Shown here: positions 1 to 64,000 of the stretch, piece by piece | Position numbering within the stretch: position 1 is the stretch's first letter | How the letters are laid out: each line of letters begins with the position of its first letter | NCBI GenBank assembly: GCA_029261815.1 | Contig: JAJDAQ010000069.1 | Coordinates: 12,340-76,339, forward strand | DNA length: 64,000 nucleotides | Direction: 5' to 3' | Source: Deltaproteobacteria bacterium | Lineage (GTDB): Bacteria; Myxococcota_A; UBA9160; UBA6930 | Translations under genes and position numbers: made by a program | The notes under the pieces: generated by a model | The model's database searches: none | What the model saw: only the letters and a program-made list of their open reading frames with translations | Told to the model about the DNA's origin: nothing

Positions 1-18
1 GGCTCCCCTTGAGCGCGC

Positions 19-2787
19 CTACCGCGTGTGGATCAACGGCTCCGCGGCACGCAGCCGCTCGAATCCGACCGTCCGAACATCGCCATCGCGGAGGCGGCAC
101 TTGCCGTCGGACACAAGGCCCAGCTGGCCCTCGGCCCGACACAGCGGAACTCCGGCGCCGGTCGCGACCGCGTGCGGCAACAGCGCGGCACCTTCAGCCT
201 GCCATTCCACGGTCCCGTCGAGCGAGCGCACACTGAAGAGGCGCTCGGCCTCCCGCGCGTCTCTCAAGCCGTCGATCTCCCAGTGGAAGTCGGCACGGCC
301 CGGTGGCGCACAGGCCGCCGGCCCCACAGGCGCGCCCGAGTCGAGCCTTCGGCCGCGCGTCTGCAGACAGGCATCCCCGTTCGGTCGGATCCGGAAGGTA
401 TTGCCGATTCGCTCCAGCGTGACAGGCGGCAGCTCGGCGCAGTCGTCCTGGACCGCGTGATGGCCTGCTTGCCCCAGGCACAGGCCTGAGTGCTCAGCGC
501 GCAGTTCGCCCCGCGCGCTGCCCGATTCTTCGGGCGCAAACTGCCACTGCTGGTGCGGAGCTCCTGAGCAGCTTTCTTGCCGAACGCGGGCTCCGCCCCG
601 CGAGGACTCGCGCGCGACGGACAAACACTGACCGCTGTTGGCGTTTCGGATTTCTCCGACCCGGATCTCCTTGGGCTCCTGGTACGGCTCGCCTTCGACG
701 AGCTCGCAAACGCCGCCGCGAAGCGCGCCGATGCTGCCCGAACCCCGAAGCCGGCAAATGGGCGCGCCGGGCGCGACCTCGACCCAGCGACTCGCATCGA
801 CGCCGTCGAACGAGACGAGATCGGTCGGACTCTCGGCCACCCAACGCAAGGAGCCTCGATCGCCGCCGTCGATTCGCGCATCGCGGGCGCGGCGCCACAT
901 CTCGACGAAGCCGCGGGCGGAACGAAAGAACGGGTCGAGGTCTGCCTCGGAGAGTCCGTGCAGGCGCATGTCTTCGAGAAGGTCGGCCTGCAATCCGGCG
1001 TGCGCGAGACCTCGTTGGTTGAAGTCGTACGCGTGCCCCTCGAATTCCATCACGTCGAGTGACGCGGTCGCGCCAACGGCCGCCGGGACCAGACTCTGCG
1101 GAAGGGCGAACGGGTATTCGATGGGCTCGGGATGACCCACGGGTTCACCGGTCGCCTCAACGCGCCGGCCCAGACAAGCCCCCTCGCGGAAACGCCCGTC
1201 GGGCCAGCTTGCAAAGCCATTCCAATCCGGCGCGATGGCGACCTGGCCGCCACGGCTCGGGTCGGATGGATCCATCGTGCCACCGCCCATGGCATCCACC
1301 ATGTAGCGGTAGGACTGAACGTAGGCGCCGGCACCGTCCTCGCACCCGAACGGGATCGTTGCGCCCTCGTTGTGCATCCCCGCGTATTCGCCCTCTGCGC
1401 CGTGGATCGAGGCCATGCCCCCTACTGCATCGATCCGGCGAAGCTGCTCGTAGGTCAGCGTGTACTCGGCCGATCCGTTCGGACGCAGGGGGTGCGCGCT
1501 CGCATGCGACATCAGGGTCGGGTACCGCTCCGCCTCGAACAGTCGCATCGTCTGATCGAAGGGCAGGTCGCCGGCGTGGCCCAGGTCGGCCAGCATTCCG
1601 CGCGCCATCATTTCTTTCACGAGCAGCTCGCCCTTGGGCGCGAGACCCGCGGCGGCGCAGTCCATCTTGAAGGCTGGACAGGACCGCAGGGGACCGGTCC
1701 CCAACGGATGAAAGTGCGCCGAGTCCCCGAATTGCGTCTCTTTGTGATGCGTCGGAAAAACGATGGCGAAGCCCATGGCTTCGAGCTTGGTCAGACCTTC
1801 TCGGATATGCGCGTCACTGCACCGCCGACCGAGATCGCAGTTGAAGGGATGATCGACTTCGGAACCGAGGACCAGCGCCATCTTCCCGGATGCGATCAGG
1901 GCAGAGGCTTCTTCGGGCGTCTCGGCGACTTCGAGCCAGCCTCCCCGGTGCTCGCGAACCCAACGCACCAGGTCGTGAGCAGCGAGAACCTGGTGTTCGA
2001 GGGCTTCCATGTCGTTCGAGGTTCGATGCTCGGCCGGTGTTGCGCGCGCGCCGATCAAGCCCATCAGCTTGTTCAGGAAGCCGATCGGATTCTCCCCTCG
2101 GCCAAACATGTCCTGGTTGTTGACGGCGTTCACGACGACGAGTCGCAGCCCTCCTTGATAGGCGCGGAAGAGCCAGTCGACGTGGGTCTGCTGGTGCGTC
2201 TTCAGATGTGGTGTCGGCCAGCCCGAGTAGCTGGGATGACCGCTCTCGTCGTGGCTCCCGAAGACGCCCGCGAGCGATTGCGACGAACCGAAGGCTTCGA
2301 TTCGTTGGTGGGCGCTTCGCAACTCCGACGGAATCGGCTTCAACACATCTGCTGGCTCGCCGTACGAACGGCCCCACAGCACGGTCTCGCCAAATGCCAC
2401 ATGAGCCAGCAAGTGGTTGTGAAGGTCCGCATAACCTTCTGCAGGGACGTCGACTCCGCCGTCGGCCCCACGTCCCGGAAGAACTGGCGGCGCCGCCGCA
2501 CAGGTGTGATCTCGGACATCCCAGTAGCCGCGCATCCCGTCGCAGCCGTCCGGGTGATCGAATCGCGCGCCCATCACGTTGAGGAATGGTCCACCGCACG
2601 CATCGCCTTCGGCTCCGTGCAGGGTCGCCCGATAGCGGCGAAAGCCCGCCGTTCCCGTGCAGCTGCCCTGCTCGAGCGGTCCCCAGACCGGCGCTGCCTC
2701 CCCAGAGGCCCGTGCGCTGACGAACGGGCTTGCCAGGAGGAGCACGAGCGCGACGGTGGCGAACGACTGCGGGAGAATCAGGGACAT
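19..2787 (-). CDS. secreted multidomain protein: signal peptide, M19 (membrane/renal dipeptidase)-like amidohydrolase-fold core, C-terminal ricin-B-type lectin repeats
   Basis: ORF 19..2817. Preferred start is ATG 2787 (MSLILPQSFATVALVLLLASPFVSARA signal peptide, GAGGT 7 nt upstream). DLHNH, LGSEVDH, PTHHK and ADLGHAG resemble M19 metal ligands by eye. QCLSV..QQWQF, LCLGQ and ACLQT..FHWEI resemble QxW ricin repeats. Confidence 0.6.
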   Translation of the reverse strand: MSLILPQSFATVALVLLLASPFVSARASGEAAPVWGPLEQGSCTGTAGFRRYRATLHGAEGDACGGPFLNVMGARFDHPDGCDGMRGYWDVRDHTCAAAPPVLPGRGADGGVDVPAEGYADLHNHLLAHVAFGETVLWGRSYGEPADVLKPIPSELRSAHQRIEAFGSSQSLAGVFGSHDESGHPSYSGWPTPHLKTHQQTHVDWLFRAYQGGLRLVVVNAVNNQDMFGRGENPIGFLNKLMGLIGARATPAEHRTSNDMEALEHQVLAAHDLVRWVREHRGGWLEVAETPEEASALIASGKMALVLGSEVDHPFNCDLGRRCSDAHIREGLTKLEAMGFAIVFPTHHKETQFGDSAHFHPLGTGPLRSCPAFKMDCAAAGLAPKGELLVKEMMARGMLADLGHAGDLPFDQTMRLFEAERYPTLMSHASAHPLRPNGSAEYTLTYEQLRRIDAVGGMASIHGAEGEYAGMHNEGATIPFGCEDGAGAYVQSYRYMVDAMGGGTMDPSDPSRGGQVAIAPDWNGFASWPDGRFREGACLGRRVEATGEPVGHPEPIEYPFALPQSLVPAAVGATASLDVMEFEGHAYDFNQRGLAHAGLQADLLEDMRLHGLSEADLDPFFRSARGFVEMWRRARDARIDGGDRGSLRWVAESPTDLVSFDGVDASRWVEVAPGAPICRLRGSGSIGALRGGVCELVEGEPYQEPKEIRVGEIRNANSGQCLSVARESSRGGARVRQESCSGAPHQQWQFAPEESGSARGELRAEHSGLCLGQAGHHAVQDDCAELPPVTLERIGNTFRIRPNGDACLQTRGRRLDSGAPVGPAACAPPGRADFHWEIDGLRDAREAERLFSVRSLDGTVEWQAEGAALLPHAVATGAGVPLCRAEGQLGLVSDGKCRLRDGDVRTVGFERLRAAEPLIHTR

Positions 2788-3053
2788 CGGCGGTACCTCG
2801 GGTGAGCGGCGCAACATCTTACCGCCCGTTCAGCGACCAGCCGCTGCCCGAGCGGCGAGTTCCAGGCCTCGACTTGCATCCCCCGCGGGGCCAACTACCT
2901 TTTGCAGTCACAACCCAGGGTTGATTTCCGGCACTTGCAGAACCCTCGGCCAACGGCTCCGTCGAACGTGTTCCCGACTCCTGAGAACACAGTTTGATTT
3001 TCAAGAGATCCGCCACCCGATGCTGCTAAGTGCCCCTCTACCGAGGAGTAGTC

Positions 3054-4253
3054 ATGGCGGATTCCCCCCGTAAGCCGAGTCCGGCGGCGGGCGGCTCGAC
3101 ACGAGCCGTCCACGCAGGAGAACGAGACCAGCACGACGACCATGCGCTGGCCACGCCGATTCACCAGACATCGACGTTCTGGTTCGAGAACTCGGCGCAG
3201 CTACGCGACTTTGCCGAAGGGCGCATCGACCGGCACGAGTACGGGCGCTACTCGAACCCGACGTGGCAGGCCGTCGAACGCAAGCTCAACGAACTCGAAG
3301 GCGCCGAAGCCACGGTTCTGACCGGGTCCGGGATGGCCGCAGCCACCACGGTCTTCCTGGCGCTGCTCGAGCGCGGCGACCACATCGTTGTCACGAACGA
3401 CTGCTACCGCCGGACGCGACAGTTCATCCAGCAAACGCTGTCGAAGCTCGAAGTGACGGCGACCGTCATCGATCCCGCGGACACGATCGCATTGAAGGAC
3501 GCGATCCAGGACAACACCCGCGCGTTCTTCACCGAGAGTCCGACGAACCCCTACCTGCGCGTGATCGACCTGCCCGAAGCAGTTCGTGTCGCGCACGAGC
3601 GCGGTGTGAAGGTCATCGTCGACAGCACGTTCGCTTCGCCCATCAACCACGCGCCGCTCACCGACGGCGCCGACATCGTCCTGCACAGTGCCACCAAGTA
3701 CCTGGGTGGACATAACGACCTGATCGCCGGGGTCGTGTCGGGCTCCGCAGAAACGATCGCGCCAATCCGGGCGCTGGTCGGCGTGATGGGTGGCATCCTG
3801 GACCCGCACGCTGCCTGGCTGCTCTTGCGCGGGCTCAAGACGCTCGGCCTGCGCATCGCGCGCCATAACGAGACGGGCCTGGCCGTTGCACAGTTCCTCG
3901 AAGGCCACGAGAAGGTGCGACGCGTCTACTACCCCGGCCTCGAAAGCCATCCCGACTACAAGGTTGCGACGCGACTCATGAAGGGTTTTGCCGGGGTCGT
4001 CACATTCGAGATCGAGGGCGACCTCGATGCCACGATTCGCTTCACGGACGGCTGCCGCATTCCCTACATCGCGCCCTCGCTCGGCGGCGTCGAATCGTTG
4101 GTCGAGATGCCGGTCTTGATGTCCTACTGGGACTACCCGAAGGAGGAGCGCCTCCAATACGGGATCAAGGACAATCTCGTCCGGCTGTCCTGCGGCATCG
4201 AGGACCAGGCAGACCTGATCGCCGACCTCGCACAGGCTCTCGACCAGGTCTGA
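3054..4253 (+). CDS. Cys/Met-metabolism PLP-dependent enzyme (cystathionine gamma-synthase / beta-lyase family)
   Basis: Start ATG 3054 with GAGGAG 6 nt upstream. The PLP-lysine motif SATKYLGGHNDLIAGVV and the overall length are typical of the family. Confidence 0.88.
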   Translation: MADSPRKPSPAAGGSTRAVHAGERDQHDDHALATPIHQTSTFWFENSAQLRDFAEGRIDRHEYGRYSNPTWQAVERKLNELEGAEATVLTGSGMAAATTVFLALLERGDHIVVTNDCYRRTRQFIQQTLSKLEVTATVIDPADTIALKDAIQDNTRAFFTESPTNPYLRVIDLPEAVRVAHERGVKVIVDSTFASPINHAPLTDGADIVLHSATKYLGGHNDLIAGVVSGSAETIAPIRALVGVMGGILDPHAAWLLLRGLKTLGLRIARHNETGLAVAQFLEGHEKVRRVYYPGLESHPDYKVATRLMKGFAGVVTFEIEGDLDATIRFTDGCRIPYIAPSLGGVESLVEMPVLMSYWDYPKEERLQYGIKDNLVRLSCGIEDQADLIADLAQALDQV

Positions 4254-4340
4254 TCGAGCGCATTCGCGCAGCGCAGCAAAGCCCATCCTCCGAGGCAAAC
4301 GGGCCGCTTCCCGGCGTGCCTGGATCTCGCGGAAGCGTGA

Positions 4341-4865
4341 CTAGAGGAGAGCGCCTTGCGCGGGGTGTCGGTGCTCCATGGCGAGCAGCTTCTCCTTCAT
4401 CGGGAGGCCGCCTCCATAGCCACCCAGCTTGCCGCCGGCGGCTACGACGCGGTGGCACGGAATCACGAGCGAGAGCGGATTCGCTCCGTTCGCGGTTCCG
4501 ACCGCGCGCACGGCCTTCGGCTGCCCGATGGCGTGTGCCACGTCGGTATAGGTTCTCGTCTCGCCATAGCCGATCTGCTGAAGCGCCTCGTAGACCTTGT
4601 GCTGGAACGACGTGGCCCGAAGATCCAGCGTGAGATCGAACGCCTCGCGCTTGCCTTCGAGGAACTCGGTGATCTGCAAGATCGCCGCACGATTGGGCTC
4701 GTAGCCGTCGCGCACGTCGTCGCCAGTCGCGTGGGTATGCAACCAACCGGTGAGCCCGCGACCTTGCGCTCGCGGCAGCTGCACATACGCCAGTCCGCTC
4801 TCCGTCGAAGCGAGTTTCATCGCACCGAAGGCGGTATCAAAGCTGGCGAGAAAGACGGACCCCAT
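4341..4865 (-). CDS. ogt: methylated-DNA--protein-cysteine methyltransferase
   Basis: Active-site motif IPCHRVV plus LGGYGGGLPMKEKLL at the C-terminus. 174 aa. Confidence 0.9.
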   Translation of the reverse strand: MGSVFLASFDTAFGAMKLASTESGLAYVQLPRAQGRGLTGWLHTHATGDDVRDGYEPNRAAILQITEFLEGKREAFDLTLDLRATSFQHKVYEALQQIGYGETRTYTDVAHAIGQPKAVRAVGTANGANPLSLVIPCHRVVAAGGKLGGYGGGLPMKEKLLAMEHRHPAQGALL

Positions 4866-4947
4866 CGAGCCGAGATCATACCACCGTGTGACGATTCGAT
4901 GGGGACGCGGTGGTCACCCAGTGTTTCACCGATGGCTCGGACCGTCC

Positions 4948-6450
4948 CTAGTCTGCCGTCTCCAAGCGCTTGATCATCTTCTGGAGAGACTGCCGGGGGA
5001 TCCCGAGGCGTTCCGCCGCCCGTGTCTTCGAGCCCGTTTCTTCGAGTGCGGCGTGGATCATGGCTCGCTTCAGCTGGTCCACCGCCAGGTTGAGGTCCGT
5101 CTCATCGGGTAGCCCCGAGTCGCCTCCGCGTCCGCTGACACGCGGCGCCCGTGTCGATGTCGCGCCGCGGACCTCCTCGGAGAACATCTCGGGATGCAGC
5201 CGCACCTCGTCGCCCGCCAGCGCCACCGCCCGCTGGATCTCGTTCTCGAGTTCACGCACGTTGCCGCTCCAGACGTGGGCGGCCAACCGATCCATCGCCG
5301 AGTTGCTGAAGCCCTCGATCTTTCGGCCCATCTGTTCGCACGCCGAATCGAGGAAGTGGTGGGCCAACGCCGGAATATCCTCGACGCGATCGCGCAGGGG
5401 CGGCAGCTCGATCTCGACGACGCGGAGTCGATAGTAGAGGTCCTCTCGGAAGCGGCCCTCCTCGACGGCTTTCTTCAGATCGCGGTTGGTTGCCGCGATG
5501 ATGCGGACATCGACGCGACGCGTGTCCGACGAGCCCAGCGGCCGGATTTCGCCGTCCTGCAGCACGCGCAGCAGCCGAACCTGCATCCCGGGCTCTGTTT
5601 CTCCGACCTCGTCGAGGAAGATGCTTCCGTGATGGGCGACTTCAAACAGGCCCTTCTTGTCGGCGTGAGCGCCCGTGAACGAACCGCGCTTGTGCCCGAA
5701 GAGCTCGCTTTCGAGCAGGGTATCCGGGAGCGCGCCACAGTTCTGGGCCACGAACCGCTCTTCGCGCCGCGAGCCCGCGTAGTGCACGGCCCGCGCCACG
5801 AGATCCTTGCCCGTACCCGTCTCGCCGGTGATGAGCACCGTGGCATCGGTCTGGGCGACCTTCTCCATCACGTCGAAGACCCGCTGCATCGCGGGACTCG
5901 CACCGATGATGTTCTCGAACGAGTACTGCCCCTGCACTTCGCGACGTAGGAAGAGATTCTCGGCCCGGAGCTTCTCGTTCGCGACAGCGAGTGCGGACGC
6001 CAATTGGGTGTTCTCCGACGCCAGGCCATAGGCCTCCAGCGCGCGCTTCACGTCGAGCCGCAGCTCGTCGGGCTCCCACGGCTTCGAGATGTAGCGGTAG
6101 ATACGGCCGTCGTTGATGGCGCGAACGACTTCGTCGATGTTCGCCTGGCCCGTCAGCATCATGCGTACGGCTGCGGGGCGGACTTCAACCGCGCGCTTCA
6201 GGAATTCGACGCCGCTCATCTCGGGCATGATGTTGTCGACGATGACGAGCGCGAACTCCTCACGTTCGAGGAGTCCCAGCGCCGCATTCGGGTCGGTCGA
6301 CGTCACAACGTGATAATCGTCCTCCAGCGCGAACGCGAGGGACTCGACCACGCCCTCTTCGTCATCCACGACGAGGATCGAATAGGGCTTCGCTCCCGCC
6401 TCCCGGCGTGCGCCCTCGATGGCGTTCGAAAGGTCGGAACTCAAGCGCAT
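4948..6450 (-). CDS. sigma-54-dependent response regulator (NtrC family enhancer-binding protein)
   Basis: Receiver domain (ILVVDDEEG ... VIVDNIMPEMSG). AAA+ sigma-54 interaction domain (GETGTGKDLVARAVH, ESELFGHKRGSFTGA). C-terminal Fis-type HTH (AAERLGIPRQSLQKMIKRL). Start chosen at ATG 6450 (MRLSSDL); the longer ORF to 6609 is Arg/Pro-rich and unlikely to be coding. Confidence 0.92.
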   Translation of the reverse strand: MRLSSDLSNAIEGARREAGAKPYSILVVDDEEGVVESLAFALEDDYHVVTSTDPNAALGLLEREEFALVIVDNIMPEMSGVEFLKRAVEVRPAAVRMMLTGQANIDEVVRAINDGRIYRYISKPWEPDELRLDVKRALEAYGLASENTQLASALAVANEKLRAENLFLRREVQGQYSFENIIGASPAMQRVFDVMEKVAQTDATVLITGETGTGKDLVARAVHYAGSRREERFVAQNCGALPDTLLESELFGHKRGSFTGAHADKKGLFEVAHHGSIFLDEVGETEPGMQVRLLRVLQDGEIRPLGSSDTRRVDVRIIAATNRDLKKAVEEGRFREDLYYRLRVVEIELPPLRDRVEDIPALAHHFLDSACEQMGRKIEGFSNSAMDRLAAHVWSGNVRELENEIQRAVALAGDEVRLHPEMFSEEVRGATSTRAPRVSGRGGDSGLPDETDLNLAVDQLKRAMIHAALEETGSKTRAAERLGIPRQSLQKMIKRLETAD

Positions 6451-6639
6451 CGGCGGAGCCAGGGCACCGCGCACCTCCGAGCCGGACGGTACCCGGCGTG
6501 CGACGCGACGGCGAGGCCGCCCCGTCACACAGGGTGGGACCCGGCCTCCGGGAAGGGGACGTGGCGCAGCCGCACCACACACCACCCTGGCCCCCGGAGG
6601 CCGGTTCACCTTGCCGGCAGCTTCCCGCCGGAGCCCGCG

Positions 6640-7008
6640 TTAGCGGCGAGCCGTCTTCTTGCGAGCCGTCCGACCGGTGGTCTTGCGACGCGCGGTCTTC
6701 TTGGCCGGCTTCTTCGCGACCTTGCGCGTCGTACGCCGCGCCGTGGTCTTCTTCTTGGCCGTCTTGCGGGCGGGCTTGCGTCCGCGGCGGACCATCTTGG
6801 CCTTCGAGACGTCTCCGTCCTTGTCGATGAAATAGAGGAACCCGTCCTCCTTCTCGACCCCGACCTTGGCCACCGTTTGACGTGTGCCCTTCTTGGCCTT
6901 TCCCCCGCCGCCTGCGCGACGCACCCGGGCGACGTTGCCCCGGCGATCAAGGAAATACAGCCAGTCCTTTTCCCGCTTGACTCCAACCCTCGCGACCTTT
7001 GTGGCCAT
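6640..7008 (-). CDS. small basic protein: duplicated N-terminal module plus histone-H1-like K/R/T/A-rich C-terminal tail (candidate nucleoid-associated protein)
   Basis: 122 aa, with AGGAGG 6 nt upstream of ATG 7008. Internal repeat VARVGVKREKDWLYFLDRRGNVARV / VAKVGVEKEDGFLYFIDKDGDVSKA. Tail RRGRKPARKTAKKKTTARRTTRKVAKKPAKKTARRKTTGRTARKKTARR. Confidence 0.75.
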   Translation of the reverse strand: MATKVARVGVKREKDWLYFLDRRGNVARVRRAGGGGKAKKGTRQTVAKVGVEKEDGFLYFIDKDGDVSKAKMVRRGRKPARKTAKKKTTARRTTRKVAKKPAKKTARRKTTGRTARKKTARR

Positions 7009-7322
7009 GGTTGCCCTCCTTGCGTGGTTGACTTGCGATCACCCGCCGGCGCCGAAGCCGGCAGTCTCGATGGAGGATGTCGCGCCCAGGCCAAGGGGAT
7101 GGCTGCCGGGGTACACCAAAACATGATCGCCCTCGATCCGACGGTGTCAATAGTGTTTTCAGGGGGTTACCGACGGAGTTGCGAGTCTGGGCATGCTCCT
7201 GGAGCGGGCTCCTCCGTCGGAGTCCCCCTGCCGGCCCTGCATCAAGCCATCAAGGGGCTGCGCCGATGAGCCAGGGCGGCCGTCGCCCCCGGGGCCGCGT
7301 GCTAGCTTCCGGAGTTCCCTTG

Positions 7323-9383
7323 ATGAATCGGTCCCTTCGCCAACTCGCCGCGATAGCGCTCGTCTGGATTGCCACCCTCGGTGGTCTCGCCTGCTCCGAT
7401 GCGCCTTCTCGCGACGGCGTCACCGACGCCGCGGCCGAGGCCTCTGCGCCGGCCCTCCGGGCCGTCCTCATCAGCATCGACACCCTCCGCAACGACCGGA
7501 TCGGAACGATGTATAAAGGGCGTCCGGTCACCCCGAACCTCGATGCCCTGGCCGCCCGCGGCGCGCGCTTCCACACGACGATCGCACCGGTCCCGATCAC
7601 CCTGCCCTCCCACACGACGATGCTGACCGGACTCCAACCGCCGCGGCACGGCGTGCGCGCAAATTCGACCTTTGCACTCGACGACCACATCCCGACACTG
7701 GCGACGGAAGCGCAGTCGGCCGGCATCGCCACGGGCGCATTCGTCGGCGCCGTGGTTCTCAGCCGCCACTATGGTCTCGCGCGCGGCTTCGACCTCTACG
7801 ATGACCGGATGGGCGAACGACGCGCCCTCGGCAAGACGGGCTATCCCGAACGACAGGCCGATGCCGTCGTTGACGCCGCCCTCCAGTGGATCCGTCCCAC
7901 GCAGCCGAATCGCTTCTTCGTGTGGATGCACATGTACGATCCTCACTTCGATCACCACCCGCCGCGCTATTTCGCCGACCTGATGGCCGATGACCTGTAC
8001 GCGGCCGAGATCCACTTCAGCGACCAGCAGGTCGGGCGCTTCGTCGAAGAGGTCGAAGCCCTCTACCCGGACGGCCGCACGTTGTTCGTCATCACCAGTG
8101 ACCACGGCGAGAGTTTCGGCGAACACGGCGACCCCACGCATAGCTACAGCGTCTACGACGCGACGCAACGGGTGCCCCTGATCCTGGTGGGTCCCGGGAT
8201 CGAAGCGGGCAAGGAAGTCCACGAGGTCGTGCGTTTGTCGGACATTGCCCCGACGGTGTTGAACGAGATGGGTTTGGCGGCATTGCCCGAAACCGACGGT
8301 CTCGACCTGCTTGCCCTGCTGGACGACGAACCGGACGAACCGCGGACCGCCTGGGTCGAGACCGTGGCCACACGCCTCGAGCACGGATGGAGCCCGATCT
8401 ACGGAGTCCGCACCGAGCGCTTCAAGTACCTTCGCGCGCCGCGCCCCGAGCTCTATGCCGTCCAGGAAGATCCCGACGAACTCGACGACCTCGCCTCGAC
8501 ACTGCCCGAAGTCGCGAAGGAACTCGACGCCCAGGTCGGTGCGGTCCTGGCCACGGCGGTTCCGCTGCGCATGACGCTCGATCCAGACCCCGCGGAACGC
8601 GCTCAACTCGAAGCGTTGGGTTACGTCATTCCCGACTCCGGTATCGACCCCGAAGCCGCCGTGATCGTGGGCGGCATCGACCCGAAGGACACTGTGCACG
8701 TGATCGGCGCCATGTCCGAGGCCCTGCGTCTCTCACAGGCCGACAAGCCGGAAGAAGCGATCGAATTGCTCCTGTCCCTCGAAACAGAGAGCGGACATAC
8801 GGACGCTCGGCTCGGCCGACTCCTGCGCGAGGTCGGAAGGCTCGAGGAGTCGCTGGTCTACGCGCGGCGCGCGGTCGCAGCGACCCCGGGCTGGTCGGAT
8901 ACGCATTATCAGTTGGCCATGACCCTCCGAGACCTCGGGCGCCTCGACGAAGCGCGCTTTGCTTTCGCCCAGGCCGCGGAATTGGATCCGCAGAATCCCG
9001 CCGCCCACGTTGCGCTCGGCGCACTCGACATGGGCAGCGGAGACCTGGAAGCCGCCGCGGTGCATCTCGAACGCGCGGTCGCTGGCCATGCGCACATGAA
9101 CGAGGCGTATTGGCGGCTGGCGGCGGTTCGCCTGGCACAGGGACGGACGGCGGATGCCGACGCCCTCCTCGATGGATTGTCGCCCCAGAAGTGGCGCTGG
9201 AAGCCCCTGGTAGTCCAAAACCTGGCCGTTGCCCAGGTCATGGCCGGCGAACACAAGGCCGCGCTCAAGCGGGTCCGACTGTCCTTGCGACAGCACCCGG
9301 ATGCCGAGGCTCTTCGTGCGATCAAGACGCAGCTCGAAGCCGAAATCGCACGGATCGAGGCTGAAGCGGCGAACGCCGAATAA
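7323..9383 (+). CDS. alkaline-phosphatase-superfamily (sulfatase/NPP-like) lipoprotein fused to C-terminal TPR repeats
   Basis: Start ATG 7323 gives the lipobox signal LAAIALVWIATLGGLAC. SIDTLRNDRIG and TSDHGESFGEHG are sulfatase-fold motifs. The nucleophile region reads TLPSHTTMLTGLQPPRHG. The C-terminal about 250 aa have TPR-like periodicity. Confidence 0.8.
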   Translation: MNRSLRQLAAIALVWIATLGGLACSDAPSRDGVTDAAAEASAPALRAVLISIDTLRNDRIGTMYKGRPVTPNLDALAARGARFHTTIAPVPITLPSHTTMLTGLQPPRHGVRANSTFALDDHIPTLATEAQSAGIATGAFVGAVVLSRHYGLARGFDLYDDRMGERRALGKTGYPERQADAVVDAALQWIRPTQPNRFFVWMHMYDPHFDHHPPRYFADLMADDLYAAEIHFSDQQVGRFVEEVEALYPDGRTLFVITSDHGESFGEHGDPTHSYSVYDATQRVPLILVGPGIEAGKEVHEVVRLSDIAPTVLNEMGLAALPETDGLDLLALLDDEPDEPRTAWVETVATRLEHGWSPIYGVRTERFKYLRAPRPELYAVQEDPDELDDLASTLPEVAKELDAQVGAVLATAVPLRMTLDPDPAERAQLEALGYVIPDSGIDPEAAVIVGGIDPKDTVHVIGAMSEALRLSQADKPEEAIELLLSLETESGHTDARLGRLLREVGRLEESLVYARRAVAATPGWSDTHYQLAMTLRDLGRLDEARFAFAQAAELDPQNPAAHVALGALDMGSGDLEAAAVHLERAVAGHAHMNEAYWRLAAVRLAQGRTADADALLDGLSPQKWRWKPLVVQNLAVAQVMAGEHKAALKRVRLSLRQHPDAEALRAIKTQLEAEIARIEAEAANAE

Positions 9384-9413
9384 CGTTCCATTCCCGGCTT
9401 CGCGCCGCGAAGG

Positions 9414-10496
9414 CTACAACCACTGCGCCTTGTCTTCGACGTTGGCGGCCACGATCTCCAGGCATTCTTCCGCGGTCCCCCAGGCGAGCGCCCGGTCCTT
9501 GCCGCGAATCGTGAAGAAGTAGAGATCGTTCTCCTCGATATAGCCTTGCCCACCATGAAGCTGGTGGCCGGTCATGACGACATCCGGGACGGCGCGCGAA
9601 AGCGAGGCCTTCGTCACCGCGATCTGCTCATCCGTGGCGACGTCGCGCTCAAGGCAATCAAGCGCTTCGTAGACGAGGAAGCGACTGGACTCGGCATGCA
9701 TTCCCATATCGGCGGCGTGATGCTGCACGGCCTGGAAGGTGGAGAGGGGGCGTCCGAACTGCTCGCGAACATTCGTGTACGCCACTGTCTGCTCGAGCGA
9801 GGCATCCATGCACGCCAGGAGCTGGACACAGGTCAGGGCGCGGCCGATTTGCACGAGCGCTGCTGCCGCATCTCTCTCTCCCACACGGATCGAAGCTGCG
9901 CCGTCATAACGGACAACACTCTGCGGCGTGCGACCTAGCGTCGGAATCGGCTCGCACTTGACGGCGGGGTCGCGCGCGTCAACGAGGTAGAGACCCGGTC
10001 CCTCCGCGCCCACCGCAGAGACCAGGTGATGGGTCGCGACGGCGGCGTAGTCGACGAAGCGCTTCTCGCCGCGAAGGGCACCATCGGCGCTCGCGGCGAG
10101 TTCGAAGGAATCGAACGAATCGTTGGCTTCGAGTACGGCAGGTACGACGATGGCGGAGCCGTTCAGGATGTCGCCCACCACCTCGCTCGATCCGGGGCAG
10201 TGGCGCTGCAACGTGATGGCCGCGGTGAGCACCTCCACGATCGGGACGACGGCGGCGCGGCGCGAGACTTCTTCGATCAGGATGCCGGCCTCGACGAAAC
10301 CGCCGTCGCCACCACCGATGGTGGACGGAAACGGCAGCCCCAGGTATCCGTGCTCCACGAGCTGGGCCCACAGTTTGTCGTCGCTGCGCTTCTCGATCTC
10401 GCACTCGCGCACCTGCGAGAACGGCACTTCGGCCTCGAGAAAGCCGCGCAGGGTGTCGCGGAGGAGTTCCTGGGTTTCGGTGTAGTCGAGATCCAT
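9414..10496 (-). CDS. acyl-CoA dehydrogenase family protein (short, 360 aa)
   Basis: The N-terminus MDLDYTETQELLRDTLRGFLEAEVPF and C-terminus HQLHGGQGYIEENDLYFF are typical ACAD helical-domain motifs. Confidence 0.85.
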   Translation of the reverse strand: MDLDYTETQELLRDTLRGFLEAEVPFSQVRECEIEKRSDDKLWAQLVEHGYLGLPFPSTIGGGDGGFVEAGILIEEVSRRAAVVPIVEVLTAAITLQRHCPGSSEVVGDILNGSAIVVPAVLEANDSFDSFELAASADGALRGEKRFVDYAAVATHHLVSAVGAEGPGLYLVDARDPAVKCEPIPTLGRTPQSVVRYDGAASIRVGERDAAAALVQIGRALTCVQLLACMDASLEQTVAYTNVREQFGRPLSTFQAVQHHAADMGMHAESSRFLVYEALDCLERDVATDEQIAVTKASLSRAVPDVVMTGHQLHGGQGYIEENDLYFFTIRGKDRALAWGTAEECLEIVAANVEDKAQWL

Positions 10497-10514
10497 GGGG
10501 CTTCCTTCCGATGA

Positions 10515-11678
10515 CTAACGTGACATGCCGAGATGGCGGGCGGCAATGATGCTGCGCTGTACTTCGTTCGTTCCGCCGCCGAACCGCAGGATGGGCGAAG
10601 AACGCCAGGTGCTCTGCTGGCGGCCGTCGCTCGCTGCGAGATCCCCGGCTTCGTCGGTCAGCGCTCCTGCACGACCCAACAGATCCATCGCCGTGTTGGT
10701 CATGCGGTAGCGGAGTTCGCTGCCCGAGATCTTGGCCATGGAGGCTTGTCCCGGCGAGACATCATCTTGGGCGATCGTGATCGCGTTGCGGATTGCGAGC
10801 GCTCGGTGCCGCTGCAACTGCATCTTCATCTCGGCCAGGCGGTTGCGCACGACCGGATCCTTCAGCTTCTCGGGCGCCTTGTTCTTCAGGTGGTCGACGA
10901 GCAGGTCGTAGTTGCGCGCCAGGTTTCCGGTCGGAGAAAGGCCCACACGCTCGTGATTGAGCGCGTGCATGATGATGTTCCAGCCGCCGTTGAGCGGACC
11001 GATCAGGTTCTCGTCGGGAATGAAGACGTTGTCGTAGAACGTCTCGTAGGTGACGAAACCGGAGAGTGTCGGAAGCGGCCGGATCGTGATCCCCTCGGTC
11101 TTGGTCTCCACGATCATCAACGAGATGCCTGCGTGCTTGGGCCCCTCGGTATCCGTCCGCACGGCGAGCCAGATGTGGGTGGACTGCGCGGCCAGCGACG
11201 TCCAGATCTTCTGGCCCTGGACGATCCAACCGCCGTCGACCTTCTCGGCGCGGGTCCGGAGTGCAGCCAGGTCGGTGCCCGCGTTCGGCTCGCTGTAGCC
11301 GATCGCAAAGGTGTAGTCGCCGTCCCAGATCCCGGGCAGGAAACGCTTCTTCTGTTCGTCGTTCCCGTGCAACGCCAGCGCCGGCGCGACCGACGTGTAC
11401 GTCAGGTTGCCGTACGGCATCTGCCAGTACTCCATCGTCTCGACCATGATGAAGCGGTAGATCGGGTTGCGGCCCTCCCCACCGAGGTCGGGCGGCCAGC
11501 ACATCTTCATCCAGCCCTTTTCCTGGAGGGCCTCGTAGTACCGCGTCAGGATCGGCCCGCCCCCGGCGCCTTCGCGCTCGCGCTGCTCCTTCAGGAGTTC
11601 GGGGGTACGCCACTCGTGGATGAAGGTCTCCACCTCGTCGCGGAAGGTCAGATACTCGGGCTGCCAGCAAAATTCCAT
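10515..11678 (-). CDS. acyl-CoA dehydrogenase family protein
   Basis: Start ATG 11678 (MEFCWQPEYLTFRDEV) with AGGAGA upstream. Motifs GYSEPNAGTDLAAL and FGGGTNEVQRSIIA. Confidence 0.9.
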   Translation of the reverse strand: MEFCWQPEYLTFRDEVETFIHEWRTPELLKEQREREGAGGGPILTRYYEALQEKGWMKMCWPPDLGGEGRNPIYRFIMVETMEYWQMPYGNLTYTSVAPALALHGNDEQKKRFLPGIWDGDYTFAIGYSEPNAGTDLAALRTRAEKVDGGWIVQGQKIWTSLAAQSTHIWLAVRTDTEGPKHAGISLMIVETKTEGITIRPLPTLSGFVTYETFYDNVFIPDENLIGPLNGGWNIIMHALNHERVGLSPTGNLARNYDLLVDHLKNKAPEKLKDPVVRNRLAEMKMQLQRHRALAIRNAITIAQDDVSPGQASMAKISGSELRYRMTNTAMDLLGRAGALTDEAGDLAASDGRQQSTWRSSPILRFGGGTNEVQRSIIAARHLGMSR

Positions 11679-11799
11679 GATCGTCTCCTGGGCGGGCGGA
11701 TCGGCGCGATCGGGCGGAGCGTGCGTCCGCGTGGACCGAAGCCCGAGCATAGCTCGCTGACGATCGTCGGCGACGAGGCAGATCGCCTAGGATGCGGCG

Positions 11800-13077
11800 G
11801 TGAGCCACGCTTCCCCTCCGCCCGAACCTGCCCGGGGCGGTCTCCGGCACGCCCTCCTCACCCTTCAGGTGCCGCATTTCGCGCCGCTGTTCGGATCCAA
11901 CTTCGTCCAGGCCTTCTGTGGCCAGATCATGATGATGGCCATGCAGTGGCTGACGATCACGCAACTGACCGATAGCCGTGCGCTGTATTTCTGGATCCCG
12001 TTCCTGCAGGGCGGCGTGGCCGCACTATTGTCGCCCTTCGCTGGGGCAGTGGCTGACCGCATTTCGAAGCGCTCGCTGCTCATCGCTGGACGTCTGCTTC
12101 TGGTCGTCATCGTTCTTGGCATGGCGACCCTCGTCCAGACCGACCAGGTCCAACTCATTCACGTGTACATCGCGACCACACTCGGGGGCGTGATCTCGGC
12201 GATGATGCTGCCGGCGGGCCAGACCTACGTATTCGACGTCGTGGGCCGCGACAAGGTCGAGTCCGCGATCTCCCTGAACGCGACAGTGAACGGGATCGCC
12301 CAGGTCGCAGGACCGGCCGCCGCCGCCGTCCTGCTCGCATGGGTAGGTGTTGCGGGTTCTTTCTTCATCGGCGCGGCCGGCCTGACCACGGCCGCGGGCC
12401 TTCTGTTGGCGATTCCGATCGCGGGAAAACTCGCGGATCGAGCTCAAGAGACCTCCGTCGGCCAGGACCTGATGGAGGGCCTCCGGTGGGCCCACGGCGA
12501 CGCCCCCGTTCGGCTCGTCCTGATCGCCTGCACGATGGCGATCTTCAATGGCGCCCTGGGACCAATGCGCCCCGTCTTCGCCAACTCGGTGTTAGGCGTC
12601 GGCGAAGCCGGGTTCGGCGCCATGGGTGCGGCTGCGGGCGCGGGTACGATCCTGGCCGCGACCTGGCTCGCGTCACTCGCATCCTTTCGCAAGCCGGGCC
12701 TGTGGATCATCGGGAGCCTCTGGGCCTACGCCTGCTGCATCCTCCTGTATGCGTTGGCATTCTCGTTCGAGTGGATCCTGCTCATCGAGTTCTTCGCCGG
12801 CTTCTCGGGGCAGGTCTGGAATGTCACCGTGGTGGCCGGCATCCAGCTCGCGGTTCCCGAACACATGCGCGGCCGCATGATCGGTCTCGTCTTCATGGTC
12901 GCGCAGCTCGGCTTCATCGGAGCCCCCGCGATCGGCTACCTCGCCGACGCCGTCGGCGATCAACTTGCACTCGGGGTCTTCGGCTTGATCCCCAGTGTCG
13001 TGCTCGCCCTGGTCCTGGCCTTCGGTCACCGCACGCTCGCGCGGATGGGCGGGCGCCCGACTCACACGAAGGGCTGA
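11800..13077 (+). CDS. MFS transporter
   Basis: 425 aa with about 12 hydrophobic segments. AGAVADRISKRSLL resembles the MFS loop 2-3 motif. Confidence 0.8.
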   Translation: MSHASPPPEPARGGLRHALLTLQVPHFAPLFGSNFVQAFCGQIMMMAMQWLTITQLTDSRALYFWIPFLQGGVAALLSPFAGAVADRISKRSLLIAGRLLLVVIVLGMATLVQTDQVQLIHVYIATTLGGVISAMMLPAGQTYVFDVVGRDKVESAISLNATVNGIAQVAGPAAAAVLLAWVGVAGSFFIGAAGLTTAAGLLLAIPIAGKLADRAQETSVGQDLMEGLRWAHGDAPVRLVLIACTMAIFNGALGPMRPVFANSVLGVGEAGFGAMGAAAGAGTILAATWLASLASFRKPGLWIIGSLWAYACCILLYALAFSFEWILLIEFFAGFSGQVWNVTVVAGIQLAVPEHMRGRMIGLVFMVAQLGFIGAPAIGYLADAVGDQLALGVFGLIPSVVLALVLAFGHRTLARMGGRPTHTKG

Positions 13078-14120
13078 ATACGGTCCGCCCATCGACTGCC
13101 GTCGATCACCGACACGAGGTCGTCGGCGAGCACGCGACACTGCTCGGTGACCGCGTTCCAACGCCCGATGCGTTCTTCGGTCGGCAGGGTCTCGAAGTCC
13201 TTGCGATCGGGAACCTTGCCGCCGGGTAACGAACGAACGAAGTCATCGCTGGGCGCGATCATCACGACGCGATCCATCGCTTCGGGCGCCGGCCGTCGCC
13301 ATTTCAAGAGCTTGTCGAACCAACCCGGCGTAATGCGATCGAAGAAGTGCGGGTAGAGGACGAGGCCATCCGGCGCGCCAAACCGGAAGTCGAAGTGATA
13401 GTCGACGATCCCGCCATCGAGCCATGTGCCGGGGGCGCCTGGGATTCCACGTACGCCCTCCATGACGAGTGGGATCGAGCCACTCGCGAGCAGTGCCGGC
13501 GTCAGGTTCTCCGGAGTGAGCGGGACGTTGCGCGTCTCGAAGTCGGGCCAGGCGATCTCGCATTCTTCGGGTCCAAACACGGCGCGCTCGTAGAACGCGC
13601 CGAGCGCGCGCCGGCTGATCGCGTTCGCGATCGCAGATGCGCCAAGGCGCAGCCCGAAACCGGGGCCCGCGTCGGCGTCACCACCGCGGAGCCGCACCGC
13701 GACGAAATGGCTCCGAACATGCTCATTCGCAACGACCTCCGACGCGCCGCGTGCGCCGAGGACATGGTCGAGCACCTTGACGCTTTCGACCGAGACTTCT
13801 GGCTTGGTCGGCCGTCCGTGGTCGTAACGCTGATGGACGTAGGCCTCTTGGAGTCGCTCGAACGCGGCGCGAGGATCGGCCATTGCGTGGCATGCGTGCC
13901 GGAAGCTGCCGATCGACGAACCTAGCGTCACCAGGGGAGACTTCCGCCGCCCGATCAGGCGCTCGCTCAGCACTTCATCGAGGTGCCGCAGGACCAGCCA
14001 CTTCGGGCCCCCGGAGGCGCCAACCAACGTCGAGAATGCGTCCGCCTGGAAGCCTTCATCGCACAACCGACGGCGCGCAGTGGCGCCTGCGCGGATCGTG
14101 AGCGGCTGAGCGGTGGACAT
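13062..14120 (-). CDS. patatin-like phospholipase family protein
   Basis: Oxyanion-type GASGGPKW, GxSxG-type GSSIGS and catalytic-Asp motif LDGGIVDY. Start at ATG 14120 or 14150. Confidence 0.7.
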   Translation of the reverse strand: MSTAQPLTIRAGATARRRLCDEGFQADAFSTLVGASGGPKWLVLRHLDEVLSERLIGRRKSPLVTLGSSIGSFRHACHAMADPRAAFERLQEAYVHQRYDHGRPTKPEVSVESVKVLDHVLGARGASEVVANEHVRSHFVAVRLRGGDADAGPGFGLRLGASAIANAISRRALGAFYERAVFGPEECEIAWPDFETRNVPLTPENLTPALLASGSIPLVMEGVRGIPGAPGTWLDGGIVDYHFDFRFGAPDGLVLYPHFFDRITPGWFDKLLKWRRPAPEAMDRVVMIAPSDDFVRSLPGGKVPDRKDFETLPTEERIGRWNAVTEQCRVLADDLVSVIDGSRWADRIQPFV

Positions 14121-14194
14121 GGCGGGCAGGCTAGCGCCTCCACGGCTCATGTGGCGGGTAGCCGCTAGGCTCTCGCGAACACCCGGAGGCCATC

Positions 14195-14815
14195 ATGTCG
14201 GACCCGCACCGCATCGAGAACGAAGACCAGCTGCGCGAGACGCTCGGCCATGCGAGCCCGGGGATCGAGAACAAGGTCTCCGATGCCCTCGACCCGGTGG
14301 CCGTCGAGTTCATCGAGCGCTCTCCCCTCGTGTTCGTTTCGACCTGCGATGCCGAGGGCCGGATGGATGTGTCTCCGAAAGGGGACACCGCCGGGTTCGT
14401 CGGTATCGAGAACCCCTCGACGCTGCTGGTTCCGGATCGTCCGGGCAACCGGCTGATCTTCGGCCATCTCAATGTGTTGACGAACCCCAAGATCGGATTG
14501 ATCTTCGTGATCCCGAACGTGCGCGAGACGCTTCGCATCAACGGACGCGCCGAACTCACGCGCGATCCCGAAGTCCTGGCGTCCCTCCCGGCTCGTGGAA
14601 AACCAGCCCTTCTCGCGACCCGGGTCTTCGTCGAAGAGAGCTTCCTGCACTGCGGCAAGGCCATGATCCGGTCCGAAGTGTGGAAGCCCGAGACCTGGGG
14701 CGAGAAACTGCACGCACCCATTGCGCGACAGTTCGCCGCGAATACAAACGCGGGTGACGAGGCCGTCGACGCGATCGAGGCCGCGCTCGAGCAGGACTAC
14801 CGCGAAAACATCTAG
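14195..14815 (+). CDS. pyridoxamine 5'-phosphate oxidase-like FMN-binding protein
   Basis: 206 aa. SPLVFVSTCDAEGRMDVSPKGD and RETLRINGRAEL match the PPOX-class split-barrel family. Confidence 0.8.
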   Translation: MSDPHRIENEDQLRETLGHASPGIENKVSDALDPVAVEFIERSPLVFVSTCDAEGRMDVSPKGDTAGFVGIENPSTLLVPDRPGNRLIFGHLNVLTNPKIGLIFVIPNVRETLRINGRAELTRDPEVLASLPARGKPALLATRVFVEESFLHCGKAMIRSEVWKPETWGEKLHAPIARQFAANTNAGDEAVDAIEAALEQDYRENI

Positions 14816-16083
14816 GCGGCGCTACGTGCCCGCGGTTCGAGTTCGAGCCGCACGCGACCGCGAATCAGGACGCTGTCGAGGAATTCGACGCTGTCGGTCG
14901 CGCGCACCAGGCCGGGGAGTTCCGGCACCAGCGCCTCGAGCGCTGCCTTCGCCTCGAGCCGCGCGAGCGAAGCGCCGAGACAGAAGTGCGCGCCGAAGCC
15001 GAATGCGAGATGGCCCGATGTCTTTCGTCTCACGTCGAATCGATCGGGTTCATCCCAGAACCGCTCGTCGCGGTTGGCGGAACCCAGCAGCACGGCCACG
15101 ATCGCATCTCTTGGAATCGTGGTCCCGGCAATCACGACGTCTTCGCGCGCGAATCGCGTGATGAACTGCACGGGTGAGTCGTAACGAAGCGTCTCTTCGA
15201 CGAGCCCCGGGATCAGGCTCGGGTCCTGCACGACCAGATCCAGCTGGTCCGGATTCGCAAGCAATGCTTCGACGCAGTTGCCGAGCAGATTCGTCGTGGT
15301 TTCGTTCCCCGCGATCAAGAGGAGCAGCACGAAGAAGAAGATCTCGAAGTCGGACAGCCGCGCCTCCGCTTCGTCCTGCACCAGGATGCTGATGAGGTCA
15401 TCCTGCGGCGCCGCTCGCCTTGCCTTCACGATGGGGCGTAGGTAGTTCCGTAGCCCAACCATCGCAGTCCATGTCGGCGAACCCGGGCCCGACACCATCT
15501 GCGCCTCGCCGGTACTCCCCTGGATGATGGCGTCGCTCCAGCGCTTGAACGTGGCCTTCTTTTCGGGTTCGACGCCAAGCCATTCGGCAATCACGGTCAC
15601 GGGCAAGGGGATCGCGAGTTCCTGCACCAGATCGAACCGCTCACGCTGACGAATCTTGGTGAGGCACCCCTCGACCAACTCGGCGATTCGTTCGTCCCAC
15701 GAATGCACCCGTCTTGGCGTGAAGCCCTTGTTCACCAGCTTGCGCATCACGCTGTGCTCTTCGCCGTCTTCCATGATCAGCATGCGCGCCTTCACGAGCT
15801 TCGTCGGGAGGATCTTCAGCTCGGCGATGACGCTGATCAGTGAGCGAAGCTTCTGGAAGGTCGAGAGTTCGTCCATCTCCTTCTGGCGCTGCCGGAACTG
15901 GGTCTTCGAACCGAACTGCTCGGGCGCCGTCAGGACGCTCTGCACGTCAGCATGACGGGACACGACCCACATGTCCGACTCCGGCGAGTAGTGGACCGGC
16001 GCATGGTCCCGCAGCTCGCGGTACTTCGGGTATGGATCGTCCCGCCACTCGTAGGAACGCGGGTTGTATCGGACCTCGTGCAT
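14812..16083 (-). CDS. cytochrome P450
   Basis: Haem-thiolate motif FGFGAHFCLGASLA, ETLR (ExxR), and I-helix AGNETT. Start ATG 16083 (MHEVRYNP). Confidence 0.93.
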   Translation of the reverse strand: MHEVRYNPRSYEWRDDPYPKYRELRDHAPVHYSPESDMWVVSRHADVQSVLTAPEQFGSKTQFRQRQKEMDELSTFQKLRSLISVIAELKILPTKLVKARMLIMEDGEEHSVMRKLVNKGFTPRRVHSWDERIAELVEGCLTKIRQRERFDLVQELAIPLPVTVIAEWLGVEPEKKATFKRWSDAIIQGSTGEAQMVSGPGSPTWTAMVGLRNYLRPIVKARRAAPQDDLISILVQDEAEARLSDFEIFFFVLLLLIAGNETTTNLLGNCVEALLANPDQLDLVVQDPSLIPGLVEETLRYDSPVQFITRFAREDVVIAGTTIPRDAIVAVLLGSANRDERFWDEPDRFDVRRKTSGHLAFGFGAHFCLGASLARLEAKAALEALVPELPGLVRATDSVEFLDSVLIRGRVRLELEPRARSAA

Positions 16084-16108
16084 GGGTCGGTTCCTTCCGG
16101 GGCGTGCG

Positions 16109-17071
16109 CTAGCGCAGGACTTCGCTGCGCAAGAACTTCCGAATCGTCGTGGCACTCCAGTTGTCGTGATCCTCGCCCCAGGAAGTCACGTCGCCGTAGG
16201 TCCACTCGGTCAGGCAGTTGAACGTAAAGAGGTTCGGGTTGAGGTGAACGCCCAGGTGATTGACGCATCGCCCGTGGGCTTCGAGCGTTCGGCCCTTCTC
16301 GTCCTCGGCCGTGATCCGCACGCGCTTCGGTACCCCGCCCCTGTCGCGCTCGAGCACTTCGCGCGCGCCCTTCCCGGGAACGAGCGTCGCGTACTCACCG
16401 TCCCGGAGTAGGTAGCCATGAATCGGCACCATTGCGTCGCCGTCGAAAGCCATCGTGATCGCGTGAAATGCGTCGGCCGGCGACTGCGTCGCATAGCTGT
16501 ACCCGCCGTTGCGCGCCCCACTCAGCGTGTTCCCGAACTGGGAGCGCACACCCCAGGAGCGATCGCGAAAGCCGTAGGCATCGACGGCGATCGACTCCCC
16601 GTCGAGGACCATCGTACCGGTGTAACGGCCGGGCTGGTCCAGGTGCCCTCCGCCTAGCAGGTTGGGTGGGCAGATCGCCTCGAACACCAGATCGATGCTG
16701 AGATCCTCCGGGTCGTCTGGGTCCGCGTACTGCACCTGATACCGGGTCAGATCTTCGAGGCACTGGTATCGGATGCCATTCGGCAGAGTCAGGTCGGCGA
16801 GGTCGGCACTCTCTGGAAGCGGGAGGTGCCAGAAGTTCCGCGCATAGCGACAACTGTGGAGATCGCCCGAAGACGGATCCCAGACGAATGCCCCGCCCGA
16901 GGTGACGCCCTGATTCGGCCGGAAGAAGGGATAGAGCTGTGCCGAGAGCTTCCGTTCGGGAACCGCGAACGTGAACCAGGAGGTCTCGGTCCAATACGGG
17001 TCATCGGTTGTCGGGGGATGGAAGTGATCGTGCTCGTGGGACACCGGGCGGCCTCCGTATACCCGCGACAC
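16109..17071 (-). CDS. conserved hypothetical protein (P450-associated)
   Basis: 320-aa ORF with strong GC3 bias. Alternative start GTG 17044 lies 6 nt after GGAGG. I recognise no motif. Confidence 0.6.
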   Translation of the reverse strand: MSRVYGGRPVSHEHDHFHPPTTDDPYWTETSWFTFAVPERKLSAQLYPFFRPNQGVTSGGAFVWDPSSGDLHSCRYARNFWHLPLPESADLADLTLPNGIRYQCLEDLTRYQVQYADPDDPEDLSIDLVFEAICPPNLLGGGHLDQPGRYTGTMVLDGESIAVDAYGFRDRSWGVRSQFGNTLSGARNGGYSYATQSPADAFHAITMAFDGDAMVPIHGYLLRDGEYATLVPGKGAREVLERDRGGVPKRVRITAEDEKGRTLEAHGRCVNHLGVHLNPNLFTFNCLTEWTYGDVTSWGEDHDNWSATTIRKFLRSEVLR

Positions 17072-17102
17072 CGTAGCGCGGCGTCCCCCGGGCCGGGGAC
17101 CC

Positions 17103-17615
17103 TCAGGTCTCGCGATCCAGCTCCCGAAGCAGAGCGTAATAGGCGTCGCTCGTGTCGCGCCGGCCCGTCCGCAGCCCCGCTGGTATCTCCCAGCGCTGCG
17201 CTGGCTCCTCTTGGCTCGCCCATTCTGTCACCGCGGTGCGCGCGGCAATCCGCCAATCGCCCGCTCGCTGCTCGAAGCGATCGAGATAGCGGAAGCCGGT
17301 GATCAGATTCAGATGCGGCGCCGGGTCCTGCGCACGATGGAAGGCAATGCCGTAGCTCTCGCATATCGCGCGGTCACCGCGGACTTCGGCATGGACGTTC
17401 CCGACGAAGTGCATGGTGTGTTCGTACTTGGCGAGGAGTCGAAACACCCATTCGAGAAATTCGTCGACGGTTCCGCTGAAACTCCCGTGGTCATCGGTTC
17501 CGTCGGGGTGGTAGCAGCCGCGCACGAGTTCGCGGTCCATCCGATCGATGCCGCGGCAATAGCGCATCACCACATCGTGGATGGCCTGCTTCGCGATCAA
17601 CGTCTCGACGTCCAT
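17103..17615 (-). CDS. SnoaL-like / NTF2-fold protein
   Basis: Start ATG 17615. MDVETLIAKQAIHDVVMRYCRGIDRMDRELVRGCYHPD is typical of the SnoaL_4 family. Confidence 0.8.
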   Translation of the reverse strand: MDVETLIAKQAIHDVVMRYCRGIDRMDRELVRGCYHPDGTDDHGSFSGTVDEFLEWVFRLLAKYEHTMHFVGNVHAEVRGDRAICESYGIAFHRAQDPAPHLNLITGFRYLDRFEQRAGDWRIAARTAVTEWASQEEPAQRWEIPAGLRTGRRDTSDAYYALLRELDRET

Positions 17616-17622
17616 TGGACTC

Positions 17623-18012
17623 CTAGAGCTGGGAACGCAACAGCAGGCGGTTCCGCGCGTGGACGAGCTGGTCAAGCCAGGCCCGAGGACGGGAATTGGG
17701 CCGACCCGGCAGCCCTTTCCGCACCTGCGCCGCTTCGCTCCGAATCCGTTCCCAATCCACGGGCTGCTCCGCCAGCGCGTGGGTGATCGCTTCCAATCCC
17801 TGCACCATCGACGGCGCCAGGATCGGCTCGAACACGGGCTTGACCCGTGACCAGGCATCGTCGAACAACAAGGCCATCTCGCCCAAAGGATCGAGGTCCT
17901 CGGGATACAGTGAGCGCTGCACCGACTCCTCGGCCGCCAGGATGTCGACGGCCTGACGCAGCAACATCACGTTCCCAAATTCGTCGACGTTTGGCGGTTT
18001 CAAGCAGCGCAT
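17623..18012 (-). CDS. hypothetical protein
   Basis: 129-aa ORF. Its start overlaps the upstream gene's stop by 1 nt (TGATG), which suggests translational coupling. Confidence 0.5.
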   Translation of the reverse strand: MRCLKPPNVDEFGNVMLLRQAVDILAAEESVQRSLYPEDLDPLGEMALLFDDAWSRVKPVFEPILAPSMVQGLEAITHALAEQPVDWERIRSEAAQVRKGLPGRPNSRPRAWLDQLVHARNRLLLRSQL

Positions 18013-18998
18013 CAGTTGTTCTGCGTCATGGCAGTGGACGCCTCCGGTTCGATGTCGGTGTATCGGAACGACTTCTCGACGGGGCCGGCGTAAGGCTGCC
18101 CATCGACTTCGACATGGGGATAGATGAAATAGTTGAGCGCTGGGCCCCGGTGGTCGGGACCGAGTCGCAGGTCGCGCCCCGTCGTGAAGTGGATGCGATC
18201 GGCGGGATGGGTCCCGTAGAAGAGTTCGCGTTTCTCCGGGTGCTTGAACGCCTCGGACGCGTCGATCGGAAACCAGCCTGTCTCCGGAAGATGGAATTCG
18301 ACCCAGCAGTGATAGCCGCCGATGCTCCCGGCGCCGCGATCCTCGGGAACGGGAAAGCCGATCTCGAACCGCGACGGGATCCCCTCGGTACGAGCCAGCG
18401 ATGTGAACATGGCGTGGAAGTCGGTGCAGTTTCCGTAGCGCTCGCTGCAGGCCCAGAACGTGTCGCCGTTTCCCCAGCCCGTTCCGACCTTCTTGTAGGT
18501 CATGTTGTCGACGACCCAGTCATAGATCGCTCGCGCCTTCTCGGGCGTCGCACCCGGCCCTGCCACCGCCCGGATTTCAGCGAGGATCGGTTGGAGAACG
18601 GGATGATCGATCACGACCCGCGCGTTCTCTCGCAGGAACGGTGCAAGGTCGCTCACAACGCCCGACGTCCGCGCGTGGACCACGTCGCGCTCGACGGTGA
18701 CCCGCAGCGCGACATCGATGGGCTGGCCGTCCGCTGGTGCCTCGACGTGATAGAAGCGGTTGCCGTAGACGTCTTCGGTCTCGATGACTCCGGGGACCGA
18801 CCCGCTGATTTCTTCACTCAGGATGCGCTGGCGTTCATCGTTTGCCGGGAGCGGAATGAAGAGGTGGACGGCAGCGCCGTCGACTGCTGCGGGAGCGACG
18901 GAGACCGTGTACTCGAACTCGAACGTGCGTGCGCCGACCGCGCTCGCTGCGAACAGACAACTCAGGAAGACCGCGGCCGAACGACCAGGGAGAGACAT
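18012..18998 (-). CDS. secreted transglutaminase-like cysteine protease-fold protein
   Basis: Signal peptide. Transglutaminase core GNCTDFHAMF ... GGYHCWVEF ... PIDASE (Cys-His-Asp). Confidence 0.85.
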   Translation of the reverse strand: MSLPGRSAAVFLSCLFAASAVGARTFEFEYTVSVAPAAVDGAAVHLFIPLPANDERQRILSEEISGSVPGVIETEDVYGNRFYHVEAPADGQPIDVALRVTVERDVVHARTSGVVSDLAPFLRENARVVIDHPVLQPILAEIRAVAGPGATPEKARAIYDWVVDNMTYKKVGTGWGNGDTFWACSERYGNCTDFHAMFTSLARTEGIPSRFEIGFPVPEDRGAGSIGGYHCWVEFHLPETGWFPIDASEAFKHPEKRELFYGTHPADRIHFTTGRDLRLGPDHRGPALNYFIYPHVEVDGQPYAGPVEKSFRYTDIEPEASTAMTQNN

Positions 18999-19085
18999 TG
19001 AAACAGGACCTCCTGCCCGCGTACGCCGGGCCTCGTCTACGCTGGGTGCCGGTCCATCCGGCAGGGCGCGCTGCGACCGAGGATC

Positions 19086-20672
19086 CTAGCGTGCGACGAG
19101 ACTGTCGGGGGGAGGCCGCTCACGCTCCGACGCGGCACTTCGAATCAAGGCCAACAGCGCACCATGCACGATCCCGGCAGTGTCCGGCCCCGTCGAGACG
19201 ATCTCGCCGTAGCTTTCCTCCTCGCTGCCGTAGATCCACGGCGCTTCATCGTCCCACTCGCTCTTCGGAATGATGTAGCCGAGCGTGTCGTTTGCCAGAT
19301 TCACCATCATGTTGACGCGACCTCGCATCTCGGGCCGGAGCGGCGGGATCTCGACCGGGGCGGAGTCGAAGTCGCCACCCGGCGCCCGTTCGATCCCGCC
19401 AACAGCGAGTTCGGGATAGAGCTCGCCGGGAACGCACGCGATCCAGAGCGCTCCGATCTCGAGCAGCGCGGCTTCACTCTCGGTTTCGAAGCCCCACGAA
19501 AACGACCAGTCCCGGTCAAGGACGCCGAGCGCGGACGCCAACACGAGTGGCAGATTGTCGATCGGAACCACGAGATCGCGACGATGCACCCGAATTCCGC
19601 CGGATGTCGCGTCGCGCATCTCTCCGCTGGCAGCCGCGTCGAGGACGGCTTCGGCAATCGCATAACCCTGAGCACGGGCCTTCTCGAACGAGGGCGCGGC
19701 GTACACGGCGGAATCCCGCACATCCTGCACCGGCGTCTCCGGCAATGTCGTGATCAATCCGCCGATGTTGCCGGTGAGCCAGACCGTGGTCCCTCCGAGC
19801 CCCTGTCGGAACAGATCGCCGTCGTAGTCGAGTCCGTCGGAGACGCCTCTCCGGGCATAACCGGCGACATCGGCCGTCAAAGCGACGTTGCGGTCCCAGA
19901 GCAACTCCACGTGGTTTCCGAAATTGACGAGACTCCCGAGCACTCGTCCATCGCCCCCACGGACCACTGCCACGCGGAGTCCGTCGTCGATCACCCTGGG
20001 CGGGCGGGTGTCCACGGTCCCGAAGCGGCGGTCCTTTCCCTGGATGTCGGCCACTTCAATCCGCGCCGGCTCCAGTGCGCCCACCGCGACACCGAGTGCG
20101 GCGACCATCTGTTCGCGCAGGGTAATGATGTAGTCCGGGTCGACCCCGCTCCGGAAGCGCGAGCGACCCCACAGCCCCTGCGTATCCGGGCCCTCGTGGT
20201 TGTGGGTTGCATGCACCAGCACGTAGTCGAGACCGAGCGGTCCCATCGCGGCCGCTCGCACCGCGTCTGCGAACTCGTGCGAAAGCCCGACCACGTCCGC
20301 TGTCACGATCCCCACGCGCTGCTGGCCGTCATCAAACACGGCTGCGACCGCCAGCAACGGATCGTGGACCGAGCCCGCGACGCGGCCCTGGTGAAAGCCC
20401 GCCATGTAGACGGCGTCGAACCGCCCGTTCCCATTCCCGTCGGTCCAGGTGTCGATGTCGGGATCGAAGACCGCATCCCCGTCCACATCTACCCACCGAT
20501 CCGGGACCGAAGGCGTGATCTCCACCTCTGCAAAGCCGGCCCGAAACGATTCTTCCGCCGATGCAGCCATCGGGCCCAGCCCGATGGCCCCCAAGAGAAT
20601 CGCGAGCAGTGCCGCGCCACCCGATGAGCGGGCCCGACCAGCGCTACGCGATTGACCCGTCACTGGACGCAA
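19086..20672 (-). CDS. neutral/alkaline ceramidase-like hydrolase (secreted)
   Basis: Signal peptide AALLAILLGAIGLGPMAASA. Family-type N-terminal strand AGFAEVEITP and metal motif HATHNHEGPD. Confidence 0.7.
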   Translation of the reverse strand: MRPVTGQSRSAGRARSSGGAALLAILLGAIGLGPMAASAEESFRAGFAEVEITPSVPDRWVDVDGDAVFDPDIDTWTDGNGNGRFDAVYMAGFHQGRVAGSVHDPLLAVAAVFDDGQQRVGIVTADVVGLSHEFADAVRAAAMGPLGLDYVLVHATHNHEGPDTQGLWGRSRFRSGVDPDYIITLREQMVAALGVAVGALEPARIEVADIQGKDRRFGTVDTRPPRVIDDGLRVAVVRGGDGRVLGSLVNFGNHVELLWDRNVALTADVAGYARRGVSDGLDYDGDLFRQGLGGTTVWLTGNIGGLITTLPETPVQDVRDSAVYAAPSFEKARAQGYAIAEAVLDAAASGEMRDATSGGIRVHRRDLVVPIDNLPLVLASALGVLDRDWSFSWGFETESEAALLEIGALWIACVPGELYPELAVGGIERAPGGDFDSAPVEIPPLRPEMRGRVNMMVNLANDTLGYIIPKSEWDDEAPWIYGSEEESYGEIVSTGPDTAGIVHGALLALIRSAASERERPPPDSLVAR

Positions 20673-21448
20673 TCTGCGGCCCCACCATCGATCCGCAGGT
20701 TCGCGCCGTTCACATAACGTGCGCGATCACTGCAAAGGAAAGCCACGAGGTTCCCGACATCCTCGGGCGTCCCCACAATTCCGGCCGGATTCGGCATGAA
20801 ATCACGCGCGACGGAGCGCTCAACGGATGCCCAGTCCGAGGGCTCACCGTGTTTCTCCGCTCGACGCGTAAAGCGTTCTCGAATCTCGTCCGTCGCCACG
20901 ATTCCGGGACTCACGCAGTTCACCGTAATCCCCGTGTGGGCGAGTTCCTTGGCCAGCGACACGGTCATGTTCACGAGCGCTGACTTCGACGCGTAGTAGT
21001 GGGGCATGCGCGAGTTCGGGCGGGCGTAGCCCACGGTACTCACGAGCAGGATCCGGCCCCAACCCCGCGCCTTCATCCCCGGCGAAAAGGCTTGCACCAG
21101 GCGCACCCCGGACAGGACGTTCTTCTGGTAGATGTCGATCCAGTCATCGGTCCCGCTCTCCCAGCTCCCGCCCTCGGCCACACCGTAGTTGTTCACCAGG
21201 ATGTCGAGATCCCCGACGGTCGCGGCAACTTCGGCGGCGCCAGCGTCGGTTCGGATGTCGCCGACGACCGGGCGCGCATCGCCGCCAGTCTCGCGAATGG
21301 CTTCGGCGGCTCGTTCCGTCGCTTCGGCCTCGAATCCGTGGACCCAGACACGGGCGCCTTCCCCGGCGAGCACCGCGGCCGCACCCGCACCGGTCCCCCG
21401 GTAGCTGCCAGTGACCAGCGCCGATCGCCCTGAGAGTTCGAGATCCAT
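20660..21448 (-). CDS. SDR family oxidoreductase
   Basis: Start ATG 21448 with GGAGG 8 nt upstream. TGSYRGTGAG (Rossmann), NNYG, and YYASK catalytic YxxxK. Confidence 0.9.
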   Translation of the reverse strand: MDLELSGRSALVTGSYRGTGAGAAAVLAGEGARVWVHGFEAEATERAAEAIRETGGDARPVVGDIRTDAGAAEVAATVGDLDILVNNYGVAEGGSWESGTDDWIDIYQKNVLSGVRLVQAFSPGMKARGWGRILLVSTVGYARPNSRMPHYYASKSALVNMTVSLAKELAHTGITVNCVSPGIVATDEIRERFTRRAEKHGEPSDWASVERSVARDFMPNPAGIVGTPEDVGNLVAFLCSDRARYVNGANLRIDGGAADCVQ

Positions 21449-21624
21449 TTCAGCGGTCCTCCAGTACATGCGAGGTTACCGGCCTCCAACCTCGAACCCA
21501 CCATGGATCGATCTCGGCGCCCGGATGGGCCCGCAGCCACCGGCTCTGGACCGCAAAGGCTCGGCTCCACGAAGTCTGTTTCGTGCGCGTCGTCCACCGG
21601 ACGGCCAGCGCGAAACAGGAGTGA

Positions 21625-22017
21625 CTAACTTTCCGCTGCAGCCCGTTCCTTCTCGACTTCGGCGATCACGCTTTCCACCTCGCCAACCAGGCCCGCCACC
21701 CTCGGGTAGCCCGCGTACTGGGCCATGTGGATCAAGATCTCGCGAGCCTGCTCCGCGTCGAGTTCGCCGTTCTTCATCGCCGCCTTGAGTTGGATACGGA
21801 ACGTCATGCCCTCGCCCAGGGCGATGATCGCACCGAGCATGAGCAAACGACGGTCCCGCACGGGCAAGATGTCGGTCCGTGTCCAGACTTCGGCGAAGAG
21901 CTGTTCGAGCATGATGTCGGAGAACGCCATCGCGCCTCGTGGCGCCGTCACCACGTCCCCGGCGTACACCTCTTTGAGCATCTCCTGTCCACGCTCCCAG
22001 CGATCCTTATCGGCCAT
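21625..22017 (-). CDS. carboxymuconolactone decarboxylase (CMD) family protein
   Basis: 130 aa. LLMLGAIIALG ... ILIHMAQYAGYP is typical of the PcaC-like gamma-CMD fold. No CxxC motif. Confidence 0.8.
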   Translation of the reverse strand: MADKDRWERGQEMLKEVYAGDVVTAPRGAMAFSDIMLEQLFAEVWTRTDILPVRDRRLLMLGAIIALGEGMTFRIQLKAAMKNGELDAEQAREILIHMAQYAGYPRVAGLVGEVESVIAEVEKERAAAES

Positions 22018-22128
22018 CTGAAGGCTCCTCCTATTGGAACTCCGGAGAATACACCGCCGCCCTGCCGCTCCAACTCCAGAGGTCTATGTTAGTTCCTGGC
22101 ACAACGCACCTCTGCAGCGCCGCCCAGG

Positions 22129-23133
22129 GTGTGCGATGCTGCTCTCATGACCGAGGCGCCTGATCCTTCCCCGTCTGCTGGAGAGCGCACCCGGGCGCTG
22201 ATTCGTACCGTGGCGCCGTGGCTCCTCGCGGCCGGCCTCATCGTATGGATCTCGGGGCGTGTTTCGTGGTCTGCCGCCTGGGATGCGGCCCAGGAGGCGG
22301 CGCTCGTCCCCTTCGCCATCGCCATGTGTGTTGCCGGCGTCTACTGGTTCCTGCTCGACTCCCTGGGCTACTCGATGTTGTTTACGCGGTTCAATGCCCC
22401 CGTCTCCTGGGCCGAAGCCCGGTCCGTTCGCGCGTTGACCTACCTCGTCACCCCCATCAACTGGAACCTCGGCACCGCGGCCGTGGTCCTCCACCTTCGC
22501 CAGTCCAAGGGCATCCCGGCGGCCCAGAGCACGGGGTCGATGATGCTCTACGGCATGGTCGACGGGTTGGTCATCGTGTCGTTGCTCGTCGTGGGTCTCG
22601 TCTTCATAACCGGCGACCATGGAATGGGAGACGCACTGCCGGGAGCCATCATCTTCTTCACGGCGCAGTTTGGTTTTCTCGCGCTCGTCGTCACGGACCG
22701 CCCGAAGTGGCGTTGGCTCGAGCGCATTCGCGGTTCGCAGCTCATGCAGTCGTACCGAAGGTCCAACTTCCGCGACCTCGCGCTGCTATTCGGGCTTCGC
22801 ACGGCGTACTTCAGTGGTTTCGTCGGGCTGTTCGCCTTCGGCACGAGCGCATTCGGCGTCGACCTTCCGCTGCCATTCACGGCCATGTCGCTCCCGTTGG
22901 TACTCGGGTCGGCCATGTTCACTCCGGCCGGTGTCGGCGGACAGCAAGCCGTCATGCTCGCCTTGTACGCGCCCTATGGGAGCGAACCCGCCATTCTGGC
23001 GTTCGCAGTCGCGTATCCGGTGGCGCTGACCGTGGTCCGAATGCTGATTGGCCTGGCCTACCTGGGCGATCTTCGCGCTTTCCGTGACGCACGGCGCGCG
23101 GCGGCCGCCGAGGTCGCCGCCGAGTCGGTCTGA
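22129..23133 (+). CDS. integral membrane protein, lysylphosphatidylglycerol-synthase-TM-region-like (UPF0104/flippase-like)
   Basis: 334 aa with about 8 TM segments. Family assignment is by overall look only. Confidence 0.55.
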   Translation: MCDAALMTEAPDPSPSAGERTRALIRTVAPWLLAAGLIVWISGRVSWSAAWDAAQEAALVPFAIAMCVAGVYWFLLDSLGYSMLFTRFNAPVSWAEARSVRALTYLVTPINWNLGTAAVVLHLRQSKGIPAAQSTGSMMLYGMVDGLVIVSLLVVGLVFITGDHGMGDALPGAIIFFTAQFGFLALVVTDRPKWRWLERIRGSQLMQSYRRSNFRDLALLFGLRTAYFSGFVGLFAFGTSAFGVDLPLPFTAMSLPLVLGSAMFTPAGVGGQQAVMLALYAPYGSEPAILAFAVAYPVALTVVRMLIGLAYLGDLRAFRDARRAAAAEVAAESV

Positions 23134-23169
23134 CACCCACGCAGCAAGCAGGCGCGATACTCTCGGGCG

Positions 23170-23559
23170 ATGCAGGACCGACCGACCGCGGCCGAACTAC
23201 TGGAAGCCATCGCCGAACTCCTGGAGAAACAGGTGCTACCGGCGATCCAGGGGCCGCTCCAACATCAGGTGCGCGTGGCCGGGAACCTCGCGCGTATTCT
23301 GGAACGCGAAGCACGGCTACTCCCGGAGCTCGACGCAAGCGAGGCCTCGCTGCTCCGCGGGGTCCTTGGCGAAGAAGACGACGACCGGGATCTCGCCGAC
23401 CTCTCGCGTGCGCTCGTCCGCAAGCTCGATAGTGAGGACGTGGATGCGGTGCTCGAACGAAAGAGCCACGCCGCGCTCCTCGAGATCGTGCGTGGGAAAC
23501 TCTCCATCGACAAGCCTGGCTACGACACATACGACTTCGCGGAGGAACTCGACGCATGA
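23170..23559 (+). CDS. small helical protein (DUF6285-like) paired with a phosphotransferase
   Basis: The N-terminus MQDRPTAAELLEAIAELLEKQVLP is typical of this family. 4-nt overlap with the next gene. Confidence 0.65.
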   Translation: MQDRPTAAELLEAIAELLEKQVLPAIQGPLQHQVRVAGNLARILEREARLLPELDASEASLLRGVLGEEDDDRDLADLSRALVRKLDSEDVDAVLERKSHAALLEIVRGKLSIDKPGYDTYDFAEELDA

Positions 23560-24566
23560 GTGCCGCCGACGACACCCGCGCGGGGTTGGCGCGATTTCTC
23601 GCCGTCCACTGGGACGAGGACGTGGACGTGTCCGAACTCGGTGTGGCCTCCGCCGGAGCACGGCGACGAAACGTGCTGTTCGAAGCCACTCGAGCCGGCG
23701 GCGAATCGCTGCGGCTCGTGGCCACGATCATTCCCAACGCCGCGATCCAGGTGATGCCGATGGAAGTCGAAGCATCCACCCTCCGCGCTGCCCGCGCCGC
23801 AGGTGCACCAGCGCCCGAACTCGTTGCCGTGAGCGAGGAAGTCGAATACGTCGGCGGCCCGCTCTTCATCACTCGCCGCGTGGACGGCGAGACGATTCCG
23901 AGGCGGGTCTTGCGAACGATCGACGCACACCCCGGCCTCGGATCTCGGGTGGCAACCCAGTGCGGCGAAGCGCTGGCCGAAATCCACCGCGTGGCGGGAG
24001 ATGCGGTGCACCCGGATCTACCGCGGCAACCCGAGCCGATCCGCATGGCGTTGGCAGGTGTCCGGCAGTTGCTCGACGGCCTGCTCCAGCCCTCGCCCAC
24101 ATTCTCGCTGGCGCTCCGCTGGCTCGAGAAACACAGGCCTCCTGAGCCCGACCGGCTGACGCTCGTCCACGGCGACTTCCGCAACGGCAACCTGATCATC
24201 GGAGAGGATGGCCTCCGCGCCGTCCTGGACTGGGAAGTCGCCCATTTGGGTGACCCGATGGAGGATGCCGGGTGGTTGTGCCAGCGGATGTGGCGCTTCA
24301 GGAACGACGCGCTCGAAGTCGGCGGACTCGGGAGTCGTGCCGACCTTCGCAAGGGCTACGAAGCTGCAGGCGGTACGTTCGACGACGCGCGCTTCCGCTG
24401 GTGGAAGATCATGAGCACGCTCAAGTGGGGGGCCGGACTCGCCGGCCAGGCTGCCGCGCACCTCGACGGGACCGTGCGGTCCGTCGTCATGGCCGCCAGC
24501 GGGCGCCGCATCGCCGAGATGGAATACGACCTGCTGATGCTACTCAGCCCCGCCTACCGGGATTAG
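23556..24566 (+). CDS. phosphotransferase family protein (APH/choline-kinase fold)
   Basis: Catalytic loop LVHGDFRNGNLII and DWEVAHLGDP motif. Confidence 0.88.
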   Translation: MSAADDTRAGLARFLAVHWDEDVDVSELGVASAGARRRNVLFEATRAGGESLRLVATIIPNAAIQVMPMEVEASTLRAARAAGAPAPELVAVSEEVEYVGGPLFITRRVDGETIPRRVLRTIDAHPGLGSRVATQCGEALAEIHRVAGDAVHPDLPRQPEPIRMALAGVRQLLDGLLQPSPTFSLALRWLEKHRPPEPDRLTLVHGDFRNGNLIIGEDGLRAVLDWEVAHLGDPMEDAGWLCQRMWRFRNDALEVGGLGSRADLRKGYEAAGGTFDDARFRWWKIMSTLKWGAGLAGQAAAHLDGTVRSVVMAASGRRIAEMEYDLLMLLSPAYRD

Positions 24567-24614
24567 TGCCAGCAAACAGCGCTGGCGAACTACCATGGCG
24601 ACTAACGCCAGCGC

Positions 24615-25985
24615 CTAACGATCAGCTTCAGGCTGCTCGTCTTCTGCGGGATCGGTTTCGACCGAGATATCCACCCGACGGCGCTGTTCCGCTCGGAAGG
24701 CCTCGATCTCGAGCTTTCGCTGTTCGATCTGGAGGCGCCGGTTCTGCCGTCGGATTCGCTCGAGTTCGGCCACCTGGGTGCGGTCGCCGAGTTCCTTGTG
24801 CTCGAATTCGAAGTCGAACTCTGCATCCCCACGCCGTCCGTCACTCGCGAGCGCAGTGACGCGCACCCGGTTCCGCCCCTCGCGGACGGGCACATAGCCG
24901 GTGAAGCTTCCGTCCGGGTTCAGCTTGACGTCGGTCGACAGGTCACCCGTTGTCAGGTTCGTAAAGATCACGTCCTCCACGTCGGCGAACGTCACACCGC
25001 CGAGCAGGGCCACGATTTCCCCGGGGCGCTGGACCGGCGTGTAGGTGCCTCGCCCGACGCGAGCCATCTCTGTCAGCGCGCGCGGAAAGCGCATGGCGAT
25101 CGATCCGAGTGCGTAGGTGTTGATCACGATGCCGGACCGGCTCGCGAGCTCGGCCGCGCGGATCGCCGCGTCGACATCTCCAGGATCCTGCTCGTTGCCC
25201 TTGCCGGTCGGGAACGTCGGGAGTCCGTCCGACAGGAACAGCATCACCTTCTCGCGATCCGGCGCCGCGCCACTGCGAGCGCCCGAGAGCGCGTTCAACT
25301 CGACCAGCGCCAGTCGAATGCCGGCCGCGTAGTTCGTGGCCCCGTTCGGACCCCGTGCGAGCATCGCGCGCAGGGTTTGTTCGACCGCGGCGTAATCATC
25401 GGTCAATGGAGTCTCGACGCGCGCGTCTTCCTGGGTGATGGACCGGCGCTCTCCCGTCACCGGGTTGACTTCGCCCGAGAATGAAACGATGCCGACCCGT
25501 ACGCGGCGCGGGTCGAGGTCGGCCAGCAGCGCACGCGCCGCCTGCGCTTGAGCGTGCAGGATGGTGTCCTGCGGGTCCGTACTTCGAACGTCCCGCGGCA
25601 CGACGCCGGGCGGCAGCTTCATCGCCGTGGCGGTGTGCGGATCGACGCCGACCAGGCCGTCGCCGTCGACATCCGATCCGCTGGCGGCGCGCGTTGAATG
25701 CGACACGTCGATCACCAGCATGACGTCGTAGAGGCGAGCGCCCGCACCGTGAGCGAGCGCGTTTCCGGTAATGCGCGCGTGGTGCAGGTTGTTCGCGACC
25801 TTGGCGCCGACGCCGGGCGACGTCACCTGTACGCCCACAGCGTCCGCTTCGACCTCGGCCAGGACCGAGACCGGGCAGACCAGCCCCACGAAGCAAACCG
25901 CGGCCCTCGCGCATGCGAGAGCCGCGGCTCGGAGCGACGGCAAGCTAGTAGGCCGTACCGGAGCCACGCTGCTGCAGGCTCTCAT
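24615..25985 (-). CDS. secreted von Willebrand factor A domain protein with C-terminal coiled coil
   Basis: MIDAS motif VIDVSHSTRAASGSD, followed by LFLSDGLPT. Signal peptide. Start uncertain: ATG 25985 overlaps the OmpA gene by 41 nt, and TTG 25943 would remove the overlap. Confidence 0.8.
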   Translation of the reverse strand: MRACSSVAPVRPTSLPSLRAAALACARAAVCFVGLVCPVSVLAEVEADAVGVQVTSPGVGAKVANNLHHARITGNALAHGAGARLYDVMLVIDVSHSTRAASGSDVDGDGLVGVDPHTATAMKLPPGVVPRDVRSTDPQDTILHAQAQAARALLADLDPRRVRVGIVSFSGEVNPVTGERRSITQEDARVETPLTDDYAAVEQTLRAMLARGPNGATNYAAGIRLALVELNALSGARSGAAPDREKVMLFLSDGLPTFPTGKGNEQDPGDVDAAIRAAELASRSGIVINTYALGSIAMRFPRALTEMARVGRGTYTPVQRPGEIVALLGGVTFADVEDVIFTNLTTGDLSTDVKLNPDGSFTGYVPVREGRNRVRVTALASDGRRGDAEFDFEFEHKELGDRTQVAELERIRRQNRRLQIEQRKLEIEAFRAEQRRRVDISVETDPAEDEQPEADR

Positions 25986-26652
25986 TGGCCTTGATCTCGA
26001 TTTCGACCCGGCGGTTGCGAGAACGACCATCCGGTGTCGCGTTCGTGTCGATCGGCTGCTGCTCACCAAGGCCGATGGCGGTCACGCGGTAATCTTCCAC
26101 TCCGCGCGCGAGCAGGAAGTTCTTCACGTTCTGCGCGCGATCCTGGGAAAGGCGCAGGTTCAGGCTCTCGTCACCCTGGCTGTCGGTGTGACCCTTCACC
26201 ACGACGCGCGACTCGGGATAGCGAACGAGCGTGTCACCGAGGCTATTCACCTTGCTGATCGCACCCGGCGAGAGTGAACTCGAGCCCGAAGCAAAGAGCA
26301 GGTCGCCGGGCAGCCCGACGATCAGCGTGTCACCGCGGCCTTCCAGGTTCGCGTCCGGGATTGCGTCCTGGATCTCGCTGGCCTGCTTCTCGAGGTAGTT
26401 GCCGATGGCACCCCCTGCGAGGCCGCCCACGACGGCACCGATCAAAGCGCCACGGCCACGCTTGTTGCTGTCGACTGCAGCACCGGCGGCGGCACCGACG
26501 ACGGTGCCGATAACGGCATCTCGGGTCGTGCGGTCCTGCATGGCGGTTTGGGCCGTCTGACAGGCGGACAGGCCCAGCATGGCCACGAGGCCGAGACCGA
26601 GGCCGAGGCCACGCATCCACCGCTGGGTGGAATCAGAATTCGGGGCATCCAT
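25945..26652 (-). CDS. OmpA-family lipoprotein with glycine-zipper region
   Basis: Start ATG 26652 (AGGAGA upstream). Lipobox LGLSAC. Gly-zipper GTVVGAAAGAAV..GAVVGGLAGGAIG. OmpA_C motif VVVKGHTDSQGDESLNLRLSQDRA ... NRRVEIEI. Confidence 0.9.
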   Translation of the reverse strand: MDAPNSDSTQRWMRGLGLGLGLVAMLGLSACQTAQTAMQDRTTRDAVIGTVVGAAAGAAVDSNKRGRGALIGAVVGGLAGGAIGNYLEKQASEIQDAIPDANLEGRGDTLIVGLPGDLLFASGSSSLSPGAISKVNSLGDTLVRYPESRVVVKGHTDSQGDESLNLRLSQDRAQNVKNFLLARGVEDYRVTAIGLGEQQPIDTNATPDGRSRNRRVEIEIKANESLQQRGSGTAY

Positions 26653-26729
26653 CAGATTTCTCCTTTTCTCCGTTCGGGCCCGAGGCCCGCGGAGGGTGTG
26701 GGGTTCGATGCGGTAGGCCGCAAAGAGAT

Positions 26730-27854
26730 TCAATCCCCTGGATCGGGGGTGGGCGCCGCCTGAACTTCGGCTGCATCTTCGGCGGGTTCGGTGACCACGG
26801 GCACAATTTCGATCTCGGGCGCTTCAGGGCGTTCGTCGGGCGTGGGCAGCGGGGTCACATGCGCATCGACCCTGGAAAGGTGGGCAGTGATGTTGCGCAG
26901 GCCCTCGATGACGACGTTGCCGACCACGCCAAGGCTTTCGGCCGAAACATGATCGAGGTCGTCTTCGGCGGTGCGCCAGTAGGTTCCCGGCGGCTCGTCG
27001 CCGCCAAATCGGATGTCGGCGAGCGCCACGACGCGGCGCCAGCCGGCGTCGAACCAGACGCGGTGGCCCGCGACCGGCTGGTCGAAACCGGCCGTGCTCG
27101 AAAAGGCCGCATCGTGCCCGAGTCGCTCGGCCGCGCGAAAGAATGACTGGCGGAACATCCGGTACGACCACAGATCACGATGAATCTCGAGATCGCTGTC
27201 CGCGACCTGATCCAGGTAGACGAGCAACCTCGGCTCTTCCGTCACATGCGTGAGCAACAACTCCGATCCGATGAACCGACCGCTCTCGATACGTTCGCCG
27301 TCGAGGAAGACGAGCGTCACGTCGTACGGGAGCGGCTCTTGTTGGAGCCGATGCGCAACCTCCAGCAGCAGTGCTGGGCCCGACGCGCCTTCATTCGCGC
27401 CCACGGCCTCGAAGGTCTCCGCCCGCGCAGTATCGAGCGGCGCGGCGAGTACGATGTGTCCGGTGCTGCCGGTTCCCGGTACACGCGCGGACAGGTTTGC
27501 CAGCGAGTAGATCGTTCCCTTCGTGTCATCGAAGGTCGCGTCGTGGGTCTCGACATCCAGGCCAAGCGCCTCGAGCTCGCCCTGGATGTAGCTTCGGGCG
27601 GCCACGATGCCGTCGCTACCGACAGGCCTCGGTCCGATGCCGACCAGCGCCTCCAGATGGCCAAACGCGCGTGTCGCAGAGAAGCCGGTCGACGATTCGA
27701 GGGCCGGAGCAGTGCCCGGAACTCCAGCGATCGGCGCGCCGCCCGCGGACCGCGCGACATCGTCGGCCGGCGCCTGCGTGGCGCATCCCAACATGGCTCC
27801 CGTCAGCACGGCGACGACGACAGCGCTCCATTGCTCGACCAACCGGCTCGACAT
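26730..27854 (-). CDS. M28-peptidase-like lipoprotein (possibly degenerate active site)
   Basis: Start ATG 27854. Lipobox LTGAMLGC. The HIVLAAPLDT and LVFLDGE arrangement resembles M28/glutaminyl-cyclase-like proteins. Confidence 0.5.
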   Translation of the reverse strand: MSSRLVEQWSAVVVAVLTGAMLGCATQAPADDVARSAGGAPIAGVPGTAPALESSTGFSATRAFGHLEALVGIGPRPVGSDGIVAARSYIQGELEALGLDVETHDATFDDTKGTIYSLANLSARVPGTGSTGHIVLAAPLDTARAETFEAVGANEGASGPALLLEVAHRLQQEPLPYDVTLVFLDGERIESGRFIGSELLLTHVTEEPRLLVYLDQVADSDLEIHRDLWSYRMFRQSFFRAAERLGHDAAFSSTAGFDQPVAGHRVWFDAGWRRVVALADIRFGGDEPPGTYWRTAEDDLDHVSAESLGVVGNVVIEGLRNITAHLSRVDAHVTPLPTPDERPEAPEIEIVPVVTEPAEDAAEVQAAPTPDPGD

Positions 27855-28019
27855 CCCGCGTTCCCCCCTGAACCGCCGCGAACATAGCCGCCCCACTCGA
27901 TCGAGGGCAGCGGGCGGCTACCGCGAGCTGCCCAGCGGGGAGCGCGGAGCGGGCATTTGAGGTGACACTTTCCGTCGCTGAGAACCACTCAAATACTGGA
28001 TGCCCCAACCCTGGCGGGG

Positions 28020-28067
28020 CTTCTCAAAGGTGAGAAGGCAGGGTTCGCTTCGGCGAGCCCTGCCTTC
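28020..28067 (+). promoter_or_regulatory. two mutually exclusive hairpins in the comM leader / divergent intergenic region
   Basis: Hairpin 1 is 28020..28037 (CTTCTCA-AAGG-TGAGAAG). Hairpin 2 is 28034..28067, a 15-bp stem (one G-U pair) closed by a TTCG tetraloop. The two share bases 28034..28037. Confidence 0.5.
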
Positions 28068-28114
28068 GTCCTGCGCCCTCCCGATCCTCCCCCAAGGTCC
28101 CCGGAGTCCACGCC

Positions 28115-29635
28115 ATGCCGCGTGTCCTGGGAGGCGCCCTTCACGGGGTCGATGGCGTCGCCATCGAAGTGGAGGTCCGGCTGTCGTCGCAGTTGCCAAG
28201 GGTCGACATCGTCGGGCTGCCCGAAGCCGGCGTGCGCGAGAGCACCGCGCGCGTTCGCTCAGCCATCACGGCCGTGGGCCACTCGTTTCCCGACCGTCGC
28301 GTGACGATCAACCTGGCCCCCGCGGGGATCCGAAAGTCCGGCGTAGGCCTCGATCTCCCGATTGCGATCGGCGTGCTGGCCGCTGGCGGCGCTTTCGAGG
28401 CCGAGTCCCTGGAAGGCCTGGGCCTGGTGGGCGAACTCGCCCTGGATGGGCGCTTGAGACCCGTGCGCGGCGCGCTACCGCTCGTCCTGGCTCTCCACGC
28501 AGCCGGCTGCACCCGGATCATCGTCCCGGTGGAAAACGCCGCCGAGGCGGGGCTCGCGACCGGCGCCCCGATCTTCCTCGCTGGCGACCTCGCCGAGGTC
28601 CTGGGCGCCCTCATCGCTGGGCATTCGCTGCCGGCGGCGGCGCCCGCACCGCACGATGATGTGCCACGACCGAACGACGCGGACCTTTCCCACGTTCATG
28701 GCCAGGCGGGGCCGAAGCGCGCGCTCGAGATCGCGGCGGCTGGCGGACACGGCCTGCTGTTGCGGGGCGCACCCGGCGCTGGCAAGACGATGCTCGCGCG
28801 CCTGCTTCCGACGCTCCTCCCACCGCTGACCGCGATCGAAGCGCGCGAGAGCACACGGATCTGGAGTGCCGCCGGAATGCTGGCGGGCGACACGCCCGTG
28901 GTTCGCGCGCGGCCCTTCCGGGCGCCGCACCATGCCGCGACGCGCGCGGGCTTGTTAGGCGGAGGAACCCCGCCGCGACCCGGCGAAGTCTCGCTCGCCC
29001 ACAATGGTGTCCTGTTCCTCGACGAGCTGCCCGAATTCGATCGCGGCGCACTCGAGTCGTTGCGCCAGATCCTGGAGGATGGGGAGATCGTGCTCGCACG
29101 TGCCACAGCGCGGTTCTCCTTCCCTGCGCGCTTCCAGTGGGTCGCCGCCGCGAACCCATGCAAGTGCGGATACTTCCGGTCTGTGGTGCGTGACTGCGCC
29201 TGCGACGACGGCCAGGTCGCCGCCTACAACGCGAAGCTGTCGGGCCCGCTGCTCGACCGGATCGACATGCATGTCGCGGTACAACCTGTGCCCTGGAAGC
29301 AGCTGGATGGCGTGGCTGCGGCGACGGCGGAATCGAGCGCGACCGTCCGCGCGCGCGTCCTTGCGGCGCGGGCCGTACAGGCCGAGCGCCTGGCCGCGGT
29401 TGGCGAAGGGCCGCTCACCAATGCGCGGATCCGCGCACGCGACGTCATCGCGCTGACCCGTCCTTCGGCGGAGGCCCGGAAACTCCTGGGCGACGCCGTC
29501 GATCGGTTCGGGCTTTCGGTCCGCGCCGCCCACCGCCTGCTGCGCGTCGCGCGCACGATTGCGGACCTGGAGAACGCCTCCGAAGTCGGCCCCCGACCGA
29601 TGGCCGAGGCGCTGGGAATGCGGCAGGACTGCTGA
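28115..29635 (+). CDS. comM: YifB/ComM family Mg-chelatase-like AAA+ ATPase
   Basis: N-terminal Lon-protease-like domain (GVDGVAIEVEVRLS...LPRVDIVGLPE). Walker A GAPGAGKTMLA. GVLFLDELPEF Walker B. Confidence 0.92.
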   Translation: MPRVLGGALHGVDGVAIEVEVRLSSQLPRVDIVGLPEAGVRESTARVRSAITAVGHSFPDRRVTINLAPAGIRKSGVGLDLPIAIGVLAAGGAFEAESLEGLGLVGELALDGRLRPVRGALPLVLALHAAGCTRIIVPVENAAEAGLATGAPIFLAGDLAEVLGALIAGHSLPAAAPAPHDDVPRPNDADLSHVHGQAGPKRALEIAAAGGHGLLLRGAPGAGKTMLARLLPTLLPPLTAIEARESTRIWSAAGMLAGDTPVVRARPFRAPHHAATRAGLLGGGTPPRPGEVSLAHNGVLFLDELPEFDRGALESLRQILEDGEIVLARATARFSFPARFQWVAAANPCKCGYFRSVVRDCACDDGQVAAYNAKLSGPLLDRIDMHVAVQPVPWKQLDGVAAATAESSATVRARVLAARAVQAERLAAVGEGPLTNARIRARDVIALTRPSAEARKLLGDAVDRFGLSVRAAHRLLRVARTIADLENASEVGPRPMAEALGMRQDC

Positions 29636-29806
29636 CCGGGTCCCCTTGGGGGTGAACTTCTTCGCGGGTCGAGGGGTCCGAGAAGTGTCGGTTTTCGGCC
29701 CAGTGGCCGTGAATCGTCGCTTCCACGGGAAGCATGCCACCTGGGGTGGCACTTGAAACTCTTTTGTTTTCAACAGCTTGAAGAGATACCTCGGCCTCGG
29801 GGCGGG

Positions 29807-29823
29807 CTGGCACGGACGATGCA
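29807..29823 (+). promoter_or_regulatory. candidate sigma-54 (-24/-12) promoter
   Basis: CTGGCACGGACGATGCA differs from the consensus YTGGCACGrNNNTTGCW at one position, with correct GG-N10-GC spacing. It lies about 59 nt upstream of the 29882 start codon. Confidence 0.45.
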
Positions 29824-29881
29824 GTTCCAGACCCCAGGGCCCAAGCGCCCGATTGATCACCCGATGGAGGGGGGATTCCTC

Positions 29882-30082
29882 ATGGCCCAGACTGCAACCA
29901 CCGCGCTGTACGAACTGCCCTACGAAGAGGCCGTGCAGACGACGCTCCTCGAACTGGTCGAGACCGTCGGCGAGCTGACGGACGACGACCGCGAGGTCGT
30001 CGCGACCGTGATCCAACTGCTGCGCTCCGGTCGCGTGCGACTCACCGGCAATTTCCGCGGGCAGAAACTCGCCGAGGCGTAG
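29882..30082 (+). CDS. small acidic hypothetical protein (66 aa) immediately upstream of top6B
   Basis: ATG 29882 lies 7 nt after GGAGGGGGG. MAQTATTALYELPYEEAVQTTLLELVETVGELTDDDREVVATVIQLLRSGRVRLTGNFRGQKLAEA. GC3-biased codons. Confidence 0.55.
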   Translation: MAQTATTALYELPYEEAVQTTLLELVETVGELTDDDREVVATVIQLLRSGRVRLTGNFRGQKLAEA

Positions 30083-30106
30083 CGCCTCTGCCCTCAACTG
30101 AGGATC

Positions 30107-30126
30107 ATCCCCCACGACTGGGGGAT
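30107..30126 (+). promoter_or_regulatory. hairpin occluding the top6B Shine-Dalgarno
   Basis: ATCCCCCA-CGAC-TGGGGGAT: an 8-bp perfect stem with a 4-nt loop. The 3' arm (GGGGGA) is the only SD-like sequence and ends 4 nt before ATG 30131. Confidence 0.5.
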
Positions 30127-30130
30127 TGAG

Positions 30131-31966
30131 ATGAGCAAGCAGGGGAGCTTCACCTTCGAGGGCGAAGCCGGAGGCCAGGCGATGTCGGCCGCACCCGCCA
30201 AGGGCGGTGGCGCGGCGCGTGGCAAGAGCCGTGGCAGCGCGAAGAAAGCGCCGGCCAAGAAGACGACGACGACGGCGGCGAAGTCGGCGCACAAAGCTGC
30301 GAAGTCGGCGCACGAAGCTGCGAAGTCGGCGCGCAAAGCCGCGAAGTCCACACGCAAAGCGCCGAAGAGCGGCGCCGCGACTCGCAAGCCGAAGGAACGC
30401 ACCCGCTCCGATGCCACCCAGATGGCGACGAAGCAGCGGGACATTTCGGTCTCCGAGTTCTTCGCGAAGAACCGTCACCTCCTCGGGTTCGACAATCCGG
30501 CCAAGGCCCTCCTCACGACGGTGAAGGAAGGCGTCGACAACTCGCTCGACGCCTGTGAAGAAGCCGGCATCCTGCCCGACATTCGCGTCGAGATCCATCA
30601 GCAGGACGAGACGCGCTTCCGTGTCGTGATCGAAGACAACGGCCCCGGCATCGTGAAGGCCCAGGTGCCGAAGATCTTCGGTCGGCTGCTGTACGGCTCG
30701 AAATTCCACCGGTTGCGGCAGAGCCGGGGACAGCAGGGCATCGGGATCAGCGCAGCCGGCATGTATGGCCTGCTGACCACGGGCAAGCCGGTGAAGATCA
30801 TCACGCGAATCGGCAAGAAGAAGCCGGCGCAGCTATTCGAACTGGTGATCGATACCAAGACGAACGAGCCCAAGGTCACGCGCGAAGAGGTGGTCGACGA
30901 CTGGGCTCCGGAACACGGAACCCGCGTCGAGATCGAGATGGAGGGCGGTTACCGCGGCGGCCAGCACTCGGTCGATGCCTACGTACGGCAGATCTCGCTC
31001 GCGAATCCGCACGCGCGACTCGTCTACCTGCCTCCGAACCCGACCAAGACGAACGGCGCGATCGAATTCCCGCGCGTCACCGACGAACTCCCGCCGGAGA
31101 CCGCCGAGATCAAGCCGCACCCCTATGGCGTGGAGCTGGGCGTCCTGATGCAGATGTTCCGCGACACCCGCGCACGAAACGTCAAAGGCTGCTTGCAGTC
31201 CGACTTCGTACGCGTGTCCGCCGCCGTGGCCGAAGACATCTGCAAACGCGCCGGCGTCAAGCCCGGAAAGAAGGGTCCCGACGTTAGTCGGGACGAAGCC
31301 GAGAGCATCCACAAGGCGATCCTCAACACGAAGCTGATGGCACCGCCGACAGACTGCATCGCTCCCATTGGCGAGGATCTCCTGCTCGCGGCCCTGAAGG
31401 CCGAGGTAAGAGCCGACTTCTATGCGTCGGTGACACGTCGGCCCACCGTGTATCGCGGCAACCCGTTCATGATCGAAGCTGCGATCGCCTACGGGGGAGA
31501 TCTCTCGGGCGACGACTCAGCCCTCGTCTACCGCTTCGCCAACCGCGTGCCGCTGCAATACCAGCAGGGCGCGTGTGCGGTCACGAAGGCAGTCACGGGG
31601 ACGGACTGGAAGTCGTACCAGATGATGCAACCCCGTGGCGCCTTGCCTGTGGGCCCGATGATCATCATGGTGCACATCGCTTCGGTGTGGGTGCCCTTCA
31701 CTTCCGAGAGCAAGGAAGCGGTTGCCCACTATCCGGAGATCATCAAGGAGATGCGGCTCGCTCTACAGGAATGTGGACGTCGCGTCGCGACCCACATCCG
31801 AAAGCAGAAGCGCGAAGCCGACGAGGCCAAGAAGCGCGCCTACATCGAGAAGTACATCCCCCAGGTCGCCGTTGGCCTGCAGGAGATCCTGGGCTTCTCG
31901 GAGAAAGAACGCGACAAGGTCGTCACGAACCTCACCGAGGTTCTGGAAAAGAGCAGGAAGCTGTAA
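30131..31966 (+). CDS. top6B: DNA topoisomerase VI subunit B with about 97-aa Lys/Ala-rich N-terminal extension
   Basis: GHKL Bergerat-fold motifs: N-box [14 protein letters not shown]1 [10 protein letters not shown]2 [15 protein letters not shown]. The canonical N-terminus [18 protein letters not shown] begins around residue 105. An alternative start ATG 30422 would remove the tail. Confidence 0.93.
30278..30361 (+). repeat. 21-bp tandem repeat x4 inside the top6B 5' region (heptad AKSAHKA / AKSAHEA / AKSARKA / AKSTRKA)
   Basis: gcgaagtcggcgcacaaagct / gcgaagtcggcgcacgaagct / gcgaagtcggcgcgcaaagcc / gcgaagtccacacgcaaagcg, read directly from the sequence. Confidence 0.9.
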
Positions 31967-33225
31967 TGCCGGCACGCAAGAAGACGACGAAGGCGGCGCC
32001 CCGCAAAGCGGCCAAGAAGACGTCGAAGAAGACCGCGCGCAAGAAGACGACTTCAGCGCGAAAGCGCGCAACCAACGACGCCGAAGCCGAAAGGCGCGCG
32101 GGCGAAGTCGCCAAGAACAACGAGCGAATGAACGCTGTCACGGTCAAGGCGATCGAAAAAGCCGCGACCGGGGTGCACACGCGAATTCTCAAGAAGGGGA
32201 AGCCCGACCTCTCGTTCCCGATCCGCTCGCTCAAGAACGTGAGTTATTCGGACAAGCGTGGCTACTTCGAGATCGGAAAACAGAAGAAGACGCGAACCCT
32301 GACGGTCAACACCGTGAAGAACTTCGCACAAACGCTGCGGATGATGGGACTTTCGAAGGAGCTGGTGGAGAGCAACGACTTCGCCACCAAGCGAGACGCC
32401 TACTACCAGAGCAAGAATTGGGACGATGCGCGCTTCAGCGAACAGAGCGAGAGCGACGCTGTCATGGACGATATCGAAGCCATGTTCTCGGTCGACAGCG
32501 TGTCTCGCGAGCAGCTCCGCTTCATTCCGGACGAGGCCTCGAACGGCTCGGTGGCCGGCGAGCTGACGGTGCTCGACCCCGACCGCGACACCGGCGAGAT
32601 CATCCGCATCGACTGCACCGGCTTCGGCTCGGGCGCGTACGCGATCCCGTCCTCCGTCGAACAGCTCTCGTTCGAAACCGACGCTTCCTTCATCCTGTGC
32701 GTCGAAACAGGCGGCATCTTCCAGCGACTCCAGAGCCACAAGTTCTGGCAGAGTTCGAACTGCATCCTGATCTCGATGGGCGGCGTGCCTTCCCGCGCGT
32801 GCCGGCGCTTCGTTCGAAAGCTGTCGGATGAGGCCAAGATTCCGGTCTACGCCTTCGTCGATTGCGACCCCTACGGCATCTCGAACATCTACCGAACGCT
32901 CAAGGTCGGCTCGGGCAACGCGGCGCACCTTTCAAGATTCTTCTGTGTGCCCCAGGCGCAGTACCTGGGTGTCACGCCACAGGACATCGTGGACTATGAA
33001 CTGCCGACTCATCCATTGCAGGATGTCGACATCAAGCGTGCCAAGGATGCCCTGAAGAACGACCCGTTCTTCCGGGCACACAAGCCCTGGCAGAAGGCCC
33101 TGAATGATCTCTTGAAGATGGGCGTGCGTGCCGAACAGCAGGCACTGGCGAAGTGGGGCCTCAACTACGTGATCGAGGAATACCTGCCCGCCAAACTCGA
33201 CAACCCGGCCCAGTTCCTCCCGTAG
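31966..33225 (+). CDS. top6A: DNA topoisomerase VI subunit A (Spo11 family) with about 35-aa basic N-terminal tail
   Basis: The start ATG overlaps the top6B stop (TAATG). Catalytic-Tyr region ATKRDAYYQ. Toprim Glu [13 protein letters not shown]. Dx[14 protein letters not shown]. Tail [35 protein letters not shown]. Confidence 0.93.
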
Positions 33226-33244
33226 GGCCATCAGCGGAGTTCGC

Positions 33245-34117
33245 ATGAAAGGCATCGTCCTCGCCGGAGGATCGGGCACTCGTCTCTATCCGATCACCAA
33301 GGGCGTCTCCAAACAGCTGCTGCCGGTCTACGACAAGCCGATGGTCTACTACCCGTTGTCGGTGCTGATGCTCGCTGGCATCCGCGACGTGCTCCTCATC
33401 TCGACGCCCCACGACCTTCCGGGCTTCCAGCAGCTACTCGGCGATGGCGCCCACGTTGGCCTCTCGATCCAGTATGCGGCGCAGGCCGAGCCGAACGGTA
33501 TCGCCGAAGCGTTCCGGATCGGGCGAGACTTCATCGGGAACGACTCGGTCGCACTCGCCCTCGGCGACAACATCTTCTACGGACATGGCCTACCGGAGCA
33601 ACTTCGCGGCGCTGCTGCGCGCGGCACTGGCGGGACGGTGTTCGGCTACTGGGTGCGCGACCCCGAACGGTACGGTGTGGTCGAGTTCGATGACGAAGGT
33701 CGCGTGCTCTCGATCGAGGAAAAACCGGAGCGGCCGCGTTCATCGTGGGCCGTGACCGGGCTCTACTTCTACGACTCCGATGTCGTGTCGATCGCAGACA
33801 GCCTGAAGCCGTCGCCGCGCGGCGAACTCGAGATCACGGACGTGAACCTCGCGTACCTGGAACGCGGCGACTTGCACGTCGAGCGCCTCGGCCGAGGCTT
33901 CGCCTGGCTGGACACCGGCACCCACGAATCGCTTCAGCAGGCCGGCGGTTTCATCCAGGCGGTTCAGGAGCGACAGGGATTGATGGTCTCGTGCATCGAG
34001 GAGATTGCCTGGCGCATGGGCTACATCGACGACGCTGGACTCCAGGCGCTCGCCACTGAAATGTCGAAGAACGACTACGGCGCGTACCTGCAGCGCCTCC
34101 TGAAGGATGGACGTTAG
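33245..34117 (+). CDS. rfbA: glucose-1-phosphate thymidylyltransferase
   Basis: [39 protein letters not shown] is near-canonical RmlA. Confidence 0.96.
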
Positions 34118-34119
34118 GC

Positions 34120-34674
34120 GTGGAGTTCGTCCGCCAGTCGATCGCCGATGTCATCCTGGTCAAACCCGACGTCCATGGGGACGCTCGCGGTTATTTCCTC
34201 GAGACCTGGCACGCCGAGAAGTACGCCGAAGGCGGCGTCGACGCCGCCTTCGTCCAGGACAACCACTCCCGCTCCCAGCACGGCATCCTGCGAGGGCTCC
34301 ATGCCCAGCTTGAACCCCTCCAGGGGAAACTCGTTCGCTGCATTTCCGGCGAAATCTGGGATGTCGCCGTCGACGCACGACCCGGCTCTCCAACCTACGG
34401 CCAGTACGTGGGCGCGACCCTGACCGGCGAGAACCATCACCAGCTCTGGGTGCCGGGCGGATTCCTACACGGCTTCGTCGTGCTCTCCGATGTGGCCGAC
34501 GTCGCCTACAAGTGCACATCGCTCTATCGACCAGAGGGCGAGATCGCCGTGGCCTGGAACGACCCCGCGCTGGCCGTGCCGTGGCCAATCGCGGACCCCC
34601 AGGTGTCTGCTCGCGACCAGGAGGCGCCGCCGCTCGCGGCCTTCGAGGACCAGCTCCGCGCTCGCCTTGGCTAG
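34120..34674 (+). CDS. rfbC: dTDP-4-dehydrorhamnose 3,5-epimerase
   Basis: HGDARGYFLETW, QDNHSRSQHGILRGLH and FLHGF are RmlC cupin motifs. Confidence 0.94.
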   Translation: MEFVRQSIADVILVKPDVHGDARGYFLETWHAEKYAEGGVDAAFVQDNHSRSQHGILRGLHAQLEPLQGKLVRCISGEIWDVAVDARPGSPTYGQYVGATLTGENHHQLWVPGGFLHGFVVLSDVADVAYKCTSLYRPEGEIAVAWNDPALAVPWPIADPQVSARDQEAPPLAAFEDQLRARLG

Positions 34675-34769
34675 CTCGGCGGCATGGAAAAGCGACGCAT
34701 CGGCCAGACCGAAATCAATCGAATCGTTGCCAGCTGGACCGTTGGCACGATGACCGCTGTCGCTCCGCG

Positions 34770-36065
34770 CTAGAGGTGGTCGCGGACCACGTTTCCGTCC
34801 TTGACCACCATCCGAACACCGGTCCGCAACGCGTTCAAGTCCGTCGTCGGGTCGCCTGCGATCAATGCGAGATCGGCGAGCTTGCCCTCCACCACGGTTC
34901 CGAGGGTGTCCCCCATCTTCATCGCCTGGGCACCGTTGCGCGTAGCCCACTGGAGGATCTCGTCGATGGGGACGCCCTGGCCCGCATAGACTTCCATTTC
35001 CGAGACGTAGTCACCGTGCGGCATCATCGGGAAACCGTAGTCGTCGCCTAGCACGAGTCGCACACCGGCTTCGCGCATCTTCGGAAGCATCGTCTGGGTG
35101 TACTCGTAGTCTTCGCGAACCGCGGCCAACCGCGCGAGCGTCTGATCCAGCGTTTCGGGGATGCCTTCACTGATCGGAAACGGTGCCTGCGAGTGATCCC
35201 AGCTGTCGGCAAACTGCAGGAAGCGCTCGGACCACAGCATGCTCGGCACGACGGTCGCGTCAGCCGCCAGGACCGCCTCGATCCCCTCCTCGTCGATGCG
35301 GTCGGCGTGGTCGATGATGTCGACGCCAGCACGCGCACATTCGATGACACCAATACGCGAAGGACAGTGCGCGCGGACCAGTGCCCCGCGTTCGTGCGCG
35401 GTCGAGACGACCGCGTCCAGCTCATCCGCGGTCAGGTAGTTGACGTCCCACGCCGCCGCAGAGCCGTGGCCGCGCGCGACGGAGATCTTTACAACGTTAC
35501 AGCCACGTCCGACTTCCTCGCGGGTGGCATGACGAAACGCATCCGCGCCCGTCATCGATCGCACCAGCCCTTTGTTGCCGAGCTGCATGAACCACGACCG
35601 GTTGTCACCGTCGGCCTGCTCGCCCGTCGTCATGAACTCACTGGTGCATGCAAGCACGCGCGGGCCGTCCACAACCCCAAGCGTGATCGCCTCCTTCAGC
35701 GCGAGATCGAGTCCGCCGGGATTGCTCGAGCCAATGATGCTCGTCACGCCACAGTCGAGGGCGATGCGGGCATTCGAGGCGGCGATGATGCCCATGAACG
35801 GGGCCGACGCTTCCAGCCCCAGGCTCGGCGCGATCCCACCCGACGGTGTCGGCCCGAAGCCGGTGTGGAAGTGCGACTGCACCATTCCCGGCATCAGCGT
35901 CATGCCGGTGCAGTCGATCACACGATCGCCATCGCCCGCGGCCGGCGCCGCCTCGTGGACCGCGGCGATGCGGTTGCCCTCGACCACGACCGCGACGTCC
36001 TCGCGCACCGGACCTTCACCATCGAACAATCGAGCATGGGTGAAGACAAGACGCGATTCGGCCAT
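34770..36065 (-). CDS. amidohydrolase family protein (metal-dependent hydrolase)
   Basis: Start ATG 36065 (GAGGA upstream). GMVQSHFHTG (HxH), C-terminal ADLALIAGDP and VRMVVKDGNVV. Confidence 0.85.
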   Translation of the reverse strand: MAESRLVFTHARLFDGEGPVREDVAVVVEGNRIAAVHEAAPAAGDGDRVIDCTGMTLMPGMVQSHFHTGFGPTPSGGIAPSLGLEASAPFMGIIAASNARIALDCGVTSIIGSSNPGGLDLALKEAITLGVVDGPRVLACTSEFMTTGEQADGDNRSWFMQLGNKGLVRSMTGADAFRHATREEVGRGCNVVKISVARGHGSAAAWDVNYLTADELDAVVSTAHERGALVRAHCPSRIGVIECARAGVDIIDHADRIDEEGIEAVLAADATVVPSMLWSERFLQFADSWDHSQAPFPISEGIPETLDQTLARLAAVREDYEYTQTMLPKMREAGVRLVLGDDYGFPMMPHGDYVSEMEVYAGQGVPIDEILQWATRNGAQAMKMGDTLGTVVEGKLADLALIAGDPTTDLNALRTGVRMVVKDGNVVRDHL

Positions 36066-36147
36066 CGGAATTCCTCGGCGCACGCCGCGGAGCACCCGGG
36101 CGAGCGCGGTATTCTAGGCCAGTCCCCGCGTGGTTGGAGCCCATTGG

Positions 36148-37593
36148 ATGACACAGCAACTGGTCCTGGATGAACGCGACGCCCCCGCCTGGACGGAGGA
36201 GACCGACGTCATCGTCGTCGGGCTCGGGTGCGCGGGCGCCGCGACAGCGCTCGAAGCCAGTGCAGCCGGTGCCGAGACCCTCGTCCTCGAGCGCGCGAGC
36301 GGCGGCGGCGGGACATCGGCCCTGTCCGGCGGAGTGCTGTACCTCGGCGGCGGCACGGCGGTGCAGCAGGGTGCGGGCTTCGAAGACAGCGCGGAAGCGA
36401 TGTTCCAGTACCTGATGGCCGCCTGCGGTCCGGCACCCGACGAGGCCAAGGCGGCGGCCTATTCGGAGGAGAGCGTCGCGCACTTCGACTGGTTCGTGGC
36501 GCAAGGGCTCGACTTCAGTCCCGTCTTCTACCCCCACTACAGCGGAGAGCCTCCGACCGACGACGGCCTGGTCTTCTCCGGGAGTGAAGGGGCCTGGCCC
36601 TACGTCGAAATCGCGAAGCCAGCGCCGCGCGGGCACTGCCCCAAGATTCCGGGCGCCGCGGGTGGCCTCTTGATGCAGAAGCTATGCGCCGCGGTCGCCA
36701 CCAGCCCAGCGCGCGTGGTCACCGACGCGCGCTGCGACGCCCTCATTCGCGCCTCGGACGGAACGATCCAGGGTCTGGTGGCCCGGGTCGACGGGGCAAC
36801 GCGGTCGATCAGGGCGCGCGGCGGAGTCGTCTTGACGACCGGAGGGTTCATCCACAACGACACGATGCTCGACCTGCACGCGCCCGAACTCCGCCGCTGC
36901 AACATCCGGGTCGGTGCCGAAGGGGACGATGGCAGCGGGATCCAGATGGGAAATGCCGCCGGTGCAGCCACGCTGAACATGGGCATGGGCTCGATCTCGC
37001 TACCGATCCACCCGCCGAAAAGCGTTTCGCGCGGAGTGCTCGTCAACGGCCAGGGGCAACGCTTCGTCAACGAAGACCGCTACATGGGCCTCCTGGGAGA
37101 GCAGGTCCTCTATCACCAGGACGGTACGGCTTTCTTGTTATTCGACGACGCCAACTTCGAGCGTCCCGCGATGCCGCGGGATCTTCTGGCGGTCGGCGAG
37201 ACCTGGGACGAAGTCGGTCAAGAACTCGGCCTTCCGCCGGGAGCCCTCGAAGCCACGATGCGGCTCTACAACGACGCCGCGAAGCACGAACAGGATCCGG
37301 CATTCCACAAGCGGCCACCCTACGTCGTACCGCTCGACCAACCGCCGTTCGGTGCGCTGGACTGCCGCGTGGAGTCGAGCCCATTCGCCGCTTTCACGCT
37401 CGGGGGGCTGCACACCAACGAATGGGGCGAAGTGCTGACGCCGGCGGGCGAGCCGCTTCCCGGCCTGTACGGTGCCGGACGCGCAACTTCAGGGCTCGCG
37501 GCGCCGGGCTATTCGAGCGGTCTCTCGCTCGGGGACGGCAGCTTCTTCGGGAGACGCGCCGGCCGGCGCGCGGCGGAGCAGCGCCGCAGCTAG
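36148..37593 (+). CDS. FAD-binding oxidoreductase (KstD / fumarate-reductase flavoprotein-like)
   Basis: Dinucleotide-binding DVIVVGLGCAGAATALEASAAGAETLVLE and GGTSALSGG. C-terminal GLYGAGRATSG. Start at 36130 or 36148. Confidence 0.85.
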   Translation: MTQQLVLDERDAPAWTEETDVIVVGLGCAGAATALEASAAGAETLVLERASGGGGTSALSGGVLYLGGGTAVQQGAGFEDSAEAMFQYLMAACGPAPDEAKAAAYSEESVAHFDWFVAQGLDFSPVFYPHYSGEPPTDDGLVFSGSEGAWPYVEIAKPAPRGHCPKIPGAAGGLLMQKLCAAVATSPARVVTDARCDALIRASDGTIQGLVARVDGATRSIRARGGVVLTTGGFIHNDTMLDLHAPELRRCNIRVGAEGDDGSGIQMGNAAGAATLNMGMGSISLPIHPPKSVSRGVLVNGQGQRFVNEDRYMGLLGEQVLYHQDGTAFLLFDDANFERPAMPRDLLAVGETWDEVGQELGLPPGALEATMRLYNDAAKHEQDPAFHKRPPYVVPLDQPPFGALDCRVESSPFAAFTLGGLHTNEWGEVLTPAGEPLPGLYGAGRATSGLAAPGYSSGLSLGDGSFFGRRAGRRAAEQRRS

Positions 37594-37745
37594 AAATCCT
37601 CTTCCAGCTCCATGTCGTCGTCCTTGCCCTTGATCGTCAGCGGCGCCCGGCAATAGGCGCAGAAGACCTCTTCGCCCGGTGCTTCTTCGCCCGACAGCGG
37701 CACATCGGCGTTGCAGATCGGGCACGCGAGGTCTTGCTTGGCCAT
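37590..37745 (-). CDS. 51-aa LysW-like zinc-ribbon protein with acidic C-terminus (below the ORF-track size cutoff)
   Basis: MAKQDLACPICNADVPLSGEEAPGEEVFCAYCRAPLTIKGKDDDMELEEDF. CPxC...CxxC with the PGE-x-V spacing seen in LysW carrier proteins. Strong GC3 bias. Bounded upstream by an in-frame stop at 37752..37754. Confidence 0.55.
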   Translation of the reverse strand: MAKQDLACPICNADVPLSGEEAPGEEVFCAYCRAPLTIKGKDDDMELEEDF

Positions 37746-37785
37746 CCCCTCTTATCGCCGCCGCAGCCCGTGGGCTTGAGCCAGC

Positions 37786-38835
37786 TCAGAGGCCGTAGGC
37801 TTCCTTCATCTCCTCATCGCGTTCGGCGATGAGGTTCGCGAGCCCGATCATCACGCGGCACTGCTTGACCGTGGCGTCGTCCTGCATCTTGCCGTCGATC
37901 ATCACCGTGCCGGAGCCGTCGCCCATTTCTTCAACGACGCGCATGGCCCACTTCACTTCCTCGACCGGCGGGCTGAAGACGTTACGCGCGATCGAGATCT
38001 GGCCCGGATGCAGCGACCAGGCGCCGACACAGCCCAACAGGAATGCGTTGCGAAACTGGTCTTCACACGCGATCGGGTCGCCAATGTCACCGAAGGGGCC
38101 GTAGAAGGGGAGGATCCCGGCGCTGACGCAAGCGTCGACCATGCGCGCGAGCGTGTAGTGCCAGAGGTCTTGCTGCGCGGTCACGCGCGGTGCGTTCTCG
38201 TCGTCCGGGTTCGGGTCCTCGCGCACGAGGTAGCCGGGATGGCCACCACCCACGCGGGTCGTCTTCATGCGACGCGAGGCGGCCAGGTCAGCGGGACCGA
38301 GCGAGAGGCCCTGCATGCGCGGCGAGGCCTGCGCGATCTCTTCGACGTTGGCGACGCCAAGTGCGGTCTCGAGAATCGCGTGGATCAGGATCGGCTTCTT
38401 CAGCTGATGCTTGGCTTCCAGCTGGGCGAGCAGCTGGTCGACGTAATGGATGTCCCAGGGCCCTTCGACCTTGGGGACCATGATCACGTCGAGCTTGTCG
38501 CCCGCCGCACCGAGGATCGTGATCACGTCGTCCAGGAACCACGGGCTATCGAGGCTGTTCACGCGGGTCCAGAGCTGCGTCTGTCCGAAGTCGTTCTCGC
38601 TCGCGATCCGGCAGAAGCCCTCGCGCGCGGCTTCCTTGTTCTTGACCTCGATGGCGTCTTCGAGGTTGCCAAGCAGGATGTCGACCTTCTTCGCGATATC
38701 CGGGACCTTGACGGCCATCCGCTCGTTCGAGGGATCGAAGAAGTGGATCATGCGCGACGGGCGCATCGGGATGTCGTTCCACGGTTCGGGGGCGCCGATG
38801 GCCAGCGGCTTGGCAAAGTTGCGGGGGTTACGCAT
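37786..38835 (-). CDS. HpcH/HpaI aldolase / citrate-lyase-beta family protein (malyl-CoA lyase-like)
   Basis: Start ATG 38835 (AGGAG 7 nt upstream). The about 349-aa length and motifs [11 protein letters not shown] and HAILETALG resemble Mcl/CitE-type enzymes. Confidence 0.75.
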
Positions 38836-38946
38836 GGGGGGCTCCTGCAAGGCCCGGCTCTGCTTGAGTCCGGGGTCGGAAATCGGGCGAGGAACATAAC
38901 GGATCCGGCGCGCCCGGTGGCTGACTCTGCGTCGAGACGTTGGCTC

Positions 38947-41900
38947 CTAGGCGTTCTCGGCGCGGCTCTTCAGCTGCGGAGCCGGCTCGCGCCCCAGCAC
39001 CTTCCGCACCCAGTCGACCGCGTCGTCCAGGACCAGATAGAAGACCGGCACGACCAGTAGGGTCAGGAGCGTCGAGGAGATCATTCCGGCACCCGCGGCA
39101 ACCGCCATCGGAGCTCGGGTTTCCGATCCGGGCCCGATGCCGAGTGCGGCAGGCGCGACCCCAAAGATCATCGAGAGTGCCGTCATCAGAACGGGCCGCA
39201 TCCGAATGGGTGCCGCCGTCGTCATGGCCGTGACCTTGTCCATGCCTTCCTGGCGAAGCTGATTGGCATAGTCGACCAACAGGATCGAGTTCTTCGTCAC
39301 CAGCCCGAACAGCAGGATGATGCCGATCATGCTGAAGATATTGAGCGTCATGTCCAGCAGGTAGAGTCCGCCGAACGCGCCGACCATCGCCAGCGGAAGC
39401 GCGAGCATGACGGTCAGGGGATGAATGAAACTCTCGAACTGTGCGGCCAGGATCATGTAGATGAGGAGGATCGCGAGGCCCTGCAGGAACAGGAGCTGAT
39501 CGAAACTCTCGAGCATCTCTTCCATGCCGCCTGCGGGAACCACGATCACGCCGTCAGGAACGATGCTAGGCGCGAGGGCCATCACTTCTTCGAGCGCGGC
39601 CCCGGGGTCCCGATCGACCAGATTCGCTCCGACGCGAACCGTACGCTGTCGATCGACGCGTGTAATGGTCGACGGAGCGGCCACCTTCTCGATCGTGACG
39701 AGATTCCGCAGCTCGACGACCTCACCGGTGTTCGTACGGGCGTAGAGGTCGAGAATCTCCGACGGGTCGTCGCGATGCTCCAGGTCGAGGCGCATCCGGA
39801 TGTCATAACGCTCGCCACCTTCCTTGAAGGTCGCGACATCGAGCCCGCCGATCATGGCGCGGATCGTGGCCGACAGTTGATCGGCGTCCACGCCGAGAGC
39901 CGCCGCCTTCTCACGATCGGGGACCACGCGGAGCTCTGGCTTCCCCAGCTTGAGACTCTTCTCCAGATCGACGAATCCGCCGGCATTCTCGAGGGCGAGC
40001 ATCAACTCATCTGCGGCGTCGCCCAGCTCGTCGAGTTCGACGTTCCCACGGAGTTCGACCTCGAACTCGGACGAATCCGATCGAGAACGGAAGCCGGACA
40101 TGTCGCTGATCGAGACGCGCTGGCCCGGAATCTCCTGCATGTGCTCGCGGGCCGCCTGGATGATCTCGGCCGACGAACGCTCCCGTTCGGTCTTCGGCGT
40201 CAGCATCACCATCAGCATGCCGCGGTTGGCCGTCGTGCCCCCGCTCGACGAGCCCGCATACCCGGCCGCGCCGTACAGTGCGACCACCTCGGGCTGCGCC
40301 AACACCCATTCTTCATTCTGCTTGAGGATCTCCAGGGTGCCTTCGGGACTGGTCCCCGGCGCCGTCTCCATCTTCACGTAGAACTGTCCCTGGTCGCCGG
40401 ACGGAAAGAACTCGGTCCCGAGCTGTGTCGCCAGGAACAGCCCCGCGACGAACGCGACAGACGCGACCGCGAGCGTCACCACCCGGTGCGTGATCGCCCA
40501 TTCCAGGACGCTCCGGTAGCTCGATTCGAGCGCCTCCAGCCACCGATCGAAAACGCGGTAGATGGAATCGTCGCTGCGCACTTCGGGCGGCGGAATCCGC
40601 GCCGCGAGCATGGGCGTCAGCGTGAGCGCCACGACGAGAGACACCATCACTGCGGCGGCGACCGTTGCGCCGAACTCTCCCAGGAAGCTGCTCACGAGGC
40701 CTTCGGCGAACACCACCGGCAGGAAGACGGCCACGATCGCGAGAGTGGCCGACGTCGCTGCGAACGCGATCTCGCGCGCACCTTTGGAAGCGGCCTCGCG
40801 TGGCGACTCACCTCTTTCGCGGTGCCGTTCGATGTTCTCGAGCACGACGATCGCGTCGTCGATCACCACGCCGACCGCGAGCGTCAGCCCCAGAATCGTC
40901 ATGGTATTGAGTGTGAAATCGAGCACCCACATCACGCCGAACGTGGTCACGATCGAGAGGGGAATAGCGAGTGCCACGACCAGTGTCGGACGGAACCGCC
41001 GCAAGAAGAAGAACACCGTCAGCGTCGCGAGGAAGGCACCGAACCAGAGACTGAAGTAGGCCTCCTCCACCGCTTCCCGGATGGAGATGGTGAAGTCCAT
41101 GATGCCCTCGCGGCCCTTGAACTTCATATCATCGGGCATGAGCGGCGTGATCTTGTCGAGGCGGTCCTTCACCTCTCCCGTGACGGCAACCGCGTTGCCA
41201 TCGGTCGACTTCGTCACGCCGATGCCGACCCCGGGCCTTCCGTCGAACCGGCTGTAGTACCGCTGGTCTTCGGCACCGTCCTCGACGCGCGCCACGTCGC
41301 GCAATCGCACGGGCGCGCCGTCGATGAATGCGATGACCATCCCGCCGAGTTCTTCGATCGATTGGTACTCGGCGTCGGTCCGAACCGTGTATTCGATCAT
41401 GCCGCCTTCCACGAGGCCGCCCGGACGTTCCATATGCTGGCGTCGTAACGCTGAAATAACGTCGGTCGCGGCCAGCCCGCGTGCCTGCAGCGCTTCGCCG
41501 TCGAGCCAGATCCGGATCGCGCGCTCGAGTTGGCCGAAGATCTCGATGCCGGCCACACCGCGTACGGTCTCGACCTTGGGCTTGACGAACTCGTCGACGA
41601 ACTCGGTCGCTTCGACCGCCGTTCGCTCGGTAAAGAGCGGGACGAACATCAACGGCATCCCGCTCATATCCATCTTGGACACGATGGGTGGGTCAAGATC
41701 GTCGGGGAGTTCCATGCGCGCGCGATTGACGCGGTCTCGCACATCCTCGGCCGCGCGGTCGACATCGGTGCCGAGTACGAACTCGATGCCGATCGAAGTC
41801 CGCCCGAGCTGGGAGCGGGACTCCAGGCTCTTCACGCCCTCGATCGTATTCAGGTACTCCTCGAGGACGTTTGTGACGTCCTCCTCCATGACCTCGGGCG

Positions 41901-42063
41901 TCGCCCCTTCGAGCTCGGCCGAAACCATGACAGCCGGGAATTCCATGTTCGGGTAGGCATCGATGCCGAGCCGGACCAGACCCAGAACGCCGAATACAAC
42001 CAGGGACAGGGTGACCATCCAGGTCAATACCGGGCGTTGGATGAAGACGTCGATCCAACCCAT
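38947..42063 (-). CDS. RND efflux transporter permease (AcrB/HAE family)
   Basis: 1038 aa. The N-terminus FIQRPVLTWMVTLSLVVFGVLG and 12-TM architecture with two large periplasmic loops are typical of the family. Confidence 0.95.
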   Translation of the reverse strand: MGWIDVFIQRPVLTWMVTLSLVVFGVLGLVRLGIDAYPNMEFPAVMVSAELEGATPEVMEEDVTNVLEEYLNTIEGVKSLESRSQLGRTSIGIEFVLGTDVDRAAEDVRDRVNRARMELPDDLDPPIVSKMDMSGMPLMFVPLFTERTAVEATEFVDEFVKPKVETVRGVAGIEIFGQLERAIRIWLDGEALQARGLAATDVISALRRQHMERPGGLVEGGMIEYTVRTDAEYQSIEELGGMVIAFIDGAPVRLRDVARVEDGAEDQRYYSRFDGRPGVGIGVTKSTDGNAVAVTGEVKDRLDKITPLMPDDMKFKGREGIMDFTISIREAVEEAYFSLWFGAFLATLTVFFFLRRFRPTLVVALAIPLSIVTTFGVMWVLDFTLNTMTILGLTLAVGVVIDDAIVVLENIERHRERGESPREAASKGAREIAFAATSATLAIVAVFLPVVFAEGLVSSFLGEFGATVAAAVMVSLVVALTLTPMLAARIPPPEVRSDDSIYRVFDRWLEALESSYRSVLEWAITHRVVTLAVASVAFVAGLFLATQLGTEFFPSGDQGQFYVKMETAPGTSPEGTLEILKQNEEWVLAQPEVVALYGAAGYAGSSSGGTTANRGMLMVMLTPKTERERSSAEIIQAAREHMQEIPGQRVSISDMSGFRSRSDSSEFEVELRGNVELDELGDAADELMLALENAGGFVDLEKSLKLGKPELRVVPDREKAAALGVDADQLSATIRAMIGGLDVATFKEGGERYDIRMRLDLEHRDDPSEILDLYARTNTGEVVELRNLVTIEKVAAPSTITRVDRQRTVRVGANLVDRDPGAALEEVMALAPSIVPDGVIVVPAGGMEEMLESFDQLLFLQGLAILLIYMILAAQFESFIHPLTVMLALPLAMVGAFGGLYLLDMTLNIFSMIGIILLFGLVTKNSILLVDYANQLRQEGMDKVTAMTTAAPIRMRPVLMTALSMIFGVAPAALGIGPGSETRAPMAVAAGAGMISSTLLTLLVVPVFYLVLDDAVDWVRKVLGREPAPQLKSRAENA

Positions 42064-43250
42064 CAGAGCGGCTCCCCGTTCGAGTCGGCTTCGCCAGCCA
42101 GGTTGACCGACCCGTCCGGCCGTTCACCGTCGGGCCGTTCACCGTCCGCGGAGCGACGCGACACGAGGATGCCATCCTGGAGACCGGCATGGCCGCGAAC
42201 CACGATCTCGTCCGACGGCGAGATCCCGCTGAGGATTTCGATGCGATCTCCAGTCTGGACGCCCGTCTTCACGTAGACCTTGCGCACACGATTCTCCGGA
42301 TCCACGACCCAGACGATCTGCCCCTGGGCCCGCAGCAGGACACTTTCTTCCGGTACCCAGAGCAGGGACTCGCGCCGGGCGATCCCGAGGTCGGTCCGCG
42401 CGAACAGACCCGGACGCAGCCGACCGTCCGCGTTGTCGATCCTGGCCTTCACCCGCAGCGTGCGCGTTCGCGCGTCAAGGACTGGTGCGACGACCGACAC
42501 TTTGCCCACGAACACCTCGCCAGGATACGGCGCAACACCCACACGGACCTGCTGTCCGATCGCGACGCGTGCCGAATCGCGCTCGGCCAGGTTGAATTCG
42601 AGTTCGATCGGGTCGAGCGACACGATCTCGAAGAGCACCTGCCCCGGCTGCACGTACTCACCGCGGGAGACTTCGCGACGCGCCACGAAACCAGCGAATG
42701 GCGCGCGGACCGAAGCGTCGCGCAATGCCCGCTCTGAAACGCCGAGCTGCGCCTTCGAAGCCGCGTGCCGCGAGCGCGTCCTGGCGAGTTCCGTCTCCTT
42801 CGCGTCGAGGTTGGACTCCGACGCGATGCCCTGCGAATGAAGCCGGCGAACGCGCTCCGCGTCGCGACCGGCCTCAGCCAGTGCCGCCGCCGACTCCTGG
42901 TACATCGCACGCGCGTTCTGCACCTCCAGCTTGCGCTTCTCGGGATCGATCGCCAGGAGCAGTGCGCCGGCTTCGACCGCGTCGCCTTCGTCGGCCGCGA
43001 TCGCGGTAACGGCTCCCGCGATCTCGGAAGCGATCTCGGCACGATCCTTCGCTCGCAGCTCTCCGCTGGCTTCGATGCGCTCTTCAAAGTCTTCGGTCAG
43101 CACGGAAGCGACAAGGACGCGCGGCGCTTCGACTTCGCTCTCTACCTCGGGCCCGCCGCAGCCAAGCACAACGGCACTGACCAGGAGACCCAGCGCCATT
43201 CGCGCCGGCATCCCGAGGGCCCGTCGATTGTCTCGGTGGATCAGTTTCAT
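42063..43250 (-). CDS. RND efflux periplasmic adaptor (MFP) lipoprotein
   Basis: Lipobox AVVLGC. Coiled-coil hairpin plus beta-barrel pattern. The stop overlaps the RND start by 1 nt. The C-terminal tandem GERPDGERPDG is encoded by a 15-bp direct repeat. Confidence 0.9.
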   Translation of the reverse strand: MKLIHRDNRRALGMPARMALGLLVSAVVLGCGGPEVESEVEAPRVLVASVLTEDFEERIEASGELRAKDRAEIASEIAGAVTAIAADEGDAVEAGALLLAIDPEKRKLEVQNARAMYQESAAALAEAGRDAERVRRLHSQGIASESNLDAKETELARTRSRHAASKAQLGVSERALRDASVRAPFAGFVARREVSRGEYVQPGQVLFEIVSLDPIELEFNLAERDSARVAIGQQVRVGVAPYPGEVFVGKVSVVAPVLDARTRTLRVKARIDNADGRLRPGLFARTDLGIARRESLLWVPEESVLLRAQGQIVWVVDPENRVRKVYVKTGVQTGDRIEILSGISPSDEIVVRGHAGLQDGILVSRRSADGERPDGERPDGSVNLAGEADSNGEPL

Positions 43251-43867
43251 CTGCGGGGGGTTCCTTCGCTGTAGTCGATGACCAATCCGCGCAACAGCGC
43301 ATCGACGGCGTCATCGGCCAGGGTCTTGGACCAGTCGTGATCCGGGTTTTCAATGCGTGCCACGACGATGCCGGTGCACAACGCACCCAATGCCTGCGCC
43401 GCGGAATGCCAGTCGCCGGCGCGGATCCGCTCCGCTTCCCAGAGTTGGACCCACGGCTGCTCGAGAAGCGCCCGGGCCTCCTCCATCGAAGGCGGCACGG
43501 CGTGCTTGCGGGCCCTGAGTGCCGATGCCAGCTGCACGTGGCGCGGATTTCGAATTCCAAAGCGAATGAACGCCAGGGCGCGGGTCCTGAGGATTTCGAC
43601 CGGATCGCCTGAGCGACGGAGCCGCCTCAGCCGTTCTTCGAGCCGTTCGAACCGCTCGTCGACCAACGCGTCCAGCAGGCCGTCCTTGTCGCCAAAGTGC
43701 TGGTAGATCGTCGGTGCGGTGTAGCCGCATTCGGCAACGAGTTTGCGGATGGAGAACGCCTGCATGCCGACATCGAGCAGCAACTGCTCGGTGGCATCGA
43801 GGATCGTGCGGCGCGTCCGCGCACGTTGCGCGGTGCGCCGCTGTTCCAGATTGGGTGCGGCAGGCAT
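43247..43867 (-). CDS. TetR/AcrR family transcriptional regulator
   Basis: Start ATG 43867. HTH FSIRKLVAECGYTAPTIYQHFGDKDGLL. ATGA overlap with the MFP gene. Confidence 0.88.
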   Translation of the reverse strand: MPAAPNLEQRRTAQRARTRRTILDATEQLLLDVGMQAFSIRKLVAECGYTAPTIYQHFGDKDGLLDALVDERFERLEERLRRLRRSGDPVEILRTRALAFIRFGIRNPRHVQLASALRARKHAVPPSMEEARALLEQPWVQLWEAERIRAGDWHSAAQALGALCTGIVVARIENPDHDWSKTLADDAVDALLRGLVIDYSEGTPRR

Positions 43868-44072
43868 GGTCGGGAGGAAGCCGGGTGGGCGCGCCGGGCT
43901 CAAGGGTGGGGGGAGGCGTGAAAGATAGGTAACGCTGTTAAAGGATCCAGTCGAGGCGGTCCGATTTGCGCGTTCCCTGCGCACGGTGCCCCGCGCGCTA
44001 CCGCGTGACACTTGTTCAGGAGTACGGGTCACTCACTGCAAGCGCACCCGGGTTGCGTGAGCACCCTCCATC

Positions 44073-47000
44073 ATGATCCAGCGATCCCGCTCTGCCGCCG
44101 TTCTACTCGCCGCCACACTCCTGACGGGCCTGGCGGCCACGAGTGCATGGGCGGACGACTTCCAAAATTTCGAGAGCCCGCAGGTCCACCCGATGGACCT
44201 GGCGCCCGACACCCGGCAGCTGCTCGTCGTCAACACGGCCGACAATCGCCTCGAAGTCTTTCTCGCCACCGCCGAAGGCCTGTTCCGGAAGACCAGTGTC
44301 AGCGTCGGACTCGACCCCGTGACCGTCCGCGCACGCAGCAACCAGGAGGCGTGGGTCGTCAATCACGTCTCGGACAGCATCAGCGTGGTCGACCTCACCC
44401 GAGGAACGGTCGTCGCAACGATCGCGACGGATGACGAGCCCGCCGATGTCGTCTTCGCCGGAAGCCCCGAACGCGCCTATGTCACGTGCTCCCAGGCGAA
44501 CACGGTCCTCGTGTTCGACCCCGCGAACCTCAGTGCGCCGCCCACCCGTCTGCGCCTACAGGGAGAGGATCCTCGCGCCTTGGCGGTGAGTCCGGACGGA
44601 CTGACGGTCTACGCCGCAATCTTCGAATCTGGGAACGCGTCGACGCTTCTTGCGGGCGGCCGGGTAAACGGTGACCCCGGCAATGTCGTCGACGACCCCG
44701 CGGGCCCCTACGGCGGAGTCAATCCGCCTCCGAATGCCGGAAGCTTGTTCAATCCGCCTCTGCACCCGGCGACGGCGACGCCGAACCCGGTCGGGCTGAT
44801 CGTCAAGCAGGACGACCTCGGCGCGTGGCGGGACGACAATGGCGTGGACTGGAGCCAATACGTGTCCGGCGACCGCGCCCACCTCGGGAGCCGTGTCGCG
44901 GGCTGGGACCTCGCCGACCACGATGTCGCGGCCATCGACACGGGCACGCTCGGAGTCACGTACGAGACGCGGCTCATGAACATGGTGATGGCGATCGCGG
45001 TCAACCCGGCCACCGGACACGTCAATGCGGTGGGGACTGACGGAACGAACGAAGTGCGATTCGAACCGAACCTCCGGGGGCGATTCCTACGCGTCCGTTG
45101 GGCCGACTTCGCCAGCGGGGCGTCGCCCAACCTCGTCGATCTCAACCCGCATCTCGACTACAGCACCCCAACGACATCGGTGGCCTTGCGAGACGAATCC
45201 CTGGGTGACCCGCGTGGCGTCGCCTGGAACCAGGCCGGCGACCGCGCGTACATCACCGGGATGGGCTCCGACAATCTCATCCAGGTGGACGCCGCGGGCG
45301 CGCGAATCGGAACGCCTGTCGAAGTGGGGGCGGGCCCGACCGGTGTCGTCCTGGACGAAAGTCGCAGCCGGATCTACGTCTTGAACCGCTTCGAAGCGAC
45401 CGTATCGGTGATCGACGCATTGTCTTTCAGCGAGACGGTGCGCGCGCCGTTCTTCGATCCGACCCCTGAGGCGATCCGCCTGGGGCGACGACACTTCTAC
45501 GGAACCCACGAAACGAGTGGCCTCGGACACATCGCGTGTGCGTCCTGCCACGTCGACGGTCGGCACGACCGTCTCTCATGGGACCTTGGCGATCCCGCTG
45601 CACCGCCGCTCAACTTCAACGGCAACGTCTTCCCCGCCATGAAGGGGCCGATGCGAACGCAGATGCTCATCGACATCGTCGGAAGTCCGAGCCTCCACTT
45701 CCGCGGAGACAAGGCAGACCTGTTCGGCTTCTCGGGGGCCTTCGCGGCACTGCAAGGAATGAGTGCGCCGCTGCCGGCTGACGAGACGGCCGAGATGCAG
45801 GCCTTCCTCGCAGCGACACGCATGCCGCCGAACCCGTATCGGAACCTCGACAACTCGATGCGAAACCCGGTCCAGATCCCGGACTCGTCGGGCGACCGAT
45901 GGGGAAACCCGTTCGCCGCAGACAGCTGCACCGGCGGCGCATGCCACGATCTCGGAAACGGATTCGCTCGCGGAAGTCAGACCCTGCCACTCAGCAACCG
46001 CATGGCGGGCGCCCAGCCATCGACGGCACCGCCACTGCGCGGACTCTACGAAGTCTTCGGGCTCTACTACGACGACGCCAATGCCAGCACGGCCGGCTTC
46101 GCGCTCCACCACGATGGCTCGTTCGACCCCCGGACCGGCAGCACACAACGACGCAACCAGAACATGGCCTTCCTCCTCGCGTTCAATGGCGACCTGCCGG
46201 GCGACGCGCACGCGGCGGTCGGACGGCAGGTCACCGTTCATGGCGCTGCCGATGCGAATGAGATGTTGACGCTCAACGCCCTGCTCGCGATGGCCGACGT
46301 CGGTGACATCGACGTGACCGCCAAGGGCTGGATCGGCAATACGGCGCGCGGCTTCAGCTACCTGGGCAGCGTTTTTCAGAGCGACCATGCCTGTGATGCC
46401 TATTCGCTGGCCGACATGCTCCAGCTCGCGCAGTCCGAGGCATTCACCTTCACCGCGGTCCCTTTCGGGTCCGGAATCCGCATCGGAATCGACCGTGACC
46501 GCGACGGCTTTCTCGATGTGGCGGGACGGCTCGCACACATCGACGGGAGCCTGCCCACGATGCCGGGTGTGGCATACGCGCGAGAGGTCGCCCTCGACGA
46601 CCCTGGCCTGGAATTCCGTCAGGTCGCGGACGGCGCCCGCATGCCAGTCCTGACGGCATGGATCCACTCGTCCCACGGAACCACCTGGAACCCGTTGGCG
46701 TCCGAATTTCCTTCCGGCATTCCGGATGGAGAGAACATCGCCGTCCTCGACGGCGGCGGCTTTGCGCGCTTGCCACTCAGCGAGCGGCTGGCGGCGGACA
46801 CGACGTACACACTGACGATGGGCCTCGCGGCGTCTCCCTCGCTCCTGGGTACCGTGGAAGTGCTCGCCGGCGACGACGTCCTTGTTGCGAAGAGCGGCGG
46901 CCAGTTGCTCCAGAATCCCGGCGCGTTCGAGACGGTCTCCATCACGGTCACGCCGACCGACGTTGCCGCAGTCCCGGGAGCCGTCGGCCAACGCCTGGGC

Positions 47001-47366
47001 ATTCGAATCATTGGCGACGCTGCCGGCACTGTTTCGTTCGATGCCCTGCAGGTAACGGCCGCCCGCACTGGCGACGCGCTCGAGTCGCTCGCGACGTTCT
47101 GCGCGGCCGCGGCGGTCGCCCCGGGCTGCGACGACGGCCTCGACAACGACGGTGACGGCCGGATCGACTGGGATGGTGGCCCCGGCTCGGGGAGCCCGGA
47201 TGCAGACTGTGTCTCGGCCGCTGACGACACGGAGCAGCGGGCAGCCGCGTTCTGCGGACTGGGACCGGAGTTGGCACTCGTGCTTCCATTGCTGGGTGCT
47301 CTCCGACGGCGGTCACGCGCAAGCATCGCGTCCAACCTCCCAGAGCAAGCCACGCCCAACGCCTAA
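44073..47366 (+). CDS. large secreted protein: YVTN-type beta-propeller, di-haem cytochrome c peroxidase-like region, MopE-like Cys/Asp motif, PEP-CTERM-like tail
   Basis: Signal peptide AAVLLAATLLTGLAATSAWA. Repeated ...VNHVSDSISVVDL / AYVTCSQANTVLVFD / VYAAIFESGN. Haem motifs IACASCH (CxxCH) and SCTGGACH (CX4CH) with a downstream PPLRG...HHDGSF. CDDGLDNDGDGRIDWD. Terminal GPELALVLPLLGALRRRSR. Confidence 0.75.
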   Translation: MIQRSRSAAVLLAATLLTGLAATSAWADDFQNFESPQVHPMDLAPDTRQLLVVNTADNRLEVFLATAEGLFRKTSVSVGLDPVTVRARSNQEAWVVNHVSDSISVVDLTRGTVVATIATDDEPADVVFAGSPERAYVTCSQANTVLVFDPANLSAPPTRLRLQGEDPRALAVSPDGLTVYAAIFESGNASTLLAGGRVNGDPGNVVDDPAGPYGGVNPPPNAGSLFNPPLHPATATPNPVGLIVKQDDLGAWRDDNGVDWSQYVSGDRAHLGSRVAGWDLADHDVAAIDTGTLGVTYETRLMNMVMAIAVNPATGHVNAVGTDGTNEVRFEPNLRGRFLRVRWADFASGASPNLVDLNPHLDYSTPTTSVALRDESLGDPRGVAWNQAGDRAYITGMGSDNLIQVDAAGARIGTPVEVGAGPTGVVLDESRSRIYVLNRFEATVSVIDALSFSETVRAPFFDPTPEAIRLGRRHFYGTHETSGLGHIACASCHVDGRHDRLSWDLGDPAAPPLNFNGNVFPAMKGPMRTQMLIDIVGSPSLHFRGDKADLFGFSGAFAALQGMSAPLPADETAEMQAFLAATRMPPNPYRNLDNSMRNPVQIPDSSGDRWGNPFAADSCTGGACHDLGNGFARGSQTLPLSNRMAGAQPSTAPPLRGLYEVFGLYYDDANASTAGFALHHDGSFDPRTGSTQRRNQNMAFLLAFNGDLPGDAHAAVGRQVTVHGAADANEMLTLNALLAMADVGDIDVTAKGWIGNTARGFSYLGSVFQSDHACDAYSLADMLQLAQSEAFTFTAVPFGSGIRIGIDRDRDGFLDVAGRLAHIDGSLPTMPGVAYAREVALDDPGLEFRQVADGARMPVLTAWIHSSHGTTWNPLASEFPSGIPDGENIAVLDGGGFARLPLSERLAADTTYTLTMGLAASPSLLGTVEVLAGDDVLVAKSGGQLLQNPGAFETVSITVTPTDVAAVPGAVGQRLGIRIIGDAAGTVSFDALQVTAARTGDALESLATFCAAAAVAPGCDDGLDNDGDGRIDWDGGPGSGSPDADCVSAADDTEQRAAAFCGLGPELALVLPLLGALRRRSRASIASNLPEQATPNA

Positions 47367-47368
47367 CC

Positions 47369-48709
47369 TCAGAACTCCACCGACCCCGGCACGCGCGGGA
47401 ATGGGATCACGTCGCGGATATTGGCCATGCCGGTGACGAACTGGATGAGTCGCTCGAAGCCGAGGCCGAAGCCCGCATGCGGTGCGCCGCCGTGGCGACG
47501 CAAGTCGAGATACCACCAATAGGCCTCGGCATCGAGACCGTGGGCGACCATCCGCCGCTCGAGGACATCGACGCGATGTTCCCGCTGCGACCCTCCGATG
47601 ATCTCACCGATCCGTGGCACGAGGACATCCATTGCCCGAACGGTCTTGTCGTCGGCGTTGGCGTACATGTAGAAAGCCTTGATCTCCGCCGGGTAGTCCG
47701 TGACGACCAGCGGCCGCTTCACATGCTCTTCGGTGAGGTAGCGCTCGTGTTCGCTCTGGAGATCGACACCCCAGCGAACCGGATACTCGAAGTCCTGGCC
47801 GGATTGTTCGAGCACCGCGACGGCTTCGGTGTACGACATGCGCTCGAACGGAGTCTCGACGATATGTTCCAGTGTCTCGACGATTCCCTTCTCGATGCGC
47901 TCGTTGAAAAACGCCATGTCGTCGGCGCATTCCTCCAGGACCGTCCCGATGACGGCCTTCAGGAACTCCTCGGCGAGCGCGGCGTCTCCATCGAGGTCGC
48001 AGAAGGCCATCTCGGGTTCCACCATCCAGAACTCGGACAAGTGGCGGCTGGTGTTCGAGTTCTCGGCGCGGAATGTCGGCCCGAACGTGTAGACATGCGT
48101 GTGGGACAGCGCACCGATCTCGGCTTCGAGCTGTCCTGATACGGTGAGCCGCGTCGGACGGCCGAAGAAGGCCTCCGAGTCAGCGAGTTCGAACATCTCC
48201 CCTGCCCCCTCGGCATCGGCCGCGGTCAGGATCGGTGCATGCAGCCAGAGGAAGCCGCGCTGCTGGAAGAAATCATGGATCGCCCGCGACGCGACGTTCC
48301 GAACCCGCCAAACGGCGCCGATCGTGTTCGTTCGCGGGCGGAGGTGCGCAATGGTCCGCAGGAATTCGAATGAGTGGCGTTTCTTCTGCAGCGGATAGTC
48401 GTCTCCGGTCGTTCCGATGACCTCGATCTCCGCCGCGCGGAGTTCCACGCGCTGGCCCTTCCCCGGCGACTCGACCAGCTCCCCGCCGACCCGAACGGCG
48501 CAGCCGGTCGTCAGCGCACGCACCTCGCGCTCGAAGTTCGGGAGTTCGGGGGGCGCCACGACCTGCAGACCGTTCATGCAGGAGCCATCGGAGACGTCGA
48601 GAAAGCTGAGGCCCTTGGCGTGGCGGGCGGTGCGGAGCCAGCCACGAATCTCGACGGAGGATCCAGGCTCACCGTTGCGTAGGACGTCATGGACGCGCTC
48701 GCTCGTCAT
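47369..48709 (-). CDS. asnS: asparagine--tRNA ligase
   Basis: Collinear by eye with E. coli AsnS ([56 protein letters not shown]). Confidence 0.94.
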
Positions 48710-50073
48710 CGGTCTTCTCCCTCCAGGCGCTCGACCAGTCGATCGCCTTCAGCCAACAAGCGGTCGGCCGCGTCAGGAACCAGGGTGGACATCAGCACCT
48801 CGTAACCGTGGTGCGCCAGCGGCTCCTCGAAGTTTCGCGAATGAGGCAGATAGCGCAGCCAACCGTTCGCAATCGACAACACGGCTGCGTCGGCACCATG
48901 ACGCTCCCGCCAATCCCGCCCCACGTCCACGGTCGCTTCGGCCGGTAAGGCCAGCAGCCGCACCGGGCCGATGGAGAGCACCTGCGCTTCCACGTCGGGC
49001 GTCGTGCTTCCCCCCACGAAGTGGCGCGCTGTTCGTCCGCGCAGATAGCGGCGCACCCGCGCGAGTCGCTCGCGCTTTTCGTCGATGGGGAGACCGTCGG
49101 TCCGCTCGTGTTCCATCGCGAACAGCTCACCGGTCCCCGGGGTCGCGTCGGGCGGGAGACCCAGCGCTTCGAACGCGGCCGCGCGGTCGCTTTCGGACTC
49201 GGTGTGGGTCGGAATCGTCAGCGTATTCGACGTAGCTCCTACGACCGGAGCCGCGCACGGCGTGGCCGCTGCAGTCGCGCGCACGACCGCTTCACCGACT
49301 TCGCGTCCGAGCGCTGCCACTTCATCGAAGCCCACGCCCAGGCTCTGTCCGGCGATGGCCAGATCCAGGAGCCCGCGCGTCCGCGGATCGATGTCCGAGT
49401 GTGCTCCCAGCCAGAAGATCGGGATCGTTCCTGGATGCGCGGCCGCGATGGTCTCGTTCGCGGCGGCCACCCAGTCGGCCGAGTACTCGAGGTTCTCGTG
49501 CCCGAGCGCGGTTGGGTGACACCCATGGATGTAAGCCACCGCGAGCGGTCTGCCGTCTCGTCGCTCGATCCTCATGACCAGCACGTCGCGCTCCACCGGC
49601 CCATCTTCGCGGCGTCGATTGCGCCCGATCTGGACGTCGGCGTGGCCGACCGCCAGCGTGGCGGGCGTGGCAGAGGTGAATGCGGCCCTACCGGCCGCGA
49701 CGATTGCGTCCCATATCCCTGGGACGTGGACGGGCGGTTCGGCGTCCGACAAGAACGACATGAGTCCGGTATCCGGGCCCGAATGTGTATGGATACACGT
49801 CACCGCGATTCGCTCGGTAGGAAGTCCCGTTGCTTCGAACAGCCGCTCGCGCAGGACAGCTGCTTGGCCCGCGCCCATCAGGCAGAGGTCGGCCGCCACG
49901 ATCAGGAGATCCGACCCGCCACCTGCGAGGTACAGCCCGCGTGCAAAGAGTGGATCATGGACACCCTGCGCGCCGCCTTCGCGAGCCCCATAACCCATCA
50001 TCGGCGCGCCGAGCTTGAGGGGAAGCGGAACCGCGGAGGCGCCGGCCTGGAAGTCGTCGGTGGCGTTGCCCAT
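48706..50073 (-). CDS. neutral/alkaline ceramidase-like hydrolase (no obvious signal peptide)
   Basis: Preferred start ATG 50073 (MGNATDD). [28 protein letters not shown] and metal motif [11 protein letters not shown]. The stop overlaps the asnS start (ATGA). Confidence 0.7.
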
Positions 50074-50115
50074 CGAGCGCCCAGTATACCGGCGTGTGTG
50101 GCGTAGCATGCTCCC

Positions 50116-51612
50116 ATGAGCACGAACGACGGAAACGACACGGGCGTCGGGTACGACGCCACGCCGACCGGCTACTTCGAGGAGCGCAGCCTGACCCGAC
50201 ATGCCCGGGTCGGCTCGCTGTGGGCGCTCGGTGTCGGCGCCGTGATCTCCGGGGACTTCTTTGGTTGGAACTTCGGGCTGGCCGCCGGAGGCTTCGGTGG
50301 CCTGGCGCTGGCGACCGTCATCATCACGGTCATGTACGTGGGGTTGTGCTTCAGCATCGCCGAGATGTCGCCCGCACTCCCCCACACCGGCGGCGCCTAC
50401 TCATTCGCACGCTCTTCGATGGGTCCATGGGGCGCCTATGTCACCGGCCTGGCCGAAGCGATGGAGTTCGTACTGACTCCGGCGGTGATCGTCGTCGGTG
50501 TCGGCGACTATCTGGGAGCGATCTTCGAGACCCCCGACGCCGCGGAACCCCTGTGGTGGCTGGCATGCTATGTGCTGTTCATCGGATTGAACGTCGCGGG
50601 TGCCAAGACGAGCTTTCGCTTCACCGTTGGCGTCACCGTCCTCGCGCTCTCGATCCTGGCGATCTTCTGGATCGGGGCCCTGTCGCACGTGGACTTTGAC
50701 CGCTTCGCACTGGACATCGTTCCGGAAGCAGGCCAGACGCGCTGGCTACCGATGGGATGGCACGGCGTCCTGGCCTCCCTGCCGTTCGCCGTCTGGTTCT
50801 ACCTGGCGATCGAGGAGCTGCCGCTGGCAGCCGAGGAAGCCCACGACCCGAAGCGCGACATGCCGCGGGGCATCTTATGGGCCCTTGGCACCCTCGTCGT
50901 GTGCGCGTTCCTGACACTCTTCCTCTCGAGCGCGATTGCGCCCGGGGCGGCCGCTCTCGGCACATCGAGCGAACCGCTCTTCGACGGGTTCCGCACGATC
51001 TTCGGTGCCGGGGTCGGGACGAAGCTCCTGGCGGCCGCCGCGGTCGCGGGCCTGATTGCGAGCTTCCACTCGATCGTCTTCGCCTATGGCCGTCAGCTCT
51101 ACTCACTGTCGCGCGCCGGCTATTTCCCGCGTTGGCTCTCGGTGACCCACCCGACACGCAGAACGCCGCACCGGGCCCTCTGGGTCGGTGGCACCATTGG
51201 CTACGGCGTCGCGCTCGTCATCCATTTCCTGGGGAGCGAACACCCGGTCGGAGCCGTCCTCCTGAACATGGCGGTATTTGGTGCGGTGATCTCCTACGGC
51301 CTCCAGATGGCGTCGTTCGTGCTCTTGCGACGCCGATTGCCAGACCTCGAACGGCCCTACCGGAGCCCCCTCGGCATCCCCGGCGCGTTGATAGCGGGTG
51401 GAATTGCCCTCATCACACTGGGTTCGCTGTTCGTGGCCGACCCTGTCTATCGCAAGGTCGTCGTGGGTGCGGCGCTCTGGTACGCCGTCGGGCTGCTCTA
51501 CTTCGCGGTCTACGCCCGTCATCATCTCGTGTATTCGCCGGAGGAGGCATTCGCGGCAGGTGTCCTCGCCGAGGGTGAGACACCCGCGACAGCAGCGCCA
51601 GAAACCGACTAG
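50116..51612 (+). CDS. eat: ethanolamine permease (APC superfamily)
   Basis: LWALGVGAVISGDFFGWNFGL is the hallmark of the EAT family. About 12 TM segments. Confidence 0.8.
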   Translation: MSTNDGNDTGVGYDATPTGYFEERSLTRHARVGSLWALGVGAVISGDFFGWNFGLAAGGFGGLALATVIITVMYVGLCFSIAEMSPALPHTGGAYSFARSSMGPWGAYVTGLAEAMEFVLTPAVIVVGVGDYLGAIFETPDAAEPLWWLACYVLFIGLNVAGAKTSFRFTVGVTVLALSILAIFWIGALSHVDFDRFALDIVPEAGQTRWLPMGWHGVLASLPFAVWFYLAIEELPLAAEEAHDPKRDMPRGILWALGTLVVCAFLTLFLSSAIAPGAAALGTSSEPLFDGFRTIFGAGVGTKLLAAAAVAGLIASFHSIVFAYGRQLYSLSRAGYFPRWLSVTHPTRRTPHRALWVGGTIGYGVALVIHFLGSEHPVGAVLLNMAVFGAVISYGLQMASFVLLRRRLPDLERPYRSPLGIPGALIAGGIALITLGSLFVADPVYRKVVVGAALWYAVGLLYFAVYARHHLVYSPEEAFAAGVLAEGETPATAAPETD

Positions 51613-51652
51613 GCAGGTCGCGCGAGTCTTCACTTGACTCGCATTCCGACCG

Positions 51653-53332
51653 ATGGTGCAGGTGGAGGTCTGCGTTTTGGCGGGCAACGGAAAACAGCGC
51701 GTGTTGCTCGTGACTGCGAGCGACGATGAAGCCGGGGCGGTCGCCGCCGCGTTTCAATCGGAGGGCGCGTTCGTCACGCGCGCAAAGAGTGCGTCCGACG
51801 CCGCCACCGCCCTGTCCGAGGCCGGCTTCGACATCACCCTGGCCTTCCATCCGCTGCCGGACGCCGATGTCATCGGATCGTGCGCGACATTCGGCCAGGT
51901 ACCGGGTGCACCGCCCGTCATCCTGATCGACATGATCGATCAACGCGCGGCCATCGAGAACACGGTCCCATCCGAAATGCGACCGGTGCGTGTCTTACGC
52001 AAGCCGCTGGACCTCGGAAAACTCCCCGCGTTGGTCCGGAAAGTCCTGGACGATGCGCCAGACGCCGGCCTCGAGGCCGAGATGGGCTTCGCTCCGCTCG
52101 TCCTCCTTCTCGCCGAGATTCATCGAACCCACGCCACCGGAACCCTGGAGGTCCGCGGCGACGGCCTATGTACGCGGGTCTATTTCGAGAACGGCGAGCC
52201 GATGAGCGCAGAGGGCGGCTCCCTGCGCGAAACGCTGGGCCGCATGCTCCTGCGTACGGGCGACATCTCGGAAGAAGACTACGTCCGCGTGATCGACAAG
52301 ATGACCGACCAGATCTTCGAGAATGAACCACTCCGGATGGGCGAGGTCCTGATCGAGTTCGGGCTGCTTTCGCAGGAAGCCGTCGAGGATGCGCTCGCGC
52401 ACCAGGTCGGTGAGAAACTGACCTCGTGTCTGCAGTGGCGGGACACCACTGCGACGTTCGATCCGGACGACCTCCCGCTCGATCCGATCGAGCCTCTCGA
52501 CGTTGCACCGATCGAGCAGCTGCTGCTCGCCGGACTACGCCTCTACGTCACTGGCGACGAAATTCGTGAAGCTCTCGCAGCCGATGGCAAGAAGCCGCTG
52601 AAGCTGACCACCAGCGTCGACGAATGCATCCGACTCCTGGGGTTGGAGAACGCAGATCGCAAGGCTCTCCATTCGATCGACGGAAAGAGAACGCTAGGCG
52701 CACTCGTCCTGAACGAAGAACGCGTCCACCTGTTCGGGACGCTCATTTGGATGGGCCTCGCGGCCCCGGTCGAACGCACGGCCCGTCCGCCGAAGGCGCC
52801 CGCACCAGAACGTCGCGGCCGCCCCGAATTCGCGCGTGAGGTCATCATGCCGCGCAAGCGGATGAAGGCTGCAGCGGCGAAGAAAGCGACGGCAACACAA
52901 TCGAGCGCCGACGAGGCGACCGAGGCCACCCCTGCCCCCGAAGAGAACCAGCCCAGGCTGGAAGCCGAGCAGCTATTCCGCCGCGCCCAATCTCAACTGG
53001 ACGCCGACCGCTTCGACGATGCCGTGTCGACGATGCGGCGCGTGGTCGACCTCCAGCCCCTCGAACCCGAGTATCGGATGTTCGAGTCGTGGGCCCTCTA
53101 CCTGCACACGCGTGTCGAGGTCCGGATCGCGCGCGCCAAGACCGTCGCGGCCGCGCGGCGGATGGCCGAGGCCGACACCAAGGCCGCGGTCCCCCACGCG
53201 ATTCTCGGCACCCTGGCCCTCGAAGACGGCGACGAGGAACTGGCGCGCAAGGAGTTCCAGGCTGCCCTCATCCGAGACCCCGAGAACGAAGAAGCGCAGC
53301 GCGGCATCAAGCTGGTCCGCGGCGCCTCCTAG
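51653..53332 (+). CDS. regulatory protein: pseudo-receiver domain + DUF4388 (PatA-like) domain + C-terminal TPR
   Basis: RVLLVTASDDEAG...FDITLAFHPLPD has no Asp at the expected phospho-acceptor position. DUF4388-type ATGTLEVRGDGLCTRVYFENGEPMSAEG. TPR-like C-terminus. Confidence 0.7.
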   Translation: MVQVEVCVLAGNGKQRVLLVTASDDEAGAVAAAFQSEGAFVTRAKSASDAATALSEAGFDITLAFHPLPDADVIGSCATFGQVPGAPPVILIDMIDQRAAIENTVPSEMRPVRVLRKPLDLGKLPALVRKVLDDAPDAGLEAEMGFAPLVLLLAEIHRTHATGTLEVRGDGLCTRVYFENGEPMSAEGGSLRETLGRMLLRTGDISEEDYVRVIDKMTDQIFENEPLRMGEVLIEFGLLSQEAVEDALAHQVGEKLTSCLQWRDTTATFDPDDLPLDPIEPLDVAPIEQLLLAGLRLYVTGDEIREALAADGKKPLKLTTSVDECIRLLGLENADRKALHSIDGKRTLGALVLNEERVHLFGTLIWMGLAAPVERTARPPKAPAPERRGRPEFAREVIMPRKRMKAAAAKKATATQSSADEATEATPAPEENQPRLEAEQLFRRAQSQLDADRFDDAVSTMRRVVDLQPLEPEYRMFESWALYLHTRVEVRIARAKTVAAARRMAEADTKAAVPHAILGTLALEDGDEELARKEFQAALIRDPENEEAQRGIKLVRGAS

Positions 53333-53344
53333 GCCGCAACGCGC

Positions 53345-53377
53345 GACGCCCCGGCCGCGCGAGGCGATCGGGGCGTC
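53345..53377. terminator. candidate bidirectional terminator hairpin between convergent genes
   Basis: GACGCCCCG-N15-CGGGGCGTC: a 9-bp perfect stem between the stops at 53332 and 53399. Confidence 0.4.
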
Positions 53378-53398
53378 ATCGTTCATTTCGCCTGTGCG

Positions 53399-54316
53399 TC
53401 AGACCTGGGCGTAGATGTCCATGACCTCGTGCAGCAGGTCGATGGCTTCCGCCTTCGGCCGCTGGAACGAGTTACGACCCATGATCGAACCGAAGCCACC
53501 GCCTTCGGCGATGCCACGGATCTCTTCGAGGATCCCGCCGCGATCCTTGGCCGGTCCGCCCGAGAAGATGACGATGCGGCGTCCGCCGAACGAGGACTGC
53601 ACCACGTGGCGAATGCGCTCGGGCAGTGTCCCCACCGGAATTCCCTCGGCCTCGTAGACCTTCCGGGCGGCATCCTGCTCGATGTGGGCCGTCGGCGGCT
53701 TCACCTTGATGATATGCGCACCCAGCTGAGCCGCGATGTGCGCCGCATACGCCACGACATCGATGCCGGTCTCGCCATCCTTCGAGATGCCGGACCCGCG
53801 CGGATACGACCAGAGCACCACGGCCAGGCCCTTGCGCTTGGCTTCGACCGTGAGTTCGCGGAACTGCTGATACATCTCGTTGCGTTGCGACGAACCCGGG
53901 TAGATCGTGAACCCGATGGCGGCGCATCCGAGCCGCATGGCGTCTTCCACGCTGCCGGTGACGGCCGAGCACGGATCGTCCCCGCCAAAGAGCGAGTCCG
54001 AGTTGTTGAGCTTGAGGATCAACGGAATCTCGCCCGCGAACTCGGCGGCGCCGGCTTCGAGGAAGCCGAGCGGCGCGGCGTACGCGTTACATCCGGCATC
54101 GATGCCCAGCTCGAAGTGATAGCGGGGGTCATAGCCCGCGCTGTTCTTCGCAAAGCTGCGTGCGGGGCCGTGTTCGAACCCCTGATCCACGGGCAGGATC
54201 ACCATCTTGCCGGTCCCGCCGAGGCGTCCGTGGTTCAAGATACGACTGAGATTCACCAACGTGCCGGGGCTATCCGACCCGTACCAGCTGAGGATTTCCT
54301 TGACGCGCTTGCTCAT
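53399..54316 (-). CDS. fbaB: class I fructose-bisphosphate aldolase (DhnA/FbaB type)
   Basis: Start ATG 54316. [22 protein letters not shown] is collinear with E. coli FbaB [27 protein letters not shown] contains the expected Schiff-base Lys region. Confidence 0.88.
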   Translation of the reverse strand: [305 protein letters not shown]

Positions 54317-54565
54317 GGCGAGCGACCTCCAGGTCTTTCGGGACCACCCATTCTTCGGGTGGCGGGGCTCTCGAGCGGAGCCTGATTGCGGCGGATTGTT
54401 GCCGAGGGGCGCGGACTTCGCACCCCGGCAGGGACTTGTACGAATCGTCCCAGGGCACATTGACCGACGTGTCCTGGAGCCTGCGGGATTTGCCCCGAGT
54501 CTCTAGGATGTCGCCCCATCCTGGGACGGATCTCTGGGGCATCCCCAGTCGGATTCCTGGGGTGT

Positions 54566-55192
54566 GTGACCTACGGAGACGAAAGCGTGACGACTCGATT
54601 CGCCAAGAGGCCTTTTGCCATCGCACTGCTGCTTCTCTGCGTTGCCATCGCGGGTTGCGAGAGCGACGACTCACCGACTCAACTGGAGGGACCCATCTTG
54701 GTCACGCTCAAGACGAACCAGGGCGACATCGTCATCGAACTCGACACCGAAAACGCGCCGATCTCTTCCGAGAACTTCCTGAAGTACGTGGACTCGGGCC
54801 ACTTCAGCGGCACGATCTTCCATCGCGTCATTCCGGGCTTCATGATCCAGGGCGGCGGATTCGCGCCGGACATGTCCCAGAAGCCGACGCTGCCGCCGAT
54901 CGAGAACGAGGCGGGCAACGGACTCAAGAACGATCGGGGCACGCTGGCCATGGCACGCACGAACGTGGTCGACAGCGCCACCGCCCAATTCTTCGTCAAC
55001 CTCGTGGACAACGCCTTCCTCAACCAGTCGGCACCGACGCCCCAGGGCTTCGGTTATGCCGTGTTCGGAAAGGTGACTTCGGGCATGGAGGTCGTCGATG
55101 CCATCGCCGGCGTCGCAACCGGAAACCACGGTGGCCACGGCGACGTTCCGACCGAGCCGATCGTCATCGAAGAGGCCGTCCGCTCGGAGTAA
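54566..55192 (+). CDS. peptidylprolyl isomerase (cyclophilin type), lipoprotein
   Basis: Lipobox [21 protein letters not shown] and GTLAMARTN...SATAQFFVN are cyclophilin signatures. Confidence 0.93.
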
Positions 55193-55380
55193 CATTTTCC
55201 GACGAACGATCGCCTGTACGGGCGCCGGCTCCCTGGAACCGGCGCCCGTCTTCTTTCTGGCGCGCCCGGAAGGGAAACGGAGCCGCCGGAGACGGCACGG
55301 CGTCTGTCCCTGCACGAGACGTGTGGCGGATTTACCAACCCGTTACACCGCACGGCCTCGGGTGGAGGCAGACTTTCCCC

Positions 55381-56040
55381 ATGAAGAAACAAACGACGCT
55401 CCGTCTCCGTGTGTGGTTGGTTTCGCTGCTGGGCCTGTTCTGGTGCGCGTCCGCTGCGTGGGCATGCCCTTCCGTACCGAGCCTTGAAGCCCTCGCGGTA
55501 CGGGCCGACACGATCGGGCTCGTGGTCCCAATCTCCACCGCCTATCATACGAATAGCGACGACACCTACTACGAGACCTTGGTGCGCGTGATCGAACGCG
55601 TCCGCGGCCCGTCTGGCGTCACGACACTGCGTTCCCACTCCCCACTCCCGCAGGCTGAATCACTCGTCCTCGCAGAGGATTGCGGCGTCGGATGCGAGGG
55701 GACGTTCGTCTCCCTCGCCCTTCCCCGTGACAGCGCGACCAGCGCCGCTCGTTCCGGCGACTGGTTCCGCACCGATGCCGGCGGCTACCTCTGGAGCCGC
55801 GATCACGAATCGCTCCGGATCGACACCATCGACGGGCCGGACGGACCCCAGGAGATCGCATCCTGGCGATCGCTGATGCGCGTGATATCGGGCGCCGAAG
55901 ACTGGCTGGCCTGCCTCGATCGCGCCGAGCAGCGGGCGAACCCCGCGGCCTGCGCCCTCCTCGAGGGAATTGCCCGCGAGGACTGCTGGAATGCGTCGGA
56001 CCAGGTCGCCACGAATGCGATCGAGGCCTGCGCGCGATAG
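55381..56040 (+). CDS. secreted Cys-rich hypothetical protein
   Basis: ATG 55381. Signal peptide MKKQTTLRLRVWLVSLLGLFWCASAAWA. No motif recognised. Confidence 0.55.
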   Translation: MKKQTTLRLRVWLVSLLGLFWCASAAWACPSVPSLEALAVRADTIGLVVPISTAYHTNSDDTYYETLVRVIERVRGPSGVTTLRSHSPLPQAESLVLAEDCGVGCEGTFVSLALPRDSATSAARSGDWFRTDAGGYLWSRDHESLRIDTIDGPDGPQEIASWRSLMRVISGAEDWLACLDRAEQRANPAACALLEGIAREDCWNASDQVATNAIEACAR

Positions 56041-56081
56041 CCACCCTCCAGTCTTGCCGCAGAGTTGCCGATACGTGATGA

Positions 56082-57038
56082 ATGCGTGTCTTCGTCCGCT
56101 CTGGAATCCTGCTGGGTGCCCTCGCAATCGCGGCGCCTGCCAGTGCCGGCTTCTATGAATGTCGCGACAAGGACGGGAATATCGGCTTCCAGGATCACCC
56201 CTGTGCCGCGGGTCTGGAGTCCAGGGAACGCGAACAAGCCGCCCGCGGCATCAGCCGCGCCGTCGTGCAGGAGCCGGACGACGCCGTGCCGGCGGCACTC
56301 GCCGAGGCACCGGAGCGACCCCTCGTGACCGTGATCGCCGCCCCGGTGCGGGTCCCGGCGAACCAACGCTTCCTGATCCACGCTGAGCCCAACGCCAGCG
56401 ACGAGTGGGACGAGGCGCTGGCCCAGGCGCGGTCCAACCACCGCCACGGGACCCTCGTCCGAATCTGGCTCGAAGATGCGACACCGGACGACCTGATCCA
56501 GGCCACCGCAACGAAGCTCTCGAATCCGAGCAGCCGCGCCGGCGGCGGCCGCTACCAGGAGTTCCCGAGTGGCACCTTCGTGTTGCTCGAACACGTCGGC
56601 AGCTCTGCTACTGCGGGCCGCGAGTCCCTCGAAGTGGGTCACAAGGACCACGGGCTCTCGAAGGTGTGGCTTCCGGTTGCCACGCGAGACACCGTTGCCA
56701 TCGGGGGCGATCTGGTCATCGGGCGGATGGCCACGAGCCAACGCGGCGACCTCTGGCTTCACCTGCCCGCCGGCTACCGCAAGGGACCCGTCGCGATCGG
56801 CCCGCTGATCGTCGGCGGACGCTATGGCGAGCAGTTCCCGTGCGATGCCAATGGCACCTGCAAGATCTCGGGACTCTCACCGGGCGCCTACAAGGTCCAG
56901 TTCCCCGAGCTCGACGAACGCCGCGCTCGATTCGACGTCGAAGTCGCAGCCGGCCACCGCCTGGAAGTCGACCTACGCCCTGGCGGCCCCAAGTTCCTCC
57001 AGATCGTCGACCTTCGCACCCAGCCGATCAGTCGCTAG
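56082..57038 (+). CDS. secreted DUF4124-like protein with C-terminal carboxypeptidase-regulatory-like beta domain
   Basis: Signal peptide, then GFYECRDKDGNIGFQDHPC (DUF4124 signature). C-terminal CKISGLSPGAYKVQF. Confidence 0.6.
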   Translation: MRVFVRSGILLGALAIAAPASAGFYECRDKDGNIGFQDHPCAAGLESREREQAARGISRAVVQEPDDAVPAALAEAPERPLVTVIAAPVRVPANQRFLIHAEPNASDEWDEALAQARSNHRHGTLVRIWLEDATPDDLIQATATKLSNPSSRAGGGRYQEFPSGTFVLLEHVGSSATAGRESLEVGHKDHGLSKVWLPVATRDTVAIGGDLVIGRMATSQRGDLWLHLPAGYRKGPVAIGPLIVGGRYGEQFPCDANGTCKISGLSPGAYKVQFPELDERRARFDVEVAAGHRLEVDLRPGGPKFLQIVDLRTQPISR

Positions 57039-57052
57039 GCGCGCCACCAAAG

Positions 57053-57088
57053 AGAAACGCCCCGGAGCCAATGCCCCGAGGCGTTTCT
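57053..57088 (+). terminator. candidate terminator of the 56082..57038 gene
   Basis: AGAAACGCC-N18-GGCGTTTCT, followed by TGATCT. Begins 15 nt after the stop. Confidence 0.45.
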
Positions 57089-57274
57089 TGATCTGACTGT
57101 CGGACTCCCACTTGGCCGGAGCGAACGCCAGGAAACCTGCGCGCCCCTCCGAAGATCTACCGTCAGGTGCCCGATGCACTTCGCGAAGCCACGTGCGTTC
57201 GCGACCCGCTCGGCGATGCGCGAGGGCTTCAGCCCCTCGCGTTCCGAGCCGCGTTCGCGACCCCGGCGGAAGTG

Positions 57275-57297
57275 CGCCAGGGGCGAAGCCCCTGGCG
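57275..57297 (-). terminator. candidate groESL terminator hairpin
   Basis: CGCCAGGGGC-GAA-GCCCCTGGCG: a 10-bp perfect stem starting 9 nt beyond the groEL stop. No clear U-tract. Confidence 0.45.
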
Positions 57298-57305
57298 TTC
57301 CGTCG

Positions 57306-58967
<1,662 letters not shown>

Positions 58968-59255
58968 CTACGAGAGAATCGCCAGGACGTCGTCCTGGCG
59001 GATGATGATGTGTTCTTCGCCATCGAGGTTCACCTCGGTGCCCGCGTACTTGCTGATCAGCACACGGTCGCCGGCGGCAACTTCCATGGGCACGGTCGTT
59101 CCGTCATCGGCGATCTTGCCGGTGCCGACGGCGACCGCGACGGCCTCCTGCGGCTTTTCCTTGGCACTGTCGGGGATGATGATCCCGCCAGCCGTGGTCG
59201 ACTCTTCTTCCACGCGCTTGACGAGAATCCGATCGTGAAGGGGTCGGATCTTCAT
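58968..59255 (-). CDS. groES: co-chaperonin GroES
   Basis: Start ATG 59255. MKIRPLHDRILVKRVEEESTTAGGIIIPDSAKEKPQ. Confidence 0.97.
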   Translation of the reverse strand: MKIRPLHDRILVKRVEEESTTAGGIIIPDSAKEKPQEAVAVAVGTGKIADDGTTVPMEVAAGDRVLISKYAGTEVNLDGEEHIIIRQDDVLAILS

Positions 59256-59423
59256 TTCTTCTGTCTTCCTATCTGGGTGGCCCGGTCCGGCCATTGGAGG
59301 CCGGCGGAGTGCGGGCATGGGGCTGCTTTGCAGAGATCGACGGAGCTTGTGCACCGGACCTCCGCCGTCAAACCGCGATGACGACTTTTTTGGCGCTCCC
59401 AACCCCTTGGATTCAGGGGGGAA

Positions 59424-60017
59424 TCAGCGCGCTTGGCGGAACATCGGCCAGAGCTTGGCGGTCTCGCTGCCGACGATCTCGCCCATCACCTCGAAACCGA
59501 AGCGCTCGTACAACGGAATATTCGCGGCATTCGAAGACTCCAGGTACGCCGGCAGGCCATCCTCATCTACCCGGCGGAGGGCATGTTCGAGCAGCGCCGA
59601 GCCGTGGCCCTTCCCTTGTCGGGTCGGATCCACACCGATGATGGGGAGGTACCAGTGCGGCTCGTCAGGATGCCACTGCTCCATCTGGGCGACGGCCGGC
59701 ATTTTGGCCTCCATCTCCGCCTGCGTCATGTTCTCGGCGAAGCCCGCACCCTGGATCGCGATGTCGGGTGCCACGCCCGGCGGCAACCAGATACTCGCGG
59801 CATGCACAGCGTGCTCCCCGCGGACGACGTACACGGTCCCCTGATCCATCCCCGGCACCAGCGACCCTTCGATGAAGCCGCGGAACATCGGCACGAAGGT
59901 CTCGGGACGCTCCGCGACCCAGCGCGTGAAGGGGTCGGCCGCGAATGCCAGCTGCAGGGTGCAGACCACGGCCTCCCGGTCTTCGTTCGTCGTGGCTTGC
60001 TGGATGTTCTGCGGCAT
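59424..60017 (-). CDS. GNAT family N-acetyltransferase
   Basis: Start ATG 60017. Acetyl-CoA motif RQGKGHGSALLEHAL, followed by NIPLYERFGFEV. Confidence 0.85.
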   Translation of the reverse strand: MPQNIQQATTNEDREAVVCTLQLAFAADPFTRWVAERPETFVPMFRGFIEGSLVPGMDQGTVYVVRGEHAVHAASIWLPPGVAPDIAIQGAGFAENMTQAEMEAKMPAVAQMEQWHPDEPHWYLPIIGVDPTRQGKGHGSALLEHALRRVDEDGLPAYLESSNAANIPLYERFGFEVMGEIVGSETAKLWPMFRQAR

Positions 60018-60202
60018 CGGGCCTCCCGGGCTTCGCGCATGGTGCGCCGGATCGGCTGCAATGAAAAGTGGGAAAACCGATTCCTGCTTTTGCCGGGTCC
60101 GCAAGGAATTGCGAGAGGCAACCCGCGCGGCCAAGCGCGCGTTCTCGCAGGTATCTCAGCCGGAATCCGCGGGCTGGCACGATCCCTGCTTTACCGGAGC
60201 CC

Positions 60203-60916
60203 ATGACGCACCAACTCCGCCTCCCCATGAACTCCGGAAGCCGCTGGCTCAGATCCGCCGGGCTCGCCTTCGCGATGCTCCTCTTCGCCGCGTCGGCTTC
60301 CGCCACCACCTTTACCGTCCACGGATTCGAGCTGGGCGAGCGGATCACCGTATTCGGCAGCCGCAGCGTGAACACGGCGCTCCTCGATGTATCACTCGAC
60401 GCCATGCGCGGGGAGTCGTTCTGTGTCGACCTCGACACCTACATCTCGACCTCGGCCTACGACGTGCGCGCGGTCCTCGACCCGTTCGTGGACCCGGCTC
60501 CGGCAGACGAGGCGCCGCGCGACCTCGCCTGGGCCGGCTTCGTCATGAATAACTTCGGCTTCGATGTGGGCCAACTCGTCAGCGCCACGGTCACGCGCGT
60601 CCAGGCGATCACGGGCGTTCAAGCCGCCATCTGGGAGGGCATCTACGGGGGCAACGTCGTCGACGACAGCAGCCTTTCCGCGGGCGCCCAGGAGATCTTC
60701 TTCCGGATCCTGAACGCCGGCGGCGGGTGGATCGGTGGCGGGGCCGATGGCGGCGAGCCCGGCGGCGGCTTCGCTCTGGAAGGTCCGGCCGTTGTGGTCG
60801 ACCTGGCCAACAACCAGGATCAGGTCTTCACCAAGCCGATCCCGGAACCGAGCGCCGCGCTGGTGTTCGGCATCGGTGCCTTGCTGGTCGGTGCTACCCG
60901 GCGGACGCGCGCCTAG
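60203..60916 (+). CDS. PEP-CTERM-tailed surface protein with thioester-domain (TQXA-type) signature
   Basis: Signal peptide LAFAMLLFAASASA. SFCVDLD (Cys74, codon 60422..60424) and GVQAAIW (Gln140, codon 60620..60622). C-terminal PIPEPSAALVFGIGALLVGATRRTRA. Confidence 0.75.
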   Translation: MTHQLRLPMNSGSRWLRSAGLAFAMLLFAASASATTFTVHGFELGERITVFGSRSVNTALLDVSLDAMRGESFCVDLDTYISTSAYDVRAVLDPFVDPAPADEAPRDLAWAGFVMNNFGFDVGQLVSATVTRVQAITGVQAAIWEGIYGGNVVDDSSLSAGAQEIFFRILNAGGGWIGGGADGGEPGGGFALEGPAVVVDLANNQDQVFTKPIPEPSAALVFGIGALLVGATRRTRA

Positions 60917-60973
60917 CGCTTCGTCCACTCGGAGCGCGGGTTCCTGCCAGGGAACTTCCCGCGTTTTGGCGTC

Positions 60974-62128
60974 TCACCCAGAGAGGCGGCGTGCCAGGCG
61001 GCGCGCCGCCTCTTTTGCGTCTTCGGGCGGGACAACCGTAAAACAAAGCCGGACCCAGCCGTCGTAGTCGCGGCCGGCAGCCGAGCCGGGAGCGACCAGG
61101 ACGCCGTCGTCGGCGCAGTCTTCGAGGAAACCCCGCATGCCGCGTTCGTCAAAGGCTCCGCGGGCGTCCGCAAACAGGAAACACGAGCCTTCCGGCGGGG
61201 CCAGACCAAGCACCCCGGCGACCGCACATCCGGTGTCTGCGTATTCGGCCCGTGTCGCGGCGACCCAGTCTGCACCGCCTTCGAGCGCTTGCAGCCCAGC
61301 AAACTGGGCCGCGGTGGGGGCATGATAGGCGGAGTGCACCGAGACCTTGTGAATGGCTTCTCGAATCGACGTCGGCGCAGCAAGGTAGCCGGCTCTATTC
61401 CCAGCCATCCCATACGCCTTCGAGAACGAATACACGGACACCGTGCGTTCGGGCGCGAAGCGTGCGGCCGAAACATGCTCACCCTTGTAGACGTAGTCCT
61501 CGTAGACCTCGTCGGACAACACCCAGAGGTCGTTTGCGGCCGCCCAGTTCGCGAGCGCCTCTACGATCTCGGGTGCAAGCACGCGACCGGTCGGATTCGA
61601 TGGGTTCGAGAAGTAGACGGCGACACTTCGCGAGGTCCGGACGGACTCGACGGCGGCCAACGCCTCGGTGACGGTCGCGACACGGTCGTAGAACGGCACC
61701 TCGACCGGAACCGCGCCGTGCGACACTACGATCCCGCGAATCAGTGGCCAGAACGGCGCCAGGACAAGCACCTCTTCGCCCGGGTCCGCGAGTGCACCGA
61801 TGGCACAGGACAGTCCCGAGGTCGCCCCCGCCGTCACCAGGATCTGGTCCAGCTCGCAGTCGTGATTTCGCTTCCGCACCTTCTCCACGAGGGCTTCGCG
61901 GAGCGCGGGCAGGCCGTCGGTCGGCCCGTAGCGGTGGAGCCCTGGAGAATCGTGCTCAGACAGCGCCGTCATTTGTGCGCCCTCGAACGGTGCCCTCCAG
62001 GTGTCCCCGACATGGAGTGGGAAGACCGGCCCGTCGACCTTGGCAAGGCGATGCGCCACCGGCGAGTAGACGGCACTCGGGAGCGCCTCGGTCAATTGAG
62101 ACGAATGTCTGTCGGTCGGCTTCGGCAA
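60974..62128 (-). CDS. class I/II PLP-dependent aminotransferase
   Basis: PLP-Lys motif SFSKAYGMAGNRAGY and NPSNPTG. Start uncertain: there is no ATG downstream of the neighbouring gene's stop, and the candidates are TTG 62128 or 62095. Confidence 0.8.
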   Translation of the reverse strand: MPKPTDRHSSQLTEALPSAVYSPVAHRLAKVDGPVFPLHVGDTWRAPFEGAQMTALSEHDSPGLHRYGPTDGLPALREALVEKVRKRNHDCELDQILVTAGATSGLSCAIGALADPGEEVLVLAPFWPLIRGIVVSHGAVPVEVPFYDRVATVTEALAAVESVRTSRSVAVYFSNPSNPTGRVLAPEIVEALANWAAANDLWVLSDEVYEDYVYKGEHVSAARFAPERTVSVYSFSKAYGMAGNRAGYLAAPTSIREAIHKVSVHSAYHAPTAAQFAGLQALEGGADWVAATRAEYADTGCAVAGVLGLAPPEGSCFLFADARGAFDERGMRGFLEDCADDGVLVAPGSAAGRDYDGWVRLCFTVVPPEDAKEAARRLARRLSG

Positions 62129-62138
62129 GCCGTGGAGA

Positions 62139-62876
62139 CTAGCGCTGCCGTCGGAGCTCGCGGAAGCCGGCCGTACACGCAGCCGTGAGCAGGAGCAGCG
62201 CTGCCACGCGGGGCTCGGGAGTGACGATATAGGAAGAGACGTCGCCCGAAACGCGTGCGATCGAGAAGTTCGGCGGACCACTCGGCGATGACACCGAGCA
62301 CGTGAACTGAACGATGGGGAAGGCGCTCAAGCTCGTCGGCGTGAAGAATGCCACCGATGTGAGGGTCTGGGCCGACGGGTCGACGAAGCTCAGTGAGCAA
62401 GCCACGGCGGCGGATCCGATCACAGGAGCCGGCACGCTGGTGGCGTACGGAATCTGCCAGAAGTCGATGGGCCCATTCGGGTCGGGAAAGTCCAAGGGAT
62501 TCAGGTTGTTCTGAATCTGGATGAGCGGCAGCGGGAAGGTGCCCCCGGCCGGCTGGAGAACGAGATCACCGAGGCTCCCCGTAAGGCGGAGCGTCTCTGG
62601 GCCGAGCACACCAATGGGCAACCCGAAGATCGGCCCAATATCGCCAGGCCACACGTAGGTCCCGCCTGCGGCAAAGTCCAAGCCCGCGAGCTGCCCCACG
62701 AAGAACGCCGTTGGATCGTACTCGGCACTTCCAGAGAAAGGTGTTCCGAGCCCGGGCAGAAGGCCCTGCGGGTCGTTCGCGGTGTCGATGACGCCGGAGA
62801 ACTCCACCCGAAGGGCATGGGCCGGAAGAGCGAGCAGGGAGATCAACAGGAGCGGAAACAGCAGGCGGGCGCGCAT
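62139..62876 (-). CDS. PEP-CTERM-tailed secreted hypothetical protein
   Basis: Start ATG 62876. Signal peptide MRARLLFPLLLISLLALPAHA. C-terminus IVTPEPRVAALLLLTAACTAGFRELRRQR. Confidence 0.7.
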   Translation of the reverse strand: MRARLLFPLLLISLLALPAHALRVEFSGVIDTANDPQGLLPGLGTPFSGSAEYDPTAFFVGQLAGLDFAAGGTYVWPGDIGPIFGLPIGVLGPETLRLTGSLGDLVLQPAGGTFPLPLIQIQNNLNPLDFPDPNGPIDFWQIPYATSVPAPVIGSAAVACSLSFVDPSAQTLTSVAFFTPTSLSAFPIVQFTCSVSSPSGPPNFSIARVSGDVSSYIVTPEPRVAALLLLTAACTAGFRELRRQR

Positions 62877-62977
62877 TCGGACCTCGGCCCGTTCCCAGAC
62901 CTTCAGGGTCCCACGGATCGACCGACGGGGCAACGGCGCCTGTTATTCTATGTGTGTCCCGAAACTGGAGGTCCGCC

Positions 62978-63460
62978 ATGGCAAGCGAAGCCGATGCCCC
63001 GATCCCGATGACGACGTTGCTGCCCGACTTTTTCGAGCGCTTCTTCGCGTTCTTCAAGCCGGGACATACCGGGGGCGTGGTGCCCGCGCGCATCAAGGAA
63101 CTGGCGCGGCTCAAAATCGCGGCGCTCAATGGCTGCGACACCTGACTGTTCGCCCGGTACGCGTCGGCGACGCGTCAAGGACTGAACGAAGAGACGGTGG
63201 CCCAGATTCACAAGCCGGAAGCCGAGCGGGTCTTGGAACCGCGCGAGGCATTGGCGGTGCGGTTTGCCGAGAAGCTGGCGCTCGACTTCCGCGAAGTCGA
63301 TGCCGCCTTCAAGGCCGAACTTCGAGAGCACTTCGACGATGCCGAGATCTCGGAGCTTGGACTGATGATCGGCCAGTACATGGCGCTGGGGCGCATGCTC
63401 GTGATCGCGGGCGGAGACAAGATGGCGTGCGAGATCTACGACCCCGAGGCGTCCTACTAG
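62978..63460 (+). CDS. AhpD-like / carboxymuconolactone decarboxylase family protein with in-frame TGA (candidate selenocysteine, CxxU); alternatively a pseudogene
   Basis: ATG 62978 lies 7-8 nt after GGAGG. ...ELARLKIAALNGCDT[TGA 63143..63145]LFARYASATRQGLNEETVAQI... continues in the same frame to 63460. The TGA falls where the second Cys of the family's CxxC motif lies. Confidence 0.6.
63159..63175 (+). promoter_or_regulatory. candidate bacterial SECIS hairpin
   Basis: ACGCGTC-GGC-GACGCGT: a perfect 7-bp stem starting 13 nt after the TGA. The apical loop begins 20 nt after the TGA and starts with G. Confidence 0.45.
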
Positions 63461-63481
63461 GACTCCAGCCGGACTCCGTCG

Positions 63482-63967
63482 CTAGTTCGGCCAAGCACCC
63501 TCGTGCCTGAGCAGCCAACGTTTGCGTTCGACGCCACCGGCGTAACCGGCCAGCGACCCGTCCGCCGCGATCACGCGATGGCACGGCACGATGATCGCGA
63601 GCGGGTTGTGGTGGTTCGCCTGGCCGATCGCACGCGCGGCACGAGGCCGGCCGGCCGCACGCGCGAGTTCGCGATACGAAACCGTGGTCCCGTACGGAAT
63701 GCGGCGCAGCGCCCTCCATACTTCACACTGGAAGTCCGTCCCAGACGGCATCAGCGTCAGACCCTCCCAGGGGTCCTTCTCTCCGGCGAAGTACGCGTCC
63801 AGTGCCCGCTCCGCCGCATCGAGGTGCGGCACCGCCTGCACATCCGCGCGCGGGGCCGGAAGCCTTGGGCAACCCTGAAGCAGGCAGTGCGTCAGCCCTT
63901 CGGCTCCAGCCGCCAGGACGAGGGCTCCGATCGGGGTTTCGATCGACCGTACATTGGATTGGCTCAT
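63482..63967 (-). CDS. ogt: methylated-DNA--protein-cysteine methyltransferase (second copy)
   Basis: Active-site motif VPCHRVIAADGSLAGYAGG. 161 aa. Confidence 0.9.
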   Translation of the reverse strand: MSQSNVRSIETPIGALVLAAGAEGLTHCLLQGCPRLPAPRADVQAVPHLDAAERALDAYFAGEKDPWEGLTLMPSGTDFQCEVWRALRRIPYGTTVSYRELARAAGRPRAARAIGQANHHNPLAIIVPCHRVIAADGSLAGYAGGVERKRWLLRHEGAWPN

Positions 63968-64000
63968 GTCTTCTTCCTTGGGCGCGTCGGATTCTTTGGG

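Follow-up and report, generated by a model that had tools for sequence, protein, structure and literature searches.

HupB/Hlp of mycobacteria and HupS of Streptomyces are HU-type proteins that carry H1-like tails on an α/β HU core (Pfam PF00216). The single SH3-like barrels of Sul7d/Sso7d and Cren7 contain no internal duplication and are basic, β-only proteins of ~7–8 kDa. Both are described as small chromatin proteins of Crenarchaeota (PMC11841832). H1-like tails have been described as DNA-binding modules in PhaF and AlgP of other bacteria, with AlgP also located on polyphosphate granules (PMC11894788). Here we analyzed a 64,000-nucleotide stretch of DNA, referred to as the window, for which the original prediction had proposed an H1-like DNA-organizing protein of 122 aa that forms a chromatin-like module with the Topo VI subunits Top6A and Top6B. 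Our analysis retains a small, very basic and, judging from its sequence, probably nucleic acid-binding protein with a predicted disordered tail, and does not support the Topo VI module. With a probability of roughly 45%, the protein may be a nucleoid-associated DNA binder.

Structure of the 122-aa protein

The coding sequence lies on the minus strand at 6640..7008, with the stop codon at 6640–6642 as given by the ORF list and the sequence. The strong Shine-Dalgarno sequence that had been reported for it is present as AAGGAGG at 7015..7021 (minus strand), the ATG following 6 nt further, and the reading frame has 284 homologues at E ≤ 0.01. The conserved core (residues 1–76; 6781..7008, minus strand) has a net charge of +12 and a pI of 10.6. 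According to alignments A1 and A2 and the AF2 model the core is confidently predicted to fold into two three-stranded β units, with strands at residues 3–6, 16–20, 26–30, 44–47, 57–61, and 67–71 and a pLDDT of about 90. The proposed internal duplication is clearly visible, as residues 5–30 and 46–71 share 12 identities and 22 positives over 26 positions when the halves are compared by BLASTP (E 1e-9 in this single comparison), and it is present in 40 of 40 aligned relatives. Repeat 1 (VARVGVKREKDWLYFLDRRGNVARVR) occupies 6919..6996 and repeat 2 (VAKVGVEKEDGFLYFIDKDGDVSKAK) 6796..6873, both on the minus strand. The invariant alignment columns are G9, L17, Y18, G24, and G56 together with L58, Y59, F60, D62, and G65 of repeat 2. 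Aromatic side chains exposed on a basic β-sheet would be equally suited to RNA, a point against DNA as the specific ligand. Prediction of a homodimer from two core copies (alignment A2) scored 0.00 in both runs, which neither supports nor opposes a dimer.

The remaining residues 77–122 (6643..6780, minus strand) have the K/R/T/A composition previously claimed, with K13, R11, T10, A8, P2, G1, and V1. With 46 aa, 24 K+R, no D or E and a pLDDT of about 50, indicating disorder, the segment has the character of a linker histone H1/H5 tail, and its R and T contents exceed those of eukaryotic H1. The only helix of the AF2 model, residues 87–91, falls inside this low-confidence region. Tandem Repeats Finder detected no tandem repeat in the tail DNA, indicating that the tail is compositional and not a recent DNA-level tandem array.

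A widespread family of small basic proteins

Residues 1–76 represent a widespread, conserved and unannotated family of tiny, very basic proteins, so far without a name, for which we use the label "LYF-repeat" small basic protein family as defined by alignments A1 and A2. The window protein has the features of this family, namely two tandem repeats of ~35 aa with the pattern G-(W/F/Y)-L-Y-(F/Y)-x-D-(K/R)-x-G-(N/D)-(V/I), each leading into a basic strand that closes with M, in a stand-alone protein with a ~75-aa core (here 76 aa) of strongly positive net charge. Each of the 76 loci proteins has a polycationic core (net charge with a median of +13 and a range of +5 to +19; median pI 10.3). Species genomes contain at least 592 loci of the family, and clustering at 50% identity gives 1267 clusters (E ≤ 1e-3), with members in Myxococcota, Omnitrophota, Fidelibacterota, Elusimicrobiota, Bdellovibrionota, and Woesearchaeota. 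The window protein is 55–65% identical to members from Woesearchaeota, Omnitrophota, or Elusimicrobiota, and the aligned sequences argue for strong purifying selection on this tiny protein. The gene is single-copy in its own genome (profile match E 3.9e-39) and is carried by nearly all genomes in several families of the class (9/9, 8/9, 6/6, and 10/10 in f1, f3, f4, and f9, respectively), and it was found in 46 of 301 genomes in the phylum sample. Viral contigs gave only 5 relatives among 55 pattern matches, and the family is therefore not a phage family; PADLOC returned no match for three members.

A single longer form appeared in the word-indexed search, and longer forms were a minority among the top 150 representatives. 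The repeat also occurs in multi-copy forms (4–10 copies), with acidic linkers in one multi-repeat protein, and in fusions with DoxX, with OmpA and a membrane segment, with GAF/zinc-ribbon/RING domains and, in one case, with a HIT domain. A further fusion is a lead only, the nearest Atlas clusters of the region carrying NucS_C/PD-(D/E)xK with a score of 0.90. Some of these fusions are possibly gene-calling artefacts, for example P0131, which runs through into the adjoining activator. The DoxX, OmpA, and GAF/zinc-ribbon/RING fusions and the acidic-linker form would be equally compatible with a general binding module and with a DNA binder.

Scans of the family with Pfam and NCBIfam gave no model at its cut-off, and a Foldseek search of the predicted core against the PDB gave nothing at E ≤ 1e-3 and thus no relative of solved structure; the best VIA Z-scores were 3.2 and 2.7. 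Homology to a protein of known function, which would have strengthened an assignment as DNA binder, was absent in Pfam, NCBIfam, Foldseek, and VIA. The profile and structure searches of the N-terminal module, suggested in the original prediction as a check, likewise produced no match to a well-characterized unrelated family. Titles, abstracts, and passages in the literature contained no description of the family, which is weak evidence for a family that has no searchable name. Pfam DotY (PF23131) gave sub-threshold matches for 18 of 25 members (best E 0.0011; profile positions 140–205; of five members printed, the best three score about 17 bits, the gathering cut-off being 27 bits). The window core itself had no DotY match, and the PDB profile search at E ≤ 10 contained no DotY chain. 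The middle domain of DotY is described as helical, with flanking two-stranded sheets (PMC9300119), and an identity with DotY was dropped on the basis of the sub-threshold scores and this helical domain.

Expression signals

A sigma-70-type promoter, TTGACA-16 nt-GATCAT, is predicted at 7123..7150 on the minus strand (1 found, compared with 0.0 in shuffles) and would give a leader of about 110 nt. In the window and in 20 related loci of the Myxococcota clade, a lineage of 66% G+C, the top-ranking site consists of an exact TTGACA and a 16- or 17-nt spacer; TTGACA-17-TAACAT is found in seven Fidelibacterota-type loci, with TAAGAT in an eighth. The 20-nt stretches before the ATG of relatives, inspected by eye and not tallied, contain a GGAG/GAGG-type core in most cases and weaker purine runs in some. 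The leader contains TCCTCC at 7072..7077 (minus strand), complementary to the Shine-Dalgarno sequence and a candidate anti-Shine-Dalgarno element, which is present exactly in 19 of 20 leaders, whose remaining sequence is poorly conserved. Predicted pairing of the Shine-Dalgarno sequence is 0.86 compared with 0.73 in shuffles, a modest excess only, and folding of the window leader is not unusual (z = 0.27). Rfam gave no match at E ≤ 1 on 6300–7400, and RNAalifold found no consensus pairs in the 20 leaders. The intergenic region after the gene is structured (z = -2.86) and lacks a T-tract terminator. No sigma-54 site was seen ahead of the 122-aa gene.

Gene neighborhood

As the original prediction had stated, an NtrC-type sigma-54 activator lies directly downstream on the same strand (4948..6609, minus strand; true start probably near 6450), with Pfam matches to REC, AAA+, and Fis-type HTH domains. 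It occupies the same position and strand in 17 related loci, at gaps of 89–315 nt; in G+C-rich loci it was missed by the ORF caller and recovered with tblastn. The third gene of this conserved order is of the O6-methylguanine-DNA methyltransferase type (MGMT; 4341..4865, minus strand), a type assigned through its L015 homologue, which matches Pfam DNA_binding_1 and Methyltransf_1N. A tblastn search with the window MGMT-type protein located homologues downstream in 15 loci, in three of them directly after the family gene.

Neighbors were scanned within 400–450 nt with a crude longest-ORF caller, for 56 loci downstream and 59 of 62 upstream (L028, L046, and L055 being left out); four of 80 loci (L009, L018, L048, and L065) failed the motif filter. 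UvrA is immediately downstream of the family gene in eight Omnitrophota-type loci and upstream in L053, and Nre adjoins it in one Woesearchaeon. Most neighbors are unrelated metabolic or membrane genes, such as those for aspartate dehydrogenase, aldehyde dehydrogenase, a Rce1-like protein, and acetate kinase. The DNA-themed neighbors are thin and clustered by phylogeny, which lessens their value as indicators of DNA binding.

Basic tails and the relation to Topo VI

Tail length among relatives ranges from 0 to 90 aa, most family members being almost tailless. Purely basic tails of 19–90 aa with 0 or 1 acidic residues have been added onto the same core in several places: in the whole Myxococcota clade, in scattered Woesearchaeota/Nanoarchaeia (L039, L060, and L070), in Endomicrobia (L064), and in Omnitrophota (L021). 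Long basic tails thus arose repeatedly on the family core, which is the pattern expected if the partner of the core is a polyanion.

Top6B (30131–31966) and Top6A (31966–33225), both identified with Pfam on the plus strand, do have N-termini of similar K/A/T/R-rich composition, as had been claimed. The Top6B extension (30131..30415, plus strand) is K/A/T-rich and the Top6A extension (31966..32070, plus strand) K/T/A/R-rich; both are treated here as compared features, not as parts of one system with the 122-aa protein. The 14-nt string said to be shared, AAGAAGACCGCGCG, can be placed at exactly two sites of the window, 6689–6702 (minus strand) and, within the Top6A extension, 32026–32039 (plus strand). 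Both genes read it in frame as KKTAR, and two or more matches were seen in 0 of 100 shuffles. A third occurrence lies elsewhere in the genome, and exact strings of 14–22 nt are common to many pairs among 12 tail-bearing genes of the genome; the weight placed on the 14-mer is the one weak point of the sequence observations. The sigma-54-type site reported before the Topo VI operon can also be found (TGGCACGGACGATGC, 1 mismatch, 29808–29822, followed by a 66-aa ORF and top6B), in a window where sigma-54-like matches are not enriched (61 observed compared with 52.5 expected, up to 2 mismatches).

That the 122-aa protein, Top6A, and Top6B constitute one chromatin-like module tied together by their tails is, in our judgment, highly improbable. 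The shared tail type and 14-mer would speak for it, as would the frequent presence of both gene sets within one Myxococcota class, with Top6A in 29 of the 46 carriers in the phylum sample. However, the count of such tails that the original prediction had suggested as a check gave about 12 tailed proteins in this 4.9-Mb genome, so that the tails are recurrent; other carriers include RecQ, an HC2-like protein and, among metabolic and proteolytic enzymes, pyruvate phosphate dikinase and a ClpP-like protease. Because the lineage adds K/R/T/A tails to many unrelated proteins, neither a shared tail nor the 14-mer is proof of a functional link. The second proposed check, co-occurrence with Topo VI in relatives, revealed a loose association only: among the 301 phylum genomes 29 have both, 17 the family gene without detected Top6A and 30 Top6A without a detected family gene. 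Within the class Top6A is found in 29 of 38 carriers and 12 of 20 non-carriers, and it was undetected in four of five carriers from other phyla. Long Top6A tails (with Top6B tails as well in two cases) occur in three of four sampled genomes where the family protein was not found, whereas Topo VI tails are short or missing in two of three sampled class carriers, the third being unreadable. The genes are also 23–25 kb apart, and in the 6-kb flanks of the 17 related loci that keep the downstream gene order no Topo VI gene is seen. Recurrent tails and loose co-occurrence are two of the three outcomes named in advance as contradicting the module. The K/R/T/A tail reflects a general tendency of the lineage and does not tie the protein specifically to Topo VI; the same tendency produced the Top6A and Top6B tails in parallel.

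Possible functions

The 122-aa protein would act as a stand-alone, probably highly expressed and abundant, small polycationic protein that probably binds nucleic acid, most likely DNA in preference to RNA. The 76-residue core could be the part that binds specifically, through the conserved lysines, arginines, and aromatic residues it would expose, each β unit bearing G-(W/F/Y)-L-Y-(F/Y)-x-D-K-x-G-(N/D)-(V/I). The disordered K/R/T/A tail may be a lineage-specific addition that raises non-specific affinity for polyanions, as in mycobacterial HupB or AlgP of Pseudomonas. Support for a nucleoid-associated DNA binder comes from the conservation of the family, the single gene copy, the polycationic core, the repeated acquisition of basic tails and the expression signals, together with DNA-directed neighbors and fusions in separate lineages (UvrA, MGMT, Nre, HIT, and the NucS_C lead). 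The protein is not a replacement for HU, because PF00216 genes coexist with the family gene in all five carriers checked as well as in this genome. It is conceivable, although rather doubtful, that the family constitutes an unrecognized type of chromatin protein whose duplicated β-meander would be a new DNA-binding fold, spread partly by inter-domain transfer over DPANN archaea and bacterial phyla with many uncultured lineages (Myxococcota, Omnitrophota, Fidelibacterota, Elusimicrobiota, and Bdellovibrionota), with H1-like tails gained repeatedly and with translation in Myxococcota controlled through the anti-Shine-Dalgarno element.

The same protein could bind RNA or the ribosome, as an RNA chaperone or as a factor of the ribosome-associated or hibernation type whose core would contact RNA through exposed aromatic and basic residues and whose tail would add electrostatic affinity, which we regard as unlikely. 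For a protein of 80 aa, bacterial and archaeal members are very highly conserved, a pattern typical of proteins that work with universal RNA machines, and each repeat is a strand-turn-strand rich in aromatic and basic residues. The strong predicted promoter and Shine-Dalgarno sequence, with the long leader and its TCCTCC, suggest translational feedback, which is of the kind known for ribosomal-protein and cold-shock genes. Some archaeal neighbors are translational as well (50S-binding GTPase-type genes, prolyl-tRNA synthetase, and a small methyltransferase), but the tested nucleic acid-themed neighbors are mostly DNA repair genes, the leader shows neither an Rfam element nor an RNAalifold consensus structure, and the patchy distribution within the phylum is unlike that of a core ribosomal component. 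Quite unlikely in our view is a general ligand- or protein-binding module of WW or β-propeller-blade type, serving as an adaptor or binder of a polyphosphate-type polyanion and tethered by its tail to the nucleoid or to polyphosphate granules. This would accommodate the multi-copy forms and the fusions, the weak likenesses to tandem WW domains (Foldseek E about 0.75), LRP6 YWTD blades (profile E 0.002–0.013), and choline-binding repeats, and the AlgP-type H1-like proteins described on polyphosphate granules (PMC11894788). The stand-alone form is nevertheless strongly basic throughout, its folded part included, no structural likeness reaches significance, and the fusions may in part be artefacts.

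An involvement restricted to the Myxococcota clade, as architectural cofactor of the adjoining sigma-54 activator through IHF-like DNA bending and co-expression with the activator and MGMT, appears very unlikely. It would explain the order of family gene, activator (58–86% identical), and MGMT in 17 loci behind varying upstream genes (glutathione synthetase, sulfatase-TPR, or penicillin-binding protein), in a genome with one HU/IHF-family gene only. Such gene order is, however, heritable among relatives without functional coupling, and the activator is absent from three loci, where MGMT directly follows. Outside the clade the scanned downstream neighbors include no sigma-54 activator, and three Fidelibacterota loci have a 198-aa receiver-domain protein upstream; the gene moreover has its own predicted sigma-70-type promoter.

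If the family does bind DNA, as the favored assignment to nucleoid-associated proteins implies, it would add a new fold to the few small architectural proteins of prokaryotic chromatin, in phyla that are nearly without cultured models and in which bacterial histones have recently been reported (PMC11390915). Naming the family and testing one member would allow many hypothetical proteins to be annotated together. The negative result matters too, since K/R/T/A tails sit on many unrelated proteins of the lineage.

Comparison with known systems

A dedicated accessory of Topo VI would be expected to co-occur with top6A/top6B across genomes, which the family protein does only loosely. For the globular domain of linker histone H1/H5 the Pfam scan gave no match at E ≤ 10, and the core is predicted to be all-β. 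WW and YWTD (LDL-receptor class B) blades resemble the core repeats, each being a short antiparallel meander of three strands in which the middle one is rich in aromatics and leads into a D-x-x-G turn. They are the sole recurrent weak matches (Foldseek E ≥ 0.4, VIA Z ≤ 3.2, profile E 0.002–0.013), with no domain passing alone, and those domains bind proteins or ligands in unrelated contexts. Sul7d and Cren7 are similar in being basic, β-only, and about 7–8 kDa in size, whereas the window protein is internally duplicated and has no sequence similarity to them; the SH3-like fold is not among the VIA and Foldseek matches listed, an absence that alone does not exclude it. Chlamydial Hc1/Hc2, AlgP, and PhaF are comparable in tail composition and in the presumed non-specific binding of DNA and polyphosphate (PMC11894788). 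In contrast to these proteins, two thirds of the window protein is a conserved folded domain, and it has no match to HC2 (PF07382) or another Pfam family, the same scan detecting HC2 in a protein on contig C39 (E 7e-11). The HU-type proteins HupB/Hlp and HupS differ in their core, as the window protein has no PF00216 match and a predicted all-β core, HU being encoded separately by the single PF00216 gene of the genome on contig C48. With them it shares a small basic folded core and a disordered, K/A/T/R-rich C-terminal tail that is lineage-specific and of variable length, encoded by a lone gene.

Identity and conservation of the small basic protein

The 122-residue ORF at 6640..7008 (- strand), predicted originally, was recovered in both the ORF listing and the sequence, and the strong Shine-Dalgarno (SD) sequence ascribed to it is AAGGAGG (7021-7015, -), separated from the ATG by 6 nt. 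The internal duplication was also borne out, with 12 of 26 positions identical and 22 of 26 similar between residues 5-30 and 46-71, and a single BLASTP comparison of repeat 1 with repeat 2 gave an E-value of 1e-9. The C-terminal tail (residues 77-122) has the K/R/T/A composition described for it (13 Lys, 11 Arg, 10 Thr, 8 Ala, 2 Pro, 1 Gly, 1 Val) and contains no acidic residues. The next gene downstream, in the same orientation, is indeed a sigma-54 activator, with receiver, sigma-54 AAA+ and Fis-HTH domains.

At E ≤ 10 no Pfam family matched the ORF, and the NCBIfam hits were no more than noise. With a word-indexed search, 284 proteins scored E ≤ 0.01. The top 120 are mostly 73-125 residues long and 45-77% identical, carry no precomputed Pfam domain and, where named, are called "hypothetical protein," apart from one stray proteasome label. 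When 1.84 billion representatives were searched exhaustively with the profile, 1267 clusters reached E ≤ 1e-3 and 504 of them E ≤ 1e-10, and a scan of one genome per species confirmed at least 592 loci. The best 80 of these, nearly all metagenome-assembled records, are labeled Myxococcota/'Deltaproteobacteria', Omnitrophota, Fidelibacterota/Marinimicrobia, Elusimicrobiota/Endomicrobia, Bdellovibrionota and Woesearchaeota/Nanoarchaeia, with single Nitrospirota and Babeliaceae records. The aligned relatives give the core consensus MATKVAKVGVKKExGWLYFLDKKGNVSRAKMARGxKK...KPQxVAKVGVKRExGFLYFIDKxGDVSxAKMxRRGRKK, in which Gly-9, Leu-17, Tyr-18, Gly-24, Gly-56, Leu-58, Tyr-59, Phe-60, Asp-62 and Gly-65 are invariant. 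Taken by itself, the folded part is strongly basic, its net charge ranging from +5 to +19 (median +13) and its median pI being 10.3 among 76 proteins from these loci.

Given the alignment, AlphaFold2 models the core as two beta units of three strands each (strands 3-6, 16-20 and 26-30, and 44-47, 57-61 and 67-71) with pLDDT values of about 90 in the strands, a floppy linker between the repeats and a disordered tail; the core-only model has a mean pLDDT of 84 and a pTM of 0.67. Neither model matched the PDB in Foldseek at E ≤ 1e-3, and structural alignment to all 48,161 representative chains revealed no relative, the best Z-scores of 3.2 and 2.7 belonging mostly to pairs of propeller blades. 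Sequence profile searches of the PDB gave nothing beyond weak matches to YWTD blades of LRP6 (E 0.002-0.013) and to a choline-binding repeat (E 0.5-1.4), and the ESM Atlas offered only unnamed clusters for the core. Membership of the DotY family was rejected: matches were sub-threshold in 18 of 25 members scanned singly (best E 0.0011), and the core encoded in the window gave none. Since the Pfam, NCBIfam, fold and PDB profile searches matched no well-characterized unrelated family, the N-terminal module is an uncharacterized family of its own. We did not find the family described in the literature consulted; it has no name to search by, so this negative is weak evidence.

Tail evolution

The extension past the core measures 0-90 residues among the 76 loci. 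Outside Myxococcota it is mostly 0-8 residues (K, KK, RKKKKK and similar); in the Myxococcota clade it is 19-90 residues long, built from R/K/T/A/P and carrying at most one acidic residue. Three Woesearchaeota/Nanoarchaeia have long K-rich tails as well (28, 44 and 68 residues), and long tails are also present in one Endomicrobia member (54 residues) and one Omnitrophota member (26). In a maximum-likelihood core tree (76 columns, poorly resolved) the window's protein falls in a clade of 26 rows (support 96/81) that is mostly labeled Myxococcota, with one Nitrospirota, one Pseudomonadota and two Spirochaetota labels and three rows without a phylum. The long-tailed members outside this clade are scattered in the tree, indicating that tails were gained several times. 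Archaeal (Woesearchaeota-type) members interleave with Elusimicrobiota, Omnitrophota and a Babeliaceae sequence, which, in so poorly resolved a 76-column tree, suggests inter-domain transfers.

Relationship to topoisomerase VI

The original prediction joined the small protein, Top6A and Top6B into one chromatin-like module. Top6B (30131-31966, +; Pfam Topo-VIb_trans, 4.5e-60) and Top6A (31966-33225, +; TOP6A-Spo11_Toprim, 1.2e-59) both bear the K/A/T/R-rich N-terminal stretches attributed to them, and their genes overlap at TAATG (31964-31968, +). The 14-mer AAGAAGACCGCGCG is shared by the family gene (6689-6702, -) and top6A (32026-32039, +), encoding KKTAR in frame in both; the window holds no further copy, and none of 100 shuffles gave two matches. 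A sigma-54-like sequence, TGGCACGGACGATGC, does precede the operon at 29808-29822 (+); such near-matches are no more frequent in the window than expected (61 versus 52.5 in shuffles). A 66-residue acidic ORF (29883-30082, +) lies between this TGGCAC-N5-ATGC site and top6B.

The tails were placed in context by a census of the whole genome (4.89 Mb, 181 contigs, 66% G+C, 89% complete), in which 31,372 six-frame ORFs of at least 60 residues were scanned in 30-residue windows for ≥7 K, ≥10 K+R and ≥26 of K/R/T/A/P/S/G. Fifteen ORFs qualified, and about 12 were left once three seemingly spurious frames (on contigs C65 and C147, and a 277-residue ORF on C179) had been removed. Besides the family protein, Top6A and Top6B, they include a RecQ-type helicase and a pyruvate phosphate dikinase, both with N-terminal tails, a ClpP-like SDH-type protease with C-terminal APKKKK repeats (Pfam score 27.3, below the 31.3 cut-off), an HC2-like protein (Pfam HC2 match) with a C-terminal CxxC motif, and five proteins of 80-346 residues without a Pfam match, one nearly all KKATR repeats. 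The tailed ORFs outside the window lie at C170:42947-45748, C140:44647-47190, C102:25584-26609, C39:1-501, C179:51730-52161, C165:2389-2628, C32:25510-25947, C72:74969-76006 and C55:15816-16343. Several of the small tail-type proteins consist of basic repeats almost throughout. The proposal that the tails are something other than unrelated low-complexity regions is thus not supported: K/R/T/A tails are a habit of this genome, found on unrelated proteins. A third copy of AAGAAGACCGCGCG is present elsewhere in the genome, and the longest exact strings between coding strands of tail genes often equal or exceed 14 nt (family gene/top6B and family gene/C165, 15 nt; top6B/C39, 18 nt; RecQ/C179, 20 nt; C39/C102, 22 nt). 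The sharing of the 14-mer therefore follows from K/T/A/R composition and codon bias and marks no special relationship.

Co-occurrence in relatives also proved loose. In a sample of 301 genomes of the phylum, the family profile detected the family gene in 46, and Pfam TP6A_N detected Top6A in 59; 29 genomes had both, 17 the family gene only, 30 Top6A only and 225 neither. Within the window's own class Top6A was found in 29 of 38 carriers of the family gene versus 12 of 20 non-carriers, and it was not detected in nine in-class carriers of 88-97% completeness. One family of the sample, f5, has Top6A in 11 of 18 genomes and the family gene in none. Five carriers outside the phylum were also examined: TP6A_N matched the Bdellovibrionota genome but not those of Omnitrophota, Fidelibacterota or Elusimicrobiota or the one labeled Planctomycetia. 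The apparent association is phylogenetic. Topo VI N termini were inspected in ten genomes. Four f5 genomes in which the family gene was not detected show long K/A-rich tails on both subunits (G163, G123), a tail of about 35 residues on Top6A (G027) or a short tail only (G273). Among carriers, G193, of the same family as the window's genome, has a 15-residue stretch on Top6A and a Top6B without a K-rich tail, G033 has short or moderate stretches, and G188 gave no readable tail. Tails were absent in two genomes of family f11 and in the Bdellovibrionota genome. Whether Topo VI bears tails is therefore independent of the family gene, and a joint module with Top6A and Top6B is very improbable.

Gene context and expression signals

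No universal neighbor of the family gene emerged among the loci compared. The Omnitrophota-type order is aspartate dehydrogenase, family gene, UvrA; UvrA is directly downstream in eight loci (L021, L028, L029, L042, L044, L062, L067, L068) and directly upstream in the Fidelibacterota-type locus L053, the same-size ORF of L055 lying outside the scan. In Fidelibacterota-type loci the gene upstream encodes a response regulator, acetate kinase or dephospho-CoA kinase, and an Rce1-like protein of about 1100 residues is encoded downstream. Where Bdellovibrionota-type loci have an ORF close downstream (five loci), it is an aldehyde dehydrogenase; Elusimicrobiota have a radical-SAM gene upstream and, in two of three loci, a giant beta-helix protein downstream, and Woesearchaeota neighbors are varied (among them DUF1385, GTPases and Nre). 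For the Myxococcota clade, tblastn with the proteins flanking the family gene in the window placed the activator (55-86% identical) immediately after the family gene, and co-oriented with it, in 17 loci, at distances of 89-315 nt. An O6-methylguanine-DNA methyltransferase-type (MGMT) gene comes right after it in 7 of the 17 and further along in 5; in the window the two genes occupy 4341-6609 (-), and this order is conserved across a class of Myxococcota. Three loci (L015, L019, L033) lack the activator and have MGMT directly after the family gene, and six more end too early for the downstream order to be judged. The upstream genes vary: six loci have a glutathione synthetase, and the window shares a sulfatase-TPR protein with L001. 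The downstream linkage is therefore the better preserved.

Some longer proteins carry about 4-10 copies of the roughly 35-residue repeat or fuse it to DoxX, OmpA, HIT, or GAF with zinc ribbons and a prokaryotic RING; some of these may be gene-calling artifacts. P0122, P0123, P0149, P0203, P0222 and P0244 are such multi-copy proteins or fusions, with HIT, OmpA, GAF/zinc-ribbon/RING or a NucS-like region as partner. As a lead only, the nearest Atlas clusters to the C-terminal region of one fusion carry NucS_C or PD-(D/E)xK nuclease domains (score 0.90). One 886-residue repeat protein seems membrane-anchored.

Upstream of the family gene lies a sigma-70-type promoter, TTGACA-16 nt-GATCAT (7150-7123, -; one site versus 0.0 expected). 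In the window and 20 related loci the best-scoring upstream site has an exact TTGACA and a 16/17-nt spacer and lies 92-181 nt from the ATG; seven Fidelibacterota-type loci have TTGACA-17-TAACAT 71-85 nt upstream, and an eighth has TAAGAT. By eye, most of the pre-ATG stretches inspected contain a GGAG/GAGG-type SD core. The conserved TTGACA and a leader of about 60-150 nt with TCCTCC (window 7072-7150, -) recur in the Myxococcota-clade loci within L001-L058. Twenty aligned leaders of this clade are poorly conserved apart from promoter, SD and an exact TCCTCC, present in 19 and complementary to the SD. Pairing of TCCTCC with the SD is plausible from folding predictions (mean SD pairing probability 0.86, versus 0.73 with the upstream part shuffled), and TCCTCC may be an anti-SD element of translational control. 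RNAalifold gave no consensus structure for the 20 leaders, and the leader region had no Rfam match.

Possible role of the protein

The stand-alone, polycationic family protein is most readily interpreted as a nucleic-acid binder and would probably be abundant. The repeated gain of purely cationic tails is the best indirect evidence that the core acts on a polyanion. DNA is favored as that partner, because H1-like tails were gained repeatedly, DNA-repair genes are neighbors in separate lineages and two fusions, to a possibly nuclease-like region and to HIT, offer leads; we put the probability of a nucleoid-associated protein at about 0.45. Binding to RNA or the ribosome would suit the same basic core but is less likely. 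A general adaptor or polyphosphate role, also consistent with a polyanion as target and with the varied fusion partners, is somewhat less likely still. The conserved activator linkage would suit a clade-specific cofactor of that activator, a role compatible with DNA binding; three loci of the clade lack the activator and the other phyla have other neighbors, and we regard it as improbable.

Substitution for HU by the family protein is ruled out, since HU-family genes are present in the window's genome (the sole HU/IHF-family gene, C48:24128-24397) and in all five other carriers tested. The genome also has one histone-fold gene (C26:29559-29747; Pfam CBFD_NFYB_HMF, 35 bits, in a 73-residue frame); one histone-fold, one HU/IHF, Topo VI and an HC2-like protein form an unusual set for a bacterium.

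With respect to known systems, the nucleoid-associated protein favored here would be of a familiar kind, as small basic architectural proteins with an H1-like tail are already known. Neither the core family nor its predicted fold is annotated in Pfam or NCBIfam, where no model reaches its cut-off, and no solved relative was found; the main interest lies in a large conserved orphan family common to DPANN archaea and several bacterial phyla.

Follow-up and report, generated by a model that had tools for sequence, protein, structure and literature searches.

DNA topoisomerase VI (Topo VI) serves as the model for Spo11 and for type IIB topoisomerases in general. To our knowledge, what is known of it rests almost wholly on two or three archaeal enzymes, whose action in vitro is slow and distributive; these characterised archaeal enzymes sense DNA crossings via a KGRR loop. 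This loop is essential in M. mazei Topo VI (PMC5922973), and, according to a 2014 analysis, the Topo VI of bacteria “cannot be distinguished” from its archaeal homologues (PMC4117785). The Lys-repeat tails of Streptomyces TopA raise the processivity of that topoisomerase and stabilise the enzyme-DNA complex (PMC5714199).

The window is the whole 64,000-nucleotide stretch of DNA that was analysed. Judged from its sequence, the locus described here is a chromosomal operon of an uncultured member of the Myxococcota that encodes an archaeal-type, catalytically complete A2B2 topoisomerase VI:

30131..31966, + strand: top6B, DNA topoisomerase VI subunit B, 611 aa (ORF call, Pfam/NCBIfam profiles, structure alignment)
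30503..30799, + strand: GHKL ATPase domain of Top6B (HATPase_c, residues 125-223)
30953..30964, + strand: RGGQ, the loop aligned with the KGRR DNA-crossing sensor loop of M. mazei Top6B (alignment)
31343..31834, + strand: transducer domain of Top6B (Topo-VIb_trans, 202.5 bits, residues 405-568)
31607..31618, + strand: WKSY, the WKxY stalk motif of Top6B (residues 493-496)
31966..33225, + strand: top6A, DNA topoisomerase VI subunit A, 419 aa (ORF call, Pfam/NCBIfam, structure alignment)
32389..32409, + strand: KRDAYYQ, catalytic Tyr region of the Top6A 5Y-CAP/winged-helix domain (TP6A_N, residues 118-177, 58.9 bits)
32689..33198, + strand: Toprim domain of Top6A (TOP6A-Spo11_Toprim, 201.6 bits)
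32701..32715, + strand: VETGG, with the metal-binding Glu of the Top6A Toprim domain (aligned with 1D3Y)
32860..32877, + strand: DCDPYG, the DxD of the Top6A Toprim domain (aligned with 1D3Y)

The same two subunits in the same gene order are found in archaeal Topo VI (M. mazei 2Q2E, S. shibatae 2ZBK, M. jannaschii 1D3Y), which also shares the GHKL, H2TH and transducer domains and the WKxY stalk of Top6B and the 5Y-CAP Tyr, Toprim Glu and DxD of Top6A; the scores were 510 bits for Top6B against 2Q2E_B of M. mazei and 360 bits for Top6A against 1D3Y of M. jannaschii. Top6B scored 690.6 bits against NF003218 (cut-off of 274) and also matched Topo-VIb_trans and, above its cut-off, HATPase_c (Pfam/NCBIfam profiles), while Top6A matched TP6A_N, Topo_VI_alpha and TOP6A-Spo11_Toprim, each above its gathering score (Pfam), so that the HMM searches for HATPase_c, the Topo VI B transducer, TP6A_N and Toprim were all positive. 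An earlier reading of the sequence alone (hereafter the sequence-only reading) had proposed a complete Topo VI at this locus, and the profile matches bear it out, as does the presence of all the catalytic motifs. Every motif that it quoted was located: EGVDNSLDA (N-box), DNGPGI (G1) and GQQGIGIS (G2) at Top6B residues 133, 169 and 200, and KRDAYYQ, VETGG and DCDPYG at Top6A residues 142, 246 and 299. N-box, G1 and G2 are invariant among 116 homologues, and K528 of the SESKE motif of Top6B is invariant among homologues and matches the archaeal structures in alignment. In Top6A, KRDAYYQ aligns to REAYYVS of M. jannaschii Top6A, and VETGG and DCDPYG align to IETSG and DGDPYG of 1D3Y. The translational coupling proposed earlier is likewise visible in the sequence, the ATG of top6A at 31966 overlapping the TAA stop of top6B as TAATG (junction GCTGTAATGCC), and the adjoining, overlapping genes are consistent with matched output of both subunits.

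Several features set this Topo VI apart from the archaeal enzymes. Both subunits have extra N-termini that are basic and predicted to be disordered (∼94 residues in Top6B and ∼43 in Top6A), the Top6B tail starts with a short hydrophobic motif, RGGQ replaces KGRR, the M. mazei-type C-terminal domain is lacking (the alignment to M. mazei stops near residue 590 of 611), and the genes lie in a bacterial host in a sigma-54 promoter context. RGGQ retains only one of the three basic residues of KGRR. Within the clade R275, G276 and G277 are invariant, whereas most other Top6B representatives keep K/R-G-R/K with two or three basic residues. The equivalent loop in S. shibatae is PKAK, and since the loop thus varies among archaea too, the loss of KGRR is a functional difference and not grounds for exclusion from the family.

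The lengths of the extensions follow from the alignment starts, because residue 95 of Top6B aligns to residue 6 of M. mazei Top6B and residue 50 of Top6A to residue 7 of M. mazei Top6A. The extensions comprise:

30131..30412, + strand: N-terminal extension of Top6B, residues 1-94, basic and predicted to be disordered (archaeal alignment, GC3, AF2)
30140..30157, + strand: QGSFTF, residues 4-9 of Top6B, candidate beta-clamp-binding motif (M-x-x-Q-x-S-[FL]-x-F conserved in homologues)
30278..30348, + strand: 21-bp tandem repeat, 3.4 copies, encoding AAKSA(H/R)K heptads in the Top6B tail (Tandem Repeats Finder)
31966..32070, + strand: N-terminal Lys/Thr/Ala-rich tail of Top6A, net charge about +16 (homologue comparison, archaeal structures)

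Residues 1-94 of Top6B hold 24 K+R and 5 D+E (net +19, pI 11.5), and residues 1-36 of Top6A hold 16 K+R and no D+E (pI 12.0). The Top6B tail is predicted to be disordered over residues 1-83: in the AF2 monomer model, residues 1 to ∼83 have pLDDT <50 and are without secondary structure. The 21-bp repeat is in frame (92% matches, score 121; Tandem Repeats Finder) and repeat-built tails turn up among orthologues as well; the tails evolve through repeat expansion. Of the 120 closest Top6B homologues, 115 have an extension of 21 aa or more (21-115 aa, median 55; median net charge +12), and in most of the 120 the stretch ahead of the core is a basic tail. For Top6A, every one of the 120 closest homologues has a basic N-terminal tail (median 35 aa, net +12), most starting MAARKK. 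In archaeal Top6B representatives the core is preceded by 7-20 residues; neither extension is found in the aligned archaeal enzymes of solved structure, and the long tail was not found on Top6A of the other bacterial lineages compared (362-383 aa). Of the lineages compared, the clade containing this window alone had basic tails on both subunits; there they recur across the orthologues, and homologue comparison indicates that they are conserved in composition and position, not in sequence, over hundreds of species. Genes for close relatives are present in 433 species-level genomes, almost all of them from uncultured Myxococcota, and thousands of metagenomic proteins also belong to this bacterial Topo VI radiation. 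Tailed Topo VI is therefore a trait of the clade and not a peculiarity of the locus, and the earlier view that Topo VI occurs in only a few bacteria is contradicted. The supposition that tails on both subunits of a type IIB enzyme are undescribed has held up in that the searchable literature yielded no description of such tails.

The most informative feature of the locus, the short motif at the N-terminus of Top6B, was missed by the sequence-only reading. M-x-x-Q-x-S-[FL]-x-F is present in 88 of 120 Top6B homologues and in none of 120 Top6A tails. Among 113 tails it was found in 88, where composition predicts 0.56 (86 of the 88 within the first 20 residues), though these are related sequences and not independent samples, so the shuffle statistics speak for conservation and not for repeated independent origin. 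Among open reading frames, 32 of 73 encoding Top6B carry the motif compared with 5 of 803 other long ones. The tip of the tail looks like a sliding-clamp-binding peptide, with variants in orthologues that match the bacterial beta-clamp-binding motif (as defined in PMC12309361, PMC3716654 and bioRxiv 10.64898/2026.05.27.728225). QGSLF, QLVLGL and QIELPL stand at this position in other species; QLVLGL is identical to the E. coli Pol IV motif and QIELPL fits the Q-phi-x-L-x-L hexapeptide. More distant bacterial Top6B proteins with non-basic tails keep QLSLL, QASLF, QGGLF or QPALSL near the N-terminus. QGSFTF itself sits in a region predicted to be disordered and keeps the Q, the S/D position and the hydrophobic positions of the clamp motif; it departs from the consensus with Gly in place of an aliphatic residue at position 2 and Phe in place of Leu at position 4. 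Off-consensus clamp motifs may bind weakly or not at all, as with QEMIVP of B. subtilis MutL (bioRxiv 10.64898/2026.05.27.728225). About one-quarter to one-third of orthologues are without the motif entirely, and the net charge of the last 70 aa of the tail is +18.4 where the motif is missing versus +10.7 where it is present, which suggests two interchangeable modes of tethering. No dnaN was identified among the annotated genes of the window.

We infer that the tails most likely work by tethering the enzyme to DNA electrostatically, possibly combined with a clamp tether on Top6B, and a tailed archaeal-type Topo VI of this kind, with a proposed clamp hook, is the reading that we hold to be probable on balance. 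Within this clade an archaeal-type enzyme has gained positively charged N-terminal tails, predicted to be disordered, on both subunits, which would give four tails per holoenzyme and a total of about +70 net charge. As non-specific DNA tethers these would raise local DNA affinity and dwell time, with the Top6B tail probably leaving the protein at the upper end of the ATPase gate, the entry point of the T-segment, and the Top6A tail near the A-B junction beside the G-segment. Through the tip peptide of Top6B the enzyme might then be hooked to clamps that stay behind on freshly replicated DNA, so that a decatenase would be at hand where precatenanes and crossings form, and the two tethers would be interchangeable, lineages without the motif having the more basic tail. 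A wider proposal is more tentative, and we would rate it as possible but short of probable: that Topo VI was wired into the bacterial replisome when it moved from archaea to bacteria through a clamp peptide on the Top6B tail, as the first clamp-tethered type II topoisomerase, and that in the Myxococcota clade polycationic tails on both subunits reinforce or replace this tether and compensate for the degenerate KGRR, with a sigma-54 promoter and an acidic gene upstream in most members.

The alternative that survives best, although we consider it rather unlikely, is that the tails are electrostatic DNA tethers only and that the N-terminal peptide is not a clamp motif. QGSFTF and the form commonest among orthologues, QESFAF, are both off consensus at positions 2 and 4 (bioRxiv 10.64898/2026.05.27.728225), many orthologues do without the motif, and clamp binding is known for no bacterial topoisomerase, none appearing in the list of known clamp partners (PMC9690074, Table 1); against this, textbook clamp motifs (QLVLGL, QIELPL, QGSLF, QLSLL) stand at orthologous positions. 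If not the clamp, the peptide could bind SMC/ScpAB, a partition protein, Top6A or the small acidic protein encoded upstream, or it could be a degron or an intramolecular regulator of the ATPase gate. Motif and small ORF do not co-vary (motif/small-ORF counts of 30, 6, 16 and 7). The AF2 model leaves the motif undocked on the Top6B core (as a monomer model, it does not reach docking to a partner), and a linker that varies over 50-100 aa speaks against a fixed contact within the molecule.

Upstream of top6B lie two further elements:

29808..29823, + strand: sigma-54-type -24/-12 element TGGCACGGACGATGCA (GG-N10-GC), 59 nt upstream of the small ORF
29882..30082, + strand: 66-aa acidic protein, pI 4.4, net charge -5 (likely start ATG 29882 after GGAGG)

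A sigma-54-type promoter had been proposed previously, and one is indeed present and conserved, with the qualification that the functional-looking site is 29808..29823 and not the TGGCAC at ∼29747, which is without a -12 GC. TGGCACGGACGATGCA meets TGGCAC-N5-TTGCW, with the invariant GG and GC 10 nt apart, upstream of a gene. TGGCAC-N6-TGCW has 2 matches in the window versus 0.2 expected, and the background for the sigma-54 pattern was 2 matches in 1.16 Mb. Of 50 orthologous loci, 40 have an equivalent site at a distance of 33-81 nt upstream of the small ORF, TGGCA and TGC being invariant. A gene for a sigma-54 activator is also found in the window, at 4948..6609. The acidic ORF singled out earlier proved to be a conserved gene, located directly upstream of top6B in 53 of 80 loci (40-88% identity) and with 436 homologues, mostly of 66-70 aa. 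Neither the acidic protein nor any of these homologues has a Pfam domain, and a fold search with its AF2 model (mean pLDDT 63.5) returned no match. The 87-aa database call of this protein (P0391) would begin within the sigma-54 element. The promoter may start transcription of the small acidic gene, and probably of the whole operon, in most members, in which case expression would depend on an enhancer-binding activator. The site was found in 37 of 46 loci with the small ORF and in 0 of 13 without it; because it tracks the small ORF and not top6B, it may not drive the topoisomerase genes. In 13 of 59 orthologous loci tailed Topo VI occurs without either element, and so neither is obligatory.

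The acidic ORF also enters into the idea that Topo VI belongs to a histone-like nucleoid system, forming with it and the protein at 6640..7008 a chromatin module that coats or compacts DNA. The composition of the tails resembles that of H1 and of AlgP-type Lys/Ala/Pro repeats, the acidic ORF is conserved beside top6B, and another basic-tailed protein is encoded in the window, where only 3 of ∼51 predicted genes have basic tails (those for Top6B and Top6A and the gene at 6640..7008). The likeness to histone H1 put forward in the sequence-only reading is one of composition only (K, A, T, R, P, S), however, since Pfam finds topoisomerase domains alone in Top6B and Top6A, with no linker-histone or other architectural or DNA-binding domain detected. 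As to the H1-like protein at 6640..7008, a basic tail is there, but the gene lies on the minus strand, opposite to and ∼23 kb from Topo VI, with nothing tying the two together, and the chromatin module is thus not established. The acidic ORF is lacking in those 13 of 59 tailed loci and its product has a net charge of only -5, and a sigma-54-driven enzyme would be unlikely to be abundant enough to structure the nucleoid. We regard this explanation as quite improbable.

The earlier claim that both extensions are coding and keep the GC3 bias was upheld, and the sequence evidence shows both tails to be translated. GC3 is 0.82 in both, equal to the cores, and in the Top6B tail it falls to 0.58 and 0.69 out of frame. 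The start codon of Top6B lies exactly 3 codons ahead of an invariant Gln; across 31 species the Ser of the motif is encoded by AGC and TCN and the Phe by TTC and TTT. The frame from the motif into the Top6B core is kept while tail length varies, and the tandem repeat in this tail, with its 21-bp unit, is in frame too. That the extensions are an annotation artefact or neutral low-complexity drift, with the true start at Met97 (MATKQRDI; ATG 30419, not 30422 as given earlier), is already disfavoured and in our judgement very improbable: a few database entries (P0056, P0078, P0089, P0118) do begin MA.KQRDI (513-518 aa) and the tail sequence itself is weakly conserved, whereas in-frame GC3, codon-level signs of selection on the protein in the N-terminal peptide, the conserved start-codon position, an SD-like GGGGGA before ATG 30131 and the retention of basic composition over hundreds of species despite sequence turnover all point the other way, and an internal start would leave a coding-like gap of 340 nt.

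The locus belongs to a large bacterial Topo VI radiation with lineage-specific appendages that are predicted to be disordered, one of which has a motif of the partner-binding type. Should the tails raise DNA affinity or processivity, nature would in effect have run an experiment in how a type IIB enzyme is tuned. Should the tip bind the sliding clamp, it would be a new way of recruiting a type II topoisomerase, bringing a decatenase to newly replicated bacterial DNA, and a horizontally acquired archaeal enzyme would have been plugged into a bacterial protein-interaction hub.

Other bacterial Topo VI lineages (Polyangiaceae contig L084, intein-containing L085, and L082/L083) likewise have a Top6B extension with a Q-x-x-L-type motif near the start (QPALSL, QMALVE, QASLF, QGGLF), but their Top6B tails are often non-basic, their Top6A (362-383 aa) is without the long Lys-rich tail, and the small acidic ORF is missing upstream. 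Among clamp-binding proteins, Hda has the N-terminal clamp motif QLSLPL. Further clamp motifs are QLVLGL in Pol IV, QVELEF in Pol III alpha and QLSFF in MutS (bioRxiv 10.64898/2026.05.27.728225). In such proteins, as in Top6B here, a flexible region has a short Q-x-x-[L/F]-(x)-[F/L] peptide at its very tip, and both pentapeptide and hexapeptide forms are present among Top6B orthologues; the difference lies in the commonest Top6B forms (QESFAF and QGSFTF), which have a non-aliphatic position 2. The best functional analogy for the tails may be the Lys-repeat domain of actinobacterial TopA (Streptomyces/Mycobacterium), which is likewise a Lys/Ala-rich, repeat-built, low-complexity extension of a topoisomerase (PMC5714199). 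TopA is a monomeric type IA enzyme with its tail at the C-terminus, whereas the tails described here are N-terminal and belong to both subunits of a type IIB enzyme, with a motif at the tip of one of them.

Two genes in the window carry the topoisomerase:

30131..31966, plus strand, top6B, an ORF of 611 aa in the ORF listing
31966..33225, plus strand, top6A, 419 aa in a separate reading frame

The top6A ATG at 31966 overlaps the top6B TAA (GCTGTAATGCC). Top6B contains the Pfam domains HATPase_c and Topo-VIb_trans and matches the NCBIfam Top6B equivalog NF003218 (690.6 bits; cut-off 274), and Top6A contains TP6A_N, Topo_VI_alpha and TOP6A-Spo11_Toprim. The catalytic motifs quoted in a sequence-only reading of this DNA were all present where it had placed them: those of Top6A aligned residue for residue with M. 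jannaschii Top6A (RDAYYQ/REAYYVS, VETGG/IETSG, DCDPYG/DGDPYG), and the GHKL motifs and WKxY of Top6B aligned with M. mazei Top6B, whose structure is solved. Pfam, NF003218 and alignment to archaeal structures bear out the claim of a complete Topo VI, and by these comparisons the locus can securely be said to encode a complete type IIB topoisomerase. As an enzyme it is ordinary; what differs is that both subunits are extended by disordered polycationic tails, which are conserved, and that Top6B carries a candidate peptide for binding a partner. An earlier analysis stated that bacterial and archaeal Topo VI could not be told apart (PMC4117785). The Top6A core scored 360 bits over 307 residues against M. 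jannaschii 1D3Y (203 for full-length M. mazei and 171 for full-length S. shibatae), and this closeness to M. jannaschii hints at which archaeal lineage was the donor to the bacterial clade.

Structure alignment placed the start of archaeal Top6B at residue 95 of the window protein and that of M. mazei Top6A at residue 50. The residues ahead of the cores are strongly basic (Top6B residues 1-94: net charge +19, pI 11.5; Top6A residues 1-36: net charge +16, pI 12.0), and the Top6B tail includes a 21-bp tandem repeat coding for AAKSA(H/R)K heptads. An AlphaFold2 model of Top6B, built from a 116-sequence alignment, gave a confident core, with pLDDT <50 and no secondary structure over residues 1-83. 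Composition is shared with H1 and AlgP-type repeats, so that "H1-like" is apt as a description of composition, but searches of both subunits against Pfam found no linker-histone or other architectural domain. The sequence-only reading had proposed Topo VI, together with a separate basic protein, an acidic ORF upstream of top6B and a sigma-54-type promoter, as a candidate chromatin module; against it stand the lack of an architectural domain in Pfam and the position of the basic protein (6640..7008), which lies on the minus strand ~23 kb from the topo VI genes and for which no evidence of a tie to Topo VI was found, and we give the module a low probability. The 122-aa basic protein itself, which has no Pfam family, consists of two ~20-aa units (VGVKREKDWLYFLDRRGNV and VGVEKEDGFLYFIDKDGDV) and a Lys/Thr/Arg-rich C-terminal tail of KKTARRK type, similar to the N-terminal tail of Top6A, and is encoded directly upstream of a same-strand sigma-54 enhancer-binding response regulator (4948..6609). 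Tails of this kind as a proteome-wide habit were ruled out, since only 3 of the ~51 window genes have them.

Comparison of homologues provides the decisive evidence that the tails are real parts of the proteins. An extension, 21-115 residues long (median 55) and with a median net charge of +12, is present in 115 of the 120 Top6B homologues nearest to the window protein (68-100% identity), and all of the 120 closest Top6A homologues have a Lys/Ala/Thr-rich tail (median 35 residues, net +12), mostly starting MAARKK. Position and composition are kept, and sequence is not. In-frame GC3 is 0.82 in both tails, equal to that of the catalytic cores, as the sequence-only reading had held in calling both extensions coding. 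In a comparison of 31 species, Top6B has an invariant Gln at a fixed distance from its start codon, which is exactly three codons 5' of it; the Ser that follows uses AGC as well as TCN codons, and synonymous variation is seen in the Phe codons, a pattern that marks selection on the protein. An internal Top6B start at Met97 (MATKQRDI), which does exist as an ATG, although at 30419 and not at the 30422 first reported, is very unlikely given the GC3 of the tail, the tails of homologues, the fixed distance from start codon to Gln and the synonymous codon changes.

When GTDB species were scanned, each represented by a single genome, 433 genomes encoded a close Top6A relative, and protein searches for Topo VI returned at least 8000 candidates, essentially all at E <= 1e-20; the statement that Topo VI is reported in only a few bacteria is therefore out of date. 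The best 80 of the 433, at 67-89% identity, are with few exceptions MAGs of uncultured Myxococcota or "Deltaproteobacteria", UBA9160 and UBA6930 included. The genes around topo VI are conserved, with a ComM/YifB-like gene on the upstream side and RmlA and RmlC on the downstream side, and the base composition of the window is unremarkable, which together point to top6BA being chromosomal and vertically inherited, neither a recent insertion nor a contaminant. The rmlA-like (NTP_transferase) and rmlC-like genes (33245..34674, plus strand) start 19 nt past the top6A stop and are found downstream in 50-53 of 80 loci, which may reflect co-transcription with Topo VI or mere synteny. Some close Topo VI relatives come from MAGs with other labels, namely Vicinamibacteria, Marinacidobacterales, Spirochaetales, Opitutales or Gammaproteobacteria (loci L078, L080, L005, L019, L021-L023 and L040), which reflects either horizontal transfer or mistaken taxonomic assignment, the latter being more likely where the MAG is an automated TPA bin.

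When the Top6B core was searched against 1.84 billion cluster representatives, typical Top6B of archaeal type had only 7-20 residues ahead of the conserved S-x-SEFF anchor. Top6B extensions are present in several other bacterial lineages too, with a short Top6A there: 372 aa on a Polyangiaceae contig, 362 aa on an intein-containing bacterial contig and 383 aa in another lineage. No clade other than the window's own showed a basic tail on Top6A as well as on Top6B. Several of the next-closest Top6B representatives (P0242-P0245 and others) are 780-1150 aa long and were matched in two stretches; P0242 (6001..9453 of L085, a clearly bacterial contig) has an intein inside (Intein_splicing, LAGLIDADG), and itself bears a basic N-terminal tail, with a partner Top6A (362 aa) that has none.

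The tip of the Top6B tail, which reads MSKQGSFTF, was overlooked in the sequence-only reading. A motif Q-x-x-[FLMI]-(F or x-[FL]) occurs within the first 20 residues of 88 of 120 homologues, as QESFAF (31), QGSLF (10), QQSLAF (8), QGSFAF (6), QRSLSF (6) and other forms. When each tail was shuffled, 0.56 motif-bearing tails were expected, compared with 88 of 113 observed, and in a control on the same loci the motif fell within residues 1-20 in 32 of 73 Top6B ORFs versus 5 of 803 other long ORFs. None of 120 Top6A tails had it. Other species have variants: at the same Top6B position, loci L041, L045 and L061 have QLVLGL and loci L044 and L050 have QLELV; QIELPL in L078 and L080 lies within the tail, away from the tip, and distant bacterial Top6B with non-basic tails have QLSLL, QASLF, QGGLF or QPALSL near the N-terminus. 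These strings fit the bacterial beta-clamp-binding motif, which in Hda is QLSLPL. That motif is a pentapeptide, Q-phi-x-L-F (consensus QL[S/D]LF), or a hexapeptide, Q-phi-x-L-x-L, with known examples in Pol IV (QLVLGL), Pol III alpha (QVELEF) and MutS (QLSFF) (PMC12309361; PMC3716654; bioRxiv 10.64898/2026.05.27.728225). Because QGSFTF, the form in the window, departs from the consensus at two positions (2 and 4), and between a quarter and a third of orthologues have no motif at all, binding of the Top6B tip to the beta clamp is a well-motivated hypothesis to which we give somewhat less than an even chance. Tails without the motif are more basic, by net charge over their last 70 residues (+18.4 versus +10.7 with it), which would fit two alternative modes of tethering. 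A PIP box of the kind that binds PCNA (Qxx[ILM]xx[FY][FY]) was ruled out, as the aromatic pair is missing at +7 and +8, and so was the small acidic ORF product as partner of the motif, as presence of the two does not co-vary. Bacterial topoisomerases are not among the entries in the clamp-partner table of a review (PMC9690074), and a literature search for clamp-binding topoisomerases found nothing relevant. A clamp tether, if true, would be notable, and the hypothesis is specific and cheap to test.

Three further features of the window are:

29882..30082, plus strand, small acidic ORF, 66 aa, with its ATG at 29882 and GGAGG 5' of it
29808..29823, plus strand, sigma-54-type element TGGCACGGACGATGCA, one of two pattern matches in the window
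60175..60190, plus strand, the other sigma-54 pattern match TGGCACGATCCCTGCT, inside or just 5' of predicted ORF 60068..60916

The acidic ORF, to which the sequence-only reading had drawn attention, is a genuine gene, and 53 of 80 loci have it directly 5' of top6B. Its 436 homologues have no Pfam domain and are mostly 66-70 aa, a length that supports ATG 29882 as its start; the public call (P0391, 87 aa, 29819..30082) begins at an ATG inside the sigma-54 -12 element. It has no family in Pfam or NCBIfam, 120 homologues gave only sub-threshold THDPS_N_2 noise against Pfam, and a poor AF2 model (mean pLDDT 63.5) had no Foldseek match in the PDB with E <4. The two sigma-54 pattern matches in the window compare with 0.2 expected, and the location of the second suggests that the true start of ORF 60068..60916 may be further downstream. 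Of 50 orthologous loci, 40 have an equivalent site 33-81 nt 5' of the small ORF, where the background rate is 2 matches in 1.16 Mb. Since the site accompanies 37 of 46 loci with the small ORF and 0 of 13 without, it belongs to the small ORF. The sigma-54-type promoter proposed earlier thus holds for the conserved element at 29808..29823, but not for TGGCAC at ~29747, which was ruled out for want of a GC at -12. From the 48-nt gap and the absence of a terminator-like site we infer that the element may also drive top6BA; between 29500 and 33500 neither a sigma-70-like promoter nor a plus-strand terminator was found. Scans for Rfam families and tRNAs gave no hit in the window. Thirteen loci encode a tailed Topo VI yet have neither the small ORF nor the sigma-54 site, so both elements are accessory.

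The original observation of tails on both subunits is confirmed and its interpretation partly supported. Literature searches on bacterial Topo VI tails, on Topo VI in Myxococcota/Deltaproteobacteria and on Topo VI with sigma-54 gave nothing relevant, and no description of the tails and tip peptide on bacterial Topo VI was found in the searchable literature. In M. mazei Topo VI, the basic KGRR loop is a DNA-crossing sensor essential for strand passage, which the study concerned describes as distributive (PMC5922973). The aligned Top6B residues 275-278 (30953..30964) read RGGQ; R-G-G is invariant across the window's clade, whereas most other Top6B representatives keep K/R-G-R/K, with two or three basic residues. 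A reasonable proposal is that the polycationic tails would make up for the degenerate loop, and the Top6B tail would leave at the ATPase gate, the entry point of the T-segment. The best functional analogy is the Lys-repeat domain of Streptomyces TopA, which gives that enzyme high processivity (PMC5714199), and the Topo VI tails are plausibly an affinity device.

Follow-up and report, generated by a model that had tools for sequence, protein, structure and literature searches.

The window analysed here, a 64-kb stretch of DNA with a GC content of 65.7%, contains a complete ORF on the forward strand at 60203-60916, running from an ATG at 60203 to a TAG at 60914-60916 (237 codons plus the stop) and encoding a protein of 237 aa. 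The public gene call (P0001) uses Met9 as the start; the ATG at 60203 is favoured because the spacing between the promoter and this ATG is conserved. The ORF has a GC3 of 0.83, and searches with its product returned 111 homologues at E <= 1e-3, 200 to 235 aa in length and with the same architecture as the window protein. An alignment of 49 homologues, from Myxococcota metagenome genomes, revealed the invariant residues C74, D76, I136, T137, Q140, A141, A142, W144, Y148, Q205, Q207, P214, E215 and P216. Taken together, the GC3, the homologues and the invariant residues indicate that the features of the ORF did not arise by chance. These features are as follows.

60175-60190, forward strand: sigma-54 type -24/-12 promoter, TGGCACGATCCCTGCT, with the -12 GC at 60188-60189 and the ATG 14 nt downstream
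60203-60304, forward strand: predicted Sec signal peptide, residues 1-34
60305-60835, forward strand: thioester domain (TED), Class I-like and minimal, residues 35-211, identified with AlphaFold, Foldseek, Pfam TED and profile A2
60416-60430, forward strand: SFCVD, the [YFL]C-hydrophobic-hydrophilic motif, with Cys74, which closes strand 68-74, as the predicted thiol of the thioester
60608-60634, forward strand: ITGVQAAIW, the TQxxΦW helper motif with Gln140, in helix alpha-2 (residues 132-147 of the model)
60728-60778, forward strand: lineage-specific Gly-rich insertion, residues 176-192, within the loop that joins the last helix to the final beta-hairpin
60809-60829, forward strand: NNQDQVF, with Gln205 (60815-60817) as the predicted acyl donor and Gln207 (60821-60823) as a less likely one
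60836-60913, forward strand: PEP-CTERM sorting signal, residues 212-237, PIPEPSAALVFGIGALLVGATRRTRA up to the stop, with PEP at 214-216, a hydrophobic helix and RRTR at the extreme C-terminus

The flanking genes lie on the opposite strand and the ORF forms a single-gene unit. Its neighbours encode GroES/GroEL (read from the translations), a GNAT acetyltransferase, an aminotransferase and Ogt; they offer no hint of function, and none of them was found beside the homologues. One subclade of homologues has a different common neighbourhood (APH kinase, SDR, sulfotransferase and hydrolases), which looks like shared ancestry of the genomes rather than an operon. No PrsK, PrsR or PrsT genes were found near the gene; the sigma-54 activator encoded at 4951-6609 on the reverse strand was considered as PrsR and rejected, its score of 366.8 bits lying under the cut-off of 502.6. 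A terminator scan downstream of the gene gave matches no commoner than expected by chance.

The promoter at 60175-60190 matches TGGCACN5YTGCW exactly, as no other site of the 64-kb window does (0.09 matches expected), and it is also the top-scoring site of the window. The corresponding pattern GGCA[CT][GA]N4xTGC[AT] was present upstream of the homologous gene at 20 of 22 genome loci, with 23 matches in all of the 991 kb searched, and in 17 of the 20 promoter-bearing loci the ATG follows the GC by 12 to 16 nt. Since the promoter GC of the window gene is only 14 nt ahead of the ATG, the mRNA would be nearly leaderless. A conserved sigma-54 promoter fits the known regulation of PEP-CTERM genes, including pepA. 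A k-mer search of 18 of the promoters for a common upstream activator (enhancer) motif produced nothing convincing.

The signal peptide was called by reading the sequence and aligning the N-termini of the homologues. It shows a basic n-region, a hydrophobic core and a predicted cleavage site between ASA and TT, without a lipobox Cys; AlphaFold models residues 12-29 of this region as a helix with low confidence. Removal of the predicted signal peptide leaves 203 aa, where a preliminary description of this DNA had put the mature length at about 200 aa; about 180 aa would remain if the tail were also cut at the PEP motif.

Two confident AlphaFold models were obtained for the protein (pLDDT 86.5 and 89.1; pTM 0.76 and 0.87). 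They consist of a beta-barrel subdomain (strands 36-50, 54-65, 68-74, 85-92, 196-201 and 207-210) and a helical subdomain (108-119, 122-125, 132-147 and 160-177). When compared to the PDB using Foldseek, the best 13 matches of the full-length model and the best 11 of the trimmed domain were TEDs without exception, with 5a0l, 4c0z, 5a0g, 2xi9, 2xic and 5a0d (SfbI, Cpa and CpTIE among them) as the top structures. Foldseek probabilities reached 1.00 and E-values 9.5e-5, while the first match that was not a TED had an E-value of 1.6 for the trimmed domain and 0.25 for the full-length model. The resemblance is distant: TM-scores are only about 0.5 (query TM-score 0.50-0.53 for the trimmed domain), RMSD is 5-8 Å and identity to proven TEDs is 10-14%.

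Sequence profiles point to the same domain once the family is considered as a whole. The preliminary description had proposed a search with PF08341 and TIGR03934 and had named the lack of a TED profile hit as grounds for rejection. On its own, the window protein scores 12.4 bits with Pfam TED (PF08341; E = 0.22), below the gathering threshold of 22 bits, and gives no match to TIGR03934. Nevertheless, PF08341 matches 47 of the 49 homologues at E <= 1, weakly but with a best E-value of 2.4e-6, and two relatives, P0107 and P0166, exceed its gathering cut-off (28.3 and 27.1 bits) as well as that of PF07589. Read literally, the proposed ground for rejection would have dismissed a real TED, since the score of the single protein is sub-threshold. 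In the opposite direction, a TED-only profile (A2) searched against 1.84 billion proteins retrieved Gram-positive proteins with a best E-value of 3e-7; their PF08341 scores range from 49 to 66 bits, SpaA stalk domains accompany the TED in three of them, and their sequences show LPXTG-like tails. PDB sequence searches using the single protein and the close-family profile found chance matches only. The wide-family profile reached SfbI-TED at a non-significant E-value of 0.5, and this alignment was used for residue equivalence and not as proof of homology. These data support the conclusion that the window protein is a TED homologue with a PEP-CTERM tail.

The Gly-rich stretch (residues 172-194), previously described as a linker between domain and tail, actually lies inside the domain. 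The columns of the insertion proper are filled in fewer than 30% of the homologues, and pLDDT there is 51-58. By description, Class II TEDs have a beta-sandwich insertion at a similar place (Walden 2015).

Three TED motifs were located in the domain. The first surrounds Cys74 (codon 60422-60424), which was correctly reported earlier within GESFCVDLDTY; the protein has no other Cys, and this one is unchanged throughout alignments A1, A2 and A3 and aligns with SfbI Cys109. Exactly one Cys outside the signal peptide is found in 133 of 155 relatives. The second motif is centred on Gln140 (codon 60620-60622), which occurs in TGVQAAIWEGIYGG 66 residues past Cys74, just as the preliminary description had it. 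Its ITGVQAAIW aligns with LVTQNAIW of SfbI in the wide-family profile alignment (E = 0.5). The reported replacement of Thr by Val before the Gln was confirmed, and across the family this Thr gives way to Val, Ile or Leu while the Gln and Trp are conserved in the close and the wide family alike. The third is a Q[DSENGK]x-hydrophobic motif, which precedes the sorting motif by 6 to 20 aa (median 9) in 155 of 158 short tailed homologues; in the window protein, Gln205 lies nine residues ahead of the PEP motif. A chance pairing of the Cys and Gln motifs was ruled out by conservation together with the fold.

On this basis we read the protein, with a probability of roughly 0.65, as a secreted, single-domain, stalk-less Class I-type TED that is fused directly to a PEP-CTERM signal and forms a predicted thioester between Cys74 and Gln205. 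It could instead be a TED-fold surface or matrix protein without a thioester, acting as a non-covalent adhesin or structural component in the manner of many PEP-CTERM proteins, with the conserved Cys serving as a free thiol, in an intermolecular disulfide or in metal binding. Several observations are compatible with this: TED thioester chemistry is not known from any diderm or PEP-CTERM protein, the divergence from proven TEDs is strong (the 10-14% identity noted above), TQxxΦW has Val in place of its Thr, and thioester formation could face competition from thiol oxidation in the periplasm. However, the three motifs, including the single Cys and the C-terminal Gln, are conserved together in a family whose divergence extends down to 20% identity. 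Such co-conservation would be difficult to account for unless the bond itself were under selection, and we consider a TED fold without the bond unlikely.

The fusion to a sorting signal draws on the tail, which the preliminary description had aptly called a textbook PEP-CTERM: P214, E215 and P216 are invariant and residues 216-236 are modelled as a helix. The tail of the window protein scores below both curated cut-offs (PF07589, 15.1 bits versus 20.7; TIGR02595, 13.6 versus 16). PF07589 nevertheless matches all 49 homologues at E <= 1, and TIGR02595 matches 30 of 52 wide-family members at E <= 0.01. Another ORF with a PEP-CTERM tail lies 1.2 kb from the gene, and further such tails are present in the metagenome genomes of the homologues. 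A Pfam scan of 30 of the roughly 50 large ORFs of the window found no exosortase or EPS-export genes. The lack of an exosortase among those 30 and the sub-threshold tail scores would suit a plain inner-membrane anchor that undergoes no exosortase processing and leaves the domain in the periplasm. We regard such an anchor as improbable: the invariant P-E-P is followed by a helix and a C-terminal basic cluster in every homologue, sigma-54 regulation is typical of PEP-CTERM genes, and PEP-CTERM proteins co-occur with EpsH (Haft 2006). Moreover, relatives carry other exosortase-type tags at the same position, namely VPDSG-CTERM in Verrucomicrobiota and VPLPA-CTERM, whose model matches four members of the alignment.

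The partner of Cys74 was assigned by comparison with TEDs of known structure. In these the bond is made by a Gln of the C-terminal beta-strand, which belongs to a weak ΦQζΦΦ motif and in Class I TEDs follows the Cys by about 130-150 residues. TQxxΦW, present in most TEDs but not all, is a third, alpha-helical motif beside the thioester, and its Gln and Trp are dispensable for the bond (Walden 2015, Miller 2018). The solved thioesters are C109-Q261 in SfbI, C94-Q247 in PnTIE and C138-Q267 in CpTIE (Walden 2015, Miller 2018). Gln205 aligns with SfbI Gln261 (in YQNLL) in the weak E = 0.5 alignment. It never varies in the close family, keeps a conservation of at least 90% in the wide one, and follows Cys74 by 131 residues, compared to 129 in CpTIE; the residue preceding it is not hydrophobic as the ΦQζΦΦ motif would have it. 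From this weak alignment and the conservation, Gln205 rather than Gln140 is predicted as the most likely thioester partner of Cys74.

A bond to Gln207, the second Gln of QDQ, would leave fold and sorting as they are. The close family keeps this residue without exception, and in both models the last DSSP strand begins with it, two positions after Gln205. In the wide family, however, position 207 is taken by Leu, Phe, His, Met, Tyr or Val (as in QDL, QDF and QDH), SfbI has a Leu opposite Gln207, and the position suits a hydrophobic slot of the ΦQζΦΦ motif; a role for Gln207 as the bonding residue therefore seems a poor prospect. Poorer by far is the Cys74-Gln140 thioester of the preliminary description, built on a TQxA(I/V)W-like motif: Gln140 is invariant, and its equivalent adjoins the thioester in solved TEDs, so that Gln140 would be near Cys74, but the solved bonds of SfbI, PnTIE and CpTIE use the Gln of the C-terminal strand, Cpa mutagenesis found the motif Gln and Trp unnecessary for bond formation (Walden 2015, Miller 2018), Gln140 is helical in the model and aligned with the TQ of SfbI rather than with Gln261, and no known TED has a Cys-to-Gln spacing of 66.

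The TED signature noted earlier thus stands as far as homology is concerned (fold, motifs and family profiles), but not in its choice of Gln140 as the bond partner. The correction to Gln205 matters in practice, as mutants based on Gln140 would mislead and give false negatives. Proximity of Cys74 and Gln140 in a structure, which had been suggested as a test, is similarly misleading because the helper Gln is expected near the Cys anyway.

With Gln205 as the predicted partner, the following sequence of events can be proposed. Transcription would proceed from the sigma-54 promoter, starting about 2 nt ahead of the ATG; here the motif and its conservation are observed, and the activity is presumed. 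The precursor would be exported by Sec, its signal peptide cut after Ala34, and the C-terminal helix and basic cluster would retain it in the inner membrane. During folding, Cys74 may attack the side-chain amide of Gln205 so that ammonia leaves and a buried Cys-Gln thioester is formed, with Gln140 and Trp144 of helix alpha-2 packing on the bond and hydrogen-bonding to the Cys backbone while remaining outside the bond itself. An exosortase encoded elsewhere in the genome would then cut at or near the PEP motif (214-216) and hand the protein to an acceptor bound for the cell surface or the exopolysaccharide layer. Finally, a nucleophile on an extracellular target would attack the thioester, leaving the target acylated on Gln205, about nine residues from the anchored C-terminus, and the cell or matrix tethered to it covalently, perhaps reversibly. 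In flocs or biofilms, the target could be a matrix component or the surface of another cell. For SfbI and fibrinogen, the one TED and target characterised so far, the nucleophile is an amine.

To our knowledge, TEDs stand alone among bacterial adhesin modules in forming covalent bonds with their targets, and the field still regards them as an invention of Gram-positive bacteria that is linked to sortases. For the numerous PEP-CTERM proteins, few biochemical functions have been established. A conserved TED family in diderms would widen the taxonomic and mechanistic range of covalent adhesion. In the present case the whole mature protein is a single TED of roughly 175 residues joined to an exosortase tag, which, if our reading is true, would give one group of PEP-CTERM proteins a definite function that can be put to the test, and would offer structural biology and protein engineering a TED scaffold of very small size. 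A wider proposal, which we put forward tentatively, is that stalk-less single-domain TEDs are widespread exosortase cargo in diderms, with PEP-CTERM tags in Myxococcota and Armatimonadota besides the VPDSG-CTERM and VPLPA-CTERM tags noted above, and that they form covalent, perhaps reversible, crosslinks from cells to their neighbours or to the exopolysaccharide matrix. If so, they would supply a chemical mechanism for floc and biofilm cohesion that depends on PEP-CTERM proteins, and the TED fold might also include, as divergent members, some of the curated PEP-CTERM families, PepA and NF038129 for example.

The comparison with the flocculation protein PepA itself (NCBIfam NF033554), for which no TED is reported, is one of partial resemblance. 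The window protein scores 22.9 bits against an equivalog cut-off of 80 and is not a PepA member; its sub-threshold floc_PepA match spans residues 136-236 and so reaches back to the TQxxΦW motif. Sub-threshold floc_PepA matches occur in 27 of 52 family members, with a best wide-family score of 36 bits, and these matches, like those to NF038129, extend into the helical region of the TED. Homology searches for relatives of the family returned no protein named PepA.

The combination of a TED with exosortase sorting had been presented as unusual. No paper uniting "thioester domain" with "PEP-CTERM" was found in the searchable library, and TED papers up to 2026 still call these domains Gram-positive, but the databases already name such relatives. 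Three NCBI entries called "thioester domain-containing protein" (P0050, P0074 and P0075) have the same architecture and motifs and are 47-49% identical to the window protein, and a JGI entry, "PEP-CTERM motif/Thioester domain" (P0166), is a distant relative with the same architecture and motifs. These labels are annotation-pipeline names only, and most family members are unnamed or "hypothetical". Automated annotation is thus already aware of some relatives as TED plus PEP-CTERM, while neither a published description nor an experimental study was found.

With the PEP-CTERM/exosortase system (EpsH, XrtA; Haft 2006) the window gene shares the signal peptide and tail, the small single-gene unit and the upstream sigma-54 -24/-12 promoter, single-gene PEP-CTERM units with such a motif being a pattern in Proteobacteria (Haft 2006). 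It differs in the 12-16 nt between promoter and start, as the distance in Proteobacteria, counted from the end of the 17-nt motif to the start codon, averages 71 nt with a minimum of 23 nt (Haft 2006). TIE proteins are sortase-anchored and carry their TED on an isopeptide or ester stalk; the window protein has neither stalk nor LPXTG, its mature part being one TED, and falls outside this group. Compared to the Class I TEDs (SfbI-TED, 5a0l; the N-terminal TED of Cpa, 4c0z; CpTIE-TED, 5a0g; PF08341), its host is a diderm (Myxococcota metagenome genomes), isopeptide, ester and SpaA stalk domains are absent, and the anchor is PEP-CTERM/exosortase instead of LPXTG/sortase. It also has Val for Thr in TQxxΦW and an added Gly-rich insertion, shares only 10-14% identity, remains under the Pfam threshold, and has a thioester chemistry that is predicted from its sequence. 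What it shares with the Class I TEDs is the fold, a beta-barrel with a helical bundle, the three motifs in the same order and secondary-structure context, and the placement of the bonding Gln, which in SfbI, as predicted for Gln205, comes about nine residues before the domain ends.

The protein carrying the putative thioester is the product of the following ORF, whose GC3 is 0.83 in a window of 65.7% GC:

60203-60916, + strand: ORF of the window protein, ATG at 60203 to TAG at 60914-60916, 237 aa

Its translation bears out the motifs read in the preliminary description, namely GESFCVDLDTY with Cys74 (nt 60422-60424), the sole Cys of the protein, TGVQAAIWEGIYGG with Gln140 (nt 60620-60622), 66 residues further on, and the C-terminal tail PIPEPSAALVFGIGALLVGATRRTRA*, with the stop codon directly after it. 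The N-terminus reads as a predicted Sec signal peptide, having basic residues, a hydrophobic core and an ASA/TT boundary after residue 34.

Among 5.8 billion proteins searched, 111 are homologues at E <= 1e-3, nearly all of them 200-235 aa long. Wherever a taxonomic name is given, the source is a Myxococcota or 'Deltaproteobacteria' metagenome genome. Residues C74, D76, I136, T137, Q140, A141, A142, W144, Y148, Q205, Q207, P214, E215 and P216 are invariant in the close-family alignment (A1, 49 sequences). Scanning GTDB species genomes gave 22 full-length loci, every one in an uncultured genome. Most are labeled Myxococcota or Deltaproteobacteria and three Spirochaetaceae, one of the latter having an isolate name that contains 'MYXO'. 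On sequence conservation we regard the window gene as a conserved gene and discount a chance pair of motifs.

Using profiles, the thioester domain (TED, PF08341) was found at the level of the family. The window protein itself scores 12.4 bits (E = 0.22, cut-off 22) over residues 128-151 and has no match to TIGR03934, so that on the single sequence the proposed assignment stays below threshold; 47 of 49 homologues match TED (best E-value 2.4e-6), and P0107 and P0166 exceed the gathering thresholds of both the TED and PEP-CTERM models. With signal peptide and tail left off, a domain profile (A2) run against 1.84 billion representative proteins returned just 70 matches at E <= 1e-3, most being 200-265 aa with PEP-CTERM-type tails. 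Eight longer or untailed matches (P0132, P0136, P0139, P0140, P0153, P0154, P0158 and P0173; profile E 3e-7 to 7.6e-4) have PF08341 scores of 49-66 bits; SpaA stalk domains occur in three, and the sequences show LPXTG-like tails. AlphaFold2 models of the full-length protein with A1 (pLDDT 86.5, pTM 0.76) and of the trimmed domain with A2 (pLDDT 89.1, pTM 0.87) both contain a beta-barrel and a helical subdomain. Foldseek against the PDB returned TEDs for all top 13 matches of the full-length model (SfbI 5a0l, E = 9.5e-5; Cpa 4c0z; CpTIE 5a0g; Cpa 2xi9/2xic) and for all top 11 of the trimmed model (query TM-score 0.50-0.53), the next non-TED having E = 1.6. Family profiles and fold matches thus agree with the identity first claimed, and from these profiles and models we conclude that the window protein represents a genuine, very divergent Class I-type TED without the beta-sandwich insertion.

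Which glutamine would bond Cys74 is a separate matter. Three motifs are described for TEDs (Walden 2015, Miller 2018): [YFL]CΦζ with the bonding Cys and a weak ΦQζΦΦ with the bonding Gln, both in beta-strands (Φ hydrophobic, ζ hydrophilic), and a separate, alpha-helical TQxxΦW, known earlier as TQxA(I/V)W. In this helical motif the Gln and Trp adjoin the bond, hydrogen-bond the Cys backbone in most solved TEDs, and are dispensable for bond formation. Solved bonds are Cys109-Gln261 in SfbI, Cys94-Gln247 in PnTIE and Cys138-Gln267 in CpTIE (Walden 2015, Miller 2018). The Cys74-Gln140 bond of the preliminary description was rejected, since Gln140 lies in helix 132-147 of the AlphaFold2 model, in a TQxxΦW-type motif, and aligns with the Q of LVTQNAIW in SfbI rather than with Gln261; its place in the helix makes it the helper Gln.

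Around the C-terminal strand the sequence is N-Q205-D-Q207-V-F. In a wider-family alignment (A3, 52 sequences, identity down to 20%) solely C74, W144 and P214 are invariant; conservation is 90% or more at D76, A111, Q140, Q205, E215 and P216 and lower at Q207. Distant members show QDL, QDF, QDH or QSQ, which fits Q-ζ-Φ-Φ with Gln205 first. Against the SfbI TED (5a0l_A), the A3 profile aligned over the whole domain at a weak E = 0.5; C74 falls on chain residue 49 and Q205 on chain residue 201, the Q of 'YQNLL'. As residue 49 is Cys109 (offset 60), the residue opposite Q205 is Gln261, whose bond to that Cys is proven. Cys74 and Gln205 are 131 residues apart, much as in CpTIE (129). In 155 of 158 short tailed relatives Q[DSENGK]xΦ stands 6-20 residues (median 9) ahead of the sorting motif, and 133 of 155 have exactly one Cys past the signal peptide. 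Our prediction is a Cys74-Gln205 thioester, with Gln207 as a minor alternative.

The Gly-rich stretch, described earlier as a linker, proved to lie inside the domain (residues 172-194), where the last helix leads into the final beta-hairpin, and its role as a spacer between domain and anchor was rejected on this position. Gln205 is just nine residues ahead of Pro214. The insertion proper (residues 176-192) is missing from more than 70% of homologues and is modeled at low confidence in both AlphaFold2 models. By sequence position it falls in the connection from helical subdomain to final strands, also the place of the beta-sandwich insertion in Class II TEDs (Miller 2018).

The window protein scores 15.1 bits against Pfam PEP-CTERM (cut-off 20.7), and 49 of 49 homologues match the model; with all PEP-CTERM features present, the tail was read correctly at the outset. 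Four alignment members match the VPLPA-CTERM model, a Verrucomicrobiota relative of the domain, seen on 52 contigs, has a VPDSG-CTERM tag, and further PEP-CTERM tails occur within the same metagenome genomes (loci L023-L032). Pfam scans of 30 of the roughly 50 large ORFs in the window found no exosortase gene among them.

This small Cys/QxxΦW/Gln domain also occurs with other exosortase-type tags, in P0176, P0178, P0179, P0157 (VPDGG...), P0163 and P0167 (VPIPAALFF...), some relatives have VPLPA-like tails, and P0146 is an Armatimonadota member of the same small-domain family. Sub-threshold matches to floc_PepA (NF033554) and NF038129, concerning residues 136-236 of the window protein and P0143, P0151, P0164 and P0166, go past the tail into the TED helical region; that of P0166 spans the whole NF038129 model. 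Judged by these alignments, each of these curated NCBIfam PEP-CTERM families may be a divergent relative of the TED. Within the window, ORF 62139-62933 (-) has a signal-peptide-like N-terminus and a PEP-CTERM-like tail (VTPEPRVAALLLLTAACTAGFRELRRQR); it gave no Pfam or NCBIfam match, lacks an upstream sigma-54 motif and overlaps at its 3' end with the aminotransferase ORF in its long form. A variant C-terminal sorting signal may be present in a 1097-aa secreted protein (44073-47366, +) that combines a beta-propeller region with an HpiC1-like domain; at its end it has a hydrophobic stretch and RRRSR (LGPELALVLPLLGALRRRSRAS...).

Upstream of the gene lies a predicted promoter element:

60175-60190, + strand: sigma-54 -24/-12 element, TGGCACGATCCCTGCT, sole exact consensus match in the window (0.09 expected)

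Of 22 loci (L001-L022), 20 have GGCA[CT][GA]N4xTGC[AT] ahead of the homologous gene; the 991 kb searched contain just 23 matches in total. The ATG is 12-16 nt past the -12 GC in 17 of these loci and 14 nt in the window; this distance implies that transcripts of the family would be sigma-54-dependent and nearly leaderless, or with a 1-3 nt leader. Sigma-54 motifs precede most proteobacterial PEP-CTERM genes, where the 17-nt motif ends on average 71 nt (range 23-221 nt) from the start codon (Haft 2006), much farther than here. A public gene call of the identical protein (P0001, 229 aa) begins at Met9 (nt 60227); we favor Met1 because the conserved promoter-to-ATG spacing and homologue N-termini support ATG 60203 as the probable true start. 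An NtrC-family sigma-54-dependent response regulator (4951-6609, -) shows that the source organism uses sigma-54. It was not identified as PrsR (TIGR02915, 366.8 bits, cut-off 502.6), scoring similarly on AtoC and NtrC.

Neighboring genes encode GroES/GroEL (from translations), a divergent GNAT protein, a convergent aminotransferase and Ogt. None was found beside homologues in the loci compared. One subclade (L002, L006-L018) conserves an unrelated metabolic block within about 6 kb, with an APH-family phosphotransferase, SDR, sulfotransferase and DUF1214/DUF1254 protein upstream and an alpha/beta hydrolase and amidohydrolase downstream, none of which is beside the window gene. The latter is therefore taken as a stand-alone unit. 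Elsewhere in the window, transglutaminase-like (18015-19085, -) and VWA-domain (24618-26081, -) proteins could be part of cell-surface or matrix biology; no link to the thioester finding was found.

Overall, we give roughly two chances in three to a reading in which the protein would be exported by Sec, the Cys74-Gln205 thioester would form autocatalytically as the domain folds, an exosortase would cut at the PEP motif and move the protein to the surface or exopolysaccharide, and a nucleophile on a target would be acylated. Homology, fold, conserved motifs and the promoter motif are demonstrated, and the bond, its protein's processing and location, and the target are inferred. Pipeline labels on a few relatives are already known, NCBI naming P0050, P0074 and P0075 'thioester domain-containing protein' and JGI labeling one 'PEP-CTERM motif/Thioester domain'. 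Our literature search found no paper pairing 'thioester domain' with 'PEP-CTERM', and literature with both 'thioester' and 'exosortase', judged largely from titles, gave no connection. TEDs are presented as Gram-positive, from Firmicutes and Actinobacteria, in papers published up to 2026. The window protein is not a TIE protein, having no stalk and no LPXTG; by analogy, the best reading is that it would work like the Gram-positive TEDs.

Follow-up and report, generated by a model that had tools for sequence, protein, structure and literature searches.

A split AhpD-like gene with one in-frame TGA

On the plus strand of the window (the whole 64-kb stretch of DNA that was analysed), the open reading frames 62954..63145 and 63197..63460 are listed apart, yet they lie in one common frame. 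When 62978..63460 is read through, translation gives 160 codons with one internal stop only, TGA 63143..63145, in the context ...IAALNGCDT*LFARYASATRQG.... The features that define the gene are as follows.

62978..63460, plus strand: complete coding sequence of a predicted 160-aa AhpD-like/CMD selenoprotein, with ATG at 62978, the putative selenocysteine (Sec) UGA at 63143 and TAG at 63458..63460
62967..62971, plus strand: Shine–Dalgarno-like GGAGG, 6 nt 5' of ATG 62978, read from the sequence
63143..63145, plus strand: putative Sec-encoding UGA codon, TGA in the window and in 83 other Sec-form loci and never TAA or TAG

An initial annotation had proposed that one gene is split across these two same-frame ORFs at TGA 63143..63145, and that the read-through product is a 160-aa protein of the AhpD/CMD family. 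The ORF list confirmed the split, and both the translation and Pfam agree with the proposed product: the CMD profile (PF02627) matched with 37.6 bits against a gathering score of 23 (E = 2e-9), and the match covers profile positions 1–83 of 84. The same annotation held that the coding signal persists past the TGA, which is borne out by a GC3 of 0.83 and a GC2 of 0.38 in 63146..63460. Its account of the start stands as regards the GGAGG, which is present, but not as regards the spacing, which is 6 nt rather than the claimed 7–8 nt, a trivial discrepancy. We detected neither a sigma-70-like promoter nor an intrinsic terminator within 62750..63600.

Orthologues of the window protein are 66–84% identical to it over the whole length. 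Public gene calls (the NCBI contig and the SRR15505512 assembly) cut the gene into fragments of 87 aa and 55 aa, and dozens of relatives are likewise split into fragments by public gene calls. Inspection of the other same-frame adjacent ORFs in the window revealed no second selenoprotein gene, and their junctions are ordinary gene ends.

The TGA column in orthologues

A protein search returned relatives of two types. Those of the first type are full-length proteins of 150–185 aa with the sequence LNGCN[LT]C-LFARY, and those of the second type are fragments that stop exactly at ...LNxCDT or start just past it. Because the fragments break at ...LNxCDT, they carry the signature of an in-frame stop that is common to many relatives. 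We examined the DNA of 83 Sec-form loci: two close loci from Myxococcota metagenome-assembled genomes (MAGs) found in a scan of a genome collection (L001 and L002), the best 80 of 344 relatives from a metagenome scan (L016–L095), and one further JGI contig (L097). At the C-D-T-[x] column, 82 out of 82 loci (L001, L002 and L016–L095) have TGA, with no instance of TAA, TAG or a Cys codon. One protein, P0002, also has TGA in its DNA, although the JGI translation shows Trp there. The sole exception is L096 (P0001), a 1.7-kb contig with CGA (Arg) at the Sec column and an intact downstream hairpin; CGA is one nucleotide away from TGA.

The same column is TGC in five distinct Cys-form orthologues (L098, L099, L103, L104 and L105), which come from Myxococcota MAGs and metagenomes. 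Cys forms are single, unsplit proteins of 150 aa. More distant CMD relatives have CxxC at the same column, and the INGCAYC motif of PA0269, an AhpD-like protein of solved structure, aligns to the CxxU motif of the window protein. The initial annotation had placed the TGA at the second Cys of the CxxC motif and had suggested alignment with Cys-containing homologues as a check; in that alignment, both the Cys-form orthologues and PA0269 have the second CxxC Cys at the TGA column. On these alignments, we consider the correspondence between Cys and the predicted Sec at this column to be established. We also observed that the Cys form P0012 retains the peptide YASATRQG.

Selection on either side of the TGA

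We compared selection upstream and downstream of the TGA with the Nei–Gojobori method in 78 distinct Sec-form genes. The median dN/dS was 0.149 upstream (codons 16–55) and 0.185 downstream (codons 57–148), and dS was approximately 0.9–1.0 both upstream and downstream. Given that dN/dS is alike on either side at this level of synonymous divergence, we infer that the 104 codons downstream of the TGA are translated in frame. With purifying selection equally strong on both sides, neither a pseudogene nor a true terminator is tenable. Across the window, TGA is the ordinary stop codon of 17 out of 49 predicted genes, which indicates that the genetic code has not been globally reassigned.

A conserved hairpin downstream of the TGA

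Directly 3' of the TGA lies a perfect 7-bp hairpin, ACGCGTC-GGC-GACGCGT, which starts 13 nt past the TGA and places its loop 20 nt from the UGA. Two features are relevant here.

63159..63175, plus strand: putative bacterial SECIS core with a 7-bp stem ACGCGUC/GACGCGU and a GGC loop at 63166..63168, assigned from comparative evidence and bSECIS geometry
63149..63190, plus strand: possible lower stem around the core hairpin, TTCG 63149..63152 with CGAA 63187..63190, unproven

The published bSECIS model specifies a loop of 3–9 nt, a stem of 4–16 bp, a G at each of loop positions 1 and 2, a distance of 16–37 nt from the UGA and a minimum free energy (MFE) of at most −7.5 kcal/mol (PMC13188914). 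The hairpin satisfies the published constraints, with a 3-nt loop that starts G-G, 7 bp and 20-nt spacing; its loop-closing pair is C-G, and the MFE of the hairpin on its own is −9.1 to −9.6 kcal/mol. The initial annotation had described a 7-bp hairpin with SECIS geometry at this place, and it was right on both counts: the sequence is exact and the geometry agrees with the bSECIS rules of PMC13188914.

How much the hairpin means by itself can be judged from the window, which has a GC content of 65.7%. Of the 1,295 TGA triplets in the window, 20 (1.5%) have downstream of them a perfectly paired hairpin with SECIS-like geometry and a stem of 7 bp or more. In this GC-rich context the folding energy was no better than that of dinucleotide shuffles (z = −0.13 and −0.58), so we set thermodynamic stability aside as evidence for the hairpin. 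Taken alone, the hairpin is weak to modest evidence, and it gains significance only through comparison of orthologues.

That comparison revealed strong constraint on synonymous sites. The hairpin is encoded within codons 61–66 (Y61 A62 S63 A64 T65 R66), which read TAC GCG TCG GCG ACG CGT. Among the 78 distinct genes, synonymous entropy is 0–0.29 bits at these codons, whereas at other conserved four-fold and six-fold codons it is mostly approximately 1.0–1.9 bits and nowhere below 0.49. Consistent with this, Nei–Gojobori dS is 0.26 over codons 57–67 against approximately 1.0 elsewhere. The stem varies little: an eighth pair, C19-G37, is present in twelve sequences, and the bottom A-U pair is lost in four. 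In L043 the stem reads ACGCGCA-GGC-TGCGCGT, with two compensatory base-pair changes that retain the stem and that entail two amino-acid substitutions (YAQAAR); compensatory covariation of this kind was seen in this one sequence only. In none of the five Cys-form genes that we inspected is the hairpin present, and these genes use other synonymous codons. One of them, L104, retains the Y-A-S-A-T residues but encodes them with different synonymous codons (TAT, ACC). These patterns support the view that the hairpin is conserved as an RNA structure beyond coding constraint and that it probably behaves as a functional RNA. The locus would also offer a clean natural example of SECIS constraint on coding, with six consecutive codons that are synonymously frozen and with related Cys forms as the control.

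The possible lower stem is a different matter. TTCG and CGAA can pair in 72 out of 72 aligned sequences. We saw no compensatory change in them, and the stem is missing from the RNAalifold prediction. Since all synonymous options at the codons concerned are wobble-compatible, pairability discriminates nothing either way. A search of Rfam revealed nothing relevant, either across all 64 kb at gathering level or in 63000..63400 at E-value level; a matching bacterial SECIS family is apparently absent from that collection, and the negative therefore carries no information.

Predicted active site, fold and gene neighbourhood

Read with Sec at the TGA, the protein would carry the following active-site residues.

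63134..63145, plus strand: codons of the predicted redox motif Cys53-Asp54-Thr55-Sec56 (CxxU), which aligns with the CxxC of the Cys forms and of PA0269
63098..63100, plus strand: codon of Glu41, the Glu of the AhpD E-x11-C-x-x-C motif, invariant in the alignment and 11 residues from Cys53
63155..63157, plus strand: codon of Arg60, four residues past the predicted Sec and invariant in Sec and Cys forms

Cys53 and the TGA are both invariant in the 78 distinct orthologous genes. Mycobacterium tuberculosis AhpD (alkylhydroperoxidase D), the canonical AhpD, uses an E-x11-CxxC-x3-H proton relay and reduces AhpC. The window protein resembles it in its CMD/AhpD fold, in the Glu-x11-Cys spacing and in having the redox dyad where a helix begins; we take the role of Glu41 to be that of the corresponding residue in the M. 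tuberculosis enzyme. It differs in being a single 160-aa domain, in having no adjacent ahpC and in having Arg in place of His. The substituted residue is at position +4 past the second Cys, where M. tuberculosis AhpD has its proton-relay His; PA0269, with the sequence CAYCVNMH, has His at +4 where the window clade has Arg60.

The fold was assessed with the AlphaFold model of P0003, a Cys orthologue that is 70% identical to the window protein. This model is all-helical, with a pLDDT of 81, and the redox dyad lies at the start of a helix. The best PDB matches to it in Foldseek were 7xw1, 6k40, 2oyo and 2ijc, with TM scores of 0.72–0.74. On this model, the window protein is predicted to share the all-helical AhpD fold.

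In the window, the neighbours of the gene encode a secreted hypothetical protein, an aminotransferase and an Ogt/Ada protein. At other loci the recurrent neighbours are an MFS transporter, an APH-like kinase, DUF3127 and DUF3604, an arrangement common to the Cys forms and to a subset of Sec-form loci. This shared synteny supports orthology of the Sec and Cys forms and not a specific function. We found no AhpC or peroxiredoxin gene adjacent in the window and no conserved redox partner in the neighbourhoods of the loci. Because of this, and because Arg replaces the proton-relay His, the precise chemistry of the protein can only be inferred. The most likely function, by homology with AhpD, is that of a selenol/thiol oxidoreductase, and the protein may plausibly reduce a peroxiredoxin-type partner, small hydroperoxides or disulfides.

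Sec-decoding machinery and the host

Searches for Sec-decoding genes covered the window and related sequence. ARAGORN found no tRNA gene in the 64-kb window, which is a small part of a multi-megabase genome. Over this same small part, NCBIfam and Pfam profiles run against approximately 50 window ORFs revealed no selA, selB or selD. A further approximately 10 kb past the window end (L101) contained no selA, selB, selD or tRNA-Sec gene, and 45 related loci contained no tRNA genes. A tblastn search with an approximate E. coli SelD query gave no match in 490 kb of window-related sequence. Coverage on this scale is uninformative about a genome of several megabases.

The old class Deltaproteobacteria is rich in selenoproteins (PMC1794560); our search of the literature found nothing specifically on Sec use in Myxococcota. 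The AsnRS encoded in the window is 72–78% identical to MAG proteins labelled Deltaproteobacteria, Myxococcales or Myxococcota. If the gene is decoded as we propose, its host, an uncultured Myxococcota-type bacterium, is flagged as a probable user of Sec.

Proposed decoding and alternative explanations

We conclude that 62978..63460 very probably encodes one 160-residue selenoprotein of the AhpD/CMD fold, a likely selenol/thiol oxidoreductase whose UGA is decoded by means of a SECIS element. This selenoprotein interpretation is strongly supported by the comparative sequence evidence. In the proposed mechanism, as the comparative signatures suggest, UGA 63143..63145 would be read as Sec and not as a stop, with the mRNA hairpin at 63159..63175 acting as a bacterial SECIS element: once the UGA occupies the A site, the hairpin would bring SelB-GTP-Sec-tRNA(Sec) to the ribosome. 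The product would have the active-site motif Glu41-x11-Cys53-Asp-Thr-Sec56. By homology, Sec56 would stand where AhpD has its nucleophilic second Cys and would make the attack, with Cys53 as its resolving partner; the two would form a transient selenenylsulfide. The main value of recognizing the gene would be in annotation, because a full-length redox enzyme is restored from two fragments.

The TGA might instead be a nonsense mutation, the mark of a pseudogene or an assembly error, in which case no full-length protein would be made. Such a reading is in keeping with the gene calls of the source record, which split the gene into fragments of 55 aa and 87 aa, and with the fact that no Sec machinery was seen in the window. 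It is at odds, however, with an identical TGA in 83 independently assembled orthologues whose synonymous sites have diverged (dS of approximately 1), with purifying selection on the codons past the TGA (dN/dS of 0.185), and with a stop that is always TGA, never TAA or TAG, and always at the catalytic Cys column. The conservation data effectively refute this explanation, and we regard it as extremely improbable. Nor do the orthologues favour a pair of small proteins, a 55-residue N-terminal peptide and, with translation restarting at GTG 63197, an 87-residue protein. In favour of this reading, the ORF list has both pieces, and public gene calls treat them as separate genes. Against it, the stretch from the TGA to GTG 63197 (codons 57–73) shows strong in-frame conservation of its protein sequence, and the called C-terminal fragments begin at differing positions among orthologues. 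Moreover, the junction lies inside both the CMD domain and the AhpD fold, and the Cys forms are single 150-aa proteins. We consider independent production of two proteins highly unlikely, if marginally less so than a nonsense mutation or artefact.

It could also be that the UGA is read through without a Sec pathway, by near-cognate insertion of Trp, Cys or Arg or by a lineage-specific reassignment, and that the hairpin only stimulates this event. Three observations could be taken in this sense: the decoding genes selA, selB, selC and selD were not found within the 64-kb window, a single orthologue, L096, reads CGA (Arg) at this position, and JGI gave P0002 a Trp there, though the DNA is TGA. 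On the other hand, TGA terminates 17 of the 49 predicted window genes, and in every Cys form the column holds the redox Cys of the CxxC motif. To our knowledge, Sec is the sole UGA-encoded residue that preserves redox-Cys chemistry. The geometry of the hairpin is that of a canonical bSECIS, including the G-G start of the loop, and CxxU AhpD-like selenoproteins are already documented (PMC1088965, PMC2398784). We therefore judge read-through with a standard amino acid to be unlikely to a high degree, although it is slightly easier to entertain than the alternatives above, and favour Sec insertion at the UGA.

Relationship to known AhpD-like proteins

Proteins of this kind have been known from environmental sequence for some time. 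A survey of the Sargasso Sea metagenome in 2005 described the first CxxU AhpD-like selenoproteins, comprising 27 sequences (COG2128) and a CMD-domain CxxU family (PMC1088965). The GOS survey of 2008 found 299 sequences of 'AhpD-like 1' (COG2128), the fourth most abundant family, and 70 sequences of 'AhpD-like 2' (pfam02627) (PMC2398784). The CxxU AhpD-like families rank among the most abundant known bacterial selenoproteins (PMC1088965, PMC2398784), and the two surveys document what the initial annotation had noted, namely that AhpD-like proteins with Sec in place of Cys occur in marine metagenomes. A 2026 review lists AhpD-like (TIGR01926) and CMD-like (PF02627) selenoproteins together with a distant AhpD homologue (NF041047) and AhpD-related selenoproteins (NF041238) (PMC13188914).

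The window protein has much in common with the published AhpD-like and CMD selenoproteins: they match Pfam CMD, have a CxxU motif with Sec for the second Cys and a SECIS element inside the coding sequence directly 3' of the UGA, and are abundant in environmental metagenomes. Compared by description, the window clade differs from the published families in its signature, C-D-T-U-L-F-A-R-Y-A-S-A-T-R, and in its distribution, which takes in Myxococcota-type genomes and includes soil and sediment metagenomes. Its orthologues carry the JGI name 'alkylhydroperoxidase family enzyme', which we take to be the name of COG2128. Most plausibly, again on a comparison by description, the window protein belongs to 'AhpD-like 1' or adjoins it. 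The gene appears to be a genuine, unannotated selenoprotein gene and a further member of the long-known and abundant CxxU AhpD-like kind, and it leaves existing knowledge of selenoprotein biology unchanged.

Named subfamilies fit the protein poorly. Its scores against the NCBIfam models were 44.5 bits for NF053654 (YciW-related (seleno)protein; cut-off 310 bits), 18.9 bits for NF041047 (GSU3128 family (seleno)protein, the 'distant AhpD homolog'; cut-off 110 bits) and 25.9 bits for TIGR01926 (peroxidase-related enzyme; cut-off 81.8 bits). Because these scores are far below the cut-offs, we place the window protein outside all three subfamilies, with which it shares weak homology, the CMD fold and an alternation of Cys and Sec. 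NF041238 gave no match to the window protein at E ≤ 0.1. Assignment to canonical AhpD was likewise rejected: TIGR00777 scored 14.4 bits against 192, the +4 His is absent and there is no linkage to ahpC. Among solved structures, the top sequence match was PA0269/P. aeruginosa AhpD (2ijc, 2o4d and 7xw1; E of approximately 5e-10), and other related AhpD-like proteins are 6k40 (the D. radiodurans alkyl hydroperoxide reductase), 2oyo and 2gmy. These solved proteins are approximately 22–24% identical to the window protein, and they have Cys where it is predicted to have Sec and His at +4 where its clade has the invariant Arg.

It is possible, though we lean against it, that the Myxococcota-centred clade is a distinct AhpD-like subfamily that curated models do not capture, defined by E-x11-C-D-T-U-L-F-A-R, by Arg in place of His and by a near-invariant SECIS element. 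On that reading, gene calls would split the gene systematically because no curated selenoprotein model fits it, and the change from His to Arg could mean that the catalytic arrangement or the substrate is unlike that of characterized AhpD. We also considered 4-carboxymuconolactone decarboxylase (PcaC) and rejected it, as TIGR02425 is not among the matches of the window protein. That model weakly matches a second CMD ORF in the window, at 21628..22083.

Variation at the selenocysteine codon

Public gene calls mishandle the AhpD-like selenoprotein family (entries P0002, P0014, P0026, P0029, P0030, P0035 and P0037). Most of its database entries are N- or C-terminal halves, and several database 'proteins' consist of an unrelated N-terminal sequence fused to one half of the gene. 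The TGA of P0002 (L097:73-573) was rendered as Trp in the JGI translation.

Some orthologues carry a different codon at the column occupied by the Sec TGA of the selenoprotein gene (window 62978..63460, + strand). In P0001 (L096:777-1259), located on a GCA_044232445.1 contig of 1.7 kb, the TGA is replaced by CGA (Arg), and the SECIS hairpin is still intact. Either the T mutated to C very recently or the CGA is a sequencing error. The Cys-form orthologue at L104:1001-1453 keeps the residues Y-A-S-A-T, and part of the hairpin sequence remains there as ATGCGTCGGCGACCCTC. This remnant may be a SECIS that decayed after conversion of Sec to Cys, or it may be a SECIS precursor.

In two distant CMD-family relatives (approximately 32-33% identity), this active-site column is likewise occupied by a TGA in frame:

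L013:157, Gaiellaceae MAG, TGA context IACDY-TGA-GSQ
L015:3052, Methylomirabilota MAG, TGA context GSAY-TGA-MDI

Each has its own, different hairpin downstream at a SECIS-like distance, and L015 has Ser at the position expected for the first Cys of the motif. These relatives appear to be independent Sec forms from other phyla.

Genomic surroundings of the selenoprotein gene

The following genes adjoin the selenoprotein gene or belong to its wider surroundings:

4344..4913 (-), methylated-DNA-protein-cysteine methyltransferase (Ogt)
21628..22083 (-), a further ORF of the CMD family (35.7 bits against Pfam CMD; PcaC-like matches weak)
30083..31963 (+), DNA topoisomerase VI subunit B (NF003218, 690 bits)
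ending at 33225 (+), topoisomerase VI subunit A/Spo11-like ORF (Toprim, TP6A_N and Topo_VI_alpha domains)
62139..62933 (-), divergently transcribed neighbour with a signal-peptide-like N terminus
63482..63967 (-), the other of the window's two Ogt genes, converging on the selenoprotein gene
L101:8469-10004 (same region, just past the window end), Ada/AlkA-type regulator-glycosylase

The convergent Ogt gene overlaps the Ada/AlkA-type gene. The product of the divergent neighbour had no Pfam or NCBIfam match; its C-terminal tail (...PEP-RVAALLLLTAACTAGF-RELRRQR) resembles a PEP-CTERM sorting signal.

The second CMD-family ORF, 41 kb from the selenoprotein gene, contains neither a CxxC nor a CxxU motif, and we therefore rejected it as a redox paralogue. 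Topoisomerase VI is an enzyme mainly of archaea and plants; the genome bearing this operon (30083..33225, + strand) appears to be of Myxococcota-type bacterial origin.
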